From positions 9,517 through 73,516 of the forward strand of contig CAWGBJ010000014.1 in NCBI GenBank assembly GCA_963820795.1: a DNA stretch of 64,000 nucleotides, in the 5' to 3' direction. Positions 1-64,000 of the stretch are shown piece after piece (within the stretch, counting starts at the first letter, position 1; every line of letters starts with the position of its first letter). Below the pieces are notes generated by a model, which saw only the letters and a program-made list of their open reading frames with translations, was not told where the DNA came from and made no database searches. Both the position numbers and the translations under genes were made by a program. Source of the DNA: an uncultured Alphaproteobacteria bacterium. Lineage in GTDB: Bacteria > Pseudomonadota > Alphaproteobacteria > Rhizobiales > Beijerinckiaceae.

Positions 1-301
1 ACAAGGCGACGGGCTCGCGGTCCGACCCTACCGTGCCGTCCTCCCGCGGCCACGCGTAGGTCACTTCCGCACGGGTGAACATGCCTGAAAGCGCAGGCCG
101 GCCGGCCTCGACGCGGCGCCTCATCCAGGCGCGCGCGGTACGCACCGCTTCGGAGACATCGAAGACCCGGCCCTCCGCGTCCCAGCCTTCACGCAGGCCG
201 ACGCTGATGCGAAAATCGCGGCGCGGACCGTCAGAGCCGTCGACGACGACATAGTCTTCGGGTCTTGGCGCGGACAGTCGGATGCTCGGCGTCTCGGGCA
301 T
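1..301 (-). CDS. hypothetical protein, N-terminal part only (gene runs off the left edge of the window)
   Basis: Minus-strand frame open from ATG (complement of 299-301) to position 1. It reads MPETPSIRLSAPRPEDYVVVDGSDGPRRDF... and has the strong G/C third-position bias seen in the other genes here. It is absent from the ORF track because it has no stop in the window. No family recognised. Confidence 0.4.
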   Translation of the reverse strand, partial: MPETPSIRLSAPRPEDYVVVDGSDGPRRDFRISVGLREGWDAEGRVFDVSEAVRTARAWMRRRVEAGRPALSGMFTRAEVTYAWPREDGTVGSDREPVAL

Positions 302-489
302 GGGTGGGGCTCGCTTTCTGGTCAGACTGTATCAAGGTCGCCGGGCAGGCGATTTGGATCCATCGCACATTCACCCATGGCGCACCCATAGCGTGCACGG
401 GGACGCAATATAGACGTGGCGCCGGAGCGAGGCGATTTGCGTCTGGGCGGAGGAATCCGTATCGACGCCTCTGATGACAGGACCCCTCT

Positions 490-1968
490 TTGGCGGTCCT
501 TTTGGTCGATTGCGCCAGGCGGCAATGGCAGAGCGCTGATTTGGATCATTTTCTCGGCTCATCGGCGCTGCTTGAGACTCAAGCGCTTCTTGTCGGCCTC
601 TTCCATATAGCGATCGCCGCGGCGGTCACTGTGCATGCGCTGATGACCAAGCGCGAGGTGCCGGCGGCGATCGGATGGATCGGGATGGCGTGGCTCTCGC
701 CTGTCCTGGGAGCGCTCCTCTATGTCGGTTTCGGCATCAACCGGGTGAGGCGCCGCGCCCGTCGGCTGAGGGGATCGGTTCAGAGCGTCGACCCTCTCGT
801 CACCGGCGACATTGCCTCGGAGGACCCGATCGAGCGCCTCAAGACCGCCGTCGGCAAGATCACCGGCCAGGAGATGGCGAGCGGCAAGGTCGTCGCAACG
901 CTCGAATGCGGCGACCAAGCCTACCCACAGATGCTCGCGGCGATCGAGAGCGCCAAATTTCAAGTTCGGCTCTCAACCTACATCTTCCGCACGGACGACG
1001 TCGGCCTGCAATTCATTGACGCGTTGGTCAGGGCCCATCGCCGCGGGGTGAGAACCCGTGTTCTGATCGACGGATTTGGCGGCGGATTTGTGCGCTCCTC
1101 CGCCTATCACGCTTTGCGGCGGCAAGGCGTTCCCGTCGCCCGCTTCCTGCACTCGACGCTGCCCTGGAAGATGCCGTTCCTCGATCTCAGACTGCATAAG
1201 AAGAGTCTGATCGTCGATGGGCAGAGCGCGTTCGTCGGCGGATTGAACATCGGCGCCGAGAACGTGATGGCAAAGCGGCCGAAGGCGCCAGTCCGCGACA
1301 CCCATTTTCGTGTCGAGGGAACGATCGTCCAGCAGGTCGAGCAGGAGTTCGACGACGACTGGTCGTTCACGACCGGTGAAGAGGCGATGGCGGCGGGCGC
1401 GGCGCGGCTGGAACCGGTGAGCAGCGCATCGGCGGCCCGCACGATCGCCTCCGGGCCCGACCAGGAGGTCGATCAGCTGGTTCTGGTCCTTTTGTCCGCC
1501 GTCAACCTGGCGCGGCGTTCGATCAGGATCGCCACCCCCTATTTTCTGCCGGACGAGCAACTGATCACCGCGCTCCGACTGGCCGTCCTGCGGGGCGTCG
1601 AAGTGCATATCGTCTCGCCGCAGAAGAACAACCATTTCCTGGTCGCCTGGGCCGCTGAGACGCATATTCGCCCGTTGTTGGAGACAGGTTGTCATCTCTG
1701 GCGCAGTCCGCCGCCGTTCGACCATTCGAAATTGATGACGATCGATGGCCGATGGAGCCTCATCGGCAGCGCCAACTGGGACACCCGAAGCCTTCGCCTG
1801 AATTTCGAACTGATGGTTGAGTTTTACGACAAAGACCTGGCGGAGAAGCTCGCCGAATTCATCGACCTCCGCTGCGTTCAGCCGATCACCTTGGCGGAAA
1901 TCGACAAGCGCCCGCTCCCGGTGAAGCTTCGGGATGCGGCGGCGCGGCTCGCGATGCCCTATATATGA
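490..1968 (+). CDS. cls: cardiolipin synthase (phospholipase D superfamily)
   Basis: Two HKD motifs (LHKKSLIVDG and DHSKLMTIDGRWSLIGSANWDTRS) follow two N-terminal hydrophobic helices (IAIAAAVTVHALM, IGMAWLSPVLGALLYVGFGI). The track start is TTG at 490. In-frame TTG codons at 502 and 541 are alternatives, so the 5' end is uncertain. Confidence 0.9.
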   Translation: MAVLLVDCARRQWQSADLDHFLGSSALLETQALLVGLFHIAIAAAVTVHALMTKREVPAAIGWIGMAWLSPVLGALLYVGFGINRVRRRARRLRGSVQSVDPLVTGDIASEDPIERLKTAVGKITGQEMASGKVVATLECGDQAYPQMLAAIESAKFQVRLSTYIFRTDDVGLQFIDALVRAHRRGVRTRVLIDGFGGGFVRSSAYHALRRQGVPVARFLHSTLPWKMPFLDLRLHKKSLIVDGQSAFVGGLNIGAENVMAKRPKAPVRDTHFRVEGTIVQQVEQEFDDDWSFTTGEEAMAAGAARLEPVSSASAARTIASGPDQEVDQLVLVLLSAVNLARRSIRIATPYFLPDEQLITALRLAVLRGVEVHIVSPQKNNHFLVAWAAETHIRPLLETGCHLWRSPPPFDHSKLMTIDGRWSLIGSANWDTRSLRLNFELMVEFYDKDLAEKLAEFIDLRCVQPITLAEIDKRPLPVKLRDAAARLAMPYI

Positions 1969-2729
1969 CGGCCGATAGACGAAAGCCGATGGAATCGAGG
2001 TCTCGCTTGAAGGTTGCGTCCTACAACATCCACAAGTGCCGGGGCTTGGACGGCGTCACGCGGCCCGATCGCATCATCGGGGTGATTGGCGAGCTCGGCG
2101 CCGACATCATCGCCCTTCAGGAGGTCGATCGCCGCTTTGGCCGCCGCGGCGGGCTCCTCGATCCGGCCGCCATCGAGCGCGAGACCGGAATGCAGCTTCT
2201 GGTGCAATCGGACGATTCGCGCCGCCACGGCTGGCACGGCAACGCCCTGCTCGTGCGCGGAGAACCCGTATCCTACAGCCGATCGCGCCTGAAGCTGCCG
2301 GGAGGCGAGCCTCGCGGAGCGATCGTCGCCGAACTGGATCTCGGCGACGGGGAGTTTCGCGTTATTGCGGCGCATCTCGGGTTGCTTCGTCTTTCACGGC
2401 TGGATCAGGTCAGCGCGCTGATGACCGCCTTCCGGGATCTGCCGCCGATGCCGACCATTTTGCTTGGCGATCTCAACGAGTGGCGCCGACGCGGGCGGTC
2501 TGCGTTGCGCGGGCTCGAGCCGATGTTCGGCGTCGCGCCGCCAATTCTCAGCTTTCCTTCGCGCCGGCCCATTTTCGCGCTCGACCGGATTCTCGGTTGG
2601 CCCGACGGCTTCATCGCCGATCTCGCGGTTCATGACAGCCCGCTGGCGCGGCAATCGTCCGACCATCTTCCGCTCACCGCCCGAGCGAACCTGAGGGCGG
2701 CCATGCCGGCGGAGAAAGCCGCGGCGTGA
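1965..2729 (+). CDS. endonuclease/exonuclease/phosphatase (EEP) family protein
   Basis: The ATG overlaps the cls stop (ATGA at 1965-1968). It begins LKVASYNIHKCRG and ends SSDHLPL, the first and last conserved EEP-fold motifs. A cls + EEP gene pair is also known from E. coli clsB-ybhP. Confidence 0.85.
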   Translation: MTADRRKPMESRSRLKVASYNIHKCRGLDGVTRPDRIIGVIGELGADIIALQEVDRRFGRRGGLLDPAAIERETGMQLLVQSDDSRRHGWHGNALLVRGEPVSYSRSRLKLPGGEPRGAIVAELDLGDGEFRVIAAHLGLLRLSRLDQVSALMTAFRDLPPMPTILLGDLNEWRRRGRSALRGLEPMFGVAPPILSFPSRRPIFALDRILGWPDGFIADLAVHDSPLARQSSDHLPLTARANLRAAMPAEKAAA

Positions 2730-2940
2730 GGAGGGGGATTTGCCCGCGCTCAGCCGAGCGAATGGAGGCGCACGGATTGACGCCCGCTCGATCGCCCCGA
2801 CACGTTGTCGGCCAAGGCGGTCGGAGCGCCCTTGACCTCGGTGATGAAAGGGGCCATGCGCCCCTTCCGAGGCCGCAGAAGGTCGAGGTTCCGTCCGCCT
2901 CGCCTACGGGCGGCGCGTTTCGACGGAGCCCGTCTCGTTG

Positions 2941-3768
2941 ATGCGATCAAGAGACCCGAGAGCGTTCATCCTTGCCGCCGCAGCGGCTCTCATTCTCGGC
3001 GCTCCAGCCGCGCGGGCGCTCGAATGCGGCAAGAGCGCCGAAGGCTTCGGCGCATGGCTGAGCTCCTTCCGGCAGGTGGCGATCCTGGACGGCGTCTCGC
3101 CCGAGGTCGTCGACGCGGCGCTCTCCGGCGTCGCTTATGATCATTCGGTCAAGGGTCACGATCACGGGGCCGCCGCTTTCGGCCACAATTTCGAGGGATT
3201 CGCCGCGAGCCACATCACCGCCGGCGGGATCGCGCGGGGCAGGGCGCTCTTAAGGACTTACGCCGGACCGCTCAGGACGATCGAGGAGCGCTACGGCGTT
3301 CCCGGGCCGGTCCTGGTGGCGATCTGGGGTCTGGAAACGGGCTTCGGCTCCGACAACGGCAATTATCCGACGTTCAGCGCCCTCGCCACGCTCGCCTGGG
3401 ACTGCCGCCGCCCCGAGCGCTTCCGGGCGGAACTCGTCCAGGCGCTGATGATGGTCCAGCACGGGCTCGTGCGGAATCCCAGACAGCTCAGAGGCGCCTG
3501 GGCGGGCGAAATCGGCCAGACCCAGTTGATGCCGTCGGCGGTCCTCATGTTCGCCACCACGCCCGACGGCGGCGGCGAGCCGGACCTCATCCACAATTCC
3601 GCCGACGCCTTGGCTTCGACAGCGAATTTCCTCAAGAGCCATGGCTGGCAGCCCGGCGCCGGCTGGGACGAGGGCGAACCGAACTTCGCCGCCATCCTCG
3701 AATGGAATTCCGCGCAGATCTACGCCAAGACGGTCGCGCTCTTCGCCGACCGGCTGGCGGGGAGGTAG
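2941..3768 (+). CDS. lytic murein transglycosylase, MltB-like
   Basis: ATG at 2941 (the track uses TTG at 2938). Signal peptide AAAALILGAPAARA. The body carries MltB-family blocks (VLVAIWGLETGFG, WAGEIGQTQLMPS). Confidence 0.85.
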   Translation: MRSRDPRAFILAAAAALILGAPAARALECGKSAEGFGAWLSSFRQVAILDGVSPEVVDAALSGVAYDHSVKGHDHGAAAFGHNFEGFAASHITAGGIARGRALLRTYAGPLRTIEERYGVPGPVLVAIWGLETGFGSDNGNYPTFSALATLAWDCRRPERFRAELVQALMMVQHGLVRNPRQLRGAWAGEIGQTQLMPSAVLMFATTPDGGGEPDLIHNSADALASTANFLKSHGWQPGAGWDEGEPNFAAILEWNSAQIYAKTVALFADRLAGR

Positions 3769-3895
3769 ACTCCCCCCGCCCAGATGAAGATCGAGCGCCG
3801 CAATTGTCGCGAAACCCGAGGCGATCTCGGCATAGATGTTGGGGGTTGATCTCGTCGCGATTGGCCGCATCGCGAGAGGAGGACCTGCAACGACC

Positions 3896-5560
3896 ATGGT
3901 GAAAATGCGTCTCGGTTTCATGTGGATCGGAGCGATAGTCTCGAGTCGACTTCCGGCGATAACAGCTCAAATCCGAATCGGGATTGTTCTCTGCGCGACG
4001 ATCCCATTTTTCGGGCTGACCGACTTGGTGCGGGGTGCGTCGCCGCTTGCGATCTCTGCTTCAACGTCAGGTGCAATCACGGCTCCCCTGCGCGCTCTTT
4101 CAACCAATCCCAACTACTTCAGCGATGGCGCCGGCAAGGCAGTCTATTTGACGGGGTCTCACACTTGGAACGATTTTCAGGATTGGGGAACAAATGAGTC
4201 CCCCGTGCCGTTCGATTTTGCTGCGTATGTGAACCTGCTTGTCGCGCACAACCATAATTTCACGCTGTTGTGGCAGACAGAACTTCCGAGGTTCTGTGGA
4301 TTGCCAACCACCGCCAGTTCGCCGCCGGATTTTACTGTGACTCCGCTGCCCTGGCAGCGCTCAGGTCCGGGGAACGCATCGGACGGTAAGCCGAAATTCG
4401 ATCTCGCCAAATTCAACCCAACATACTTTGATCGGCTTCGTGCGAGGGTCCAGCGTTTGGATGCGGCTGGTATTTACGCCGGCGTCTACTTCTTCTCCGC
4501 CCAGTGGCTCCTTCGTTTTCGCTGTCCCGGTGACGGGTATCCCTTTACGGGGTCAAATAACATCAACGGAATTGACGATGGCGGCGGAACCGGTGCGGTG
4601 ACGATGACTGCTCCCAATGGGGTCACGGCCATTCAGGATGCCTTCGTCGAAAAAGTTATCGACACGCTTAATGATTTGCCGAATGTCCTCTGGATCGTGT
4701 CTAATGAAGCCCCTCCAAGTTCGACCTGGTGGAACAGCCATTTAGTCACCCTTGCCCGCTCGTATGAGGCTGGGAAGCCAGTTCAGCACCCCATCGGCTA
4801 TGCAGTGCTCGCCGACTTCAACAACTCCGTTATTCTCAATAGCGACGCCGACTGGATTGCTCCCGCCGCCGGAATCCCGCACTCTCATCTTCGAAACTTT
4901 CTTGGCCGACGAGTCACGGAGGGTGCGCTCCGATGGTTGATCGATAGGTGGTTCCCGACCACTAACTGCGGAAACGGTCACCCGTCTTGCAAAGTGACCG
5001 TCAACGATTCTGACCATAGTTACTTCGGGATGTGGAACGACTCCCCGCAGCTCAACAGAAATTTCTTCTGGATCAACTTCACCCAGGGAAATAACACTTT
5101 GTTCATGGATCCCTACGTTGTTTATTATCCGCGCGAAAGTCGTAATATTTGCCTATCGCCTGTTAATGGCGTCTGTTCGGAGCCTGATCCTCGTTGGGAT
5201 AACGTGCGTAATACCATGGGCTTTATCAGAGAATATGCCGAGCGGATGAATCTGGCCGCCATGACCGCACAGGGGAATCTTTCTTCAACCGGCCACGCTC
5301 TCGCTAACGCCAATGCGACGAATGCCGAATTCCTGATATATGCTCCTGCCGGCGGCAGCTTTACTGTGAATCTGTCCGGAAATATAGGTCAATTCGCCGT
5401 CGAATGGATGAACCCGGCGACGGGCGCCAGGGCCGTAGGCCCAAGTGTGAGTGGAGGTGCGCTGAGAACTTTCCAGCCACCCTTCAGTGGCGATGCAGTG
5501 CTGTATCTGGCGATGGTCGCCGTCACGACGCCGCCCCCTAAACCCGCGTTGGCAAGATGA
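3896..5560 (+). CDS. membrane-anchored or secreted glycoside-hydrolase-like protein (clan GH-A TIM barrel) with a C-terminal beta-sandwich resembling the 'collagenase collagen-binding' domain of DUF4038-type proteins
   Basis: Long ORF with an N-terminal hydrophobic anchor (IRIGIVLCATIPFFGL). NPNYFSDGAGKAVYLTGSHTWNDF and the WIVSNEAP block (NE-P acid/base-type motif) suggest a clan-A hydrolase. The C-terminus AEFLIYAPAGGSFTVNLSG...AVEWMNPATGA...GDAVLYL is typical of the beta-sandwich tail. GC is clearly lower than in the neighbours. Start is uncertain (ATG at 3836, 3896, 3905 or 3920). The functional call is from recollection of family motifs only. Confidence 0.6.
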   Translation: MVKMRLGFMWIGAIVSSRLPAITAQIRIGIVLCATIPFFGLTDLVRGASPLAISASTSGAITAPLRALSTNPNYFSDGAGKAVYLTGSHTWNDFQDWGTNESPVPFDFAAYVNLLVAHNHNFTLLWQTELPRFCGLPTTASSPPDFTVTPLPWQRSGPGNASDGKPKFDLAKFNPTYFDRLRARVQRLDAAGIYAGVYFFSAQWLLRFRCPGDGYPFTGSNNINGIDDGGGTGAVTMTAPNGVTAIQDAFVEKVIDTLNDLPNVLWIVSNEAPPSSTWWNSHLVTLARSYEAGKPVQHPIGYAVLADFNNSVILNSDADWIAPAAGIPHSHLRNFLGRRVTEGALRWLIDRWFPTTNCGNGHPSCKVTVNDSDHSYFGMWNDSPQLNRNFFWINFTQGNNTLFMDPYVVYYPRESRNICLSPVNGVCSEPDPRWDNVRNTMGFIREYAERMNLAAMTAQGNLSSTGHALANANATNAEFLIYAPAGGSFTVNLSGNIGQFAVEWMNPATGARAVGPSVSGGALRTFQPPFSGDAVLYLAMVAVTTPPPKPALAR

Positions 5561-5883
5561 GCATGAATCCGAGAGCCTGAAGCGCGATTCAGCTTTCATT
5601 CTCAATAGCATATTAGCCAGACTATTCGTGACGTGGTCCGGTGCGACGCGAATTGGCGGGGTACGGCTTCAGTGAGGCGACGCAGAGCGATATTCGAGTT
5701 TCAAGAGTTGATGTGGCGTTCTTTCACTCGCCCGGCCGGGCGACAGTGGTGGAGTATTGTCTCGATCAGGCCCAAAGGACCCAAAACCTGGAGCGACTGC
5801 GAGCCGCTGCTCGCGACCCTCGCGGGGGCGGGCGCACGCGGATTCCGAATGTGACTGAAGTGACGATCGGCAGAATCGGCGCG

Positions 5884-6741
5884 ATGGCGGCCATGCGCTT
5901 CTGCGGCGCTCTCGCAGCCGCATGGGCTGCCTGCATGACGGCCCCGGCGTTCGCGGCGCAGACCCCGCCGGTCAGCGACAACGCGCTGGCGACGCTCTGC
6001 GGGATCGTCGAGACCGCGGCTATGGGCGAGGGGTTGCCGATCAATTTCTTCACCCGGCTAATCTGGCGGGAGAGCGCCTTCCAGCCGGGCGCGCTGAGCT
6101 CGGCGGGCGCGCGAGGGGTCGCGCAGTTCATGCCGAATACCGCTTCCGAGCGCGGGCTTGGCGACCCATTTGATCCAGCGGCCGCGATCCCGGCGTCGGC
6201 GAAGTTCCTCGCCGAACTCGCGCAACGGTTCGGCAATCTCGGCCTGGCGGCGGCTGCCTACAACGCCGGGCCGAACGCGGTCGCCGACTGGATCGCCGGC
6301 CACGGCTCCATACCGCTCGAGACGCACGAGTATGTGCTTGCGATCACCGGACATGAGGTCGAGGAATGGCGGGGCGACAAGCCTCCGGCCTCGGCTTCGT
6401 CCGAGCCGGCCGAACGCTGCCTGACGTCGGTCGCAAAGCTGCGCGTTGCGCACGGTCCTGAGACATCGCCCGTGGTTTCCGGTCTGTTCGCGCCGTGGGG
6501 TATACAGATCTCCGCCAGTTTCTCGAAAGGCTCCGCGCTCCGCGCCTTCGCGCGTACCCAACACGATTACTATAGCGTTATCGGAAGAATGACCCCGTTC
6601 GTCCTTGGCTCCGTTTTGCGGAGTCGAGGCACGCGCCCGTTCTATCGCGTGCGCCTGCCGGCACAGACCGAGAGCGAAGCGCAAAAGCTTTGCGACCGCC
6701 TTCAGGCCGCCGGCGGCGCCTGCGCCGTGCTGAGGAGCTGA
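5884..6741 (+). CDS. lytic transglycosylase (SLT domain) with a C-terminal SPOR-like domain
   Basis: Signal peptide MAAMRFCGALAAAWAACMTAPAFA at ATG 5884 (the track ORF starts further upstream at 5641). SLT motifs RESAFQP, GARGVAQFMPNTA, AAAYNAGPNAV. C-terminal FYRVRLPAQTESEAQKLCDRLQAAGGACAV looks like a SPOR repeat. Confidence 0.8.
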   Translation: MAAMRFCGALAAAWAACMTAPAFAAQTPPVSDNALATLCGIVETAAMGEGLPINFFTRLIWRESAFQPGALSSAGARGVAQFMPNTASERGLGDPFDPAAAIPASAKFLAELAQRFGNLGLAAAAYNAGPNAVADWIAGHGSIPLETHEYVLAITGHEVEEWRGDKPPASASSEPAERCLTSVAKLRVAHGPETSPVVSGLFAPWGIQISASFSKGSALRAFARTQHDYYSVIGRMTPFVLGSVLRSRGTRPFYRVRLPAQTESEAQKLCDRLQAAGGACAVLRS

Positions 6742-6755
6742 GCGCCTTTCTGACT

Positions 6756-7415
6756 TTAAGCCGCCATGCGGATCGCCTCGATGTTGCCCGCGTAGGCGCT
6801 GGCGTCGCCTTCGAACACCGCCGAGCCGGCGACGAAGACGTCCGCTCCGGCGCGCTTCAGGAGCGGCGCGGTCTCCGGCGATACGCCGCCGTCGACTTCG
6901 ATGTGGATCGCCCGGGCGCCGATCATCCGCCTGACCCGGGCGACCTTGTCGACCATCGCCGGGATGAAAGCCTGGCCGCCAAAGCCGGGGTTGACGGTCA
7001 TGACGAGGATGGTGTCGAGCCGGTCAAGCACGTATTCGATGGCGCTTTCCGGGGTGGCCGGGTTGATCGCCACGCCGGCCTTCTTGCCCAGCGCCCGGAT
7101 CTCCTGAAGCGAGCGATCGAGATGGCGTGTCGCCTCGGCATGCACGGTGATGCGGTCCGCCCCGGCCCTGGCGAAGGCCTCGAGGTAGGGATCGCAAGGC
7201 TCGATCATCAGGTGGCAGTCGAACGGCTTCGTCGTATGCGGCCTGAGCGCCGCCACGACCGGCGGCCCGAAGGTGATGTTGGGGACGAAATGCCCGTCCA
7301 TCACGTCGAGATGGATCCAGTCGGCGCCGGCCGCCGCTACGGCTCGCACCTCCTCGCCGAGCTTTGAAAAGTCCGACGCCAGGATCGAGGGGGCCATGAG
7401 GACCGGATGGGTCAT
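6756..7415 (-). CDS. rpe: ribulose-phosphate 3-epimerase
   Basis: [17 protein letters not shown]..., [22 protein letters not shown] and EVDGG blocks over the full length. Confidence 0.95.
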
Positions 7416-7607
7416 GACGCGTCATGCCTTGGTTCGGGGAGAATAGGAGATGGCGGTCCGGCCGCCGCGAGTCAACGTGCCTTCGGTGTGCCTTCGGCTG
7501 CCATGATTGTGCCGCCGCCAAAAGCCTGCTAACGCTTCGCCTTTGAGCGACCACATTTCCGATTCTGGCGAAGACGAGGCGGAACACAATCTTTCCGGGA
7601 GCCTGAC

Positions 7608-9398
7608 TTGATGTTGGACACGCCCAAGCGCCGTAGATTTCTGCTTTTCCTGATCAAGCCCTCGCATTACGACGACGATGGCTACGTCATCCAGTGGTAC
7701 AAGTCGGCGCTGCCGTCCAATTCGCTCGCCTGCCTGTTCGGCATCGCGCAGGATTGCATGCAGCGTCAGGCGCTTGGCGAAGACGTCGACATCGAGATTT
7801 TCCCCATCGACGAGACCAACACCCGCGTCCGGCCAGACCGTATCGCCCGGCAGATTCAGGACAATGGCGGCTTCGGGATGGTCGGCTTCGTCGGCGTCCA
7901 GTCGAATCAGTTTCCGCGCGTGATGGACTGTGCCCGGCCGCTGCGGGCAATCGGGGCGCCGGTGATCATCGGCGGTTTCCACGTCTCCGGCTGCCTATCC
8001 ATGCTGCCTGAGACGCCCGATTCGCTCAAAGAAGCGCTTGACCTTGGCATTTCGCTTTATGCGGGTGAGGCGGAAGGGCGGTTCGATGAAGTATTGCGCG
8101 ACGCTGCAGCGGGAAAGCTCAAGCCGATTTACAATTACCTCCATGATCTGCCAGGGCTAGAGGGCGCGACGGGCCCCTACATGCCGCCCGAGCGCGTGGG
8201 ACGGACGCTCGGCATGATCTCGAGCTTTGACGCCGGACGCGGCTGTCCGTTCCTCTGCTCGTTCTGCACCATCATCAACGTGCAGGGCCGCAAGTCGCGC
8301 TACCGCAGTGCGGACGACGTCGAAGCGCTCGTGCGCGTCAACCACGCCAACGGCGTCCGATACTTCTTCATCACCGACGATAATCTGGCCCGCAATCGCA
8401 ACTGGGAATCGATTTTCGACCGGCTGATCGCGCTGCGCCAGGAGGGCATCTACTCGCGCTTCATCATCCAGGTCGACACGGCGTGCCACAAGATTCCCCG
8501 TTTCATCGACAAGGCGGTGGCGGCGGGCGTCAAGCGGGTGTTCATCGGGCTTGAGAATATCGATCCTGACAACCTCGCTGCGGCGAAGAAGAAGCAGAAC
8601 CACATCGCCGATTACCGCGAGCTGCTGCTCGAGTGGCGCAAGCACCGCTGCATCACCTATTGCGGCTATATCATCGGTTTCCCGAACGACACGCCGCAAT
8701 CGCTCGTCCAGCGCATCCAGATCATCCAGCGCGAGCTGCCGGTCGACATTCTCGAATTCTCCATCCTCACCCCGCTGCCCGGCAGCGAGGATCACGCCAG
8801 GGCGGTCGCGAAGGGGGTCGATATCGACCCGGACCTCAACAAGTTCGACCTCGAGCATGTCACCACCGACCATCCGCGCATGTCGCGCGAGGAATGGCAG
8901 GAGGCCTATCGGCTGGCCTGGCGGACCTACTACACCGAGGACCACATCAAGACGGTGATCCGCCGCGCGGTCGCGGGCGGCCCGCGTCCGGACACGGTCG
9001 CCTATCTGCTCACCTGGTTCTGGGCGAGCTTTCACTTCTACAATATCTATCCGCTGGAGACCGGCATGATCCGGCGCCGGTACCGCCGCGACCGAAGGCC
9101 TGGGCTGCCGGTCGAGAACCCGCTCCTTTTCCACGCCCGCCATTGGGGTGGGCAGGTCGTCACCTACGCCAGGATCCTTGCGATGTTTGCCAGGATCCAC
9201 CTATGGGTGCGTAGGCTCGAGCGCGATCCGAACGCCAAGAGCTACACCGACGAGGCGCTGAGAACATTCGACGACTACGAGCATCAGGAAATGTATCAGC
9301 TTTCCGAAGCGGCCCGGAAGGCCGGCGAGAAGGCGAAGCGGATCGAAGAGCACAGACACCACGCCCCGGCGCCGGCGAGGGCCGACGCGGCGGAGTAG
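7608..9398 (+). CDS. B12-binding-domain radical SAM enzyme (class B), substrate unknown
   Basis: CPFLCSFCT (CxxxCxxC) cluster motif follows an N-terminal Rossmann-like B12-type domain (FLLFLIKPSHYDDDGYVIQW ... VIIGGFHVSG). It has a long C-terminal extension. Stand-alone gene, divergent from rpe. Confidence 0.85.
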   Translation: MMLDTPKRRRFLLFLIKPSHYDDDGYVIQWYKSALPSNSLACLFGIAQDCMQRQALGEDVDIEIFPIDETNTRVRPDRIARQIQDNGGFGMVGFVGVQSNQFPRVMDCARPLRAIGAPVIIGGFHVSGCLSMLPETPDSLKEALDLGISLYAGEAEGRFDEVLRDAAAGKLKPIYNYLHDLPGLEGATGPYMPPERVGRTLGMISSFDAGRGCPFLCSFCTIINVQGRKSRYRSADDVEALVRVNHANGVRYFFITDDNLARNRNWESIFDRLIALRQEGIYSRFIIQVDTACHKIPRFIDKAVAAGVKRVFIGLENIDPDNLAAAKKKQNHIADYRELLLEWRKHRCITYCGYIIGFPNDTPQSLVQRIQIIQRELPVDILEFSILTPLPGSEDHARAVAKGVDIDPDLNKFDLEHVTTDHPRMSREEWQEAYRLAWRTYYTEDHIKTVIRRAVAGGPRPDTVAYLLTWFWASFHFYNIYPLETGMIRRRYRRDRRPGLPVENPLLFHARHWGGQVVTYARILAMFARIHLWVRRLERDPNAKSYTDEALRTFDDYEHQEMYQLSEAARKAGEKAKRIEEHRHHAPAPARADAAE

Positions 9399-9444
9399 CG
9401 GGCGGGCGGGTCGGAGCCGCCCTGGCGGTCATGGGCGGGCTCGT

Positions 9445-9566
9445 CCCGGCCACGCACGCCGGGTTTGGCCTGACCGATATCAAGCCGCAAACTCCACGAC
9501 AGCGCCCCTTGCCCGGTCCGCCGCGGTTGGCGGAACCGTGGAGATGGCCGGGACAAGCCCGGCCAT
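9445..9566. repeat. two REP-like GC palindromes in the radical-SAM / DUF4239 spacer
   Basis: CCCGGC-cacgcac-GCCGGG (9445-9463) and ATGGCCGGG-acaag-CCCGGCCAT (9544-9566). The second is the 'catggccgggcttgtcccggccat'-type palindrome that I recall as a common intergenic element in Hyphomicrobiales genomes. Confidence 0.5.
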
Positions 9567-9613
9567 GACGGTTGAGGCAGGAGGTGAGCGGCGGCGCCAC
9601 GGCGAGGGACCCA

Positions 9614-10393
9614 ATGCATTCCTTGAGACGCGCGATCGCCTTCGCCGTGGCGCTGTTCGCCGCCAGCGTCGTCGGCATGCTGCTGCAATGGATCGTGCCG
9701 GCGCAGGTTCTGACGGAGGCCAAGGGCACGGTCGGGGCGATGGTCGGGCTCGTCACCCTGCTCCTGGCGCTGGTCCTCGGCCTCCTGGTCTTCACCGCCT
9801 TCTCAGTTTTCACCACGCAGCGGGACGAAGCGCAGTCGCTGGGGCCGATCATCGTCGAGCTCGATCTGGCGCTTGAGCGCTATGGGCCCGAGGCGGCGCT
9901 CGGACGCGCCGGCTTGCGCGCGGCGCTGGAGCGCTCGCGAGCCCGCTTCTTCGGCGACGCAAAGCGCGGGCCGCAGGCCTACACCATTGAGGAGATGCGT
10001 GCGACGCTGCATGGGCTCGGCAGCTATTTCGACAGCTTGCGGCCCGCTACCGACACGCAGAACAAATCGCTCGATTCCGCCCGCGACCTGGCGAGGAAAT
10101 TCGCCGACACGCAAATGCTGATGGCCCGCCAGCTCGCCAATCCATTTCCGCCTTACGTGCTGATCGTCGTGGTCTGTTGGGCCTCGGCGCTTTTCCTCGG
10201 CAACGGACTGGTGGCGACGCCGAACGCGGTTTCGGTCGGCGCGCATCTCTTGGGCGCGATCGCCATCGGCAGCGCCATTTTCCTGATGCTGGAACTGAGC
10301 CAGCCCTACACCGGCGTCATCAGGCTGTCTTCCGCCGGCGTCGACAGGCTACTGCAGGTGCTTGGCGAGGCCGACGCGAAGGGGGGCGCCTGA
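9614..10393 (+). CDS. integral membrane protein, DUF4239/bestrophin-like topology
   Basis: ATG at 9614 gives MHSLRRAIAFAVALFAASVV.... Two N-terminal and two C-terminal TM helices flank a soluble helical region. The family call is from recollection. Confidence 0.6.
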   Translation: MHSLRRAIAFAVALFAASVVGMLLQWIVPAQVLTEAKGTVGAMVGLVTLLLALVLGLLVFTAFSVFTTQRDEAQSLGPIIVELDLALERYGPEAALGRAGLRAALERSRARFFGDAKRGPQAYTIEEMRATLHGLGSYFDSLRPATDTQNKSLDSARDLARKFADTQMLMARQLANPFPPYVLIVVVCWASALFLGNGLVATPNAVSVGAHLLGAIAIGSAIFLMLELSQPYTGVIRLSSAGVDRLLQVLGEADAKGGA

Positions 10394-10547
10394 GCGCGTC
10401 GGATGCGACCAGAAATTGTCTGGGCGGCGCCGACGTCAAATCTTCCGCATTTTTGCGAAGTCAGGCGCCGTCGCCGGGGGTGGAGGGGAGTCCGGGGCGC
10501 TCGTCAGCCGGCCTCGGCCGGGCCGGCGGTCGGCGACCGCGAAGGCC

Positions 10548-11387
10548 TCATCCGGCGTCTCCGGCTGCCGTTTCCCGTCGGTCGCGGCCGCGGCGGACGG
10601 CGATGATCTCGGCGAGGATCGAGAGGGCGATTTCCTCCGGGCCGACCGCGCCGAGATCGAGCCCGGCCGGTGAGCGGAGCGCCGCCAGCCGGCGTTCGTC
10701 GACGCCGCGCCGGGCGAGCGCCGCCTTCAGGGTCTCGGCCTTCCGGCGGCTGCCGACAAAGGCGACGTAAGCGGCGTCCGCAGCCAGCGCCCCCTCGAGC
10801 GCCGCCTCGTCGCCGCGGCTCTGGGTCGAGACGACGATGAAACGCTCGCCGTCGTTCGACGCCGGCGGCCGATAGCCGTCGATCCGCCGTTCGACCTCGG
10901 CGAAGGCGCCCTGCTCGGCGCCCGGGGCGCAGACGGTCACGTCGAAGCCGATCCGGCGGGCGAGATCCGCAATCGCCACCGCGACCGGGCTCGAGCCGCA
11001 GAGCACGACCTCGGGCCGAGGCAGCACAGGCTCGACGAAGATGTCCATCGTGCCGTGGCTCGGGCAGGCGTTCCGGGCGAAGCGCACCCCTTCGCGCTCG
11101 TCGCCGGGGCCGACCCCATGCTCCTGCAGAACATCGAGCGGCTGCACCGAAATGAGCCGCGCCTTGCCATCGGCGATGGCTTCGCGGGCTGCCTTCACCA
11201 CCGCGCCGCGGGCGCAGCCGCCGCCGATCCAGCCGTCGGAGATCGTGCCGTCGGAGCGGACGATCGCCTTCGCCCCGGCCTTCGCGGCGGTCGCCGCGAC
11301 GGTGCGCACCACGGTCGCCAGAGCAAAGGCCTCGCCCCGCGCTTTGAGCGAGGGCACGAGCTCGAGCACGTCGGAGGAGCGTTCCAT
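10548..11387 (-). CDS. coxF: XdhC/CoxF-type molybdenum cofactor insertion accessory protein
   Basis: FALATVVRTVAATAAKAGAKAIV..DGTISDGWIGGGCARGAV (XdhC_CoxI N-domain) plus a Rossmann-like C-domain (VVLCGSSPVAVAIADLA). It starts 3 nt after the coxE stop. Confidence 0.85.
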   Translation of the reverse strand: MERSSDVLELVPSLKARGEAFALATVVRTVAATAAKAGAKAIVRSDGTISDGWIGGGCARGAVVKAAREAIADGKARLISVQPLDVLQEHGVGPGDEREGVRFARNACPSHGTMDIFVEPVLPRPEVVLCGSSPVAVAIADLARRIGFDVTVCAPGAEQGAFAEVERRIDGYRPPASNDGERFIVVSTQSRGDEAALEGALAADAAYVAFVGSRRKAETLKAALARRGVDERRLAALRSPAGLDLGAVGPEEIALSILAEIIAVRRGRDRRETAAGDAG

Positions 11388-11390
11388 GGG

Positions 11391-12578
11391 TCAGATCCTG
11401 ATGAGATAGGGTTCGAGCGCCGCCAGGCTCTCGAGATTGTGCGCCGGCGCGAACAGATCGATGTAAGGCAGGGCGGCCTGCATCCCCCGCGCGGTCGGCG
11501 CGTAGTCGCGCCAGCCGATGAGCGGGTTGAGCCAGACGATGCGGCGACAGCGCCGCTTGAGCCGCCGCATCTCGTCGGCGAGCAGCGCGGGGTCGCCGGT
11601 GTCGTAGCCGTCGGAGACGATGATCAGCGCGGTGCGCGAAATGAGGACGCGCCCGGCGTGCCAGCGGTTGAAGTCGGCGAGGCTTTCGCCGATCCGCGTG
11701 CCGCCGCCGATGCCCTGCGCCATCAGCGCGAGCCGGTCGACCGCGCGCCCGACGTCGCGGTCCCTCAGCGCGCTCGAGACATGCACGAGGCTGGTATGGA
11801 AGACGAACGCCTCGGCTTCACGGAAGGCGTCGACCGCGGCGTGAATGAAGCGGACGAAGAAGGCGGTGTAGGGCTCCATCGAGCCCGAGGCGTCGAGCAG
11901 AATGACGAGCCGCAACGGACGTCGCTTGCGCCGCCGCCAGACGAGATCGATCGGCGTGCCGCCGTGGCCGACGCTGCGATGGATGGTGCGCCGCACGTCG
12001 AGCCTGCGGCCGCTGCGACGCGCCCGTTCGCGGCGCACCAGCCGCGCCCGCATGCGCTGCGCCAGCCGCTCGGCGAGCGCATGAACCTTCAGGACCTCGT
12101 CACGATCGGCGATGTGACGCAGGTCCCTGGACGAGAGCGCCCGGGCGCTCGAGGCCTCGTCGCGCGCATGAGAGCGCGAGTCCATGTCGCCGCCGCCCTC
12201 CCGCGAATCGCCGTCCTCCGTCGTCTTATCAATGTCGGGCGCAAGCCCGCTCCGATGGCCGGGCTGCGCCGTACGGCGCTTGTCGGCGGCGGGCGAAACC
12301 AGGAGGCGACGCACGCCGACGCCGAGCCAGAAGGCGTCGAACAGCGCATCGAAGCGCAGCCAGTCCGTTCGGGTGGCGCAAAAGAGCGCTCTCAGCGCCG
12401 GCCGCAGCGCCGACGGACGGCGCCCGAGCGGCGACGCCAGAACCGCCAGCGCGTCGCGGCTTTCGGCGAGCCCGGCGGCAAATCCGTTCTCGCGCAAGGC
12501 TGCGGCGAAAGCGGCGATGCGGGCCGCCGCCCGGCGGTCCAGTTCGCGTCCGTCTTCAACTCCGGCGAATGCGGCCAT
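11391..12578 (-). CDS. coxE: VWA-domain protein CoxE
   Basis: C-terminal von Willebrand A domain with MIDAS-type LVILLDASGSM. Positioned directly after the MoxR ATPase, as in cox clusters. Confidence 0.85.
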   Translation of the reverse strand: MAAFAGVEDGRELDRRAAARIAAFAAALRENGFAAGLAESRDALAVLASPLGRRPSALRPALRALFCATRTDWLRFDALFDAFWLGVGVRRLLVSPAADKRRTAQPGHRSGLAPDIDKTTEDGDSREGGGDMDSRSHARDEASSARALSSRDLRHIADRDEVLKVHALAERLAQRMRARLVRRERARRSGRRLDVRRTIHRSVGHGGTPIDLVWRRRKRRPLRLVILLDASGSMEPYTAFFVRFIHAAVDAFREAEAFVFHTSLVHVSSALRDRDVGRAVDRLALMAQGIGGGTRIGESLADFNRWHAGRVLISRTALIIVSDGYDTGDPALLADEMRRLKRRCRRIVWLNPLIGWRDYAPTARGMQAALPYIDLFAPAHNLESLAALEPYLIRI

Positions 12579-12585
12579 GGGCGCC

Positions 12586-13467
12586 TCAAGCGACCTTGCC
12601 GAGGAGGCGTTCTGTCGTCTCGCGCGTCATTCGCGCGCGGTCCTCGTGCGTTTTCAGGAGGCAGATCAGCGTCTCATGCACGATCTCCGGCGCGTCGCGC
12701 AGGTCCTCGACATGAAGACCGGCGAGGGTCGCCGCCCAGTCGAGCGTCTCGGCGACGCCCGGCGTCTTGCGCAGGTCCTCGCGGCGGATCGCCGCGACCA
12801 TGCGCGCGATCTGCGCGGCGAGCGCCGCAGCCACTCCCGGCGTGCGGGCGAGGATGATCGTCGCCTCGCGCTCGACGTCGGGAAAGTCGACATAGTGATA
12901 GAGGCAGCGGCGCCTCAGCGCGTCCGAGAGTTCGCGCGTGTCGTTCGAAGTCAATACGACGCGCGGGATGGCGATCGCGGCGATCGTGCCGAGTTCGGGA
13001 ATCGTGACCTGGAAGTCGGACAGGAGTTCGAGCAGGAACGCCTCGAATTCCTCGTCGGCCCGGTCGATCTCGTCGACCAGCAGCACCGGCGATTTTTGCC
13101 GGCGGATCGCCGCCAAAAGCGGGCGCTCGAGCAGATATTTCTCGGAGAAGATCTGCTCTTCGATCCGCTCCGCCGCCTCGCCCGCCGCCTCCCGCGCCTT
13201 GATCGCCAGGAGCTGCCGCTGATAGTTCCACTCGTAGAGCGTCGCGTTCTGGTCGAGGCCCTCGTAGCATTGCAGCCGGATCAGCTCGGCGCCATGCACC
13301 GCTGCGAGGGCCTTGGCGACCTCCGTCTTGCCGACGCCGGCCTTGCCCTCCAGCAACAGTGGCCGCTTGAGAAAGTCCATCAGCCAGAGCGCGGTCGCGA
13401 GATCGCGGTCGGCGATGTAGCCGACCGCGGCGAGCCGTCCTTCGATCTCTTCTCGCCCGATGGGCAT
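12586..13467 (-). CDS. coxD: MoxR-type AAA+ ATPase CoxD
   Basis: Walker A LLLEGKAGVGKT, Walker B VLLVDEIDRA, MoxR length and architecture. Lies immediately downstream of coxL. Confidence 0.9.
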   Translation of the reverse strand: MPIGREEIEGRLAAVGYIADRDLATALWLMDFLKRPLLLEGKAGVGKTEVAKALAAVHGAELIRLQCYEGLDQNATLYEWNYQRQLLAIKAREAAGEAAERIEEQIFSEKYLLERPLLAAIRRQKSPVLLVDEIDRADEEFEAFLLELLSDFQVTIPELGTIAAIAIPRVVLTSNDTRELSDALRRRCLYHYVDFPDVEREATIILARTPGVAAALAAQIARMVAAIRREDLRKTPGVAETLDWAATLAGLHVEDLRDAPEIVHETLICLLKTHEDRARMTRETTERLLGKVA

Positions 13468-13513
13468 CGGCTGTCCTTATCGGCGGGCGACGCGACAGCG
13501 GCCGGCGCCGTCC

Positions 13514-15933
<2,420 letters not shown>

Positions 15934-15937
<4 letters not shown>

Positions 15938-16434
15938 TCGGCCGCCTCCTTAAGCTCGCCGCCGCCCAGTTTCCCTGCGGCGTACTGGATTGCCTTGACG
16001 ATGTTCTGGTAGCCGGTGCAACGGCAGAGGTTTCCCGAAATGCCGAAGCGGATTTCCTCTTCGCTAGGGTTCGGGTTTTCCTGGAGCAGGCGATAGGCGC
16101 GCATGATCATGCCCGGCGTGCAGAAGCCGCATTGCAGACCGTGCATCTCGCGGAAGCCCTCCTGCAAAGGATGCAGCGAGCCGTCAGGAGCCGCCATGCC
16201 CTCGATCGTCAGGATCGAGGCGCCGTCCGCCTGAACAGCGAATATCGTGCACGACTTCAGCGACTTGCCGTCGAGATCGACGGTGCAGGCGCCGCAGTGC
16301 GTCGTCTCGCAGCCGATATGCGGCCCGGTCAGGCCGAGTTCGTCGCGCAGGAAATGGATGAGTAGCGTCCGCGCCTCCACCATGCGCTCGACCGGCTTGC
16401 CGTTGACCGTCATCGAAACCGGAATTTTGGCCAT
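15934..16434 (-). CDS. coxS: CO dehydrogenase small [2Fe-2S] subunit
   Basis: 166 aa. Cys patterns [12 protein letters not shown] and CGFCTPG ... CRCTGY for the two 2Fe-2S clusters. Confidence 0.95.
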
Positions 16435-16444
16435 CGGTTCCTCC

Positions 16445-17335
16445 CTATCGGCTGGCGCGGGACACGGCGCGTTCGAGCGCCCGCGCCAGCATCACCCCGG
16501 CCATCTTGGCGCGGTACCGGGCGGGGCCGCGCGTATCGGAGGCGGGGCTCGTGATCGCCTCGGCGGCGGCGACGGCGCGCCGGACGGTCGTCGCATCGAG
16601 CGTCGATCGGACGAGGAGCCTCGCGGCTTCTTGGGCCCAGAGCGGCGTCTCGGCGACATTGGTCAGGCCGATCGAACACGAGGTCACGCGGCCCGACTCG
16701 AGCGTCAGGACCACCGCGGCCGCGGCAGTGGCGTAGTCGCCAATTTTTCGCTTCAGCTTCTCATAGGCGTAGCCGTGTCCGGCTTTCGGCGTGGGAACAC
16801 GGATCGCCGACAGGATCTCGCCCGGCTCGAGCGCGGTGAAATAGGCGCCCTGGTAGAAGTCCCGCGCCTGGACCGTTCGCTCGCCGTCCTTTCCGACAAG
16901 TTGGTAGCGAGCGTCGAGACACATCATGACCGCAGGCATGTCATTGCCGGGGTCGCCGTTCGCCACATTGCCGCCGACAGTGCCGACATAGCGGACTTGC
17001 GGATCGGCGATGACCAGCGCCGCTTCCGCGAGCAGCGGCGCCCTAGCCGCGACGACCGGCGAAGCGAGCAGTTCATGCTGGGTCGTGGTCGCGCCGATGA
17101 CGAGGTCCGGCCCGTCCTCGCGGACGCCCTTGAGCTCGGCGATCGCGCCGAGATCGACGAGATCGGAAGGCTTCGCCAGCCGGAGCTTCATCATCGGGAT
17201 CAGGCTGTGGCCGCCCGACAGCGGACGGGCGTCTTCGCCCAGATCGGAGAGCAGGGCGACCGCCTCAGAGATCGACTTCGGCCGGTGATAGGCGAAGGCG
17301 GCGGGAATCATGGATCCATCCTCCCTGAAGCGCAC
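16445..17335 (-). CDS. coxM: CO dehydrogenase medium FAD-binding subunit
   Basis: 296 aa. FAD_binding_5-type N-terminus ([17 protein letters not shown]...[14 protein letters not shown]) and a CO-dehydrogenase flavoprotein C-domain. M-S-L gene order as in form-I clusters. Confidence 0.95.
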
Positions 17336-17495
17336 GGCGCGCGCCGAGCCTCGGCCCCGCCCGCATCGACTTCATTTGGTTCAAAAATGTCGCGCTTCGC
17401 GCCTACCCTCAAGCCGCCGATCACGGACCGCGCGGTTCCGGCGCCAAACGCGGCGCTTCTGCATGAATTGCGTCAGTGCGGCTGACTGAAATCGC

Positions 17496-18677
17496 CTATT
17501 CCGCCGCTTTCCGCCCCCCGGCGAGCCGGGCTCGGGTCTGCGCGACGCGGGCGCGACTCACGGGCACCGAAACCCGGCCGCTGCCCGCAAGCTCGAGCGT
17601 GCCGCTGTCGCCGTTGAAACGGGCGCCGATGACGCGGGCGAGGTCGACAATATGGCTGCGGTGGACGCGCGCGAACCGGCGGGGATCCAGCCGGTGCTCG
17701 ATCTCGCCGATCGACAGCGAGCAAAAATACGACGTCTCGCCGTCGAACACCTTGGTGTAATGCGCGTCGGCGTGGACCGCGACGATCGCCTCGACCGGCA
17801 GCTGACGAATGAGACCGTTGCGCTGGACCCGGATATGAGACGCCGCCCGCCGCGGCGGGCCTCCGGCGCCGCCCAAAGGCGGAAACGCCCCGAAGCCGTC
17901 GGGCGCGTCTTCGGACGGCGCGGCCTCCGGCGCCGGCGCTTCGGCTTCGGTCAGAGGCTCGCCCGTCCCTCGGGTTCCCTCCGGCAAAAGCAGCAGCAGG
18001 AACCCACCGGAGACCAGAAAGGCGACGATGGCGACGACGACCGCCAACAGATCCGGCGACAGCGCCGGGTCCTGAGCAAAGCCGACGCGGGGATAGAGCG
18101 ACAGGCCCCTCATCGCCGTGTAGTGCATGCCCGAGATGGCGAGGCCCAGCGCGACCGCGGACCACGGAAGCGAATGCGAGACGCCGCCGAAGGCGAGCCA
18201 CAGCGCGAACCCCGAGGCGGCGATAGCGACTGCCGCGCTCGCGGCGACCAGCCACGGCGAATTGGTCATCTCGGCGCAGGCGCTGAGCGTCTGCATGCCG
18301 ATGTAGTGCATCGCGACGATCCCGAGCCCCATGAAGACGGCGGCCGCGCCGATCCGCGGAACGGTAGGCGGCCCGGCGCTCGCTGCGAGCACCGCAGCGC
18401 CGACGACGATCACGCAGACGAGGAACGAAATCAGCGTCGGCAGGACCAGGTAGTCGACCGGGAACGGCGACCGCTCGGCCAGCATGCCGACGAAATGCAT
18501 CGTCCAGACGCCGAGCGCCAGGCAAATGGCGGCGCCGGCAAGAAGCGCCCGCTGCCGCGCCCCCTCCGCGCCCGCCACCTGAACGGCGAAGCTCAGCCCG
18601 ACATAGGATCCCTGAACCGCCAGCGCGATGGAAAGCGCGACAAGCCAGGGCGAGTATGACACCGCCATCTTGCGCAC
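17496..18677 (-). CDS. coxC: MHYT-domain membrane sensor fused to a LytTR DNA-binding domain (CoxC/CoxH-like)
   Basis: Three MHYT-type motifs in successive TM helix pairs (MHFVGM, MHYIGM, MHYTAM). C-terminal LytTR-like segment (IVAVHADAHYTKVFDGETSYFCSLSIGEIEHRL...FARVHRSHIV). The MHYT domain was originally described in CoxC/CoxH of Oligotropha. The overlapping 442-aa ORF at 17473-18801 is a different frame and is rejected. Confidence 0.85.
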   Translation of the reverse strand: MRKMAVSYSPWLVALSIALAVQGSYVGLSFAVQVAGAEGARQRALLAGAAICLALGVWTMHFVGMLAERSPFPVDYLVLPTLISFLVCVIVVGAAVLAASAGPPTVPRIGAAAVFMGLGIVAMHYIGMQTLSACAEMTNSPWLVAASAAVAIAASGFALWLAFGGVSHSLPWSAVALGLAISGMHYTAMRGLSLYPRVGFAQDPALSPDLLAVVVAIVAFLVSGGFLLLLLPEGTRGTGEPLTEAEAPAPEAAPSEDAPDGFGAFPPLGGAGGPPRRAASHIRVQRNGLIRQLPVEAIVAVHADAHYTKVFDGETSYFCSLSIGEIEHRLDPRRFARVHRSHIVDLARVIGARFNGDSGTLELAGSGRVSVPVSRARVAQTRARLAGGRKAAE

Positions 18678-18842
18678 CGTCGGCCAAAGTTATGCGTGTA
18701 ACTATAGAGCACAACGCGGCAAAACGGTGAAGCGCTCCCGCCTTGGGTCCAAAGTCTGGAACGACTCCTACGAATATAACGACGACCCGTAACGGCAGCA
18801 AATCGAACCTTACTCACCCAAAGATCGATTGAAGAGGCGGCC

Positions 18843-21155
18843 TCACGGCCCTTTCTTTTCGATCAGGGCGATGTCTGTCGAGCCATAGCGGTCGAGCATT
18901 TGCTGTTGTGCGGCGACGCTGACGGCCGCTATCCACGGCAGACAGGTCTTGTTGCCCTCTCCCTTGCCGCGGCCGCCGAACGCGGTGCCGGAGAACATTG
19001 GATCATCGGCAAACCACCAGGAGATCAACAGTCCTTCTTCCTGAAGCCCAGGCATGGCATAGCCCCACGTTTTTGTCGGCAGGGCGACGGTTTCGTTGCA
19101 GCCGGCCTGGAGCAATTCGGCAGCGCGGAAGAACAGGGCCTCGCCACTCGCCAATCCGAGTTCAACGAGGTCCGGAACGACCAGGAGGCCCATCGGATGG
19201 ATATAGCCCGCGCCGGGAGAATCGCAGGCCATCCATCCGGTCGATCGGAATCCGAAACGCGCGAGCGTAGATCGTGGCGGCAACGGCACATCCCAGAGGC
19301 AAACCCAAGTGACGACGAGACGCCCGGCGCGCTGCGCGCCATCTAGATAGTCGGCGCTTTTTGTCGCCCGATACAAACTTAGCAGCGCTTGCATCGCGAA
19401 GATGATGCTCTCTCCGTCGACGAGTTGCGGCTTAGCGTAAATCGAGTCGTGGATGCCGCCGTTGAACTTCATGCGCTCGACGAAGTGGAGCCGCACAAAC
19501 TCTCCCGCTCGGCGAGCAGCCTCCAGGAAGCGCTCCTCGCCGGTCGCTTCGTAGAAATCGACGAGCAGAGGAACCGGAACGGCGGTTGAGGACTTCTGTT
19601 GAACTTCGGTCTGGCCGAACCAGGCTGCCGGCTCGGTGATTGGCGCGCCATCAGGCGCATAGGCGCGAAACCAGGAACCGTCGGAGTTCTGCGCCGAAAC
19701 CAGGAACTCGGCGAAGGCGCGGCAAAGCGACAGCCAGTCCGCACGATCGGCGGCGCGCCCAGCCTCGTATCGATAGGCTGAAAGCATGGCGGCGTATTCC
19801 TCAACGACACAACGCAGGTAGATGCCGTCGCGGCCGGCTAGCGCCTCGATCACTTCACGCAAATGCCGATAAAGGGGCCCCATCAGCCCTTCGAGGTCGC
19901 CGCCCGGTTCGGCATAAGCGAGCGGCAGGATCAGGCCCGTCCACCAATTGCCGAATTTGCGTGTGTCGGCGTTGTAATAACCGGGGATCAGCCCAAGCTT
20001 GGACCGCGAGGCCACAGTGGCAAAGAAGGTCAGGACCGACATCGCCTTGCGTCGACGCTCGGGGTCGCCGTCGCGGTCGGCGGCGCGCAGCAGATTGAGC
20101 GCATGGAGGTTGTTCTGGCCGGTGAACCCGAACTGAATGACATTCGAGAGTTGCTTTCCATCCTGGGGATGACAATTCGTGACGAAGCCGGCGGCAAAGG
20201 GTGGATCCTTCTCTTCGATGAAGAAGCGAAGCATCGCATCGATCCTATGGCGTTCGATTGCTTCCAGACTCGCCCCCAAAGCGACCGGACTCGGCTGCAA
20301 CTCCTCGAATTTGCGACGCCACATCGACCAAAGAGCCGCGTGGACGTCCGCGGCCGCTTCGACGCGGATGTTCCATGATCCGGTAAGGACATCTCCCTCG
20401 GCTGCCGGCCAGAACGCTGCAAAGGGGGAGCGCTCTCTTACCATAAGCGCGTTGCTGCGCGTCCTCTCGGCGAACGGATAGGCGGCGATCAGGGCGATCT
20501 CGCCGTTCTTCGGCTCGAAACCGAGGCTCCCGATGTCGGTCCGCTGCAGGAAAGCTTTTTGCCCCGGGCTACGTTCTGGAGTCGGGTCGAACTCGGGCAG
20601 GTCGGCGCGCGACAGGCTGAAGCCAAGTCCAGCGTCCGGGTTGTAAGCGAGGATCGACAGGAGATTGAGGCGATCCTCGCGGTAGTGGAGGCTTCGGGCG
20701 TCGAGATAGTCTTCGACGCCGTCCTCATTCAGATCGTTTAGATCATAGAGCGCGGGCGGGGCGAAATAGCGGAAGTCGCCATAGGCGCGCTTGGGCAGCG
20801 TCGGAACCAGCTCAAGGATCAGGCGCACGCCGCACGCCTGTCTTACGGAGAGGATTTCCAGACGACGGTCGACGCGCCAGCCGTCGTCGGCGAACGGTCG
20901 CCAACTGTCCGTAAGGCGAGCGCTCAACCAAGGTAGATCGATCTCGGCCTCGCCAATGAGCGCGCCGCCGAGTTCGCGGGTTTGAGAATACGGCGCCGAA
21001 TGCCGCTGGCCATCGACCGTCAGATTGTTGGCCTCGGCGAGCTCGACTTCGACCGCAGCCGAAAGCGCGAGGACCTCGCTCTCGCCGCGCTTCCAGGTCA
21101 GTCCGACGCCGCCCTCTCGTTCGGCGCGGCGGAGCTCGACAAAGCCGGCCGGCAT
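18843..21155 (-). CDS. large cytoplasmic protein of unknown function. N-terminal roughly 300-aa beta-rich region plus a C-terminal alpha/alpha-toroid-like region (putative glycoside hydrolase, phosphorylase or lyase)
   Basis: 770-aa ORF with SD GAGGAGGA 5 nt upstream of the ATG. Last gene of the CUT1 sugar-uptake operon. No signal peptide. One QW-like repeat (RAFAEFLVSAQNSDGSW) and helix-rich periodicity in residues ~300-770. I cannot place it in a family. Confidence 0.7.
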   Translation of the reverse strand: MPAGFVELRRAEREGGVGLTWKRGESEVLALSAAVEVELAEANNLTVDGQRHSAPYSQTRELGGALIGEAEIDLPWLSARLTDSWRPFADDGWRVDRRLEILSVRQACGVRLILELVPTLPKRAYGDFRYFAPPALYDLNDLNEDGVEDYLDARSLHYREDRLNLLSILAYNPDAGLGFSLSRADLPEFDPTPERSPGQKAFLQRTDIGSLGFEPKNGEIALIAAYPFAERTRSNALMVRERSPFAAFWPAAEGDVLTGSWNIRVEAAADVHAALWSMWRRKFEELQPSPVALGASLEAIERHRIDAMLRFFIEEKDPPFAAGFVTNCHPQDGKQLSNVIQFGFTGQNNLHALNLLRAADRDGDPERRRKAMSVLTFFATVASRSKLGLIPGYYNADTRKFGNWWTGLILPLAYAEPGGDLEGLMGPLYRHLREVIEALAGRDGIYLRCVVEEYAAMLSAYRYEAGRAADRADWLSLCRAFAEFLVSAQNSDGSWFRAYAPDGAPITEPAAWFGQTEVQQKSSTAVPVPLLVDFYEATGEERFLEAARRAGEFVRLHFVERMKFNGGIHDSIYAKPQLVDGESIIFAMQALLSLYRATKSADYLDGAQRAGRLVVTWVCLWDVPLPPRSTLARFGFRSTGWMACDSPGAGYIHPMGLLVVPDLVELGLASGEALFFRAAELLQAGCNETVALPTKTWGYAMPGLQEEGLLISWWFADDPMFSGTAFGGRGKGEGNKTCLPWIAAVSVAAQQQMLDRYGSTDIALIEKKGP

Positions 21156-21191
21156 TGATTCCTCCTCTTCCAGCCTGATCGATTCTGCTCT

Positions 21192-22028
21192 TCAGGCCTT
21201 GACCGCGCCGATCATCAGACCGCGCACGAGACCTCGCTGGGCGATCAGCGTCACAGCGAAAACGGGCAGAAGATAGATCGCCGCGACCGCCATCATCTCG
21301 CCCCACTGCACCTGGAACTGCGTGATCAAGGTCGAGATTCCGACCGGCATTGTTTGGCCGGCGGGCGTTCGCGTCAGAGTGAGCGCCAAAATGAATTCGT
21401 TCCAGGCGATGAGGAAGCCAAACAGCGTCGCCACGCCAAGACCCGGCAAGGAAAGCGGGATGACGATGCGGATGAGCGTCTGAACGACACCGAGCCCGTC
21501 CATTTTGGCGGCATCCAGGAGTTCGTCAGGAAAATCGCGAAAGAAGCCGTGCAACATCCAGATCATCAGCGGCAGCACAATCGGGACGTAGGCGATCGCC
21601 AAGCCCCACGGACTGTCGGTCAGGCCAAGGGCCCGGAACTGTAGGAAGAACGGCAATGCGAGGGCGATCGGTGGGAAAACGCGTGAGATAACGGTAAACG
21701 AGAGAAGAGTTTCCGATCCCGGGTAAGGGAATTTTGCGAAGCCGAATCCTGCGGGAATGGACAGTGCGAGACCGATCGCCGTCGCGCCGGTCGCCGCGAT
21801 CAGGCTATTGGTCAGGTAGGCGCGGAAATCGCTGGAAAGGGCAGTCGCATAGTGCTCGAGCGTCAGATGTTTTGGCAGCAATGTCATTGGCGTGACCAGA
21901 ATCTCCGGCGTCGGTTTCAGCGACGTCGAGAAGATCCAAAAGATCGGAACGATGAACCATAAGCCGATGACCACGAGGACCAGGTAGCTCGCGAAGTCGC
22001 CGGCAGTCGAGCGGCTTCGAACAGGCAT
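21192..22028 (-). CDS. carbohydrate ABC transporter permease (CUT1, MalG-like)
   Basis: Six TM segments and the EAA-type loop AAKMDGLGVVQTLIRIVIPLSLPG. Confidence 0.9.
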   Translation of the reverse strand: MPVRSRSTAGDFASYLVLVVIGLWFIVPIFWIFSTSLKPTPEILVTPMTLLPKHLTLEHYATALSSDFRAYLTNSLIAATGATAIGLALSIPAGFGFAKFPYPGSETLLSFTVISRVFPPIALALPFFLQFRALGLTDSPWGLAIAYVPIVLPLMIWMLHGFFRDFPDELLDAAKMDGLGVVQTLIRIVIPLSLPGLGVATLFGFLIAWNEFILALTLTRTPAGQTMPVGISTLITQFQVQWGEMMAVAAIYLLPVFAVTLIAQRGLVRGLMIGAVKA

Positions 22029-22033
22029 TTGGA

Positions 22034-23008
22034 TCAGCTCTCTTGCTCGCGTTCGCGAGTTGCGGCGACGACTGCCAGTGAAGCGAGCGAAGTGACGATG
22101 ACGAGCAGCACCGACGCCGCAGCCCCGCCGGCGAAATGGAAAGCCGAGAACATCTCCCGGTAAATGAAGGTGGATAAAACATCGGTCCCGTTCGCCGGGC
22201 CACCGCCCGTCAGCACATAGACGACATCGAAAATCCTGAAGGCGTCGGCGACTCGGATCACCAGGATCACGGCAATGACCGGACGCAGGAGGGGAAGGGT
22301 CACATGCGTCAGGATTTGCAGGGGCGAGGCTCCGTCCACCGTCGCGGCTTCCAAAGGCTCCTGCGGCAGATTGGCGAGGCCGGCGAGCAGCACCAGGATG
22401 TCAAACGGCAGGGCCAGCCAGAGATTGGCGATGACGATCGTCGCGCGCGCCAACCAGATATTAGAAAACCACAACGGTCCGGAAGCGCCCAACATGTGGG
22501 CAACCGAGTCGATGAGGCCGTAGCCCGAGGCGAACATGAAGCGCCAGGCCAAAGCGCCCACGACCGGAGCGACCATCAGGGGGAGCGCGACAACGGCTCT
22601 GAACACCGTCGCGCCTTTGAGGCCTCGATCCAGCGCCAGCGCGACGGCGAGCGCGATGATCGCCTCGAGAAGGAAGCTGACTGCCGTCAGTCCGAGAGTC
22701 TGGCGAAGCGCCTTCTGAAAATCAGGGCTCAAGGCGACTTTCACAAAATTGCTGAGGCCGACGAAGTCGGGCGCGCCCTGAAAGACCGTCCTGTCCGTGT
22801 TGACACTAAGCCAGACGGTCCACCCGATGGGATAGAGCATGGTCAGCGCAAGCGCGACGACGGCGGGACCGGTCAGGGCGATCCCGACGCCCGTCTTCCA
22901 GCGGGCGTTCGGGGCGGAGCCATGAGTTGTTTGGCCGTCAGGCGCAATGAGGGCCGCTCCTACGCCGTCTGGCTCCCCGCCTTCGGAGCGACGCTGTCCT
23001 CCCGCCAC
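22034..23008 (-). CDS. carbohydrate ABC transporter permease (CUT1, MalF-like)
   Basis: EAA loop EAATVDGASPLQILTHVTLPLLRPV and multiple TM helices. GTG start at 23008, 11 nt after the SBP stop. The start is uncertain. Confidence 0.85.
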   Translation of the reverse strand: MAGGQRRSEGGEPDGVGAALIAPDGQTTHGSAPNARWKTGVGIALTGPAVVALALTMLYPIGWTVWLSVNTDRTVFQGAPDFVGLSNFVKVALSPDFQKALRQTLGLTAVSFLLEAIIALAVALALDRGLKGATVFRAVVALPLMVAPVVGALAWRFMFASGYGLIDSVAHMLGASGPLWFSNIWLARATIVIANLWLALPFDILVLLAGLANLPQEPLEAATVDGASPLQILTHVTLPLLRPVIAVILVIRVADAFRIFDVVYVLTGGGPANGTDVLSTFIYREMFSAFHFAGGAAASVLLVIVTSLASLAVVAATREREQES

Positions 23009-23019
23009 GACTGCGCCGT

Positions 23020-24282
23020 TCAGCCCTTCATGACCGCCTCGGCTCGGGCCTGCCCGTCCTTAAGGGCGGCCGCGATCGTGGTGGCTTTGGACATCACGCC
23101 GGACTGCATGACCCCGAGGACGTCAAGCAGTTGCGAGTATTGTGGGACCATCGGCATGCTGAGGCCCTGCGCGGCCGACGTCGCAAAGGCCTTGATCGCC
23201 GCCTTATCCTCGCTGGCGATGTCGGGATCGGCGTCGATTTTCTCGATCGCCGACTTCCTCGGCACCGGGTTCAGCCATTCCTTGCCGAAATTATAGAGTT
23301 GCTCGGTGCTCGTGGCCCACTTCACCCACGCGGCGGCGGCCTCAGGGTTCTTCGATCCCGTTGCCGCGGCAAATCCCCAAGAATACACGGTTCCGGCCGG
23401 CCTCTTCAGCCCCGGCGCGGTCGCAATGGCGAATTTGCTGTCCAGCGGCTTTTTCGAGAGGGAGTAGAGATAAGGCCAGACGGGCGCAAGCGCGAGTTTG
23501 CCGTCGAGCCAGGCGCCCTGCATGTCGGGAAGTTCGAGTACGCCCTCTGGCGCCGCCTTGTCGGTGAAGACCATCGAATACATGAATTCGAGGGCGTCGC
23601 GACCGGCGTCGCTGTCGATCGTGGGACTGCCGCTACCGTCGAGAATGTCGCCGCCGGCCTGTTGGTAGAACGAATTGAGGCGCGTCGCGGCCTCGATGCC
23701 CTGCTTCGACAGGATCATTGTCCCCCACACGCCGTCCTTGGTCGTCGCCTTCGCCATTTTGCGATAGTCGTCCCAGTTCGATGGCGGGGAGTCGAAGCCG
23801 GCCGCGGCCAGGAGATCCTTGCGATAGTACATCGCACAGTTATGGACCATGATCGGGAGCGCAACGATCACGCCCTTGTACGACACCGTCTGTATCGCGG
23901 TCCTGGAAAAGTCGGCCTTGTCGGCGTCGCTGAGTTGATTCGAGACGTCGGCTATGAATCCCTTCTCGTAGAACTCCGGCAACCAGACCTGATCGGCGAT
24001 ATAGACATCGTAGCCGCCCGCGCGAGACAGCGCGTCCTGGACGAACTGCTGACGGATGCTGTCATGAGGAATCGCGTTAAAAGCGACGGCAACACCAGTC
24101 GCTTTTGTGAACTCGGGCGCATGCTTTCGATAGAACGTATCGTAAGGGGACCCTGCCTCGGTGCCGATCGTGATCTTTCCGCTTGCGGCATGGGCTCGGC
24201 GCAGAGCCGGGGCAGCAATCGCGAACGCAGCGCTGGCGGCGCCCCATGTCAGGATATCTCGACGACGCATTTGCCGTTTCAT
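23020..24282 (-). CDS. ABC transporter sugar-binding protein (family 1 solute-binding protein) with a Tat-type signal peptide
   Basis: ATG at 24282 is preceded by AGGAGG. It gives MKRQMRRRDILTWGAASAAFAIAAPALRRAHA (twin-arginine signal). The rest is typical of the CUT1 SBP family. The track ORF begins 63 nt further upstream. Confidence 0.9.
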   Translation of the reverse strand: MKRQMRRRDILTWGAASAAFAIAAPALRRAHAASGKITIGTEAGSPYDTFYRKHAPEFTKATGVAVAFNAIPHDSIRQQFVQDALSRAGGYDVYIADQVWLPEFYEKGFIADVSNQLSDADKADFSRTAIQTVSYKGVIVALPIMVHNCAMYYRKDLLAAAGFDSPPSNWDDYRKMAKATTKDGVWGTMILSKQGIEAATRLNSFYQQAGGDILDGSGSPTIDSDAGRDALEFMYSMVFTDKAAPEGVLELPDMQGAWLDGKLALAPVWPYLYSLSKKPLDSKFAIATAPGLKRPAGTVYSWGFAAATGSKNPEAAAAWVKWATSTEQLYNFGKEWLNPVPRKSAIEKIDADPDIASEDKAAIKAFATSAAQGLSMPMVPQYSQLLDVLGVMQSGVMSKATTIAAALKDGQARAEAVMKG

Positions 24283-24368
24283 GGCGTTCCTCCTTTTTTG
24301 CAAAGCGTAGTACAGATAGCGGCGAAAAGGTGGACTCCTTTCCATATCGACGCAAGATTCGTAAGCGA

Positions 24369-24860
24369 CTACCCCGGTCGGGCGCTGGGGACCGATCCGA
24401 ACTGGGATCGGTCCGGCTTCAGGTCCAAAAGCGGCGTGCCGTCGACGCAGTCGAGCCCTTTCACCCGAAGCACCGCTCCCTTGCGACCGATGAGCTTGAC
24501 GACTGACGTTCCGATCGGGTTCGGCCGGATCGGCGAGCGGATCGCAAATGTGGCTTTTGTCGAGCCGTCTCTGCCCGGACTTTGGCGGATCAGATCCCGG
24601 CGGGCCTGATGCAGCCAGTAGAGCACTTCGATTCGCTCGAAAGCCTCGATCCCCTCAAGGGCGGCGACCCACGGTTCGCTGACCTCGATGCGGCAGACGG
24701 GACCTTCGGGACGACCGTAGTGCGGGCACTCCGCGCGCGAGGCCCAGGGCGTTCTGATGACGCCGACAAAAACCAGACAGGCGTCGGTCCGATCGGGCCA
24801 CGCAACCGCAACCTCGTTTGGGCGGATCTCATGCTGCAGCGCCACGCCTACTCCGCCCAT
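24369..24860 (-). CDS. tsaA: TsaA/TrmO (YaeB)-like SAM-dependent tRNA methyltransferase
   Basis: VGVIRTPW..., FERIEVLYWLH, FAIRSPIRPNPIGTSVVKL..., GLDCVDGTPLLDLKP. The start overlaps the hemH 3' end by 13 nt. Confidence 0.8.
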   Translation of the reverse strand: MGGVGVALQHEIRPNEVAVAWPDRTDACLVFVGVIRTPWASRAECPHYGRPEGPVCRIEVSEPWVAALEGIEAFERIEVLYWLHQARRDLIRQSPGRDGSTKATFAIRSPIRPNPIGTSVVKLIGRKGAVLRVKGLDCVDGTPLLDLKPDRSQFGSVPSARPG

Positions 24861-25903
24861 CCCTTCAGTTCGCGCCGCGCCACCGTTTCGATGACGGCCA
24901 TGCCCTCGGGGCTGTCGTTGAGACAGGGGATGGCGGCAAAACTTTCGCCTCCGGCCTCGCGGAAGTAGCCGGCATTCTCGACGCCGATCTCCTCGAGCGT
25001 CTCAAGGCAGTCGGCGGAGAAGCCCGGCGTAACGACGGCGAGACGCTTGATGCCGCTTCCGGCCAGTCGGCGAACGGCGTCGGCAGTGTACGGCTTCAGC
25101 CACTCGGCGCGCCCGAAACGCGACTGGAACGTCATCGGCAGGCGATCCTCGCTCAAGCCGAGCGCCTGGCGCAGGAGCCGGGTCGTCTTGGCGCAATGAC
25201 AATAATAGGGATCGCCTTTGTCGAAATAGGATTGCGGAATCCCGTGATAGGAGGCGAGCAGGATCTCCGGCTCGAAATCGAGCTTCGCAAGTCCGGCGCG
25301 CGTCGAACGCGCGAGCCCCTCGATGTACGCGGGGTCATCGTAGTAGGGCGCCGCGATCCTGAGCGCCGGCTGCCAGCGCATCGCGCTCAGCGTCTCGAAG
25401 ACTTTGTCGCCAACAGTTGCGGTCGTGGCGGCGCAATATTGCGGATAGAGCGGGATCGCCAGAATGCGGTCGCATCCTTTCTCCTGCAGCGTCTGCAGGC
25501 GCTCCGGGATCGACGGTAAGCCGTATCGCATCGCCCAGTCGACTTCGACCTGTGGGCGCAAATCTTCGAGCGCGGCCTCGAGTTTCCCGTTCTGCGAGCG
25601 GGTGATCGTCTTCAACGGTCCCTCGCCGCGTTCCTGGTTCCAGATCGCGGCGTAGTCGCGACCCTTGGCCGCGGGGCGCCGGAGCAAGATGAGTTGAAGG
25701 ATCGGCAGCCAGATCGGCCGCGGCGCTTCGATCACGCGCCGATCGGACAGGAATTCCCGCAGATACCGCCGGATGGACCAGTAATCGGTCCCTTCGGGCG
25801 TGCCGAGATTGACGATCAGCACGCCGACGCGGCCGTTCGGCGCGACCGGATGACCGGTCGGGCGGTGCGAATCGGCCTCGCGGGCCGGAACCGCCAAGTT
25901 CAT
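24848..25903 (-). CDS. hemH: ferrochelatase
   Basis: ATG at 25903 gives MNLAVPA...GRVGVLIVNLGTPEGTDYWSIRRYLREFLSDRRV. The C-terminal part has SYHGIP and FQSRFG blocks. The track ORF is extended 207 nt upstream without homology. Confidence 0.9.
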   Translation of the reverse strand: MNLAVPAREADSHRPTGHPVAPNGRVGVLIVNLGTPEGTDYWSIRRYLREFLSDRRVIEAPRPIWLPILQLILLRRPAAKGRDYAAIWNQERGEGPLKTITRSQNGKLEAALEDLRPQVEVDWAMRYGLPSIPERLQTLQEKGCDRILAIPLYPQYCAATTATVGDKVFETLSAMRWQPALRIAAPYYDDPAYIEGLARSTRAGLAKLDFEPEILLASYHGIPQSYFDKGDPYYCHCAKTTRLLRQALGLSEDRLPMTFQSRFGRAEWLKPYTADAVRRLAGSGIKRLAVVTPGFSADCLETLEEIGVENAGYFREAGGESFAAIPCLNDSPEGMAVIETVARRELKGWAE

Positions 25904-25946
25904 GCGCCGCTCGCCCCGCCGACCGCCGCAAAGTCGCTCGTCATTG

Positions 25947-26354
25947 TCATCGCTCGGCCGGCGTAAAATTGGTCGCGACCCCGTTGATGCAATAGCGAAG
26001 CCCCGTCGGCGGCGGTCCATCCGGGAAGACATGACCGAGATGCGAGCCGCAGCGAGCGCAATGCACCTCGGTGCGCGCCATGCCCCAGCTTCGGTCGACC
26101 AACTCCTCAACGGCGCCCTTGACCGGCGTGTTGAAGCTCGGCCAACCGGTGCCGCTCTCGAATTTCATCTTGCTCTCGAATAGCGGCTGGCCGCAGCCGG
26201 CGCAGGAAAATACCCCCGCGCGTTTCTCGTAGTTCAGCGCGCAGCTCCCCGGCCGCTCGGTGCCGTGTTCGCGCATGACGGCATATTGCTCGGGAGTGAG
26301 CAGGGCGCGCCACTCGACGTCCGTGTGGGTGACCGGGAAATGGCCTTGGCTCAT
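25947..26354 (-). CDS. msrB: peptide-methionine (R)-S-oxide reductase
   Basis: ATG at 26354 is preceded by [16 protein letters not shown] ... GTGWPSF ... [21 protein letters not shown] (both CxxC pairs and the catalytic Cys context). Confidence 0.95.
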
Positions 26355-26557
26355 GAAGCGTCCTCCTCGGAAGATGCTCATATATAGGGCGCGACGGGCG
26401 GCGCCGCATTTGTTCGTCGGGCAATCGCCAAGCTTACGCAGGGATCGCGCCGGCTGGATCATGAGACAGTCCTGCTCCCTGCCGCAGGGTCCAGAACCAG
26501 CGCCGCAAGGGTTGCTAAGTTTACGGTTGCTTCCATGTCTGTTTTCTGGCAGTAGTC

Positions 26558-27316
26558 GTGGACCGGACGTCGTCGGTCGTCGGCCGGTCGTTGGGGAAAG
26601 CCTTGCACCGCTCCTGGCTCTTTGCGCTCGGCGGATTCATTCTCGGGTCGACGGCTGTCGTCGGGCCGGGAAGCGTCTTGGCGCAGAATGCCGCGCCGCC
26701 ATCGGGCGCGATCCTCGATTTGAACGGCCAGATCATCGACCCTCTGACGCCTATGAACTACATGGTGTCGTTCACGGCCGACGCGGCGCTCATGAACATC
26801 GCCTTCGCGTTCCGCGACGATCCATCGTATATCGAGTTCACCAACGCGTCCCTGGTCGATTTGACGACGTCGTCTACGGTAAACCTCTTGATGAACGGGG
26901 CTTTCGATCAGGGCTCCTCGAACTCCGGCATGGGCGTCCCGCTTCCGAAGGATTGGGTCTACACCGTCCTCTCCGGGTCGTCGGACGCGGGTTTCATCCA
27001 GAACTGCGGCGCGGCGCATTGTTGGGTCGACGGCTCGATCCAGGGCTACGACGAGCTCAGTCAAGCGGTCCAGACGACCGTCGGCAACGTCTATGAAGTG
27101 TCGTTCACCGCCGAAGTGGTCGGCGGCGTCGCCGCGTGGTCGCGGGTCAGCACCAATGGCGACACGTCGGACGCCGGCGGAAACGGCGCAGACATTCTGG
27201 TTTACGCAAGGCTGCGGCCGATCCCGGAACCGTCGACCTGGGCCATGATGGCGCTCGGATTCGCCGGGCTCGGCTTCCTCGGCTGCCGTCGCCGCGGCGC
27301 CGTCGCGCCGCTCTAA
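26558..27316 (+). CDS. PEP-CTERM sorting-domain secreted protein with a lectin/CBM-like jelly-roll body
   Basis: GTG start and signal peptide ([22 protein letters not shown]). The C-terminus [26 protein letters not shown] is the PEP motif + TM helix + Arg cluster of exosortase substrates. The body contains NGAFDQGS...PKDW, reminiscent of CBM4/DUF642-like modules. Confidence 0.75.
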
Positions 27317-27474
27317 GGACGCTGTCTCGCCAGGGCGAGGAGCTCTGGCGTAACCCGTAGCTGCATCCGTAAAGTCAAGCAGATATGGCGCCATCCTGAC
27401 GCAAGGCGCGCCGCGGACCGGCTGCCGGGGCGTCGTCGCCCGTGATGAATTTTCCGTCGAACCGCGCCGTGCCC

Positions 27475-28338
27475 TTAGCCGGCGAAGACCACCGTCTTGC
27501 CGCGGTTGAGCAGCACCCTGTCCTCGAGCACGTTCGCCAGGGCGCGCGCCAGCACCCGGCGCTCAATGTCGCGCCCCTTGCGCACGAGCACCTCCGGCGT
27601 GTCGCGGTGGCTGATGCGCTCGACGTCCTGCTCGATGATCGGACCCTCGTCGAGATCTGAAGTGACGAAATGCGCCGTCGCGCCGATGAGCTTGACGCCG
27701 CGCTGATGCGCCTGGTGGTAGGGTTTCGCGCCCTTGAAGCCCGGCAGAAACGAGTGATGGATGTTGACGCAACGCCCCTGCAGCTTGGCGGCGAAACCGT
27801 CGGACAGAATCTGCATATAGCGGGCGAGCACGACCAGATCGGCCTTCGAGGTCCGGATCGTTTGCCAGACCTGCGCCTCCTGCTCCATTTTCGTCTCCTT
27901 GGTGATGGGCAGGTGGTGAAAGGGAATGTCGTCGAAATCGATGTGGGCGTAGCTCTCGCGCGGGTAATTGGCGATGATCGCGACCGGCTCCATCGGCATT
28001 TCGCCGCTCCGCCAGCGGTAGAGCAGATCGACCAGGCAATGATCGAATCGCGACACCATCAGGGCGACGCGCTTGCGCTCGTCCGCGCGGCGCATGGACC
28101 AGGTCATTGCAAGACCGGCCGCAATCGCCTTGAACGAGTCGCGCAGGACCTCGACGTCCGCGGCCGAGTTGGCGGCGTTGAACTCGACCCGCATGAAGAA
28201 ATTGCCGGTTTCGGTATCGTCGAACTGCTGCGCGTCGAGAATGTTGAAGCCGCCGTCGAACAGCGCCGCCGAAACCTTGGCGACGATTCCCGGGCGATTG
28301 ACGCAGGACAGAGTAAGAATATGGCGCGCGCCCGACAT
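27475..28338 (-). CDS. purU: formyltetrahydrofolate deformylase
   Basis: N-terminal ACT domain ([21 protein letters not shown]) plus a formyltransferase core ([35 protein letters not shown]). Confidence 0.95.
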
Positions 28339-28432
28339 TGAAGCCCTCCAGGCGGCGCCGTACGACGAAAGGCTCCGCCAGCGCTAGCTACGGCAGGGCG
28401 AGCGCTCTCCGCAACCCGCGCAAGCTCGATCC

Positions 28433-29107
28433 TCACCGCTTCGCCCGCTGCAGAAGGTCCTCGACGGCAGGCAGGATCCGGCTCACGATGACGGCGACGC
28501 CCGCGACGGTGGGATGCATGCCATCCGGTTGATTGAGCTTCGCATCGCCGGCCACCCCATCGAGAAAGAACGGATAGAGCGTCGTCCCGTGGCTGGCCGC
28601 GAGCTGCGGATAGATGGCGTCGAAGGCCTGATCGTATTCGCGGCCGAGATTGGGCGCGGCCCGCATGCCGGCGATGAGCGTCGGCAAATGCGCGGCCTGG
28701 GCCTTGTCGAGGATGGCCGCGAGCGCCTTTTTCGTGGTGTCCGGCGACTGCCCACGCAACATGTCATTGGCGCCGAGTTCGACGATCAGCGCGTTTGCAT
28801 CGGCCGGCACTGCCCAGTCGTAGCGCGCGAGCCCGTCTTCCGCGGTGTCGCCCGATACGCCGGCATTGACGACGTCGACATCCCATCCTTTCGCCTTGAG
28901 CGCCGCCTCGAGCTGGTCGGGAAACGCCTTGCCCGGAGGAAGGCCGTAGCCGGCAGTCAGGCTGTCGCCGAGGACGACGAGCCTGAGCGCGTGCGCTTGC
29001 GCCGGTCCCGCGGCGGCAAGCGCAAGCAGGGCCGCCACCGCCAGCGCCTGGACGAAGCCGCGCCAATAACCATATGAGGGCGACCCCGCCTTCAGGAATC
29101 CCGACAC
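28433..29107 (-). CDS. tesA: SGNH/GDSL arylesterase - thioesterase I-like periplasmic hydrolase
   Basis: Signal peptide, then VVLGDSLTAGYG (block I), ELGANDML (block III) and QPDGMHPT (block V). Divergent from ybbA-ybbP, the classical tesA/ybbA/ybbP arrangement. Confidence 0.85.
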   Translation of the reverse strand: MSGFLKAGSPSYGYWRGFVQALAVAALLALAAAGPAQAHALRLVVLGDSLTAGYGLPPGKAFPDQLEAALKAKGWDVDVVNAGVSGDTAEDGLARYDWAVPADANALIVELGANDMLRGQSPDTTKKALAAILDKAQAAHLPTLIAGMRAAPNLGREYDQAFDAIYPQLAASHGTTLYPFFLDGVAGDAKLNQPDGMHPTVAGVAVIVSRILPAVEDLLQRAKR

Positions 29108-29127
29108 GATGAGCCTTCCCGCAGTCG

Positions 29128-29805
29128 ATGATGCGCGGCATCGATCTCAGTCTCGGTCGAGGCGCAGCCCGCGTGCATATATTGCGAGACGTCGGGCTGA
29201 CAATCGCCCGCGGGGAAGCAGTCGGCATCGTCGGCGCCTCCGGATCGGGCAAATCGACCTTGCTGATGATCATGGCCGGGCTCGAGCGGGCAGACAAAGG
29301 CGAGGTCGAAATCGACGGGGTTAAACTCGGCGGCCTTGGGGAGGACGCGCTCGCCCGCTTTCGCGGCCAGCGCATCGGCATCGTTTTCCAGTCGTTTCAC
29401 CTCATCCCGACCATGACGGCGCTCGAGAATGTCGCCGCGCCGCTCGAGCTTGCCGGAGTTCGCGATGCGCTCGCGCGCGCTGGCGCCGAACTCGAGCTGA
29501 TCGGCCTCGGCGATCGCCTGAACCACTATCCGGCGCAACTTTCGGGCGGCGAGCAGCAACGGGTGGCGCTGGCGCGCGCGCTCGTTCCGCGCCCCTCGCT
29601 GCTGATCGCCGACGAGCCGACGGGGAACCTCGACGAGACAACCGGCCGCGCGATCATGGAACTCATGTTCGATCTCCGGGCCGATCGCGGGGCGACGCTG
29701 GCGCTCGTCACCCACGACCCGGCGCTGGCGCTACGCTGCGACCGCATGATCCGAATGCGTTCTGGAATTATCGAAGACGCCGCTCTTGTTCCCATGTCGG
29801 CATGA
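29128..29805 (+). CDS. ybbA: ABC transporter ATP-binding protein (YbbA/LolD-like)
   Basis: Walker A GASGSGKST, signature LSGGEQQRVALARAL, Walker B LLIADEPTGNLD. The stop overlaps the next start (ATGA). Confidence 0.9.
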   Translation: MMRGIDLSLGRGAARVHILRDVGLTIARGEAVGIVGASGSGKSTLLMIMAGLERADKGEVEIDGVKLGGLGEDALARFRGQRIGIVFQSFHLIPTMTALENVAAPLELAGVRDALARAGAELELIGLGDRLNHYPAQLSGGEQQRVALARALVPRPSLLIADEPTGNLDETTGRAIMELMFDLRADRGATLALVTHDPALALRCDRMIRMRSGIIEDAALVPMSA

Positions 29806-32377
29806 ACGCGCCGGCCGCGATCCGAAGGACACACGACCGCTGGCCCATGGGCCGGTTCGCGCTGCGCGACCTGCGCGGCGGGCTCGCTGGTCTCTGGATC
29901 TTCCTGCTTTGCATCGCCCTTGGCGTCGCCGCGATTGTCGGCGTGCAGAGCCTGGCGAAGGCGCTCGATGACGGCCTTGGACGGCAGGGGCGGGTCATCC
30001 TCGGCGGCGACGCGGCGTTCTCGCTGATCAACCGTCGCCTGACGCCGCAGGAGCAGGCTTTCCTCGAACGCCACGGCTCGCTGTCGACGATCGCCTCGAT
30101 GCGCGCGATGGCGCGGATCCCGGGCGATGCGGCGCTGGTCGAGATCAAGGCGGTCGGGCCGTCGTGGCCCCGGATCGGCTCGGCCGTGCTCGACCCGCCG
30201 ATGCCGCCCGCCGCGGCGCTCGAGGAGAAGGACGGCGTTTTCGGGGCGGCGGCGGAGGAGACGCTGCTCGCCCGGCTCGATCTGAAGGTCGGCGACGTCT
30301 TTCGCCTGGGCGAGGCGAAATTCGTCCTCAACGCCGTCATCACGAGCGAACCCGACCGCCTCGCGGTCGGCATCGGCCTCGGGCCCCAGGTGCTGATCTC
30401 CGAGGCGGCGCTGAAGGCGACGCGGGCTCGTGCAGCCGGGATCGCTGGTGCGCTGGACGACCCGGGTCATCATCGGCGGTCCCGACGCCGCGCCCGATGA
30501 GAGCGTCGTCAAGGCCCTTGTCGCGGCGGCCAACCGCGCAGTTCCCCGAAGCCGGCTGGGAGACGCGCACGCGTCTCAACGTCGCGCCCGACTTCACCCG
30601 CGACCTCGACCGCTTCGCCGAATTCCTGACGCTGGCGGGCCTCCTGTCGCTGGTCGTCGGCGGGGTCGGGGTCGCCAATGCCGCGCAGGGCTTCGTCGAA
30701 CGCAAGCGGGCGAGCCTCGCCATACTGAAGGCGATCGGGGCGACCGGGACCAGCGTCGTCGGGCTCGCGCTCTTGGAGTTCCTGATCGTCGCGACGGTCG
30801 GCGCCGCGGCCGGCGCGGCGCTCGGCGCGGCGATCCCGTTCGCGGTCAAGGGGCTCTTCGCCGATCTCTTGCCGATCCCGCTCGCGCCTTCGATCGAGCC
30901 CGGCGTGATCCTGCTCGGGCTCGCCTTCGGCCTCCTGACGGCGCTCGCTTTCTCGATCCTGCCGCTCGGCCGGGCGCACGACCTGCCGGTGACGACGCTG
31001 ATCCGCGATCTCGCCGAGGAACGCCAGGGCTGGCCGCGCGCCCGCTATCTTGCCGGCGCCGCGCTCGCCGGCGCGGCGCTGATCGTTCTCGCGGTCGCGA
31101 CCAGTCCCCAGCCGACGATCGCGCTCGCGGTCGTCGGGGCGACGCTTGCTGCCTTCGTCCTTTTGCGTCTCGTCGCGCTCGCCATCGCCGTCGTCGCGCG
31201 GCGCTGGCCGGGCGCCTCTCCGGTCGAGATGCGCATGGCGCTCGCCGCCATCCACCGGCCGGGCGCGCTCACCGTCTCGGTCGTCCTTTCGCTCGGCCTC
31301 GGGCTGACGGCGCTGGTCGCGCTGACGCTGATCGACTTCAACATGCGCGCCGAACTGCAGGCGGGCGAACCCGGCGTCACCCCGAGCTTCTTCTTTCTCG
31401 ACGTGCGCAGCGCCGATGCGGGCGCCTTCCTCGATTTCCTCAAGCGCGAGGCGCCGGGCGCCAAGGTCGACGAGGTCCCGATGCTGCGCGGCCGGTTCGT
31501 TACGATCGACGGCGTCCCCGCCTCAAAGGTCAAGGCGAGCGACAAGGTGGCCTGGGCGCTGGAGGGCGATCGCGGCGTGACCTTCGCCCTGAAGCCGCCG
31601 GAAGGCTCCGAGGTGGTCGCCGGCCGCTGGTGGCCGCCCGACTATGCCGGCCCGCCGCTCGTCTCGATGGAAAAGGAAGTGGCGGACGGCCTCGGCATCA
31701 GGGTCGGGGATACCGTCGTCGTCAACGTGCTCGGCCGCGACATCGAGGCGAAGGTCGCCAACCTGAGGAAGGTCAACTGGCGCAGCTACGCCATCAATTT
31801 CGTGCTCGTCTATTCGCCCGACACATTCAAGGGCGCTCCTTACAGCGAGCTCGTCTCGACGGCGCTGCCCAAAGAGGACGGCCCGGGCGAGGAGATCGCG
31901 CTCCTCCGCGCCGTGGCGCGTGACTTTCCCAACGTCGCCAGCGTCAGTGTCCGCGACGCCCTCGACCTCGTCGAGGCGCTGGTGGCCAAGCTGGCGCTGG
32001 CGATCCGCGCCGCGACCGGCGTCGCGCTCTTAACCTCGGTCCTGGTGCTCGCCGGCGCGCTCGCCGCCAATCGCCGCGCCCGGCTGGCCGACGCGACCAT
32101 CCTCAAGATCCTCGGGGCGACGCGTCCGCGGCTGATCGCGATGTTCCTGACCGAATACGCCATCCTGGGCGCGGCGACCGCGGCCTTCGCCATCGGCGCC
32201 GGGACGCTGACCGCCTGGCTCGTCGTCACCCGGATCATGCTGGCCGACTTCCACTTCGACTGGCGCGCCGCCTTCGCCGCCGCTTGCGGCGGCTTCGTCT
32301 TCACCGTCGGCCTCGGCCTGATCGGCGCCTGGCGGGTCCTCAGCCAGCGGCCCGCCGCGTTCCTGCGCGAATTATAG
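29802..32377 (+). pseudogene. ybbP: FtsX-family ABC transporter permease (YbbP-like), reading frame interrupted twice
   Basis: Protein-like sequence continues across three frames. Frame of 29802 runs to ...GPQVLISEAALKAT (ends ~30422). The next frame gives GLVQPGSLVRWTTRVIIGGPDAAPDESVVKALVAAANRA (30424-30540). The third frame gives FPEAGWETRTRLNVAPDFTRDLDRFAEFLTLAGLLSLVVGGVGVANA... through to 32377. One extra base at ~30423 (C) and one at ~30541 (G) explain the shifts. Each frame runs into a stop if read on (frame 1 stops at 30498-30500). Confidence 0.75.
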
Positions 32378-32410
32378 GCGCCCGGCGGCGCGTCCCAATT
32401 CCGTTTCTTT

Positions 32411-32490
32411 CCGGAAGCTGCCGAAAGCTGCGATTTGCTTGCAAAGGCTTGCAAACGGCCTGCAATTTCTTGCCAAAGATTGCAATTTCT
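32411..32490. repeat. degenerate 10-bp tandem/phased repeat array (CTTGCAAA-like units, 7-8 copies)
   Basis: Written in 10-mers from 32411: ccggaagctg / ccgaaagctg / cgatttgctt / gcaaaggctt / gcaaacggcc / tgcaatttct / tgccaaagat / tgcaatttct. TGC starts at 32419, 32429, 32440, 32450, 32461, 32471 and 32481. Exact sub-repeats are GCTTGCAAA x2 and TGCAATTTCT x2. Confidence 0.7.
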
Positions 32491-32621
32491 GGCCCGGATT
32501 CGGGACTTATCAAAGACTTACGGCCGAACGGCAGCGGCAAATAACTCCCAAGCTTGGGGTCCCCCACCGACCTCGTCCGGAGGCGCCGCGTAGCGGCCTC
32601 GAAGGACGCTTGCTCGAACGC

Positions 32622-32651
32622 CCCCTCGACAAGCTCGGGGCAGGCTCTTCG
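32622..32651. repeat. dispersed 30-bp repeat, copy A (cccctcgacaagctcggggcaggctcttcg)
   Basis: Identical 30-mer at 41512-41541, same orientation and also intergenic. The flanks are loosely similar (gcttgctcgaacgc vs tgcttcgcagcgacac). Confidence 0.85.
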
Positions 32652-33176
32652 ACTCGCGTCGCTTCGCGCCGCGGCTCAGGACGAGGTCCGTGGGTGACCC
32701 AAGGCCAAATTACGGCGGACGGCTTGGGAGTTACGCGGCAAAAGTTTGCGCCCTTCTTCCGAAGCCTAAAGCTACGCCGTTCTGTAAAACCTCGCGTTCT
32801 TCCGGGCCTTTCCATCGACGCAGGTCTCGAACCGATCGCCTCATCAGGCGCCATTGTAAATTGGATTTTGATTTCTCAGCAAGTAATTTGTCCGAGGCTC
32901 GTGGCGCGCCTCGCGGGTCTCCGGGCGCTTCGACGCCGTCATTCGCGACTCGCTGCCGGGCGCGGATCAGCAGCGCGAGAGGACAACGTAGCCGACCCCG
33001 CGATCGCCCACAGTCCCACCAACCCTTGGAGTGTGAGGGGGATCACAGCGGCTGCCACCATTCCACCGTATGGCAACAAACGGACGAGCAGAGGTTCTCG
33101 CGTCAGCCGCCGGGGCCAACGCGGAACATCATCGCGAGACTCGAGAGCTTCGCAACACGAGTGCAGGAGTGCGCAT

Positions 33177-34583
33177 ATGACGACCTTGTCGGACGCGGGG
33201 ATGCGAGACTTCGCCGCCAAATTCAAGGGTCGGGCGCTGAGGCCCGCGGACCCCGAGTACGATTCCTCCCGCGCGCTCTGGAACGGCGCCATTGACCGCA
33301 AGCCGGCGATCGTCGCGCGCTGCTCGACCGCCGAGGAGGTCGCGGAGGCGGTCCGCTTCGCGCGGGCTTGCGGCCTCGAGATCGCGGTCAGGGGCGGCGG
33401 GCACAACTACGCCGGCAACGCGGTCTGCGAGGGCGGCATGATGATCCATCTCGGCGACATGAACCGCGTTGCTGTGGACCCGGAAGCGCGCCGCGTTACA
33501 TGCGGCGGCGGGGCGACCTGGGGCGACGTGGACGCGGCGACTCAACAGCATGGCCTTGCGACCCCCGGCGGCGTCATCAGCCACACCGGCGTGGCGGGCC
33601 TTGCGCTCGGCGGCGGCGTCGGCTGGCTTACGAAGGCGGCGGGGCTCAGCTGCGACAACCTGCTTGGGGCCGAAGTCGTCACGGCCGACGGGCGGATCGT
33701 CCGCGCGTCGGACAAGGAGAATCCCGACCTCTTCTGGGCGCTGACCGGCGGGGGAGGAAATTTCGGCATCGTCACCTCCTTCGACTTCGCTCTGCATCCT
33801 GTCGGGCCGCTCGTCCAACTGGGCCTCTTCTTCGCCCCGCTCGAGAACGGAACTGAAGCCCTCAGATTCTGCCGCGACTACGTCGATTCGCTGCCCGACA
33901 ACGCAACGTCGCTTCTTGCGATTGGCTTGAGCGCGCCGCCCGAGCCCTTCGTGCCTGAAGAGCATCGCTTCAAGAATGGCCACGCGCTCATCGTCGTGGG
34001 ATTCGGCTCGCCCGAGGACCACGCCAGGGCGATCGCGCCCGTACGGGAGGGGATGAAGCCGCTCTTCGAACTCGTGACGCCCATCCCCTTCGTAGCGCTC
34101 CAGCAGATGCTCAACGACAGCAGCCACTGGGGCACGCTCGCCTATGAAAAGGCGCTCTATCTCGATTCCCTTTCCGACGCGGCAATCGCGGTGATCGGCG
34201 AGCACGCGCCGAAGAAAAAGTCGCCGCTGTCGTTCGTGCCCACCTTCCGCCTCGACGGGAAGTACCTCGCAAGGCGTGACGCCGACAGCGCCTTCGGGGG
34301 GAGCCGCTCGGGTGGCTACGTCCTCAACATTGCGGCGCACGCTCCGCCCGGGTCGTCCCGCGACTTGTACGAAGCAGACCGGGCCTGGGCGCGGAGCTTC
34401 TGGGACGCGATGCGGCCGCACGCAACCGGCTCGGGCAGCTATGTGAATTTCATGGCTGACATTGAGGAGGATCGGGTGAAGGCCGCCTATGGCCCCGAGA
34501 AATACGCCCGCCTCGCCCGCGTCAAGCGCGCGTGGGACCCGGACAACGTCTTCCACCTGAACGTCAACATCAAACCGGCGTGA
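33177..34583 (+). CDS. FAD-linked oxidase (FAD_binding_4 / berberine-bridge-enzyme-like family)
   Basis: ATG at 33177 with GGAG 8 nt upstream. PAIVARCSTAEEVAEAVRFARACGLEIAVRGGGHNYAGNAV (PCMH-type FAD domain) and C-terminal YGPEKYARLARVKRAWDPDNVFHLNVNI (BBE tail). The in-frame 738-nt upstream extension in the track does not look coding. Confidence 0.85.
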   Translation: MTTLSDAGMRDFAAKFKGRALRPADPEYDSSRALWNGAIDRKPAIVARCSTAEEVAEAVRFARACGLEIAVRGGGHNYAGNAVCEGGMMIHLGDMNRVAVDPEARRVTCGGGATWGDVDAATQQHGLATPGGVISHTGVAGLALGGGVGWLTKAAGLSCDNLLGAEVVTADGRIVRASDKENPDLFWALTGGGGNFGIVTSFDFALHPVGPLVQLGLFFAPLENGTEALRFCRDYVDSLPDNATSLLAIGLSAPPEPFVPEEHRFKNGHALIVVGFGSPEDHARAIAPVREGMKPLFELVTPIPFVALQQMLNDSSHWGTLAYEKALYLDSLSDAAIAVIGEHAPKKKSPLSFVPTFRLDGKYLARRDADSAFGGSRSGGYVLNIAAHAPPGSSRDLYEADRAWARSFWDAMRPHATGSGSYVNFMADIEEDRVKAAYGPEKYARLARVKRAWDPDNVFHLNVNIKPA

Positions 34584-35154
34584 GGAGAGGGCGGCGGCGC
34601 TTCCGCGACGCCGCTCGGCTACGAGCCGCCGCCAAAGTCACGCAGAGTCGCGCGCGTTCGATGTTGCTCCTTTGCTGGCTTCGGCAGGCTCTCGGGTGAT
34701 TGCCCCTTACTCGGGCTTTCGAGATCGCCGCGGGGCGTCGACGCCTGCGCGCGCGACGTTCTGCAAGATGGACCAACTTGAGGAACTCCAGCGGATTTCT
34801 CCGCAAAAAACCGCTCGCCAAAGGTGTATGCCCGACCGAGCAACACCGCACTTGCGCGGACTCCTACCGATCGATCGGCACGACGAACGAGACCGTTGCA
34901 TCGGATTGCGGTCAATGGCCGAACGCGTTTGGTTGGGCCAGCATCGACTGTTCCTGAAGAAGCTTCGCTCGAACCGAGGTGCAACATTCGTCCTGAACAA
35001 CTGAACGACGCGAATCGGATGTTAAGCGGTCGGTGCAAATCGCATTACGGGGACGAGATATGAATTCCCCATATCAAGGGGTCGACATAGGCGGGCGGCG
35101 ACATTTGCAATCATGTCCCCCGAAATCTCTGTAATCTACAATACAAAATAGGCC

Positions 35155-36771
35155 TTATTGTGGTTCTTTACCCTGCACCGCATAGTCAAGGCACCCGAGG
35201 GCGAGGGCTTCTTTAGTATGTTTCTCCGCGGCCTTGATCTTGCCCGGATCCACGCCGGGCAGCGCATCGCCGCCATGATCGCTGTTAAAGGCATCAATAA
35301 GTACCATAATGGGGTCGTTTTTATCATCCTTGTTCGCGGCCTGATAAACCGGAACAAACTGTTGGACATCCTCCCCGGCAAGAGTGCCGCTGTTTCTACT
35401 CAGTTCTCCAAGCGCCGCCACAATCTGTTCATGGCTCATGGGCGGCTTGGGCGCCCGCAGAATCCCGGGCGGCAGATAGTCCTTGATATCATTCCATGTA
35501 AACGTCGAGTCGGGAATGCCGTGGCTGCACGGCGCCACTTTGACGGCCTCGCCGTACACGACGAGCGGCGCCCCGGTGGCACGGTCCGTTTCCGCGGCCG
35601 TCCTGCCGTACACGGCGAGCGGCGGCACGGCATTGGCGCGGCCCGTTTCCGCCGGAGGCGCGACCCCACCCGCCGCCGAAACTTCCGGCGGAACGCGGCC
35701 GCGGGAAAGGACAAGCGACCTTCCCTGCAGCCGCCATACGACGCGCTCAACGCGCGCGGCGTCGTGAGCCCGGATCTTGTAGTCGACGACGAGGGCCCTC
35801 TTGTCGGCGGAATCGAAGAACCACTTCGCTGTGACCTCGATCGACTTGCTCGGGTCGGTCATCGCGCCCGAATTGTCGTCGGCGATAGGGATCGGAGTGG
35901 TATTGAGACTGACGAGTTGGCCTGCGTGGAAGGCATAGAAGTCGACGCCCGTAAAAGCGTAGCCCTGAAACATCCCGCCGCTCTCGATCGCCATGCCGTC
36001 GTCGCCACCGATCTCGATGGCGGAAATGTCTCCAACGGCGCCAAACGTCCCAAGCGTGGCGAATTGGCGATAACGGCGGACAGTCTGGAAGCCGCCATTG
36101 ACCCGCCGGACCACATAGGCCGACAGCGGCGCCCCGCAGCCGTGGCAGCCTCCGCCGGGCTCGCCGGCCTGGAAAACGAGGACGTCGGCGCTGGCGTAAC
36201 GCAGAACTTGAAGCGGATAGAGGCAGTCTTCGCCCGTCGCTTTGAAAGTCGCCTTGCCGAATACCGCCGCGACTTCCGCCGCCAGCCGCGGGTCGGCGTC
36301 GAGTGGCTTTTTCGCGGCAGCGCAGAAGGCAGCGGACTCGCCGGCTTCGTCGCCGTGCTTCGCCTGATTCGCATAGACAGGGTTGTCGGCGAGGGCAGGT
36401 CCGGACGTACCCGAAAAAACGATACCAGAATCAGTTATTTCAACGTTGGGAGTGGACGGATTTGCAAACACGACTCCAATACAATTATCATAATCATCAG
36501 TAATAACCCATGGATGGGTGACTAAACTATTTCGTGATTCCACTGAGCCAGGCGTCACGTAGAAATGCTGCGCGCGCTTTCCCGCGTAGTCTACCCAGTA
36601 TATATTGGCCGCATGGCTTGAATTATTAACAAATGTTATAATCGCAGGTCTGCCTGTCGCCGTTGACCTTAATGTGGCCTGGTCTAAACAACTTATGCCG
36701 TTGCCGATCGCCGTCACCGGCATGACCAGAGAAAAAACCAAGGCAATGATGAGACTTCGTACACCACGCAT
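35155..36771 (-). CDS. secreted protein of unknown function with an N-terminal pVHL-beta-domain-like module
   Basis: ATG at 36771 gives signal peptide MRGVRSLIIALVFSLVMPVTAIG. Residues ~35-95 align without gaps to the human pVHL beta domain (see findings). The rest has no family I recognise. There is an internal short repeat PLAVYGRTAAE / PLVVYGEAVKV. GC content is mosaic: low at both gene ends, high in the middle. Confidence 0.6.
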   Translation of the reverse strand: MRGVRSLIIALVFSLVMPVTAIGNGISCLDQATLRSTATGRPAIITFVNNSSHAANIYWVDYAGKRAQHFYVTPGSVESRNSLVTHPWVITDDYDNCIGVVFANPSTPNVEITDSGIVFSGTSGPALADNPVYANQAKHGDEAGESAAFCAAAKKPLDADPRLAAEVAAVFGKATFKATGEDCLYPLQVLRYASADVLVFQAGEPGGGCHGCGAPLSAYVVRRVNGGFQTVRRYRQFATLGTFGAVGDISAIEIGGDDGMAIESGGMFQGYAFTGVDFYAFHAGQLVSLNTTPIPIADDNSGAMTDPSKSIEVTAKWFFDSADKRALVVDYKIRAHDAARVERVVWRLQGRSLVLSRGRVPPEVSAAGGVAPPAETGRANAVPPLAVYGRTAAETDRATGAPLVVYGEAVKVAPCSHGIPDSTFTWNDIKDYLPPGILRAPKPPMSHEQIVAALGELSRNSGTLAGEDVQQFVPVYQAANKDDKNDPIMVLIDAFNSDHGGDALPGVDPGKIKAAEKHTKEALALGCLDYAVQGKEPQ

Positions 36772-37425
36772 GAGCGCGCCCCGATGCTCAGCGGGTTGCA
36801 AAGAAGCTGGCCGCCTTCTCGGGATTGTGTCCGCGCCGATCATACAGCCTGGTTCTGCTCGGATCGCGATGGGTGAAGAGGGTCAGAGAGGCTTTCATCT
36901 GATGCTCCGTGTGATGCCACCGTCGCAGACATTGCTCCAATGGCATCGATCAATCAACGCCCACAGAAAGCCGAAGGGATACGAGCGCTGGACTTCTCAA
37001 ATTCTTGCAGACCGTGCGAAAACTCGATGTGTACGGTCGCGCAGAGAACCGATTTTCGCGATCTTTTCTGCTCTGCTCTCTCCCAGAGGCCGCGAGATTC
37101 GGGCTGCGATTGCGGCTTCTTGCGCACTCCGGCCGTCCCGAGTGGCGGCTCCGGATGATCGAAATCCACACTTCGCGATGTTCCGACCGCGGATCGATCA
37201 ATGCCGGCTCAGGGGGGACTATACGCCTACATGGGCTGCCCGGAGCGGCGCGCTTCCCGCGCCGTTCCTGCCGTTCGGCCTACGGCCGCTATCGCCATAC
37301 CCGAAATTCAATCTGAGACACGACCGATCCTGAAGGTCCTTTGGAACCCCCTTGTAAACTGTGGTAGAAAGATCGGCCGATCGCGTCGGCGCGGTCGATG
37401 ACCAAGGATCCCGGGACGAGACGCC

Positions 37426-39120
37426 ATGGCCCTTCTGACGCAGTCCTATGTGCATGGCGCGAGTTCGACGCCGCTCCTCGGCGAGACGATTGGCGCGCTC
37501 CTTCGCCGGACGGCCGGTGAAGGTCCGGGCCGGCCGGCGCTCGTGACGCGTCATCAGGGGGTGCGCCGGACTTATGCCGATCTCCTGCGCCGGTCGGAGG
37601 ATCTGGCGGTCGGCCTCATGGCGCTCGGCCTTAAGAAGGGCGACCGCATCGGCATTTGGTCGGCCAACACGAGCGAATGGGTGCTGGCGCAATTTGGCAC
37701 GGCGCTCGCAGGCCTCATCCTGGTCAACATCAATCCCGCCTATCGCTCGCACGAATTCGACTATGCGATCAAGAAATCCGGCTGCCGGGCGCTGATCCTC
37801 TCGCCGGGACATCGCAACAACGACTATTTCGCCTCGCTCCGGGCGAGCGCGCCCGAGATCGACGGGTCGGAACCGGGGAAGCTGCGGTCGAACGGTCTGC
37901 CGAAGCTCGAGACCGTCATTCGTCTCGGGGCCGAGAAGACGCCCGGCATGCTGAATTTCGACGACGTCGCCCGTCCCGCCGGCGACGATGAGCGGCAGGC
38001 GCTGGCCGACTTCGGCGCTTCGCTGCAATTCGACGACCCGATCAACATCCAGTTCACCTCCGGCACTACGGGGGCGCCGAAGGGCGCGACGCTGACGCAC
38101 CACAACATCGTCAACAACGGCTATTTCATCGGCGAGGCGATGCGGCTCACGCCGGACGACCGGCTGTGCATCCCGGTGCCCTATTATCACTGCTTCGGCA
38201 TGGTGCTGGGCAACCTCGCCTGCGTCACCCACGGCGCCTGCATGGTGAGCCCGGCCGAGGCGTTCGATCCGGCGGCGACGCTGGAAGCGGTTGAGGCGGA
38301 AGCCTGCACCGGGCTGCACGGCGTGCCGACCATGTTCATCGCCATGCTCGATCATCCCGAATTCGACCGATTCGACCTCAAGACGCTGCGCACCGGCATC
38401 ATGGCCGGCTCGCCTTGCCCGGTCGAGGTCATGCGCCGGGTCGTCGACCGCATGCATATGAGCGAAGTGACCATCGCCTACGGCATGACGGAGACGAGCC
38501 CGGTCAGTTTCCAGAGCGCCTGCGACGATCCCCTCGACCGCCGCGTATCGACCGTCGGGCGGATCCAGCCGCATATCGAGGTCAAGGTGGTCGACCGTGA
38601 CGGGCGGATCGTTCCGCCGGGCGTCCCGGGCGAATTATTGACCCGTGGCTATAGCGTCATGCGCGGCTACTGGGACGACCCCGCCGCAACCGCCACAGCC
38701 ATCGACGAGGCCCGGTTCATGCATACCGGCGATCTCGCGACCATCGACGCCGAAGGCTATTGCAACATCGTCGGGCGGCTGAAGGACATGATCATCCGCG
38801 GCGGCGAGAACATCTATCCCCGGGAGATCGAGGAGTTTCTCTACACCCACCCGGCCGTCGCCGACGTCCAGGCCTTCGGCCTCCCCGATCATCGCTACGG
38901 CGAGGAGCTCTGCGTGTGGATCCGCCGGCGCGAGGGCATGAGCCTCAATGAAAACGAGGTGATCGCCTTCTGCCGCGCCTCGATCGCGCATTACAAGGCG
39001 CCGCGCTACGTGCGCTTCGTCGACTCGTTTCCGATGACGGTCACCGGAAAAGCGCAAAAGTTCTTGATGCGTCAGGCGATGATGCAAGAATTGTCGCTAG
39101 TCGAGGAAAAAACAGCCTGA
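37426..39120 (+). CDS. AMP-dependent acyl-CoA synthetase/ligase (ACSF2 / medium-chain-like)
   Basis: AMP-binding motif [63 protein letters not shown], and C-terminal lysine context TVTGKAQKF. Confidence 0.9.
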
Positions 39121-39310
39121 GGCTTCGACAGCGCAACAACGGGAGATACGGGGGCCGCGCCGCCAAAAGGCTGCAATTGAGGACTTCACTTCGAATTGAA
39201 AGAACTCTCGGCTTCTCTTGGCATTTTAATAACGCGCGCTTAAATGGACGCGAGGATTGGACCGGGCAGCGGCTGGAGCTCGGCCGGCGCGGCGCCGTGG
39301 CAGGAAGACG

Positions 39311-41239
<1,929 letters not shown>

Positions 41240-41270
41240 AGCCGCTCGGCGCGCCTTGCCCCCGCCGCCG

Positions 41271-41296
41271 TCTCCCCGTGGGGCCCTTGCGGGAGA
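41271..41296 (+). terminator. imperfect stem-loop downstream of ftsH (REP-like, possible terminator)
   Basis: TCTCCC(CG)-tggggcccttg-(CG)GGAGA, 32 nt after the ftsH stop. There is no T-tract, so it is weak as an intrinsic terminator. Confidence 0.3.
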
Positions 41297-41511
41297 AAAG
41301 TGGCGCCAACGAAGGGAAGCCATCGAGGGGGACCGCGCGGAGCGCGACGGCTTCGCCGAGCGCCGCTAAATGACATTGCATCGCCTATCGCCACTGCCAG
41401 TTCCGTCAACGCTGTCACAGGCTCGCTCGGCAACCGGAGAACGCGGTTGAACGTGAGCCAGCCATCGCGCTCCGCGCGATTCCCCTTATCCGTTTTTGCT
41501 TCGCAGCGACA

Positions 41512-41541
41512 CCCCTCGACAAGCTCGGGGCAGGCTCTTCG
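41512..41541. repeat. dispersed 30-bp repeat, copy B
   Basis: Identical to 32622-32651. Lies in the ftsH / hydrolase intergenic region. Confidence 0.85.
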
Positions 41542-41583
41542 CCCACGAGGGGGGCAGGGGCGCGGCATGCGAATCGAGGCCCG

Positions 41584-42552
41584 ATGGCGCTGATGGCGAC
41601 GCCGGAAAACCCGGCGCCCTCTGGCGGCATCGAGGAGCACATCCGTGCCGCTGACGGCGTGCGCCTCAGAACCGCCCGCTGGCCGGCGATCGCCGAGCCG
41701 CGCGGCACGATTGCAGTTCTTGGCGGAAGGGGCGAGTTCATCGAGAAATATTTCGAAATTGTACAGGATCTCCTGTCCAGGGGATTCGCGGTCGTGGCGA
41801 TGGATTGGCGCGGACAAGGCGGTTCGGAGCGGCCGCTGAGGAATGCCCGAAAAGGCCACGTCGACGATTTTTCCCTGTTCGAGCGCGATCTCGAGGCTCT
41901 GGTCGGCGCAATCCTGACGCCACACTGCCCGCGCCCCTGGTTCGGCCTCTGTCATTCGATGGGGGGGACGGTGCTTCTTCTTGCCGCAGAGGCTGAACGC
42001 TGTCCGTTCGAGCGGCTTGTCCTGACCTCGCCGATGATCGCGATCAAGGGAGTGAAGCACCGGGGACCGACGCGATTTCTCGTCGAGGCGCTCGACGCCT
42101 GTGGGCTGGGCGGGGCGTTTGCCCCAAGAGCGGGCTCGGACACGCTCTGGTTGCGCGCGTTCCAGGGCAATGTCCTGACATCGGACCCTGTCCGGTTCGA
42201 CCGCATCGCCAAAGTTGTCGCGGCGGCGCCGGACCTTCGCTTGGGCGGCCCGACGATCGGATGGATTCATGCCGCCTTCCGCGTCATGACTCGCTTCGAG
42301 GACGTGAATTTTCCGCGGGCGATCCTGACGCCGGTTCTCATCGTCGCCTCGGGAGCCGATCGGGTTGTCGACGTCGCCGCCACGGAGCGCTTCGCATCGC
42401 GGTTGCGCGCCGGCCGCATCGTCGTCATCGAGGGGGCCGAACACGAGCTGATGGTCGAGCGCGACCTATTCCGGGACCAGTTCTGGGCCGCGTTCGATCA
42501 ATTTGTCCCCGGCTCTGCGGCCAGTCCACGGACCTTGGCCGTGGCGCGCTGA
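41584..42552 (+). CDS. alpha/beta hydrolase, lysophospholipase L2 (PldB)-like
   Basis: FAVVAMDWRGQGGSE, nucleophile elbow CHSMGG, C-terminal IEGAEHEL (His of the triad). Confidence 0.8.
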   Translation: MALMATPENPAPSGGIEEHIRAADGVRLRTARWPAIAEPRGTIAVLGGRGEFIEKYFEIVQDLLSRGFAVVAMDWRGQGGSERPLRNARKGHVDDFSLFERDLEALVGAILTPHCPRPWFGLCHSMGGTVLLLAAEAERCPFERLVLTSPMIAIKGVKHRGPTRFLVEALDACGLGGAFAPRAGSDTLWLRAFQGNVLTSDPVRFDRIAKVVAAAPDLRLGGPTIGWIHAAFRVMTRFEDVNFPRAILTPVLIVASGADRVVDVAATERFASRLRAGRIVVIEGAEHELMVERDLFRDQFWAAFDQFVPGSAASPRTLAVAR

Positions 42553-42564
42553 GCGATAACGGCC

Positions 42565-44076
42565 GTGACGAGAACAGAAGCCGATCGTTGCGCCGCCGCG
42601 ATGATCGCGGGATTTCTCGTCGCCCGGCTCGTCTTTGCGTCCCTGCTCGGCCCGGGAATCGACGAGAGCTACACGATCGCGATCTCGCGAACCCTCAGCC
42701 TGTCGTACTTCGACCACCCGCCGTTGCACCAGTGGATGGCGCATTTCGCGGCGCTTGCCCTCGGCGAGGGGTCTGCGACCCGATTGCCGTTCATCCTCCT
42801 GTTCGCCGCGACCGGCTGGATCTATTACCGCCTCAGCTGCCATCTCTTCGGCGGCCGCGCGGCGATCGTGGCGTTGTTCGCACTGAACGTCACGCCGTTC
42901 TTCTTCGCCTCCGCCGGCAGCTGGGTGGTGCCCGACGGCCCCCTGCTATTTGGCCTGGCGCTAGCCGCCTCGGCGGCGGCGCGAATCTTTTTCCCGGCGC
43001 CGAACGACAGAAGCCGAGCCTGGCTGCTCTGGCTTCTCGTCGGGTTCGGCTTTGGCCTCGCCGGGCTTTCGAAATACAGCGCCGCGCTCTGCGCCGCGGG
43101 CCTCGCGGCGTTCGTCGTTCTTGCGCCCCGACAACGGCATTGGCTCCGACATCCCGCGCCCTATGCGGCGGCCGCTCTGGCGCTGGCGATGATCGCGCCG
43201 GTCGTCGTGTGGAACTCTGAACACGGCTGGGCGTCGTTTGCGTTTCAGGGTTCGCGCGGAGTGTCCGGAGGGGGTCTGAAGCCGGTCCAACTCATCGCGA
43301 TGGCGCTCGGCGAGATCGCCTATCTGTCGCCCTGGGTTTTCGTTCCCCTGGCGGCCGGCGTCATCTGGGCGTGGCGCCGTCGGCACGACGAGCGCAACCT
43401 CTTCCTGCTCTGCCTCGCCCTGCCGCCGATCGTCGTCTTCACGATCACGCCGCTCTGGGGCGCGCGCGGCTTCCCGCACTGGACGACGCCGGGATGGTTC
43501 TTCGCCTTCGCTCTCATGGGCGCCTGGATCGATCAGAAGGCTTTCGCCGCCCGGACGTTGCGTCGCTCAGCCTTCGTCTCCGCCGGTCTTCTCGCGGCGA
43601 TCGTCGCCGTCGTCGTCATCCAGACTTCGACGGGCTGGCCGTTGCGCCTGATGCGCTTGCGGCCCGGGGTCGCCGATCCGACTCTCGAGGCGTTCGGCTG
43701 GCGAGCGTTGCGCGCCGCCCCTGCCCTCAACCCCGCGCCCGCTTTTGTCGTCGCGGTCAATTGGCGGGATGCTGGCAAAATCGCCTTGGCGCTCGGTCCA
43801 GAGACGCCGGTCTTTGTCATTTCCAACGATCCGAGGGGATGGGCCTTCGTCAAGGGCGGCGAACGATTCCTCGGCCGCGACGGCGTTCTGGCGGCGCGCG
43901 CGGCCGACCTGCCGTTCGCACTCGATGCGGCGCGGCTCGACTTCCGGCAGGTCGGCAAGCCGCAGTCTTACACGTTGACGCGCAACGGCGCTGCCGCCGT
44001 CGCGCTCGCGCTCGTTCCGGCCCAGGGCTTGACCCGCAGCCTTCCGTTACCCTATCCGAGCGCCCTCGGCAGGTGA
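42565..44076 (+). CDS. glycosyltransferase family 39 (ArnT/PMT-like, polyprenyl-phosphate-sugar dependent) membrane protein
   Basis: GTG start 12 nt after the previous stop. About 10 TM helices. N-terminal loop GIDESYTIAISR...YFDHPPLHQW (DE/acidic motif in the first periplasmic loop) is typical of the GT-C ArnT/PMT_2 family. Confidence 0.8.
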   Translation: MTRTEADRCAAAMIAGFLVARLVFASLLGPGIDESYTIAISRTLSLSYFDHPPLHQWMAHFAALALGEGSATRLPFILLFAATGWIYYRLSCHLFGGRAAIVALFALNVTPFFFASAGSWVVPDGPLLFGLALAASAAARIFFPAPNDRSRAWLLWLLVGFGFGLAGLSKYSAALCAAGLAAFVVLAPRQRHWLRHPAPYAAAALALAMIAPVVVWNSEHGWASFAFQGSRGVSGGGLKPVQLIAMALGEIAYLSPWVFVPLAAGVIWAWRRRHDERNLFLLCLALPPIVVFTITPLWGARGFPHWTTPGWFFAFALMGAWIDQKAFAARTLRRSAFVSAGLLAAIVAVVVIQTSTGWPLRLMRLRPGVADPTLEAFGWRALRAAPALNPAPAFVVAVNWRDAGKIALALGPETPVFVISNDPRGWAFVKGGERFLGRDGVLAARAADLPFALDAARLDFRQVGKPQSYTLTRNGAAAVALALVPAQGLTRSLPLPYPSALGR

Positions 44077-44082
44077 CGTCGT

Positions 44083-45228
44083 TTGACATCCTATGAGACA
44101 AGCATAGCCGCAGCCGTCGGGCCGAGGCCGAACTTGAGCCCGACTCTTTCGGTCGTCGTACCGACCTACCGGGAAGCCGCCAACGTTCCAGTGCTGTTCG
44201 AGCGCGTCGAGGCGGCGCTGCGCGGCGTGCCGTGGGAGATGATCGTCGTCGACGACGACTCCCCCGACGGGACGTCCGACGTCGCCTTTGCGCTCGCCGC
44301 GTCTGACAGACGCATGCGATGCGTCAGACGAGTCAACCGCTCGGGCCTCGCCGGCGCAGTGATCGAAGGCTGGCTCTCGTCCAGCGCCGATCTCGTCGCG
44401 GTGATCGACGGCGACCTCCAGCACGACGAGGCCATCCTGGCGAAGATGTACCGGGCGCTCGCCGCGGACGAGGGCAATCTGGCGATCGGAACCCGCGCGG
44501 CGGATGGCAAGAAAAGTGGCCTTTCGCCGGCCAGGCAAGCGCTGAGCGATCTCGGCGCCTGGTTCTTCCGACGGATCGCCGGAGCGGCGGTCGCCGATCC
44601 GATGAGCGGCTTCTTCATGATACGCCGCGAGATCGTCGCCGGGCTCGCGCCCCGGCTGTCGCCGGACGGCTTCAAGATCCTGGTCGACGTCATCCTATCC
44701 GGCGGCAGGGAACTGAAGATCGTCGAAGTCCCTTATCTTTTTCGCCCGCGGCTCGCGGGCGAGTCGAAATTGACCCCGCTCGTCGCCGTCGATTTCCTGG
44801 GACTCGTCGCCCATCACGCCAGCGGCGGTCTCGTGCCGACCCGCTTTGCGCTGTTCGCGATCGTCGGCGCGATCGGACTGGTCGTCCACGTGCTCGCGCT
44901 CTCGGCGTTTCGTCACTGGATCCCCAAGGCGGACTTCGATTCGGGTCAGATCGTCGCCACGCTGGCGGCGATGGCGAGCAATTTCCTCCTCAACAACGAG
45001 ATCACCTATCGCACCTACCGGTATCGCGGTCCGAACATGATTCTGGGGTTCGCCGGATTTGCGCTGGGATGCAGCGTCGGCGCGCTCGCCAATATCGACA
45101 TCGCCTCTTGGGTCTACCGAGCGAACCAGAGATGGTGGATTGCGGGACTCGCCGGCGCGCTGCTCAGCGTCGTGTGGAACTACGCCGTCAGCACCAACCT
45201 CGTCTGGCGCCCCGGCCGCCGACGCTAG
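44083..45228 (+). CDS. GT2 polyprenol-phosphate glycosyltransferase (DPM1/ArnC-like) fused to a C-terminal GtrA-like membrane domain
   Basis: LSVVVPTYREAANV, VVDDDSPDGT, IDGDLQHDE (DxD), then 4 TM helices (FAIVGAIGLVVHVLAL ... NYAVSTNLVW) characteristic of GtrA. Confidence 0.85.
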   Translation: MTSYETSIAAAVGPRPNLSPTLSVVVPTYREAANVPVLFERVEAALRGVPWEMIVVDDDSPDGTSDVAFALAASDRRMRCVRRVNRSGLAGAVIEGWLSSSADLVAVIDGDLQHDEAILAKMYRALAADEGNLAIGTRAADGKKSGLSPARQALSDLGAWFFRRIAGAAVADPMSGFFMIRREIVAGLAPRLSPDGFKILVDVILSGGRELKIVEVPYLFRPRLAGESKLTPLVAVDFLGLVAHHASGGLVPTRFALFAIVGAIGLVVHVLALSAFRHWIPKADFDSGQIVATLAAMASNFLLNNEITYRTYRYRGPNMILGFAGFALGCSVGALANIDIASWVYRANQRWWIAGLAGALLSVVWNYAVSTNLVWRPGRRR

Positions 45229-45240
45229 CCGGGTCCCCCG

Positions 45241-45894
45241 ATGCTGGCCCTCGCGTTCGACTCTTTCGCTGAGATCTTTTCGCCGCCCTTCCGCCGCGTG
45301 ATGTGGCAGTCGCTCGGCCTCACCACCGCAATCCTCCTTCTCGCCGGCATCGGCCTCGACCGTCTGGCCTTGTCGCTTGTCCATGTCGGACCGACGTGGC
45401 TCAATGCGATGCTGTCGGCCGCCGTCGCTCTCGGCCTCGTTGTCGGCATGCTGTTTCTCGCCGCGCCGACCGCCTCGCTCGTCGCCAGCTTCTTTCTCGA
45501 CGATATCGCGGCGATCGTCGAGCGCCAGATCGATCCGTTGGCGCTGCCCGGACGGCCGCTGCCTCTGGTCCGCTCGCTGGCGATCGGTCTGCGCTTCGCC
45601 GTCCTGTCGCTGCTCGTCAATATCGTGGTCCTGGCGCTGACCCTCTTCACCGGCGTTGGACTGCTCTCGTTCTTCGTCCTGAACGGCTATCTGCTCGGGC
45701 GCGAATATTTCGAGTTGGCCGCGATGCGCCATCTGCCGCCCTGGCAAGCAATCGCGTTGCGCCGGCGGCGCATGGGAGACGTCTATCTGGCCGGCCTGAT
45801 CATTTCCGGCTTCGTCGCCATTCCCGTTCTCAATCTCCTGACGCCGCTCTTCGCCACCGCCCTGATGACACGTCTCTACAAACGCCTGGGCTGA
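45241..45894 (+). CDS. EI24/CysZ-like membrane protein
   Basis: 217 aa and 4-5 TM helices. N-terminal SFAEIFSPPFRRVMWQSLGLT resembles the EI24 (DUF540) family. Last gene of the tightly spaced four-gene operon. The family call is from recollection. Confidence 0.6.
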   Translation: MLALAFDSFAEIFSPPFRRVMWQSLGLTTAILLLAGIGLDRLALSLVHVGPTWLNAMLSAAVALGLVVGMLFLAAPTASLVASFFLDDIAAIVERQIDPLALPGRPLPLVRSLAIGLRFAVLSLLVNIVVLALTLFTGVGLLSFFVLNGYLLGREYFELAAMRHLPPWQAIALRRRRMGDVYLAGLIISGFVAIPVLNLLTPLFATALMTRLYKRLG

Positions 45895-46024
45895 GCCCGA
45901 AAAGCGGCGCAAAGCCTCGCGCCGCTGCCCGGTTCGCCGGCATGCCGGCCATTGCCAACGGGTCCGAGTTGCGTTTATGTGCCGCCGCGGGACGCTCGAG
46001 CGGGCGCGGGGAGGAAAGCAGCGA

Positions 46025-46798
46025 ATGGAGCCGGCGGCGCCCGACTTCGCCTCGATCGTGCGTCTCGAGGGCGTGCAGAAATATTTCGGCGCCGTGCATG
46101 CGTTGCGCGACATCGATCTCATGATCGGGCGCAACGAGATCGTCGGACTGATCGGCGACAACGGCGCCGGCAAGTCGACCCTGATCAAGGTCATGACCGG
46201 CGTGCTCGCGCCGACCGCCGGCAGGATTTTCATCCGCGACCGCGAGATCCAACCGGGCGAATATTCCGTGCGGATGGCGCACGATCTCTCGATCGAAACC
46301 GTCTACCAGGACAAGTCGCTGGCGGAGAAGCAGCCGCTGTGGCGGAACTTCTTCGTCGGCCGGCAGATCGCCAACCGTTTTGGCTTCATCGACATCAAGC
46401 GCGAGAAAGAGGTCGCGCAGCAGATCCTGCTCGACGTCATCGGCTTCAGGGGGGTCGGCATCACGGTCGACTCGACCGTCGCCAACCTGTCGGGCGGCGA
46501 GCGCCAGGGCATCGCAATCGGCAGGGCGATGCATTACAACGCCGACCTCATCGTGCTCGACGAGCCGACGGCGGCGCTCGGCGTCGCTGAGGTGCGTAAG
46601 GTGGTCGATTTCGTCCGCCGGATCAAGACGTCCGGCCGCGCCTGCATCTACATCGAGCATAATCTGGCGCATGTGCATGAGGTCGCGGAGCGGCTGGTCG
46701 TGCTCGACCGGGGTCAGATCGTGACCGAGATCAGCCCGAAGGCAATGACGGTGCCCGAACTGACGGAGTACCTGATCGACATTCAGCATAAGGCCTGA
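46025..46798 (+). CDS. sugar ABC transporter ATP-binding protein (single-NBD, CUT2/FrcA-like)
   Basis: ATG at 46025 is preceded by GGAGG. Walker A GDNGAGKST, signature LSGGERQGIAIGRA, Walker B LIVLDEPTAALG. Confidence 0.9.
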   Translation: MEPAAPDFASIVRLEGVQKYFGAVHALRDIDLMIGRNEIVGLIGDNGAGKSTLIKVMTGVLAPTAGRIFIRDREIQPGEYSVRMAHDLSIETVYQDKSLAEKQPLWRNFFVGRQIANRFGFIDIKREKEVAQQILLDVIGFRGVGITVDSTVANLSGGERQGIAIGRAMHYNADLIVLDEPTAALGVAEVRKVVDFVRRIKTSGRACIYIEHNLAHVHEVAERLVVLDRGQIVTEISPKAMTVPELTEYLIDIQHKA

Positions 46799-46813
46799 GG
46801 GGGCTTGAACGAG

Positions 46814-47872
46814 ATGGCTCAGCGCTCAGGGGCGTCGATCGTGCAGCGCTTCGAGGCCCTTCCGATCATCCTGGTCTTCATCCTCCTGCTCGCGCTCTTT
46901 ATGTATACGGCGCCGGAGGTCTTCCTCGCCCCCTACATCTACACAACATTCCTGTCGACGCTGCCGCCGCTGATCCTTCTTGCCGTCGGCCTCACCTTTG
47001 TTATCGGGGCTGGCGAGATCGATCTCAGCTTTCCCTCGATCATCTCCTTTTCCGGTTTCGTTTTCGCCGTCCTGTTCAAGGAATACGGGTTCGGCTGGTT
47101 CGCGGTCATCGCCGGCCTGGCGTCGGGCGTGCTCGTCGGCTTCGTCAACGGGCTCATCATCGCCAAGATCGGCATCCCCTCGTTCATGACAACGCTGGCG
47201 ACGCAATTCTTCTGGGCGGGCATGGCGACCGTGCTCTCCGGCGGCAAGTCCTATGCGCTGCGCGGGGCGGAGGAGAGCTCGGTCTGGCAATGGATCGTCG
47301 GGCGCCCGTTCGCCGGCCACACCAGCATCGTCTGGCTGCACGAAGCCTCGATCCAGGCGGTCTGGACGGCGATCATCGTCGGCTTCCTCTGGCTCATCCT
47401 GACGCGCCACCGTTTCGGCGAACACACGCTCTTCATCGGCGATTCCAATGACGTCTCGCGCGTCGTCGGCATCGACGTCGACCGCGAGAAGATCAAGATC
47501 TTCACCCTGATGGGCTTTCTCGCCGCCTGCGCCGCGATCCTCTTGACCCTGGAGAACAAGAACTTCTTCGGCAACCAGGGGCAGGGCTATCTATTGACCG
47601 CCATCGCCTCGGTGCTGATCGGCGGCACCTCGATTTTCGGCGGCCGGGCGACCGTCGTCGGAACGGTGTTCGGCTGCTTCATCATCGGCATGATCGAGGC
47701 GGAACTCGTCGCCTCGGGACTCACCGGCGCCTGGGTGAGGACGGTCCAGGGCCTCATTTTCCTCATCGCCATCATCTTCTACATGTATGTCGACGAGCCG
47801 CAAAAGAGGCGGGCGGTCTTCGCCAATTTGCGGACGTTGGGAAGGTTCGGCGGCGCGCGCGCCGCAGAATAG
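46814..47872 (+). CDS. sugar ABC transporter permease (CUT2, BPD_transp_2 family)
   Basis: About 10 TM helices. GEIDLSFPS and LIGGTSIFGGRATVVGTVFG motifs are typical of RbsC/FrcC-type permeases. Confidence 0.9.
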   Translation: MAQRSGASIVQRFEALPIILVFILLLALFMYTAPEVFLAPYIYTTFLSTLPPLILLAVGLTFVIGAGEIDLSFPSIISFSGFVFAVLFKEYGFGWFAVIAGLASGVLVGFVNGLIIAKIGIPSFMTTLATQFFWAGMATVLSGGKSYALRGAEESSVWQWIVGRPFAGHTSIVWLHEASIQAVWTAIIVGFLWLILTRHRFGEHTLFIGDSNDVSRVVGIDVDREKIKIFTLMGFLAACAAILLTLENKNFFGNQGQGYLLTAIASVLIGGTSIFGGRATVVGTVFGCFIIGMIEAELVASGLTGAWVRTVQGLIFLIAIIFYMYVDEPQKRRAVFANLRTLGRFGGARAAE

Positions 47873-47918
47873 GGGCTCGCCGAAGGGGCGGTCCAAACCA
47901 TGACAGGGAGAAACGAAC

Positions 47919-48908
47919 ATGCGTCTGGCTAATATTCTTCTCGCCGGGGCGGCCGCAGCCGCGCTCGCGAGCCTGGCGGGTCCGGCTTCGGCCGCCGATC
48001 CAATTGGCAAGGGTCTGGTCATGTACATGCAGATGGGCGGCAACCCCGGCGACGGCGCGACGCTCGCCCGCCAGACCGGCGCCGCGCAGGCCGCGGCCGC
48101 TTTGGGCGTCGAACTGAAGTCGCAGTTTTCGGCATGGGCGCCGGAGACGATGATCTCCCAGTTCAAGGAGGCGCTGGCGGCGAAGCCGGCCTGCATCGAA
48201 ATCATGGGGCACCCCGGCAGCACCGCGTTCCACGATCTCGTCAAACAGGCGGTCGACGAGGGCATCGTCGTCACCGACGGCAACTCGCCGCTGACCGACC
48301 TGCAGAAGGAGTTCGGGCCCAAGGGCTTCGGCTATGCCGGCGTCGATCTCTATGCCGGCGGCGCCCTGACCGCCAACGCCATGCTGGCGCAGGGCCTGAA
48401 GGCCGGCGACCAGGCGATGGTCTATGGCGTGTTCAGCCAGGCCGAGCGCGGACAGTCCGAGAAGGGGCTCGCCGACACGCTCGAGAAGGCGGGGCTCAAG
48501 GTCGACCGGCTGGAGATCACCCAGGAGGTCAACAGCGACACCTCGCTCGGCGTGCCGATCCTCGTTGCCTACATTGAGGCGCATCCCAACCTGAAGGCGA
48601 TCGGGACGCAGCACGGCGGCGTCACCGGGACGATGGAGGAGGTTTTGAAGAAGGCCGGCAAGAAGCCGGGCGACATCATCGTCGGCGGCATCGATCTCGC
48701 CCCGTCCACGATCTCCGGATTGAAGTCGGGCTACATCAGCGCGACGCTCGATCAGCTCTTGTATCTGCAGGGATTCGTGCCCGTCGTGCAGTGCGTGATG
48801 TCCGCCAAATACAAGATGCCGGGCTTGTCGCTCAACACGGGCGCCGGCACCGTTACGCCGAAGTCGATCGACGCGCTCACCAAGCTGATCGACGAGGGGA
48901 TTCGCTGA
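47919..48908 (+). CDS. sugar ABC transporter periplasmic binding protein (Peripla_BP_4 / RbsB-like)
   Basis: Signal peptide MRLANILLAGAAAAALASLAGPASA. Two-lobe PBP type I sequence. Completes the ATPase-permease-SBP operon. Confidence 0.9.
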   Translation: MRLANILLAGAAAAALASLAGPASAADPIGKGLVMYMQMGGNPGDGATLARQTGAAQAAAALGVELKSQFSAWAPETMISQFKEALAAKPACIEIMGHPGSTAFHDLVKQAVDEGIVVTDGNSPLTDLQKEFGPKGFGYAGVDLYAGGALTANAMLAQGLKAGDQAMVYGVFSQAERGQSEKGLADTLEKAGLKVDRLEITQEVNSDTSLGVPILVAYIEAHPNLKAIGTQHGGVTGTMEEVLKKAGKKPGDIIVGGIDLAPSTISGLKSGYISATLDQLLYLQGFVPVVQCVMSAKYKMPGLSLNTGAGTVTPKSIDALTKLIDEGIR

Positions 48909-48925
48909 GGCGTCCAGGCGACGCC
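48909..48925 (+). terminator. short GC hairpin between convergent genes (SBP / sqr)
   Basis: GGCGTC-caggc-GACGCC immediately after the SBP stop. There is no T-run, so this is a weak call. Confidence 0.25.
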
Positions 48926-48962
48926 AGAAAGACATCGGCGGGAGCTGCGGCGGGAAAGCCCG

Positions 48963-50246
48963 TCAGTCGGCTCTCGCCGCCTTCAGCTTTTCAATGCCGA
49001 GCAGGTTGAGGGCGACCGATTCGTAGAATGGCTCGCTCTCGCCTTTGCGCATCTTGCGCAGGAAATATTTCTCGAAGCCGATCTTGGCGGCATGCACCCA
49101 TTTGCCTGACGAGGACCAGTTGACATTGCGCGGCGGGATCTGCGGCTGAGCGACAAAGGCGATGCCCGAATCGCCGAAGTCGGCGAGGCATACGGCGTTC
49201 AGGCTGCCCTCAAAGGACGGCTTGCCGCCGCGCAGCATCTGGCCGACGTTGCGGGCCGTCGCGGTCACCATCGATTCGATCATGAAGCCCGTCTTCGGCA
49301 CCCCGCACGGCACCGGCGTCGGGCCGACCGGCGGGATCGCAATGCACACGCCGACGGAGAAGATGTTGGGAAACGCCGGGTTTTGCTGATGCTTGTCGAC
49401 GATGACGAAGCCGCGCGGATTGACGAGGCCCTCGATGCCGCGCAACGGCCTGATGCCGCGGAACGCCGGCAGGATCATTGAGAAGCCGAACGGCAGTTCG
49501 CGCGTCGCCTTCACGGCGCCGTCGTCGCCGACCTCTTCGACCGTCATTTTGCCCGGCTCGACCTTGCTGATGCGTGCGCTAGTGATCCATTTGACGTGAC
49601 GGTCGCGCAGCTCGCTTTCGAGGAGCCCCTTCGTGTCGCCGACACCGTCGAGGCCGAGATGGCCGATGTACGGTTCCGCGGTGACAAAGGTCATCGGCAC
49701 CCGATCGCGGAGCTTGCGGCGCCGCAGTTCCGTCTCGAGGATGAACGCGAACTCGTAAGCAGGGCCGAAACACGAGGCGCCCTGGGCCGCGCCGATCACG
49801 ACCGGACCGGGATTCCGGCAGAAGGCCTCGAACGTCTCCGCCGCCTTCTCGGCATGGTCGATATGGCAGATTGAGGCGGTGAACCCGTCCGGTCCGAGAC
49901 CTTCGACCTCGTCGAACGCAAGCTCGGGGCCGGTCGCGATGATCAAGTAGTCGTAGGGGAGCGAGGAGCCGTCCGCCAATCCGATGGTGTTGTCTTTCGG
50001 CGCGATTTTGGCGATCGGGTTCGCCTTGAAGGCGATGCCCCGTTTGGCGAAGGCCGGCGCGAGATCGACCTCGACCGCCTCGCGCTTCCGCCAACCGACA
50101 GGGATCCATGGGTTCGAAGGAACGAAATGATAAAGCGGATCTTTCGTGACGACAGTCAACCTGTCTTCGCGCCGCATCTGCTCCTTCATCTCATAGGCCA
50201 TAAGCGCGCCGCTCAGGCCGGCGCCCACAATCACGATCTCAGCCAC
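48963..50246 (-). CDS. sqr: sulfide:quinone oxidoreductase, type I
   Basis: GTG start with GGAGGAG upstream. IVIVGAGLSGALMAYEM (FAD fold), FVPSNPW, redox cysteines in GASCFGPAYE and NAVCLADFG, C-terminal amphipathic tail WVHAAKIGFEKYFLRKM. Collinear along its length with my recollection of the Acidithiobacillus ferrooxidans SQR. Confidence 0.9.
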   Translation of the reverse strand: MAEIVIVGAGLSGALMAYEMKEQMRREDRLTVVTKDPLYHFVPSNPWIPVGWRKREAVEVDLAPAFAKRGIAFKANPIAKIAPKDNTIGLADGSSLPYDYLIIATGPELAFDEVEGLGPDGFTASICHIDHAEKAAETFEAFCRNPGPVVIGAAQGASCFGPAYEFAFILETELRRRKLRDRVPMTFVTAEPYIGHLGLDGVGDTKGLLESELRDRHVKWITSARISKVEPGKMTVEEVGDDGAVKATRELPFGFSMILPAFRGIRPLRGIEGLVNPRGFVIVDKHQQNPAFPNIFSVGVCIAIPPVGPTPVPCGVPKTGFMIESMVTATARNVGQMLRGGKPSFEGSLNAVCLADFGDSGIAFVAQPQIPPRNVNWSSSGKWVHAAKIGFEKYFLRKMRKGESEPFYESVALNLLGIEKLKAARAD

Positions 50247-50261
50247 CTCGTCTCCTCCGCT

Positions 50262-50275
50262 TTGTATTCATACAA
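50262..50275. promoter_or_regulatory. perfect 6-2-6 palindrome TTGTAT-TC-ATACAA in the sqr 5' region (candidate operator), with a -35-like TTGACT (complement of 50300-50305) upstream
   Basis: The minus strand reads ...TTGACTccctccaaacatgcaTATATTcgaTTGTATGAATACAAagcGGAGGAGacgagGTG. It is an AT-rich island in an otherwise GC-rich 141-bp spacer between cysG and sqr. Confidence 0.4.
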
Positions 50276-50387
50276 TCGAATATATGCATGTTTGGAGGGA
50301 GTCAATTGGCTGCGCGAATATGCCGCGGCGAGCCTTCTTTTCACGATTCGCCGTGGCTCCAGCTCTCGAGCCGCGTGGCGACAGCTT

Positions 50388-51860
50388 TTACGCCAATGTG
50401 CTGGAGCGCGACACAGGAAGCTGCCAGTTGAGCTTCTCATGCAGCCGAACCACCGTCCCGACAATGACGATTGAGGGGCCTGTCACGCCGGCGGCGCGCG
50501 CTTCGGCCGCGAGCGTGCCGAGCGTGCCGACGACGATCCGCTGATTGTCGCGCGTCGCATTTTCGACGATCGCCGCAGGAAGGTCCGCGCGCGCGCCGCG
50601 CGCGACGAACTCGGCCGTCAGCGGCTCCAGATTGCGCAGTCCCATATAGACTGCGACGGTCTGACGCGGCTGAATAAGCGCCGTCCAGTCGAGGTCGATT
50701 CGGCCGTCCTTGCCGTGCCCCGTGACAAAAACGCAGGCTTGCGCATGGTCTCGGTGCGTCAGCGGAATGCCGGCGTACGCCGACGCGCCGATCGCCGCCG
50801 TGATGCCTGGGCAGACCTGGAACGGGATTTCGTTTTCCGCCAGCTTCTCGATCTCTTCACCGCCGCGTCCGAACACAAACGGATCGCCGCCCTTCAGACG
50901 AAGCACGCGCTTGCCCTGTCGTGCGAGTTTGACAAGCAGCGCGCTGATTTCTTCCTGCGGCAGTTCGTGGTCGTCAGGCCGCTTGCCGACATAGATCCGC
51001 TCGGCCTCGCGCCGCACGAGATTCATCGCCCGGTCGTCGGTAAGCCGGTCGTACAGCACCACGTCCGCCTTCTGCATGAGCCTCAGGGCGCGAAAGGTCA
51101 AAAGGTCGGGATCGCCCGGTCCGGCTCCGACCAAATAGACTTCACCTTGCGGCATCGCGGCCTCCGCCGCCACGCTTTCGAGCGTGCGAGCGAGATCGGC
51201 TTCGGCGGCGCTCTCGTTTCCCGCCAGCGCCGCCTCGGCGATCGGGCCTTCGATGACGGCCTCCCAGAAGCGGCGTCGCATCGTCGACGAGGGGATCGCC
51301 TCAGCGACTCGCGCGCGAAAGGCGCCCATCAGATCGGCAAGTCTCCCGTACGCCGCCGGAATCAGCGTCTCGAGCCGCGCCTTCAACATGCGCCCGAGGA
51401 TGGGCGAAGCCCCGCCCGTCGAGATGGCGATCACAAGCGGGCTGCGATCGATGATCGCGGGCATGATGAAGTCGCACAGTTCCGGCCGGTCGGCCACGTT
51501 GACCAGCACCCCTGCGCTCTTCGCTGCAGCGCGTGCAGCCTGCATCAACCGTTCGTCGTCGGAGGCGATGAAGCACAGCGCGCAGCCGCGAAAGTCCTCT
51601 ATCTCAGGATTCCGGGCCACATGGTGAAAATCAGGCTCGGACCGAAGCTCGTGGAACTCGTCGCTGAGTTCGGGTGCGAAAGCGGTCACTCGGGCGCCCG
51701 AACGGACGAGCAATTCCGCGCGGCGCGCGGCGACCAACCCGCCGCCGACCACGACGGCCGGTCTATCGCGCATCGCAACGAAGATCGGCACATCGCCATG
51801 GGCGCCGTTTGCCGTCGGTTTTGCTCTCGGCCGTGAGTTCATGGCGCCGCTTCTGGCCAC
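50388..51860 (-). CDS. cysG: siroheme synthase (precorrin-2 dehydrogenase / sirohydrochlorin ferrochelatase + uroporphyrinogen-III C-methyltransferase)
   Basis: N-terminal Rossmann VVVGGGLVAARRAELL. C-terminal SUMT domain with VYLVGAGPGDPDLLT and RLKGGDPFVFGRGGEE. Confidence 0.93.
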   Translation of the reverse strand: MARSGAMNSRPRAKPTANGAHGDVPIFVAMRDRPAVVVGGGLVAARRAELLVRSGARVTAFAPELSDEFHELRSEPDFHHVARNPEIEDFRGCALCFIASDDERLMQAARAAAKSAGVLVNVADRPELCDFIMPAIIDRSPLVIAISTGGASPILGRMLKARLETLIPAAYGRLADLMGAFRARVAEAIPSSTMRRRFWEAVIEGPIAEAALAGNESAAEADLARTLESVAAEAAMPQGEVYLVGAGPGDPDLLTFRALRLMQKADVVLYDRLTDDRAMNLVRREAERIYVGKRPDDHELPQEEISALLVKLARQGKRVLRLKGGDPFVFGRGGEEIEKLAENEIPFQVCPGITAAIGASAYAGIPLTHRDHAQACVFVTGHGKDGRIDLDWTALIQPRQTVAVYMGLRNLEPLTAEFVARGARADLPAAIVENATRDNQRIVVGTLGTLAAEARAAGVTGPSIVIVGTVVRLHEKLNWQLPVSRSSTLA

Positions 51861-52024
51861 GGAGAAATGACGAGCATAGCACGGCCAGAAAGAGCCTGCT
51901 TAAGCCCAAGCCATAGCGGCGCTGCCTTGTCCTTCCCTTCGAGGGGAATGCACTGACTTGACAGACTGACCGCGGACCTCAAGCTTCGCGCTTACACGGG
52001 CTCAAGAACAAGGGCGGAGACCGA

Positions 52025-52666
52025 ATGCAGCTGATCGGGATGCTTGATTCTCCTTATGTGCGTCGCATCGCGGTCGCGCTGATCGTCGCCAAGGTTCCGT
52101 TCACTCACCGGCCGATCTCGCTCTTTCGGCACATGCCTGACTTCTCGGAGATTAATCCGCTGCTGAAAGCGCCGACCATGGTCGCCGACGACGGGACCGT
52201 GCTGATGGATTCCGGCGTCATCCTCGACTATCTCGCCGCCGCCTATCCTCGGCTGCAGGCGCTGACGCCGCAGCGCGCCTCTCCGCCGCTCCGCGCGTTC
52301 CGGGCGACCGGGCTCGCCCTGACGGTAATGGAGAAGGCCGTGCAGCGGCACTACGAACGGTTGCTGAGGCCCGCTGAAAATCGGCACCCCCCGTGGATCG
52401 AGCGCGTGGAACGGCAGCTCGAGGCCGGGTTGGCGGCGCTCGAGTCCGAATTGCCGGCAACAGGGTGGATCTCCGGCGAGCTTGGCGTCGCCGACATCAC
52501 CGCGGCTTGCGCTCTCGGTTTTGTGCGGCTCGTTCTTGCGGACATTGTCGATCCGAGCCGGTATCCGAATCTTGGCGAGTTCTGCGCCCGCGCCGAGGAG
52601 CTTCCGGCTTTCCGCGCCGCCCCTGCGGAAGATGGCGTGACCGCGCCGCTTGCGATCGCGGACTGA
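52025..52666 (+). CDS. glutathione S-transferase
   Basis: 213 aa. Thioredoxin-like N-domain (MQLIGMLDSPYVRRIAV...PTMV..DGTVLMDSGVILDYL) plus a helical C-domain. Confidence 0.85.
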   Translation: MQLIGMLDSPYVRRIAVALIVAKVPFTHRPISLFRHMPDFSEINPLLKAPTMVADDGTVLMDSGVILDYLAAAYPRLQALTPQRASPPLRAFRATGLALTVMEKAVQRHYERLLRPAENRHPPWIERVERQLEAGLAALESELPATGWISGELGVADITAACALGFVRLVLADIVDPSRYPNLGEFCARAEELPAFRAAPAEDGVTAPLAIAD

Positions 52667-52731
52667 CGCGGGGATTGTCGAGACCGAAACCTCGTTCGGG
52701 AGATGCAGGATTGAGCATTCGAACCCAAACG

Positions 52732-53709
52732 ATGCGCGCCGTCGTCGCCGCGAGGCCCGGCGGTCCGGACGTGCTTGAAATCGCCATCCGCCCCGTGCCG
52801 GTCCCCGCCGAGGGTCAGATTCTCATCAGGGTCGAGGCCGCTGGCGTCAACCGGCCCGACATCCTGCAGCGCATGGGGCAATATCCCCCGCCGCCCGGCG
52901 CGGGCGACGTGCTGGGGCTGGAAGCGGCCGGCAAAGTGGCGGCGCGCGGTCCGAACGCCGGGCGCTACGCGGAGGGCGCCGCAGTGACGGCGCTCCTTCC
53001 CGGCGGCGGCTACGCCGAATATTGCGTCGTCCACGAGAGCAACGCCCTGCCGGTTCCGGCCGGTCTGACGGCGATCGAAGCCGCGGCGATCCCTGAAACC
53101 TACTTTACTGTCTGGACCAACGTTTTCGATCGCGGCCGGCTGAAAGCCGGGGAGACCTTGCTGGTCCACGGGGGAACCTCGGGCATCGGCACGACCGCAA
53201 TCGCTCTGGCAAAGGCGTTCGGCGCCCGCGTCGTCGCCACAGCGGGCTCGGAAGAAAAGGCCAGGCAATGCGAGCGGCTCGGCGCCGATCTCGGCGTCGA
53301 CTACCGCGCCGAGGACTTTGTCGCCCGGACCCTGACTGCGACGGATGGTCGCGGCGCCGACGTCATTCTCGACATGGTGGGCGGCGACTACGTCGAACGG
53401 AACTACGCCGCCGCGGCGCTCGACGGGCGGATCGTGCAAATCGCCTTCCTCAGTGGCCAGAAGGCGACGATCGACCTGCGGCCGATCATGCATAAGCGTC
53501 TCGTTCACACCGGCTCGACCCTGCGCCCGCGTTCGCCAGCGGAAAAGGCGGTGATCGCCGAGGCGCTAAGGAGCCGCGTGTGGCCCCTCCTCGAAGCAGG
53601 CCGTTTGCGGCCGGTCATCGATTCGGTTTTCCCGCTCGCCGACGCGGCAAAGGCGCATATCCGTATGGAAAGCTCGGCGCATGTCGGCAAGATCGTGCTG
53701 ACGACGTGA
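52732..53709 (+). CDS. qor: NAD(P)H:quinone oxidoreductase (zeta-crystallin / MDR family)
   Basis: MRAVVAARPGGPDVLEI..., EAAGVNRPD, LVHGGTSGIGTTAIALAK. TTG at 52711 is an alternative start. The track ORF (from 52393) is over-extended. Confidence 0.9.
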   Translation: MRAVVAARPGGPDVLEIAIRPVPVPAEGQILIRVEAAGVNRPDILQRMGQYPPPPGAGDVLGLEAAGKVAARGPNAGRYAEGAAVTALLPGGGYAEYCVVHESNALPVPAGLTAIEAAAIPETYFTVWTNVFDRGRLKAGETLLVHGGTSGIGTTAIALAKAFGARVVATAGSEEKARQCERLGADLGVDYRAEDFVARTLTATDGRGADVILDMVGGDYVERNYAAAALDGRIVQIAFLSGQKATIDLRPIMHKRLVHTGSTLRPRSPAEKAVIAEALRSRVWPLLEAGRLRPVIDSVFPLADAAKAHIRMESSAHVGKIVLTT

Positions 53710-53804
53710 GCGCCGCGCTTACGGCTTGAAAAGCCGGCGGCGACGCCTCATCTTTCGGCGAGGCGACAGGCGAATCGGTCCTGTCGCCCGTAAGGAAAGC
53801 GCCG

Positions 53805-54212
53805 CTGACACTCACGTCTCATTCCGACGCGGGCCCTGGCCCCCGCACGCCGCTCGCAGGCGCCGCACCCTCGGCGTCCCTCTCGCAAACCATCGTCGAC
53901 GGGCTTGAAGACGCCAAGGCCGAAGACATCGTCTCCATCGAGCTTTCGGGCAAAACGACGCTCGCGGACTGGATGATCATCGCCACCGGCCGCTCGACCA
54001 CCCACGTCGGCGCGATCGCCGACAGGGTCATCAGGGCGTGCCGAGACGCAGGTTATCCGACCCCAAAGGCCGAGGGACTGCGGGTCTGCGACTGGGTGCT
54101 GCTCGATGCGCAGAACGCAATTGTGCATATTTTCCGTCCCGACGTGCGCCAGTTCTACAATCTCGAGAAGATGTGGAGCGCCGACCGCCCGGGAGAAGGG
54201 CAAAAGCGCTAA
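53805..54212 (+). CDS. rsfS: ribosomal silencing factor RsfS (iojap family); start codon unresolved
   Basis: Conserved core LSQTIVDGLEDAKAEDIVSIELSGKTTLADWMIIATGRSTTHVGAIADRV...DWVLLDAQNAIVHIFRPDVRQFYNLEKMW. The first in-frame ATG (53973) falls in the middle of the domain. There is no ATG, GTG or TTG between the upstream stop (53727) and 53973. CTG at 53805 follows AAGGAAAG and is my tentative start. Confidence 0.75.
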   Translation: MTLTSHSDAGPGPRTPLAGAAPSASLSQTIVDGLEDAKAEDIVSIELSGKTTLADWMIIATGRSTTHVGAIADRVIRACRDAGYPTPKAEGLRVCDWVLLDAQNAIVHIFRPDVRQFYNLEKMWSADRPGEGQKR

Positions 54213-54231
54213 AGACGAAGGCGCGCCGGCG

Positions 54232-54714
54232 GTGCGGCTCGCCCTCGTCTGCGTCGGACGGCTGAAGGCCGGACCGGAACGCGAGCTGTTCGATCGCTAT
54301 TTCAAACGAACGAGCGAGAGCGCCCGAGGCGTCGGGATTTCCGGCGTCGATCTGCGCGAAATCGACGAATCGCGCGCGCGGCGGCCGGAAGACCGGCGCG
54401 AGGAGGAGGCCGCGGCGATCGCCGCCGCCCTGCCGGCCGGCGCCTTCGTGGTCGCGCTCGACGAGCGGGGACAGTCTCCGACCAGCGAGGAATGGGCCGC
54501 CGAGATCCGCCGGGCCCGCGACGCGTCGCGCGCCGCCTTCGCTGTCGTTATCGGCGGCCCGGACGGCCTTTCCGGGTCGTTTCGCGACAAGGCCAATCGG
54601 GTCGTCGGTTTCGGGGCGGTGACGTGGCCGCATCAGCTTGTGCGCGTGATGGCAGGCGAGCAGCTCTATCGTGCGATGTCGATTCTTGCTGGCCATCCCT
54701 ATCACCGCGCATGA
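54232..54714 (+). CDS. rlmH: 23S rRNA (pseudouridine1915-N3)-methyltransferase
   Basis: GTG at 54232 gives VRLALVCVGRLKAGPERELFDRY.... C-terminal SPOUT knot VIGGPDGL...FGAVTWPHQLVRVMAGEQLYRA. Follows rsfS, as is usual. Confidence 0.9.
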   Translation: MRLALVCVGRLKAGPERELFDRYFKRTSESARGVGISGVDLREIDESRARRPEDRREEEAAAIAAALPAGAFVVALDERGQSPTSEEWAAEIRRARDASRAAFAVVIGGPDGLSGSFRDKANRVVGFGAVTWPHQLVRVMAGEQLYRAMSILAGHPYHRA

Positions 54715-54738
54715 CCGCCGCGATATTGGCTAGATTTG

Positions 54739-56094
54739 ATGATCTTGGACCCCGCGATGCGGATGAGGCTGTACGAGGGTAAGCGATTCGGGCTCGGCGC
54801 AGCCGCGCTCGGCGCAGCGTTCGGCTGGCCTCTGGACGCGCGCGCCGATCCGGCGACGCCCGCTCCCGCTCCTACCGAACAGCAGCGGGCGGAAAAGGAA
54901 ACCGAACTGCGGGGCGTCGAGGATACGATGCGCGCGTCCGACGAACAGCGTCGGGCGATCGAAGCTCAAATCGAATCGATCCGCGCCGACCGTGCGAGAC
55001 TGTCCGCGGCGCTGATCGAGACGACCGCGAAGGTGCAGGAGGCGGAGCGCGGCGTCGCTGCAGCCGATGACCGGTTGACCAGCCTCAACGACAAGGCGGA
55101 TCGTCTTGTTCGCTCGCTCGAGAGTCGCCGCGACCAGATCGCCACCGTCTTGGCGGCGCTTCAGCGCATGGGGACCCATCCGCCGCCCGCGATCCTGGTC
55201 AAGCCGCAGGATATGGCGGAGGCGATCCGGGCTGCTTCCATCCTCGGCTCGTTGATCGTCAATCTCAGATCCGAGACCGAGGCCTTGTCGAAAGACATCG
55301 ACGATCTTGGCAAGACCCGCCAGTCGATCGCCCGTGAACGCGAGGTCCTGGCGCGAACGAGCGCCTCGCTGGCGCTCGAGAAAGCGCGCCTATCCGCGCT
55401 CATCGAGGCGCGCCAGAAGTCGCTGTCCTCAGCCGAGGAAGCGCTCGGTTCGCAGCAGAAGCGCGCTGCCGACCTCGCCAGACAGGCGACTTCGCTGAAA
55501 GATCTGATGGCGAAGCTCGATGCCGAGGAGACGCAGCGCAAGGCGGCGGCGGATGCGGCGCACATCGTCGCCGAACAGACAGCGCGCGAGATCGAGGCGA
55601 AAGCCGAGGCCCCGCGCGGAGGGGAACCAGCGCGTCTGAAACCCGAAGTCGCCTTCGCCGACATCAAGGGCCGCGTCCCTCTCCCGGTCGCAGGCGCGAT
55701 CCTCAAGACATTCGGTGCGTCCGACGGGTTCGGAGGAACGGAGCATGGCGTGTCGGTGGCGACTCTCGCCGGCGCTGTGGTTTCCGCGCCGGCCGACGGA
55801 TCGGTGCTCTTTTCTGGTCCGTACCGGACCTACGGACAACTCTTGATCATCAACGCGGGCGGGGGCTATTATGTCCTGCTAGCCGGAATGGATCGTATCA
55901 ATGTAGTGCCTGGCGAGTTCGTTCTGACCGGAGAACCCGTCGGCGCTATGGGCGACGGGTCGAGACGAATGGCGACGGCGGCCGCAGTGGGCGCCGCGCA
56001 GCCGGTTCTCTATATAGAACTGCGGAAGGACGGAACGGCCATCGACCCGGGGCCCTGGTGGGCAAAGTCAGACATGGAAAAGGCGCGCGGATGA
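54739..56094 (+). CDS. EnvC-like murein hydrolase activator (coiled coil + degenerate LytM/M23 domain)
   Basis: Signal peptide, roughly 250 aa of heptad-rich sequence (QRAIEAQIESIRADRARLSAALIETTAKVQEAE...), and a C-terminal M23 fold (GRVPLPVAG...GVSVATLAGAVVSAPADGSVLFSGPYRTYGQLLIINAGGGYYVLLAGM). The fold lacks the HxH metal ligands, as in EnvC-type activators. Start is uncertain (TTG 54736, ATG 54739, ATG 54757). Confidence 0.85.
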   Translation: MILDPAMRMRLYEGKRFGLGAAALGAAFGWPLDARADPATPAPAPTEQQRAEKETELRGVEDTMRASDEQRRAIEAQIESIRADRARLSAALIETTAKVQEAERGVAAADDRLTSLNDKADRLVRSLESRRDQIATVLAALQRMGTHPPPAILVKPQDMAEAIRAASILGSLIVNLRSETEALSKDIDDLGKTRQSIAREREVLARTSASLALEKARLSALIEARQKSLSSAEEALGSQQKRAADLARQATSLKDLMAKLDAEETQRKAAADAAHIVAEQTAREIEAKAEAPRGGEPARLKPEVAFADIKGRVPLPVAGAILKTFGASDGFGGTEHGVSVATLAGAVVSAPADGSVLFSGPYRTYGQLLIINAGGGYYVLLAGMDRINVVPGEFVLTGEPVGAMGDGSRRMATAAAVGAAQPVLYIELRKDGTAIDPGPWWAKSDMEKARG

Positions 56095-56118
56095 ATTCGG
56101 AAATATGGTTACCTCGGA

Positions 56119-57492
56119 TTGGGCGTGGTGCTCGGAGCAGCCGCGACCGTGTCGGCGCCGCAAGCGCTTTCCTTTGTCAGCCCTGCCGCCTATGCGGCGG
56201 CGGCTGATACCTACCGCCAGCTCAACCTGTTCGGCGACGTGTTTGACAAGATCCGCAACGACTATGTCGAGAAGCCTGACGAATCCAAGCTGATCGAAGC
56301 CGCCATCAACGGCATGCTCTCGTCGCTCGACCCGCACTCGAGCTACATGGACGCCAAGGCCTTCAAGGACATGCAGGTCCAGACGAAAGGCGAGTTCGGC
56401 GGCCTCGGCATCGAGGTGACCGAAGAAGACGGGCTTATCAAGGTCGTCACCCCGATCGACGATACGCCTGCGGCGAAGGCCGGCATCCGGTCGGGCGACG
56501 TTATCACGGCGATTGACGACAACTCGACCCAGGGTCTGACGCTCGACCAGGCAGTCGAAAAGATGCGCGGCACGATCAACTCGCCCGTCAAGCTCAAGGT
56601 CGTTCGCGGCCCGAAAAAGGAGGTCAAGGAGTTCACCCTCGTTCGCGACCTGATCCGGGTCCAGTCGGTTCGCTCTCACGTCGAGGACGGCGACGTCGGC
56701 TACATCCGTATCACCCAGTTCACCGAGCAGACGGCCGACGGCCTGAAGGCGGCGATGGAGAAACTCCATTCGGAAATCCCCGCAGACAAGTTCAAGGGCT
56801 ACATCCTCGATTTGCGCAACAACCCCGGCGGTCTGCTCGACCAGTCGATCGACGTCGTCAATTCCTTCGTCGACAAGGGCGAGATCGTATCGACCCGCGG
56901 CCGGACGCCGGACGAGACCCAGCGGTTCGACGCGCGACCGGGCGGCGACCTCTCCGGCGGCAAGCCGCTCGTGGTGCTGATCAACGGCGGTTCGGCCTCG
57001 GCGTCGGAAATCGTCTCCGGCGCGCTGCAGGATCACAAGCGCGCGACGCTGATCGGCTCCCGGTCGTTCGGCAAGGGCTCGGTTCAGACGATCATGCCTC
57101 TGGGCCAGGACGGCGCGCTCCGGCTGACGACGGCGCGCTACTACACGCCCTCGGGACGGTCGATCCAGGCCAAGGGCATCGAGCCCGACTACAAGGTGCT
57201 CGAGGACGTGCCCGACGATCTCAAGGGCAAGGAAGACATGAAGGGCGAGGCGGCGCTTAAGGGCCATCTGACGAACGGCGTCGAGGACACTTCCGGTTCG
57301 CAGGCCTATGTCCCGCCGGACGAGAAGGACGACAAGCAATTGACCGCCGCGCTCAACCTTCTCGAGCATGGGGTCAAGCCGACCGAGACTACCTCGGCCG
57401 CGGCGGAACCGGCTCCGACCAAGACCAATTCGGCGAAGAGCGAAGCCGCCCCGGCGGCAAGCGCGCCTGCGGATGCGGCGAAGCCTAATTGA
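56119..57492 (+). CDS. ctpA: carboxy-terminal processing protease (S41A), copy 1
   Basis: PDZ domain (GGLGIEV...DTPAAKAGIRSGDVI), catalytic Ser in NGGSASASEI and Lys in RSFGKGSVQ. TTG start at 56119. The hydrophobic N-terminus continues in frame to an ATT at 56095, so the start is uncertain. Confidence 0.9.
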   Translation: MGVVLGAAATVSAPQALSFVSPAAYAAAADTYRQLNLFGDVFDKIRNDYVEKPDESKLIEAAINGMLSSLDPHSSYMDAKAFKDMQVQTKGEFGGLGIEVTEEDGLIKVVTPIDDTPAAKAGIRSGDVITAIDDNSTQGLTLDQAVEKMRGTINSPVKLKVVRGPKKEVKEFTLVRDLIRVQSVRSHVEDGDVGYIRITQFTEQTADGLKAAMEKLHSEIPADKFKGYILDLRNNPGGLLDQSIDVVNSFVDKGEIVSTRGRTPDETQRFDARPGGDLSGGKPLVVLINGGSASASEIVSGALQDHKRATLIGSRSFGKGSVQTIMPLGQDGALRLTTARYYTPSGRSIQAKGIEPDYKVLEDVPDDLKGKEDMKGEAALKGHLTNGVEDTSGSQAYVPPDEKDDKQLTAALNLLEHGVKPTETTSAAAEPAPTKTNSAKSEAAPAASAPADAAKPN

Positions 57493-57520
57493 TGTCGCGA
57501 ACCGAGGTCAAAGTCGTCCA

Positions 57521-58828
57521 ATGACCAAGGGTCTCCCCTTCCTCGCCCTCGGATTGGCTGCGGGCGTGGCGCTCGCCGGTATCTCCGAGGGCGCGCTTCA
57601 GGCCGCGGCGGTCGGCACCGACCGCCTCGCCCTTTTCAACGAAGTCTTCAACAAGGTCCGCGACAATTACGCCGAGAAGCCGGACGACGCCAAGCTGATC
57701 AAGGCGGCGATCGACGGCATGCTCGCCTCGCTCGACCCGCATTCGACGTATTTCGACCCCAAGGCCCTGCAGGACTTCCAGTCCAGCATGAAGGGCGAAG
57801 AGTTCGGCGGCCTCGGGCTCGAGGTCATGATGGAGGACGGCCTCGTCAAGGTAGTAAGCCCGATCGACGATACGCCGGCGGCGCGCGCTGGCCTGCGGTC
57901 GGGCGATCTCGTCGTCCAGATCGACGGCAATCCGGTCAAGGGCCTGACGCTCAAAGAAGCCGTCGACAAGATGCGTGGCCCGGCCAAGTCGAGCGTTCGG
58001 CTGACCGTGCTGCGCGGCGCCGACAAGAACGTGAGGGAATTCACGATCGTTCGCGAAATCATTCACGTCCTGTCCGTCCGCTCGCATCTCGAGAGCGGCG
58101 ACATCGGCTACATTCGCATCACCCAGTTCAACCAAGAAGCCTATGACGGTGTGCGCAAGGCCTTCGATCACTTCCGCGCCGATCCGGGCTCCAGCAAAAT
58201 CAAGGGCTACATTCTCGATCTGCGCAACAACCCCGGCGGTCTGCTCAATCAGGCGGTCGAGATCACCAACGCTTTCGTCGACAGCGGCCAGATCGTCTCG
58301 ACGCGCGGCCGCACCGCCGAGCAGGAGCAGCACTACAGCGCCCGGCCGGGCGTCAATCTCTCGCAGGACAAGCCCCTCGTCGTACTGATCAACGGCGGGT
58401 CGGCGTCGGCCTCGGAGATCGTCTCGGGCGCGCTGCAGGACCTGAAGCGCGCGACGCTGATCGGCACACGCTCCTTCGGCAAGGGCTCGGTGCAGACGAT
58501 CCTGCCGCTCGGCGAGAACGGCGCCCTCAAGCTGACCACGGCCCGGTACTACACGCCGTCCGGCCGGTCGATCCAGGCGAAGGGAATCGACCCCGACATC
58601 ATCGTGCTGGAGAACATCCCCGACGATCTGAAAGGCAAGGTGTCCAGCCTCGGCGAGGCCTCGCTGTTCGGCCATTTGAAGAACGGGCCCGAGGAGGAGA
58701 AGGGCTCGGACGCCTATGTGCCGCCGGAGGAGGACAAGGACACGCAGCTCGAGGCCGCGGTCAAGCTGCTTCACGGCGCCAGTCCTGCATCGCTGAAGAG
58801 CCCGGGCGCGACGGTGACGTCGGAGTGA
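57521..58828 (+). CDS. carboxy-terminal processing protease (S41A), copy 2 (tandem paralogue)
   Basis: ATG at 57521 gives MTKGLPFLALGLAAGVALAG. Collinear with copy 1, with most positions identical or conservative by eye. NGGSASASEI and RSFGKGSVQ are both retained. Confidence 0.9.
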   Translation: MTKGLPFLALGLAAGVALAGISEGALQAAAVGTDRLALFNEVFNKVRDNYAEKPDDAKLIKAAIDGMLASLDPHSTYFDPKALQDFQSSMKGEEFGGLGLEVMMEDGLVKVVSPIDDTPAARAGLRSGDLVVQIDGNPVKGLTLKEAVDKMRGPAKSSVRLTVLRGADKNVREFTIVREIIHVLSVRSHLESGDIGYIRITQFNQEAYDGVRKAFDHFRADPGSSKIKGYILDLRNNPGGLLNQAVEITNAFVDSGQIVSTRGRTAEQEQHYSARPGVNLSQDKPLVVLINGGSASASEIVSGALQDLKRATLIGTRSFGKGSVQTILPLGENGALKLTTARYYTPSGRSIQAKGIDPDIIVLENIPDDLKGKVSSLGEASLFGHLKNGPEEEKGSDAYVPPEEDKDTQLEAAVKLLHGASPASLKSPGATVTSE

Positions 58829-59328
58829 GGCTGGCGGGCTGGCTTCTGGCGGCGGCGCTAGCCATCGGGCCCGGTTTCGCCGCCGCCGAGGAACCTACCG
58901 GTTGCTCCGCGCTCAAGTGGCCGCTCGACCACGAACGCGCCGCGCTGGCGGGCGTCAACAAGCCGGCAATCGAGAACGGCGGCGGGCTCGCCTACGATGT
59001 AGCGGCGACGCTGAAGCTTGCGCCCCTGGCGGCCGCCGGGCTTCCCGTGGCGCCGGAGCGGGCGCCGAAATTCTCGCCGTCCAACGCCGGGCATTTCGCG
59101 CTCGGCGCCCCAGCCAGGCCCGGCGTCTATAAAATCACGATCGCCTCGGAGGCGTGGATCGACGTCGTCGACGGCGGCCAGTACCTGCATCCGAAGGCCT
59201 TTTCCGGCGTGCTCGGCTGCGAGGGGGCGCGCAAGAGCGTCAAGTTCGAGCTTCCGGCGCGGCCGGTCGATCTTCAGTTCAGCGGCGTCAGGGCCGGCGA
59301 GATCGCGGCGATCGTCTCGCCGGAATAG
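58825..59328 (+). CDS. small periplasmic protein of unknown function
   Basis: GTG overlaps the ctpA-2 stop (GTGA). Signal peptide MRLAGWLLAAALAIGPGFAAA. 167 aa with two Cys. No family recognised. Confidence 0.55.
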   Translation: MRLAGWLLAAALAIGPGFAAAEEPTGCSALKWPLDHERAALAGVNKPAIENGGGLAYDVAATLKLAPLAAAGLPVAPERAPKFSPSNAGHFALGAPARPGVYKITIASEAWIDVVDGGQYLHPKAFSGVLGCEGARKSVKFELPARPVDLQFSGVRAGEIAAIVSPE

Positions 59329-59335
59329 GCGCTAA

Positions 59336-59905
59336 TTAGTCCTTCGCCCGCTCGACGTAGCTGCCGTCCTCGGTCTGGATCACGATGCGCGTGCCCGGCG
59401 AGATGTGTGGCGGCACCATCGCCCGGGCGCCGTTCGAAAGCTTCGCGGGCTTATAGGACGAGGACGCCGTCTGTCCCTTCATCGCCGGCTCCGTCTCAGT
59501 CACCTCGAGGGTGACCCGCGGCGGCAACTGGATAGCGACCGGCGTCTCGTTGAAGATCGACAGGATGACCTTCATGCCCTCCTGCAGCCATTGCGCCTGG
59601 TCGCCGATCACCTCCGCCGGAACGGCGATCTGGTCGAAAGTGTCGGCGTTCATGAAATGGTGTCCGTCGCCGTCGCCGTAGAGATAGTCGAAATTCTTGT
59701 CCTCGACGAAAGCGCGCTCGACCTGCTCGGTCGTCTTGAAACGATCCGTCACCTTGACGCCGTCGGAAAGGCGGCGCATGTCGATCTGCGTCGTCGGCGT
59801 GCCCTTGCCCGGATGGAAGCTTTCAGCCGACAGAACGACGCAAAGCTGGCCGTCGTCGCGCTCGATGATGTTGCCCTTGCGAATCGAGCTGGCGATCACT
59901 CTCAC
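59336..59905 (-). CDS. efp: translation elongation factor P
   Basis: GTG at 59905 gives (M)[44 protein letters not shown]..., full-length EF-P ending GSYVERAKD. The modification-loop residue is Lys (PGKG). Confidence 0.95.
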
Positions 59906-60074
59906 GGGTCCTGGTCCCTCGGAATTGGCGCGCACCGGTCGCCGCGCTGAGGCGCGAAATCGAAGCGGCGCATTGGCGATTGATCTGCGCTATATAGCGA
60001 ATCCCGCGGCAAAGGCCAGCGGGCATCCGCATTCACTCGCCCTTGCACCCATTATTGCCGTTCCCGAGACCCGC

Positions 60075-61133
60075 TTGACTTCGTCTGCCCCGTTCTGGAA
60101 CCCCGACCGTCACGCCAGCCGTCGCCATCGCCTTCTCGCGCGAGCAAGGATCGCCGATTTCGTCCGCCGCTGGTTCAAGGCCAGGGACTTCATCGAGGTC
60201 GACCCGGCAGCGCTGCAGGCCTCGCCCGGCAACGAGACCCATCTGCACGGCTTTCAGACCACGCTCATGCGGCCGGACGGTTCGGCGGCGTCCCTCTACC
60301 TGCAGACCTCGCCGGAATTTGCGATGAAGAAGCTCATCGCGGCCGGCGAGACCCGGATCTTCGCGCTGACCCATGTGTTCCGCAACCGGGAGCGCACCGC
60401 GCTGCACGCCCCCGAATTTGCGATGCTCGAGTGGTATCGTACGGACGCGCCGCTCGCGCGGCTGATGGACGACTGCGCCGCGCTCGTCGCGCTCGCCGCC
60501 CACGCGGCCGGGGCGAAGACCTTCGCCTTTCGCGGCCGGGAGGCGAGCCCCTTCGAGCCTCCCGAACGCATGAGCGTGCGCGAAGCGTTCCTCCGCTGCG
60601 CGGACATCGACCTCTTCGACTCCCTTCCGCCCGGCGCTGCCCCCGACTCGCCCCGGCTCGCCCAGCTCGCGCAGGCCGCGGGGCTGAGAGTAGCGAGCGA
60701 CGACACATGGTCGGACCTCTTCAGCCGCCTCCTCAGCGAGCGCGTCGAGCCCTGTCTCGGGATCGGGCGGCCGACGATCCTGCATTCCTATCCGGCGAGC
60801 GAAGCGGCGCTGGCCCGCTTGAACGCCGACGACCCACGCGTGGCGGAACGCTTCGAGCTCTACTGTTGCGGCGTCGAGCTCGCCAACGCCTTCCGCGAGC
60901 TGGTCGACCCGGGCGAGCAGCGGCGGCGGTTCGCCGCCGACATGGCCGAGCAACAGCGGATCTACGGCTTGTCCCACCCGATCGACGAGGATTTCCTCGC
61001 CGCGCTCGCCGCAATGCCCGAAGCAAGCGGCGCCGCACTGGGCTTCGACCGTCTGGTCATGCTGGCGACCGGGGCGGAACGGGTCGAGGACGTGCAGTGG
61101 ACTCCGGTCGTCGATCCGGAGGCGGGGGCGTGA
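60075..61133 (+). CDS. epmA: EF-P lysine aminoacylase (GenX/PoxA, truncated class II LysRS paralogue)
   Basis: TTG at 60075 gives (M)TSSAPFWNPDRHASRRHRLLARARIADFVRRWFKARDFIEVD. Class II motifs FRNRERTALHAPEFAMLEWY and ELANAFREL...GAALGFDRLVM. Divergent from efp. Confidence 0.85.
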   Translation: MTSSAPFWNPDRHASRRHRLLARARIADFVRRWFKARDFIEVDPAALQASPGNETHLHGFQTTLMRPDGSAASLYLQTSPEFAMKKLIAAGETRIFALTHVFRNRERTALHAPEFAMLEWYRTDAPLARLMDDCAALVALAAHAAGAKTFAFRGREASPFEPPERMSVREAFLRCADIDLFDSLPPGAAPDSPRLAQLAQAAGLRVASDDTWSDLFSRLLSERVEPCLGIGRPTILHSYPASEAALARLNADDPRVAERFELYCCGVELANAFRELVDPGEQRRRFAADMAEQQRIYGLSHPIDEDFLAALAAMPEASGAALGFDRLVMLATGAERVEDVQWTPVVDPEAGA

Positions 61134-61150
61134 GCCCCGACTCGCCCTTG

Positions 61151-62944
<1,794 letters not shown>

Positions 62945-62952
62945 ATTGCCGC

Positions 62953-63834
62953 ATGCCTGAATTGCCGGAGGTCGAGACGGTCCGGCGCGGGCTCGAGCCG
63001 GCGGCAGTCGGCGCACGCATCAAAAAGGTCGAACTGCGGCGCGGCGACATTCGTTTTCCGTTTCCGCCACGCTTTGCCGAGCGCCTTCAGGGACGGCGGA
63101 TTGTCGCGCTCGGCCGCCGCGCCAAATACCTGCTGTTCCGGCTCGACAGCGGCGACACGCTGATCGCGCATCTCGGCATGTCGGGCTCGTTTCGCGTCGA
63201 GTTTGCGCTTGAAACCGAGATACCGGGCGTTTTCCACCGCCAGCGTTCGAAAGACCCGAAGCACGACCATGTCGTGCTGCATCTCGATAACGGCAAGCGC
63301 GTCACCTACAACGATCCGCGCCGCTTCGGCTTCATGGACCTGGCAAGCGGCCCGTCGCTCGAAAGCCATCCGAGGCTCAGCGGGCTCGGCGACGAGCCGC
63401 TGGCGCGAGAATTCGACGCCGCGCGTCTGGCGGCGCTGTTCGCCGGATCGCGGGCGCCCCTGAAGGCGGCGTTGCTCGACCAGAAGCGCATCGCCGGGCT
63501 GGGCAATATCTATGCCTCGGAAGCGCTGTTTCGCGCCCGCCTGGCGCCGTCACGGCCGGCCGGCGACCTCGCCAACGCGCGCGGCCGCCCGACGCGCGCG
63601 GCGGTTGCATTGGCCCGCGCCATCCACGATGTCCTCGAGGAGGCCGTCAAAGCCGGCGGCTCGACCTTACGCGACCACCGTCAGACGAACGGCGACCTCG
63701 GCTATTTCCAGCATGCCTTCGCTGTCTATGACCGCGAGGGCGCACCCTGCCCAAGACCGCGCTGCCGCGGCACGATCGTCCGCATGACGCAGGCCGGCCG
63801 GTCGACATTTTACTGTCCTGTCTGCCAGATATGA
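62953..63834 (+). CDS. mutM: formamidopyrimidine-DNA glycosylase
   Basis: [15 protein letters not shown] (catalytic Pro2/Glu3), H2TH region [13 protein letters not shown]-terminal zinc finger [10 protein letters not shown]...FYCPVCQ. Confidence 0.95.
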
Positions 63835-63914
63835 GCCCGGCCGGCGGCTGCGCGAACCGCCCTTATTCATTGACAAGGCCCGGCGCGGCTCCTATCTCAC
63901 CGGCAGCCCTGTCA

Positions 63915-63956
63915 GCGCGAAAAACAGGCGTTTTGGCCTCCTTTTCGCGCTTTTTG
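63915..63956 (+). terminator. Rho-independent terminator-like hairpin downstream of mutM
   Basis: GCGCGAAAA-ac-AGGC-gttttg-GCCT-cc-TTTTCGCGC (outer 9-bp and inner 4-bp stems) followed directly by TTTTTGTTG. Confidence 0.6.
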
Positions 63957-64000
63957 TTGTCTCCGTCGGCAATCGGCGCGCCAAGCGCTCCCGCGAGCGA

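Follow-up and report, generated by a model that had tools for sequence, protein, structure and literature searches.

The best described relative of the protein reported here is human pVHL, whose beta domain (residues 63-154; PDB 1LM8, 1VCB and 4AJY) binds hydroxyproline (Hyp) of the HIF peptide in a pocket formed by W88, Y98, S111, H115 and W117. In this pocket, S111 and H115 hydrogen-bond the Hyp hydroxyl, the two tryptophans flank it, and the Y98 hydroxyl binds the Hyp carbonyl; the roles of the residues are taken here from PMC9528729, in which the site is described as buried and composed mostly of aromatic side chains. Prokaryotic VHL beta domains are mentioned in two papers, PMC7736814 and PMC9002001. 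The accessory protein of retron type X has such a domain, which is cytoplasmic there (PMC7736814), and the secreted protein EMK97_00595 of Litorilituus sediminis carries another (PMC9002001). In the searchable literature we found neither an experimentally characterised bacterial VHL domain nor a bacterial VHL-like domain shown to bind Hyp.

The domain is nevertheless common in bacterial sequence data. We found VHL beta domains in many bacterial proteins, either as tandem arrays or fused to caspase, patatin or TIG domains, and JGI and UniRef name some of these relatives 'von Hippel-Lindau disease tumor suppressor'. A short-domain profile search of the protein database returned 12 proteins only, and the all-against-all phmmer comparison was the informative search. 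With relatives so numerous in public data, strongly matched by PF01847 (44-346 bits) and in part already named VHL, the preliminary description went too far in calling a bacterial protein of this kind unusual.

The gene analysed here lies on the minus strand of a stretch of 64,000 nucleotides (the window), which belongs to the genome of a Roseiarcus-related (Hyphomicrobiales) alphaproteobacterium, uncultured and from soil. We read its product as a Sec-exported, disulfide-containing protein of three modules, with the VHL-like module 1 as a probable binding module, and we give this explanation as a whole a probability of about 0.55. The features are collected in Table 1.

Table 1. Features of the VHL-like gene, in window coordinates
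Feature	Position	Strand	Basis
5' block ahead of the start codon, conserved	36772..36900	(-)	Alignment of four upstream regions
Complete CDS, 538 aa plus stop	35155..36771	(-)	ORF list and translation
Probable Sec signal peptide, residues 1-21 (MRGVRSLIIALVFSLVMPVTA)	36709..36771	(-)	Sequence features, hydrophobicity
VHL beta-domain-like module, residues 26-121, with C28/C97	36409..36696	(-)	Pfam, profile, hhalign, AF2, Foldseek
59-residue stretch, residues 34-92, ungapped against pVHL 63-121	36496..36672	(-)	BLASTP, hhalign register
Internal GTG (Val101), start used in public gene calls	36469..36471	(-)	P0001 sequence
Linker, residues 122-142 (TSGPALADNPVYANQAKHGDEAG)	36346..36408	(-)	pLDDT <50; paralogue sequences
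Module M, residues 143-372, all-beta, Cys pair C150/C183	35656..36345	(-)	phmmer, AF2
Imperfect tandem duplication, 54-57 nt, M-C junction, encoding PPLAVYGRTAAETDRATGAPLVVYGE	35551..35652	(-)	Direct-repeat families D1-D3
Module C, residues 395-538	35158..35589	(-)	Homologues P0020, P0021, P0005, P0058, P0064, P0067

A genuine but divergent VHL beta domain

The 59-residue peptide that had been compared with pVHL in the preliminary description matches residues 34-92 of the product letter for letter, and the human sequence used for that comparison proved correct when checked against the PDB. Our own reference, pVHL 54-213, was 100% identical to 1LM8 chain V and mapped to residues 54-213 of the 213-aa 8QVU_F. 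The ungapped alignment to pVHL 63-121 was reproduced: 15 of its 59 columns are identical, including those of N78, W88, S111, H115 and W117, and the Y98 column contains a histidine. Pairwise BLASTP against pVHL was also gap-free (31.2 bits, E = 1e-6). With hhalign, the alignment of the subfamily matched pVHL with 97.8% probability (E = 7.9e-13) in an unchanged register, over positions 8-73 of the 160-residue pVHL 54-213 construct, which correspond to pVHL 61-126 only; the gap-free register that the two proteins share covers 59-66 residues. The six signature residues N78, W88, G93, S111, H115 and W117 of pVHL are present as N49, W59, G64, S82, H86 and W88.

The Pfam VHL model PF01847, which has a gathering cut-off of 21 bits, aligned with residues 35-93 over its positions 2-60 of 82 and gave 19.6 bits (E = 9.4e-4), 1.4 bits below the cut-off that strict membership demands. 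Close paralogues scored 20.5, 21.1, 21.4, 23.9 and 25.5 bits, and more distant relatives, found with the window domain as query, 22.7-346 bits. Applied strictly, the cut-off is narrowly missed by the window protein, which this transitive sequence evidence nevertheless places in PF01847; its subfamily (19.6-25.5 bits) is a divergent addition at the margin of the Pfam model. When a profile built from 32 bacterial domains was run against all PDB sequences, it retrieved 24 distinct pVHL sequences (E = 8e-11 to 7e-10), with the next match at only E = 0.43. The search of PDB sequences with the full protein gave chance matches only (fibronectin, parkin; E > 2), and the NCBIfam search gave none.

The AF2 model of the module exhibited eight strands with a mean pLDDT of 82, rising to 88-94 in the core blocks. 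Foldseek against the PDB returned pVHL in all 50 matches listed (prob 1.00), the best of them with an rmsd of 1.7-2.0 Å over 87-93 columns and a query-normalised TM of up to 0.64, so that residues 26-121 are predicted to adopt the pVHL-type beta-sandwich fold. Profile, profile-profile and predicted-fold comparisons together showed that module 1 (residues 26-121) is a genuine, although divergent, member of the VHL beta-domain family. The proposed homology held on the points that the analysis covered: the profile-profile match to pVHL is significant, the model matches the pVHL beta sandwich, and the positions of the pocket rank among the best conserved in 110 diverse bacterial copies.

The likeness to pVHL ends with this domain. 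Beyond residue 121 there is a linker and then module M instead of an alpha domain; no family match to the VHL alpha domain was obtained even at E ≤ 10, and neither a BC box nor a Cul2 box was found. Human pVHL recruits Elongin C/Cul2 through its alpha domain and BC box; the window protein has neither of them and carries two unrelated modules, hence no E3 role. Signal peptide, Cys pair and bacterial host also disagree with a cytoplasmic or nuclear location beside a ubiquitin system. The absence of the alpha domain and BC box, together with export, shows that the protein is not a ubiquitin-ligase adaptor.

The hydroxyproline-pocket positions

As had been claimed, four of the five Hyp-pocket residues of pVHL are kept in the window protein, W88 as W59, S111 as S82, H115 as H86 and W117 as W88; the fifth, Y98, is replaced by H69. 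We ranked 87 alignment columns by conservation over 110 non-redundant distant bacterial copies of the domain. The pVHL W88 position was the most conserved of all (109/110), followed among the pocket positions by W117 at rank 5 (96/110, with Phe in 12 others), S/T111 at rank 8 (104/110) and H115 at rank 9 (98/110), and Y98 came at rank 15 with 87 of the 110 copies. The signature residues N78, W88, G93, S/T111, H115 and W117 were each kept in 96-109 copies. Proteins in which the domain is repeated 8-11 times in tandem have the pocket residues in all of their repeats; since these residues also lie partly in the pVHL hydrophobic core, they may be determinants of the fold and not a binding site.

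The subfamily of the window protein departs from this picture at two positions. The Y98 position, occupied by H here and by H/T/S/Q/R among close homologues, varies more within the subfamily than any other site of the folded domain, and the Y112 position is Leu in 37/38 subfamily members as against Y or F in 102/110 distant bacterial copies. Most bacterial relatives thus have a groove closer to that of pVHL, and the pocket is not as intact as it had been said to look: the set of six residues, that is the five of the pocket plus the groove aromatic Y112, is incomplete. In comparison with pVHL, the groove has lost one of its walls through the two replacements, and the ligand backbone a hydrogen bond. 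The tyrosine that had been pointed out two positions after the Y98 column does occur in the window protein, but close homologues have Y/D/H/N/A there, which makes it an unlikely substitute for Y98.

Export, reading frame and the modules M and C

The minus-strand ORF terminates at 35155, stop codon included, and with the ATG at 36771 as start it encodes 538 aa opening with MRGVRSLIIALVFSLVMPVTAIG; the maximal ORF begins at the ATG at 36843. The putative signal peptide has a basic n-region with two Arg, a hydrophobic core in which the Kyte-Doolittle value reaches 3.1 (11-residue window), and a V-T-A motif with small residues at -3/-1, after which cleavage probably occurs. The two cysteines C28 and C97 are coupled in distant VHL copies (n = 110), both being found in 47 and neither in 61, with one only in 2. 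The signal peptide and this coupled pair point to export, and the whole protein is very probably exported, in agreement with the secreted or periplasmic location first proposed. Export is frequent among bacterial PF01847 proteins, as are multidomain and tandem layouts; the window protein differs in this respect from the cytoplasmic domain of the retron type X accessory protein and from human pVHL, which also lacks the Cys pair.

Public gene calls miss this region. The 438-aa protein P0001 of NCBI and ENA begins with MFANPST, that is at residue 101, and calls that start at this internal GTG lose the signal peptide and the VHL-like module. In the locus of P0001 (L001) the ORF upstream of the called start is intact with two amino-acid differences only, and the window, L001 and a further locus, L002, all have an open frame from 36843 to 35155. 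Full-length homologues with the three modules in an unchanged order (N, M, C) have been called in other assemblies (P0023, 549 aa; P0025, 539 aa). Automatic gene calls drop the VHL domain because its coding region is AT-rich.

The remaining part of about 430 aa, previously described as unassignable, consists of two recurring modules, M and C. A search with module M led to 199 proteins at E ≤ 1e-5, every one labelled 'hypothetical'. Its homologues are widespread stand-alone secreted proteins of about 247 aa without a Pfam family, which align with 92-99% of the module (E = 1e-79 to 1e-87), and C150 and C183 are kept in 46/47 diverse members. Stand-alone proteins of Alphaproteobacteria (P0219 from Roseiarcus sp., P0302) are 59-88% identical to module M and share its Cys pair and motifs; they consist of a signal peptide and M only, whereas M of the window protein lies between the VHL-like module and C. 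By sequence, module M belongs to this unnamed family of secreted all-beta proteins. It had no match in Pfam or among PDB sequences, and its AF2 model reached a pLDDT of 93.7. Its Foldseek matches were propeller-like but weak (TM ≤ 0.36), so that no fold was assigned.

The junction between M and C bears a tandem duplication (Table 1), whose PLAVYGE motif is present as a single copy in P0020 and P0021. In other proteins module C follows an FG-GAP/LppP-like module or a different VHL paralogue, and neither Pfam nor the PDB gave a match for it. M and C, which are not described with VHL domains in other bacterial PF01847 proteins, are two further uncharacterised secreted modules, defined here, that recombine with the VHL-like domain.

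The N-terminal part of the protein (the N module) behaves as a unit. It ends at the linker, beyond which paralogues diverge into unrelated C-terminal parts, and it is 72-92% identical across proteins whose other parts are unrelated. The 5' block is likewise common to paralogues with different C-terminal parts, and N module and 5' region together precede C-terminal arrangements of at least three or four unrelated kinds. In one locus (L013) two paralogues stand in tandem with a small ORF of 146 aa between them, for which no family match was obtained. GC3 is 0.27-0.57 in the N module versus 0.67-0.93 in module M. In comparison with L002, the N module has 16 non-synonymous and 10 synonymous codon differences and module M 14 and 22, and from these codon counts the constraint looks weaker on the N module than on module M. 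The N module and its 5' region behave as a cassette recently joined to different C-terminal modules.

Searches around the gene gave little. No match was obtained in an Rfam scan of 34400-37600, which included the 5' block, with PADLOC, or by megablast against plasmids. Flanking inverted repeats and IS ends, sought around the gene, were limited to short and weak matches, and in the promoter and terminator scan sites were no more frequent than in shuffled sequence. Among the 31 window genes scanned with Pfam, the ten nearest included, there was no prolyl hydroxylase, Hyp-catabolic or other functionally linked gene. No consistent functional link emerged from the genes beside this one or beside stand-alone M homologues; a hydantoinase/oxoprolinase gene beside M in two loci probably reflects just synteny. 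Downstream, 34584-35154 contains no credible ORF. An IS110 transposase is located 2.7 kb from the gene in L001.

Readings of the VHL-like module

In the reading that we prefer, module 1 would bind through the conserved pocket of its family. The Thr/Ser and His at the bottom and the two flanking Trp correspond to the residues with which pVHL holds Hyp by its hydroxyl and ring, and here they would grip a small hydroxyl-bearing group on an extracytoplasmic polymer, protein or glycan. Binding would position module M, all-beta and propeller-like, and module C. The replacement of the Y98 and Y112 equivalents suggests that ligand or context probably differs from those of pVHL and of most bacterial relatives. 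A functional analogy can be drawn with carbohydrate-binding and lectin-like modules, which are also small exported beta-sandwiches found in tandem arrays and in catalytic or adhesive fusions, with a conserved site of Trp/Tyr and polar residues. The analogy does not extend to homology, as there is no sequence or fold match to such modules, and among the matches listed by Foldseek only pVHL appeared.

The domain could instead be a structural or spacer beta-sandwich, whose pocket residues hold the fold while the function resides in modules M and C, a possibility that we take seriously but consider unlikely. It would explain why none of the 8-11 tandem copies in proteins of 1,700-2,000 aa, a layout typical for stalk domains, has lost these residues, why the structural positions N78, G93 and F76 are equally conserved, and why the subfamily tolerates the loss of Y98 and Y112; the buried, mostly aromatic character of the pVHL site (PMC9528729) suits it too. 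A buried Thr/Ser-His pair conserved in 95% and 89% of copies that are <45% identical would be odd for packing alone, however, and a spacer fits poorly with fusions to effector-type domains (caspase, patatin) and with a VHL module that stays constant before variable partners, as a recognition module would. The location of the most variable subfamily position at the rim of the pocket fits the tuning of specificity and relaxed constraint equally. That the module is a true Hyp reader, binding Hyp peptides of plant HRGPs, of collagen-like material or of a hydroxylated bacterial protein as pVHL binds HIF, seems to us improbable. Both Trp and the residues that hydrogen-bond the Hyp hydroxyl, S111 and H115, are conserved here and family-wide, and soil and peat, from which the source alphaproteobacteria come, offer plant Hyp-rich polymers. 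Such a reader would, however, be without the Y98 hydroxyl, at a position that varies, and would have Leu for Y112; the 31 Pfam-scanned window genes offer it no prolyl hydroxylase or Hyp-catabolic partner, and the searchable literature no precedent of Hyp binding by a bacterial VHL-like domain.

The constancy of the N module and 5' region before unrelated C-terminal arrangements is also what a polymorphic, cassette-type secreted effector would exhibit, with the VHL module targeting or binding a receptor and swappable C-terminal modules acting. The tandem paralogues of L013 with the small ORF between them, the duplication scar at the M-C junction, the atypical composition and the IS110 transposase of L001 agree with this. 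It is nonetheless quite improbable in our view: none of the modules could be linked to a known family of toxin, immunity or defence proteins (Pfam, PADLOC), module M is mainly a stand-alone secreted protein with ordinary neighbours in many genomes, and the window lacks a convincing downstream immunity ORF. Least credible is a real gene limited to the 438-aa product, with the VHL resemblance lying in an untranslated or decaying leader. The NCBI and ENA starts at the internal GTG, an N region that is AT-rich for the genome and its relatively many non-synonymous differences to L002 would be accounted for. Against it, the frame is open throughout in three loci, the full-length protein is called in other assemblies, and the 438-aa product would have no signal peptide, whereas all stand-alone M homologues have one; moreover, none of the residues that define the family, whose domain is conserved down to 25% identity, is missing from the N region, and the fold of this region was modelled with high confidence.

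Returning to module 1 as a binding module, a wider and improbable extension is that the pVHL pocket did not arise in animals but is the ancestral binding site of a large family of mostly exported bacterial VHL domains that read extracellular ligands with hydroxyproline or a similar hydroxylation, with subfamilies such as the present one re-tuning the Y98 rim towards new ligands. If bacterial domains do bind through the pVHL pocket, they would show the origin of the animal oxygen-sensing hydroxyproline reader. They would also provide a large natural set of pocket variants, of possible interest to designers of VHL ligands and degraders.

One further similarity to the domain was noted in the window, at 4964-5122 (tblastn E = 0.83), but was rejected as a chance match for want of the family motif. 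This segment sits within a 574-aa putative glycoside-hydrolase-like ORF.

Homology of the N module to pVHL and conservation of its pocket

The human pVHL sequence used in the preliminary description was correct. Our reference, residues 54-213, matches PDB 1LM8 chain V at 100% identity and corresponds to positions 54-213 in a full-length chain. The peptide quoted there is exactly residues 34-92 of the window protein, and its ungapped alignment to pVHL was reproduced with 15 identities in 59 columns, including N78, W88, S111, H115 and W117, and a His in the Y98 column. Pairwise BLASTP of the window domain against pVHL gave 31.2 bits (E = 1e-6) with no gaps. With Pfam VHL (PF01847), the window protein scored 19.6 bits (E = 9.4e-4), its residues 35-93 aligning to positions 2-60 of the 82-position model, below the cut-off of 21 bits, and close paralogues, 72-92% identical in the N module, straddled this cut-off at 20.5-25.5 bits.

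This Pfam score is the weakest of the homology tests, but it is backed by the others. Profile-profile comparison and fold prediction, both proposed in the preliminary description, agreed with a VHL relationship: hhalign of the alignment of close relatives (the subfamily) against pVHL gave a significant match in the same register (97.8% probability, E = 7.9e-13), and the AlphaFold2 model of residues 24-135, built on an 18-sequence alignment, showed eight strands with a mean pLDDT of 82 (88-94 in the folded part) and a VHL-type fold. With this model, pVHL accounted for 50 of the 50 Foldseek matches listed from the PDB (probability 1.00), the best having an rmsd of 1.7-2.0 Å over 87-93 columns. 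A profile of 32 diverse bacterial copies searched against all PDB sequences retrieved 24 distinct pVHL sequences at E of about 1e-10, the next match being at E = 0.43. In an exhaustive phmmer comparison of the three-module query with 1.84 billion representative proteins, 1,635 reached E ≤ 0.001; of the 150 matches listed, about sixty cover residues 20-120, and these relatives score 44-346 bits with Pfam VHL, far over threshold, one of 2,000 aa carrying ten to eleven tandem copies. By sequence comparison and structure prediction, the N module (residues 26-121) is thus assigned to the VHL beta-domain family as a divergent member; none of the outcomes named in the preliminary description as refuting the relationship was observed.

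In pVHL, the hydroxyproline (Hyp) site is formed by W88, Y98, H110, S111, H115 and W117; S111 and H115 hold the Hyp hydroxyl, the Y98 hydroxyl binds the Hyp carbonyl, and F91 and Y112 line an adjacent pocket (PMC9528729). We built an alignment of 154 sequences, comprising 152 bacterial domain copies, the window domain and pVHL, and analysed two sets. Among 110 non-redundant copies that each share less than 45% identity with the window domain, conservation was ranked over 87 columns: W88 was kept in 109 (rank 1), N78 in 108 (rank 2), G93 in 105 (rank 3), W117 in 96 with Phe in 12 more (rank 5), H115 in 98 (rank 9) and Y98 in 87 (rank 15), while the S111 position held Thr in 94 and Ser in 10 (104/110, rank 8) and the Y112 position Tyr or Phe in 102 (rank 16). 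The conservation of pocket residues thus extends across distant bacterial copies and, judged by these counts and ranks, no other feature is better conserved than the pocket in the bacterial family overall; no statement to this effect was found in the searchable literature.

In the 38 close relatives of the window protein, the Y98 position is occupied by H, T, S, Q or R, with the top variability in the folded domain (entropy 1.92 bits), which could reflect relaxed or diversifying selection. The residue directly after it is an invariant Phe, and the Y112 position is Leu in 37/38. The Tyr two positions later, pointed out in the preliminary description, lies at a position that is itself variable among these relatives. 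The earlier count of four pocket residues in five therefore stands, whereas the picture of an intact-looking pocket does not: in these alignments, the ligand groove of the subfamily is less pVHL-like than that of most bacterial relatives.

Because Pfam already includes VHL beta domains of bacteria, annotations already name some of them VHL, and two papers mention them, one describing a secreted example purely in silico (PMC9002001), the gene is a borderline new member of a known, functionally uncharacterised kind. Its groove is altered, and its partner modules M and C have no earlier description alongside VHL domains. The wider point outweighs the single gene: a large bacterial family has the pVHL pocket as its conserved core. 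Among the representative proteins, some of 1,700-2,000 aa (P0056, P0072, P0074, P0081 and P0082) contain 7-11 VHL beta domains in tandem, with beta/gamma-crystallin-like parts after them, and elsewhere the domain is fused to caspase (P0136), patatin (P0157) or TIG (P0065) domains.

Gene start, export and cassette behaviour of the N module

On the minus strand, the frame runs open between ATG 36843 and the stop codon at 35155-35157. The DNA upstream of 36771 is conserved among paralogues without the frame being consistently kept, so ATG 36771 was retained as the start, giving 538 aa with the N-terminus MRGVRSLIIALVFSLVMPVTAIGNGISC. An n-region with two Arg, a hydrophobic core whose 11-residue Kyte-Doolittle mean reaches 3.1, and a V-T-A motif are typical of a Sec signal peptide, the cleavage site being putative. 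Within the conserved upstream block, a 1-nt deletion in one paralogue is offset by a 1-nt insertion, and 33 nt are deleted in frame in another; the block has no Rfam match. Public gene calls (NCBI, ENA) start at an internal GTG (Val101), because the GC3 of the N module is low compared with module M and the other window genes; their 438-aa product, P0001, lacks the signal peptide and the entire VHL-like module. The frame upstream of this GTG is open in the 99.65% identical contig L001.

GC3 changes sharply within the gene, from 0.27-0.57 in the N module to 0.67-0.93 in module M, and the other 45 selected window genes, with one exception, lie at 0.73-0.89; this break suggests that the N cassette has a different history. 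Together with about 70-200 nt of DNA upstream, the N module keeps 72-92% identity across proteins with unrelated C-terminal parts, and at least three other C-terminal arrangements occur behind it. One MAG (L013) carries two VHL-module paralogues of 408 and 602 aa in tandem, with a 146-aa ORF without family match between them; the conserved 5' block is present in both. Relative to a 91% identical homologue (L002), 10 codons of the N module differ synonymously and 16 non-synonymously out of 133, against 22 and 14 out of 233 for module M; constraint on the N module looks weaker, on small counts.

Features in the window and in related loci
Feature	Position	Strand	Remark
Y98-equivalent codon	36565-36567	-	window residue 69; most variable folded-domain site among close homologues
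Imperfect tandem duplication, 54-57 nt	35551-35652		M-C junction; PPLAVYG...PLVVYGE
Composition break within one gene	36409-36771 vs 35656-36345	-	GC3 of N module vs module M
Conserved upstream block	36772-36900	-	alignment A6 of paralogue upstream regions
Internal GTG, public start	36469-36471	-	P0001; L001 8001-9317
Tandem VHL paralogues	L013 9929-13870		
IS110-family transposase	L001 12039-13253		98% identical contig
Module M homologues by hydantoinase/oxoprolinase	L014 6001-10865; L017 6001-10525		
574-aa ORF	3836-5560	+	GC 0.57
770-aa ORF	18843-21155	-	
252-aa PEP-CTERM protein	26558-27316	+	

Modules M and C

The remaining 430 aa, earlier taken as one unassignable block, split into modules M (residues 143-372) and C (395-538), both of which recur in other proteins. 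Module M has its homologues in a large family of secreted proteins of ~247 aa that stand alone, annotated as hypothetical throughout (199 matches at E ≤ 1e-5 in a word-indexed search; 59-94% identity among the 120 listed, 29-46% for more distant homologues). It had no Pfam and no PDB sequence match. Its AlphaFold2 model (pLDDT 93.7) is all-beta except for two N-terminal helices and a short C-terminal helix, and no fold was assigned since the Foldseek similarity to beta-propellers was weak (TM ≤ 0.36). In two loci, stand-alone homologues adjoin an oppositely oriented hydantoinase/oxoprolinase gene of 1,200 aa, probably synteny and not a functional link. Module C, likewise without Pfam or PDB match, also follows an FG-GAP/LppP-like module (P0020, P0021, P0058) and another VHL paralogue (P0005); P0002, P0027 and P0031 are N+M versions ending just before it. 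The duplication at the M-C junction is probably a recombination scar.

Possible function and gene neighbourhood

The window protein is an exported, three-module protein with a VHL beta-domain homologue that conserves the family pocket residues and lacks E3 machinery. No VHL alpha domain was matched by Pfam at E ≤ 10, the hhalign match is limited to positions 8-73 of the 160-residue pVHL construct (pVHL residues 61-126), and the stretch after residue 121 is modelled as a disordered linker. C28 and C97 are both present or both absent in 108/110 distant copies, the pattern expected of a disulfide in an exported protein. Without an alpha domain or BC box, and with a signal peptide and this coupled Cys pair, a ubiquitin-ligase adaptor role was excluded.

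We tentatively propose (probability about 0.35-0.4) that the N module is a binding module in which the Thr/Ser-His pair between two Trp would bind a hydroxyl-bearing group on an extracytoplasmic polymer and thereby position modules M and C. The main alternative, that the conserved residues are determinants of the fold and the domain a spacer, is only slightly less probable. A strict hydroxyproline reader is distinctly improbable, given that Y98 and Y112 are changed in the subfamily and that no prolyl hydroxylase was found among the 31 Pfam-scanned genes of about 46 in the window. The cassette pattern of the N module also fits a polymorphic effector, a reading against which stands that no toxin or immunity signature was found.

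Among genome records, uncultured Alphaproteobacteria MAGs and Roseiarcus sp. (Hyphomicrobiales) come nearest. The gene is solitary, flanked by intergenic stretches of about 570 bp and 580-650 bp (the latter varying with the start codon chosen), and its surroundings showed no Rfam element, no flanking inverted repeats and no terminator or promoter signal convincing over background. Its neighbours (BBE-type FAD oxidase, acyl-CoA synthetase, FtsH, alpha/beta hydrolase, PMT_2 glycosyltransferase, ABC/FtsX exporter and GDSL lipase) are ordinary and unrelated to it. Contig L001 carries a transposase between the BBE oxidase and FtsX genes that is absent from the window. The 574-aa ORF, in another low-GC stretch of the window 30 kb from the VHL-like gene, matches PF12904 ("putative collagen-binding domain of a collagenase") at 25.7 bits, has a weak match to DUF6298 and probably encodes a secreted glycoside-hydrolase-like protein. 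The 770-aa ORF, with no Pfam match, adjoins an ABC sugar-type transporter operon (solute-binding protein and two permeases), and a further window protein carries a PEP-CTERM sorting motif.
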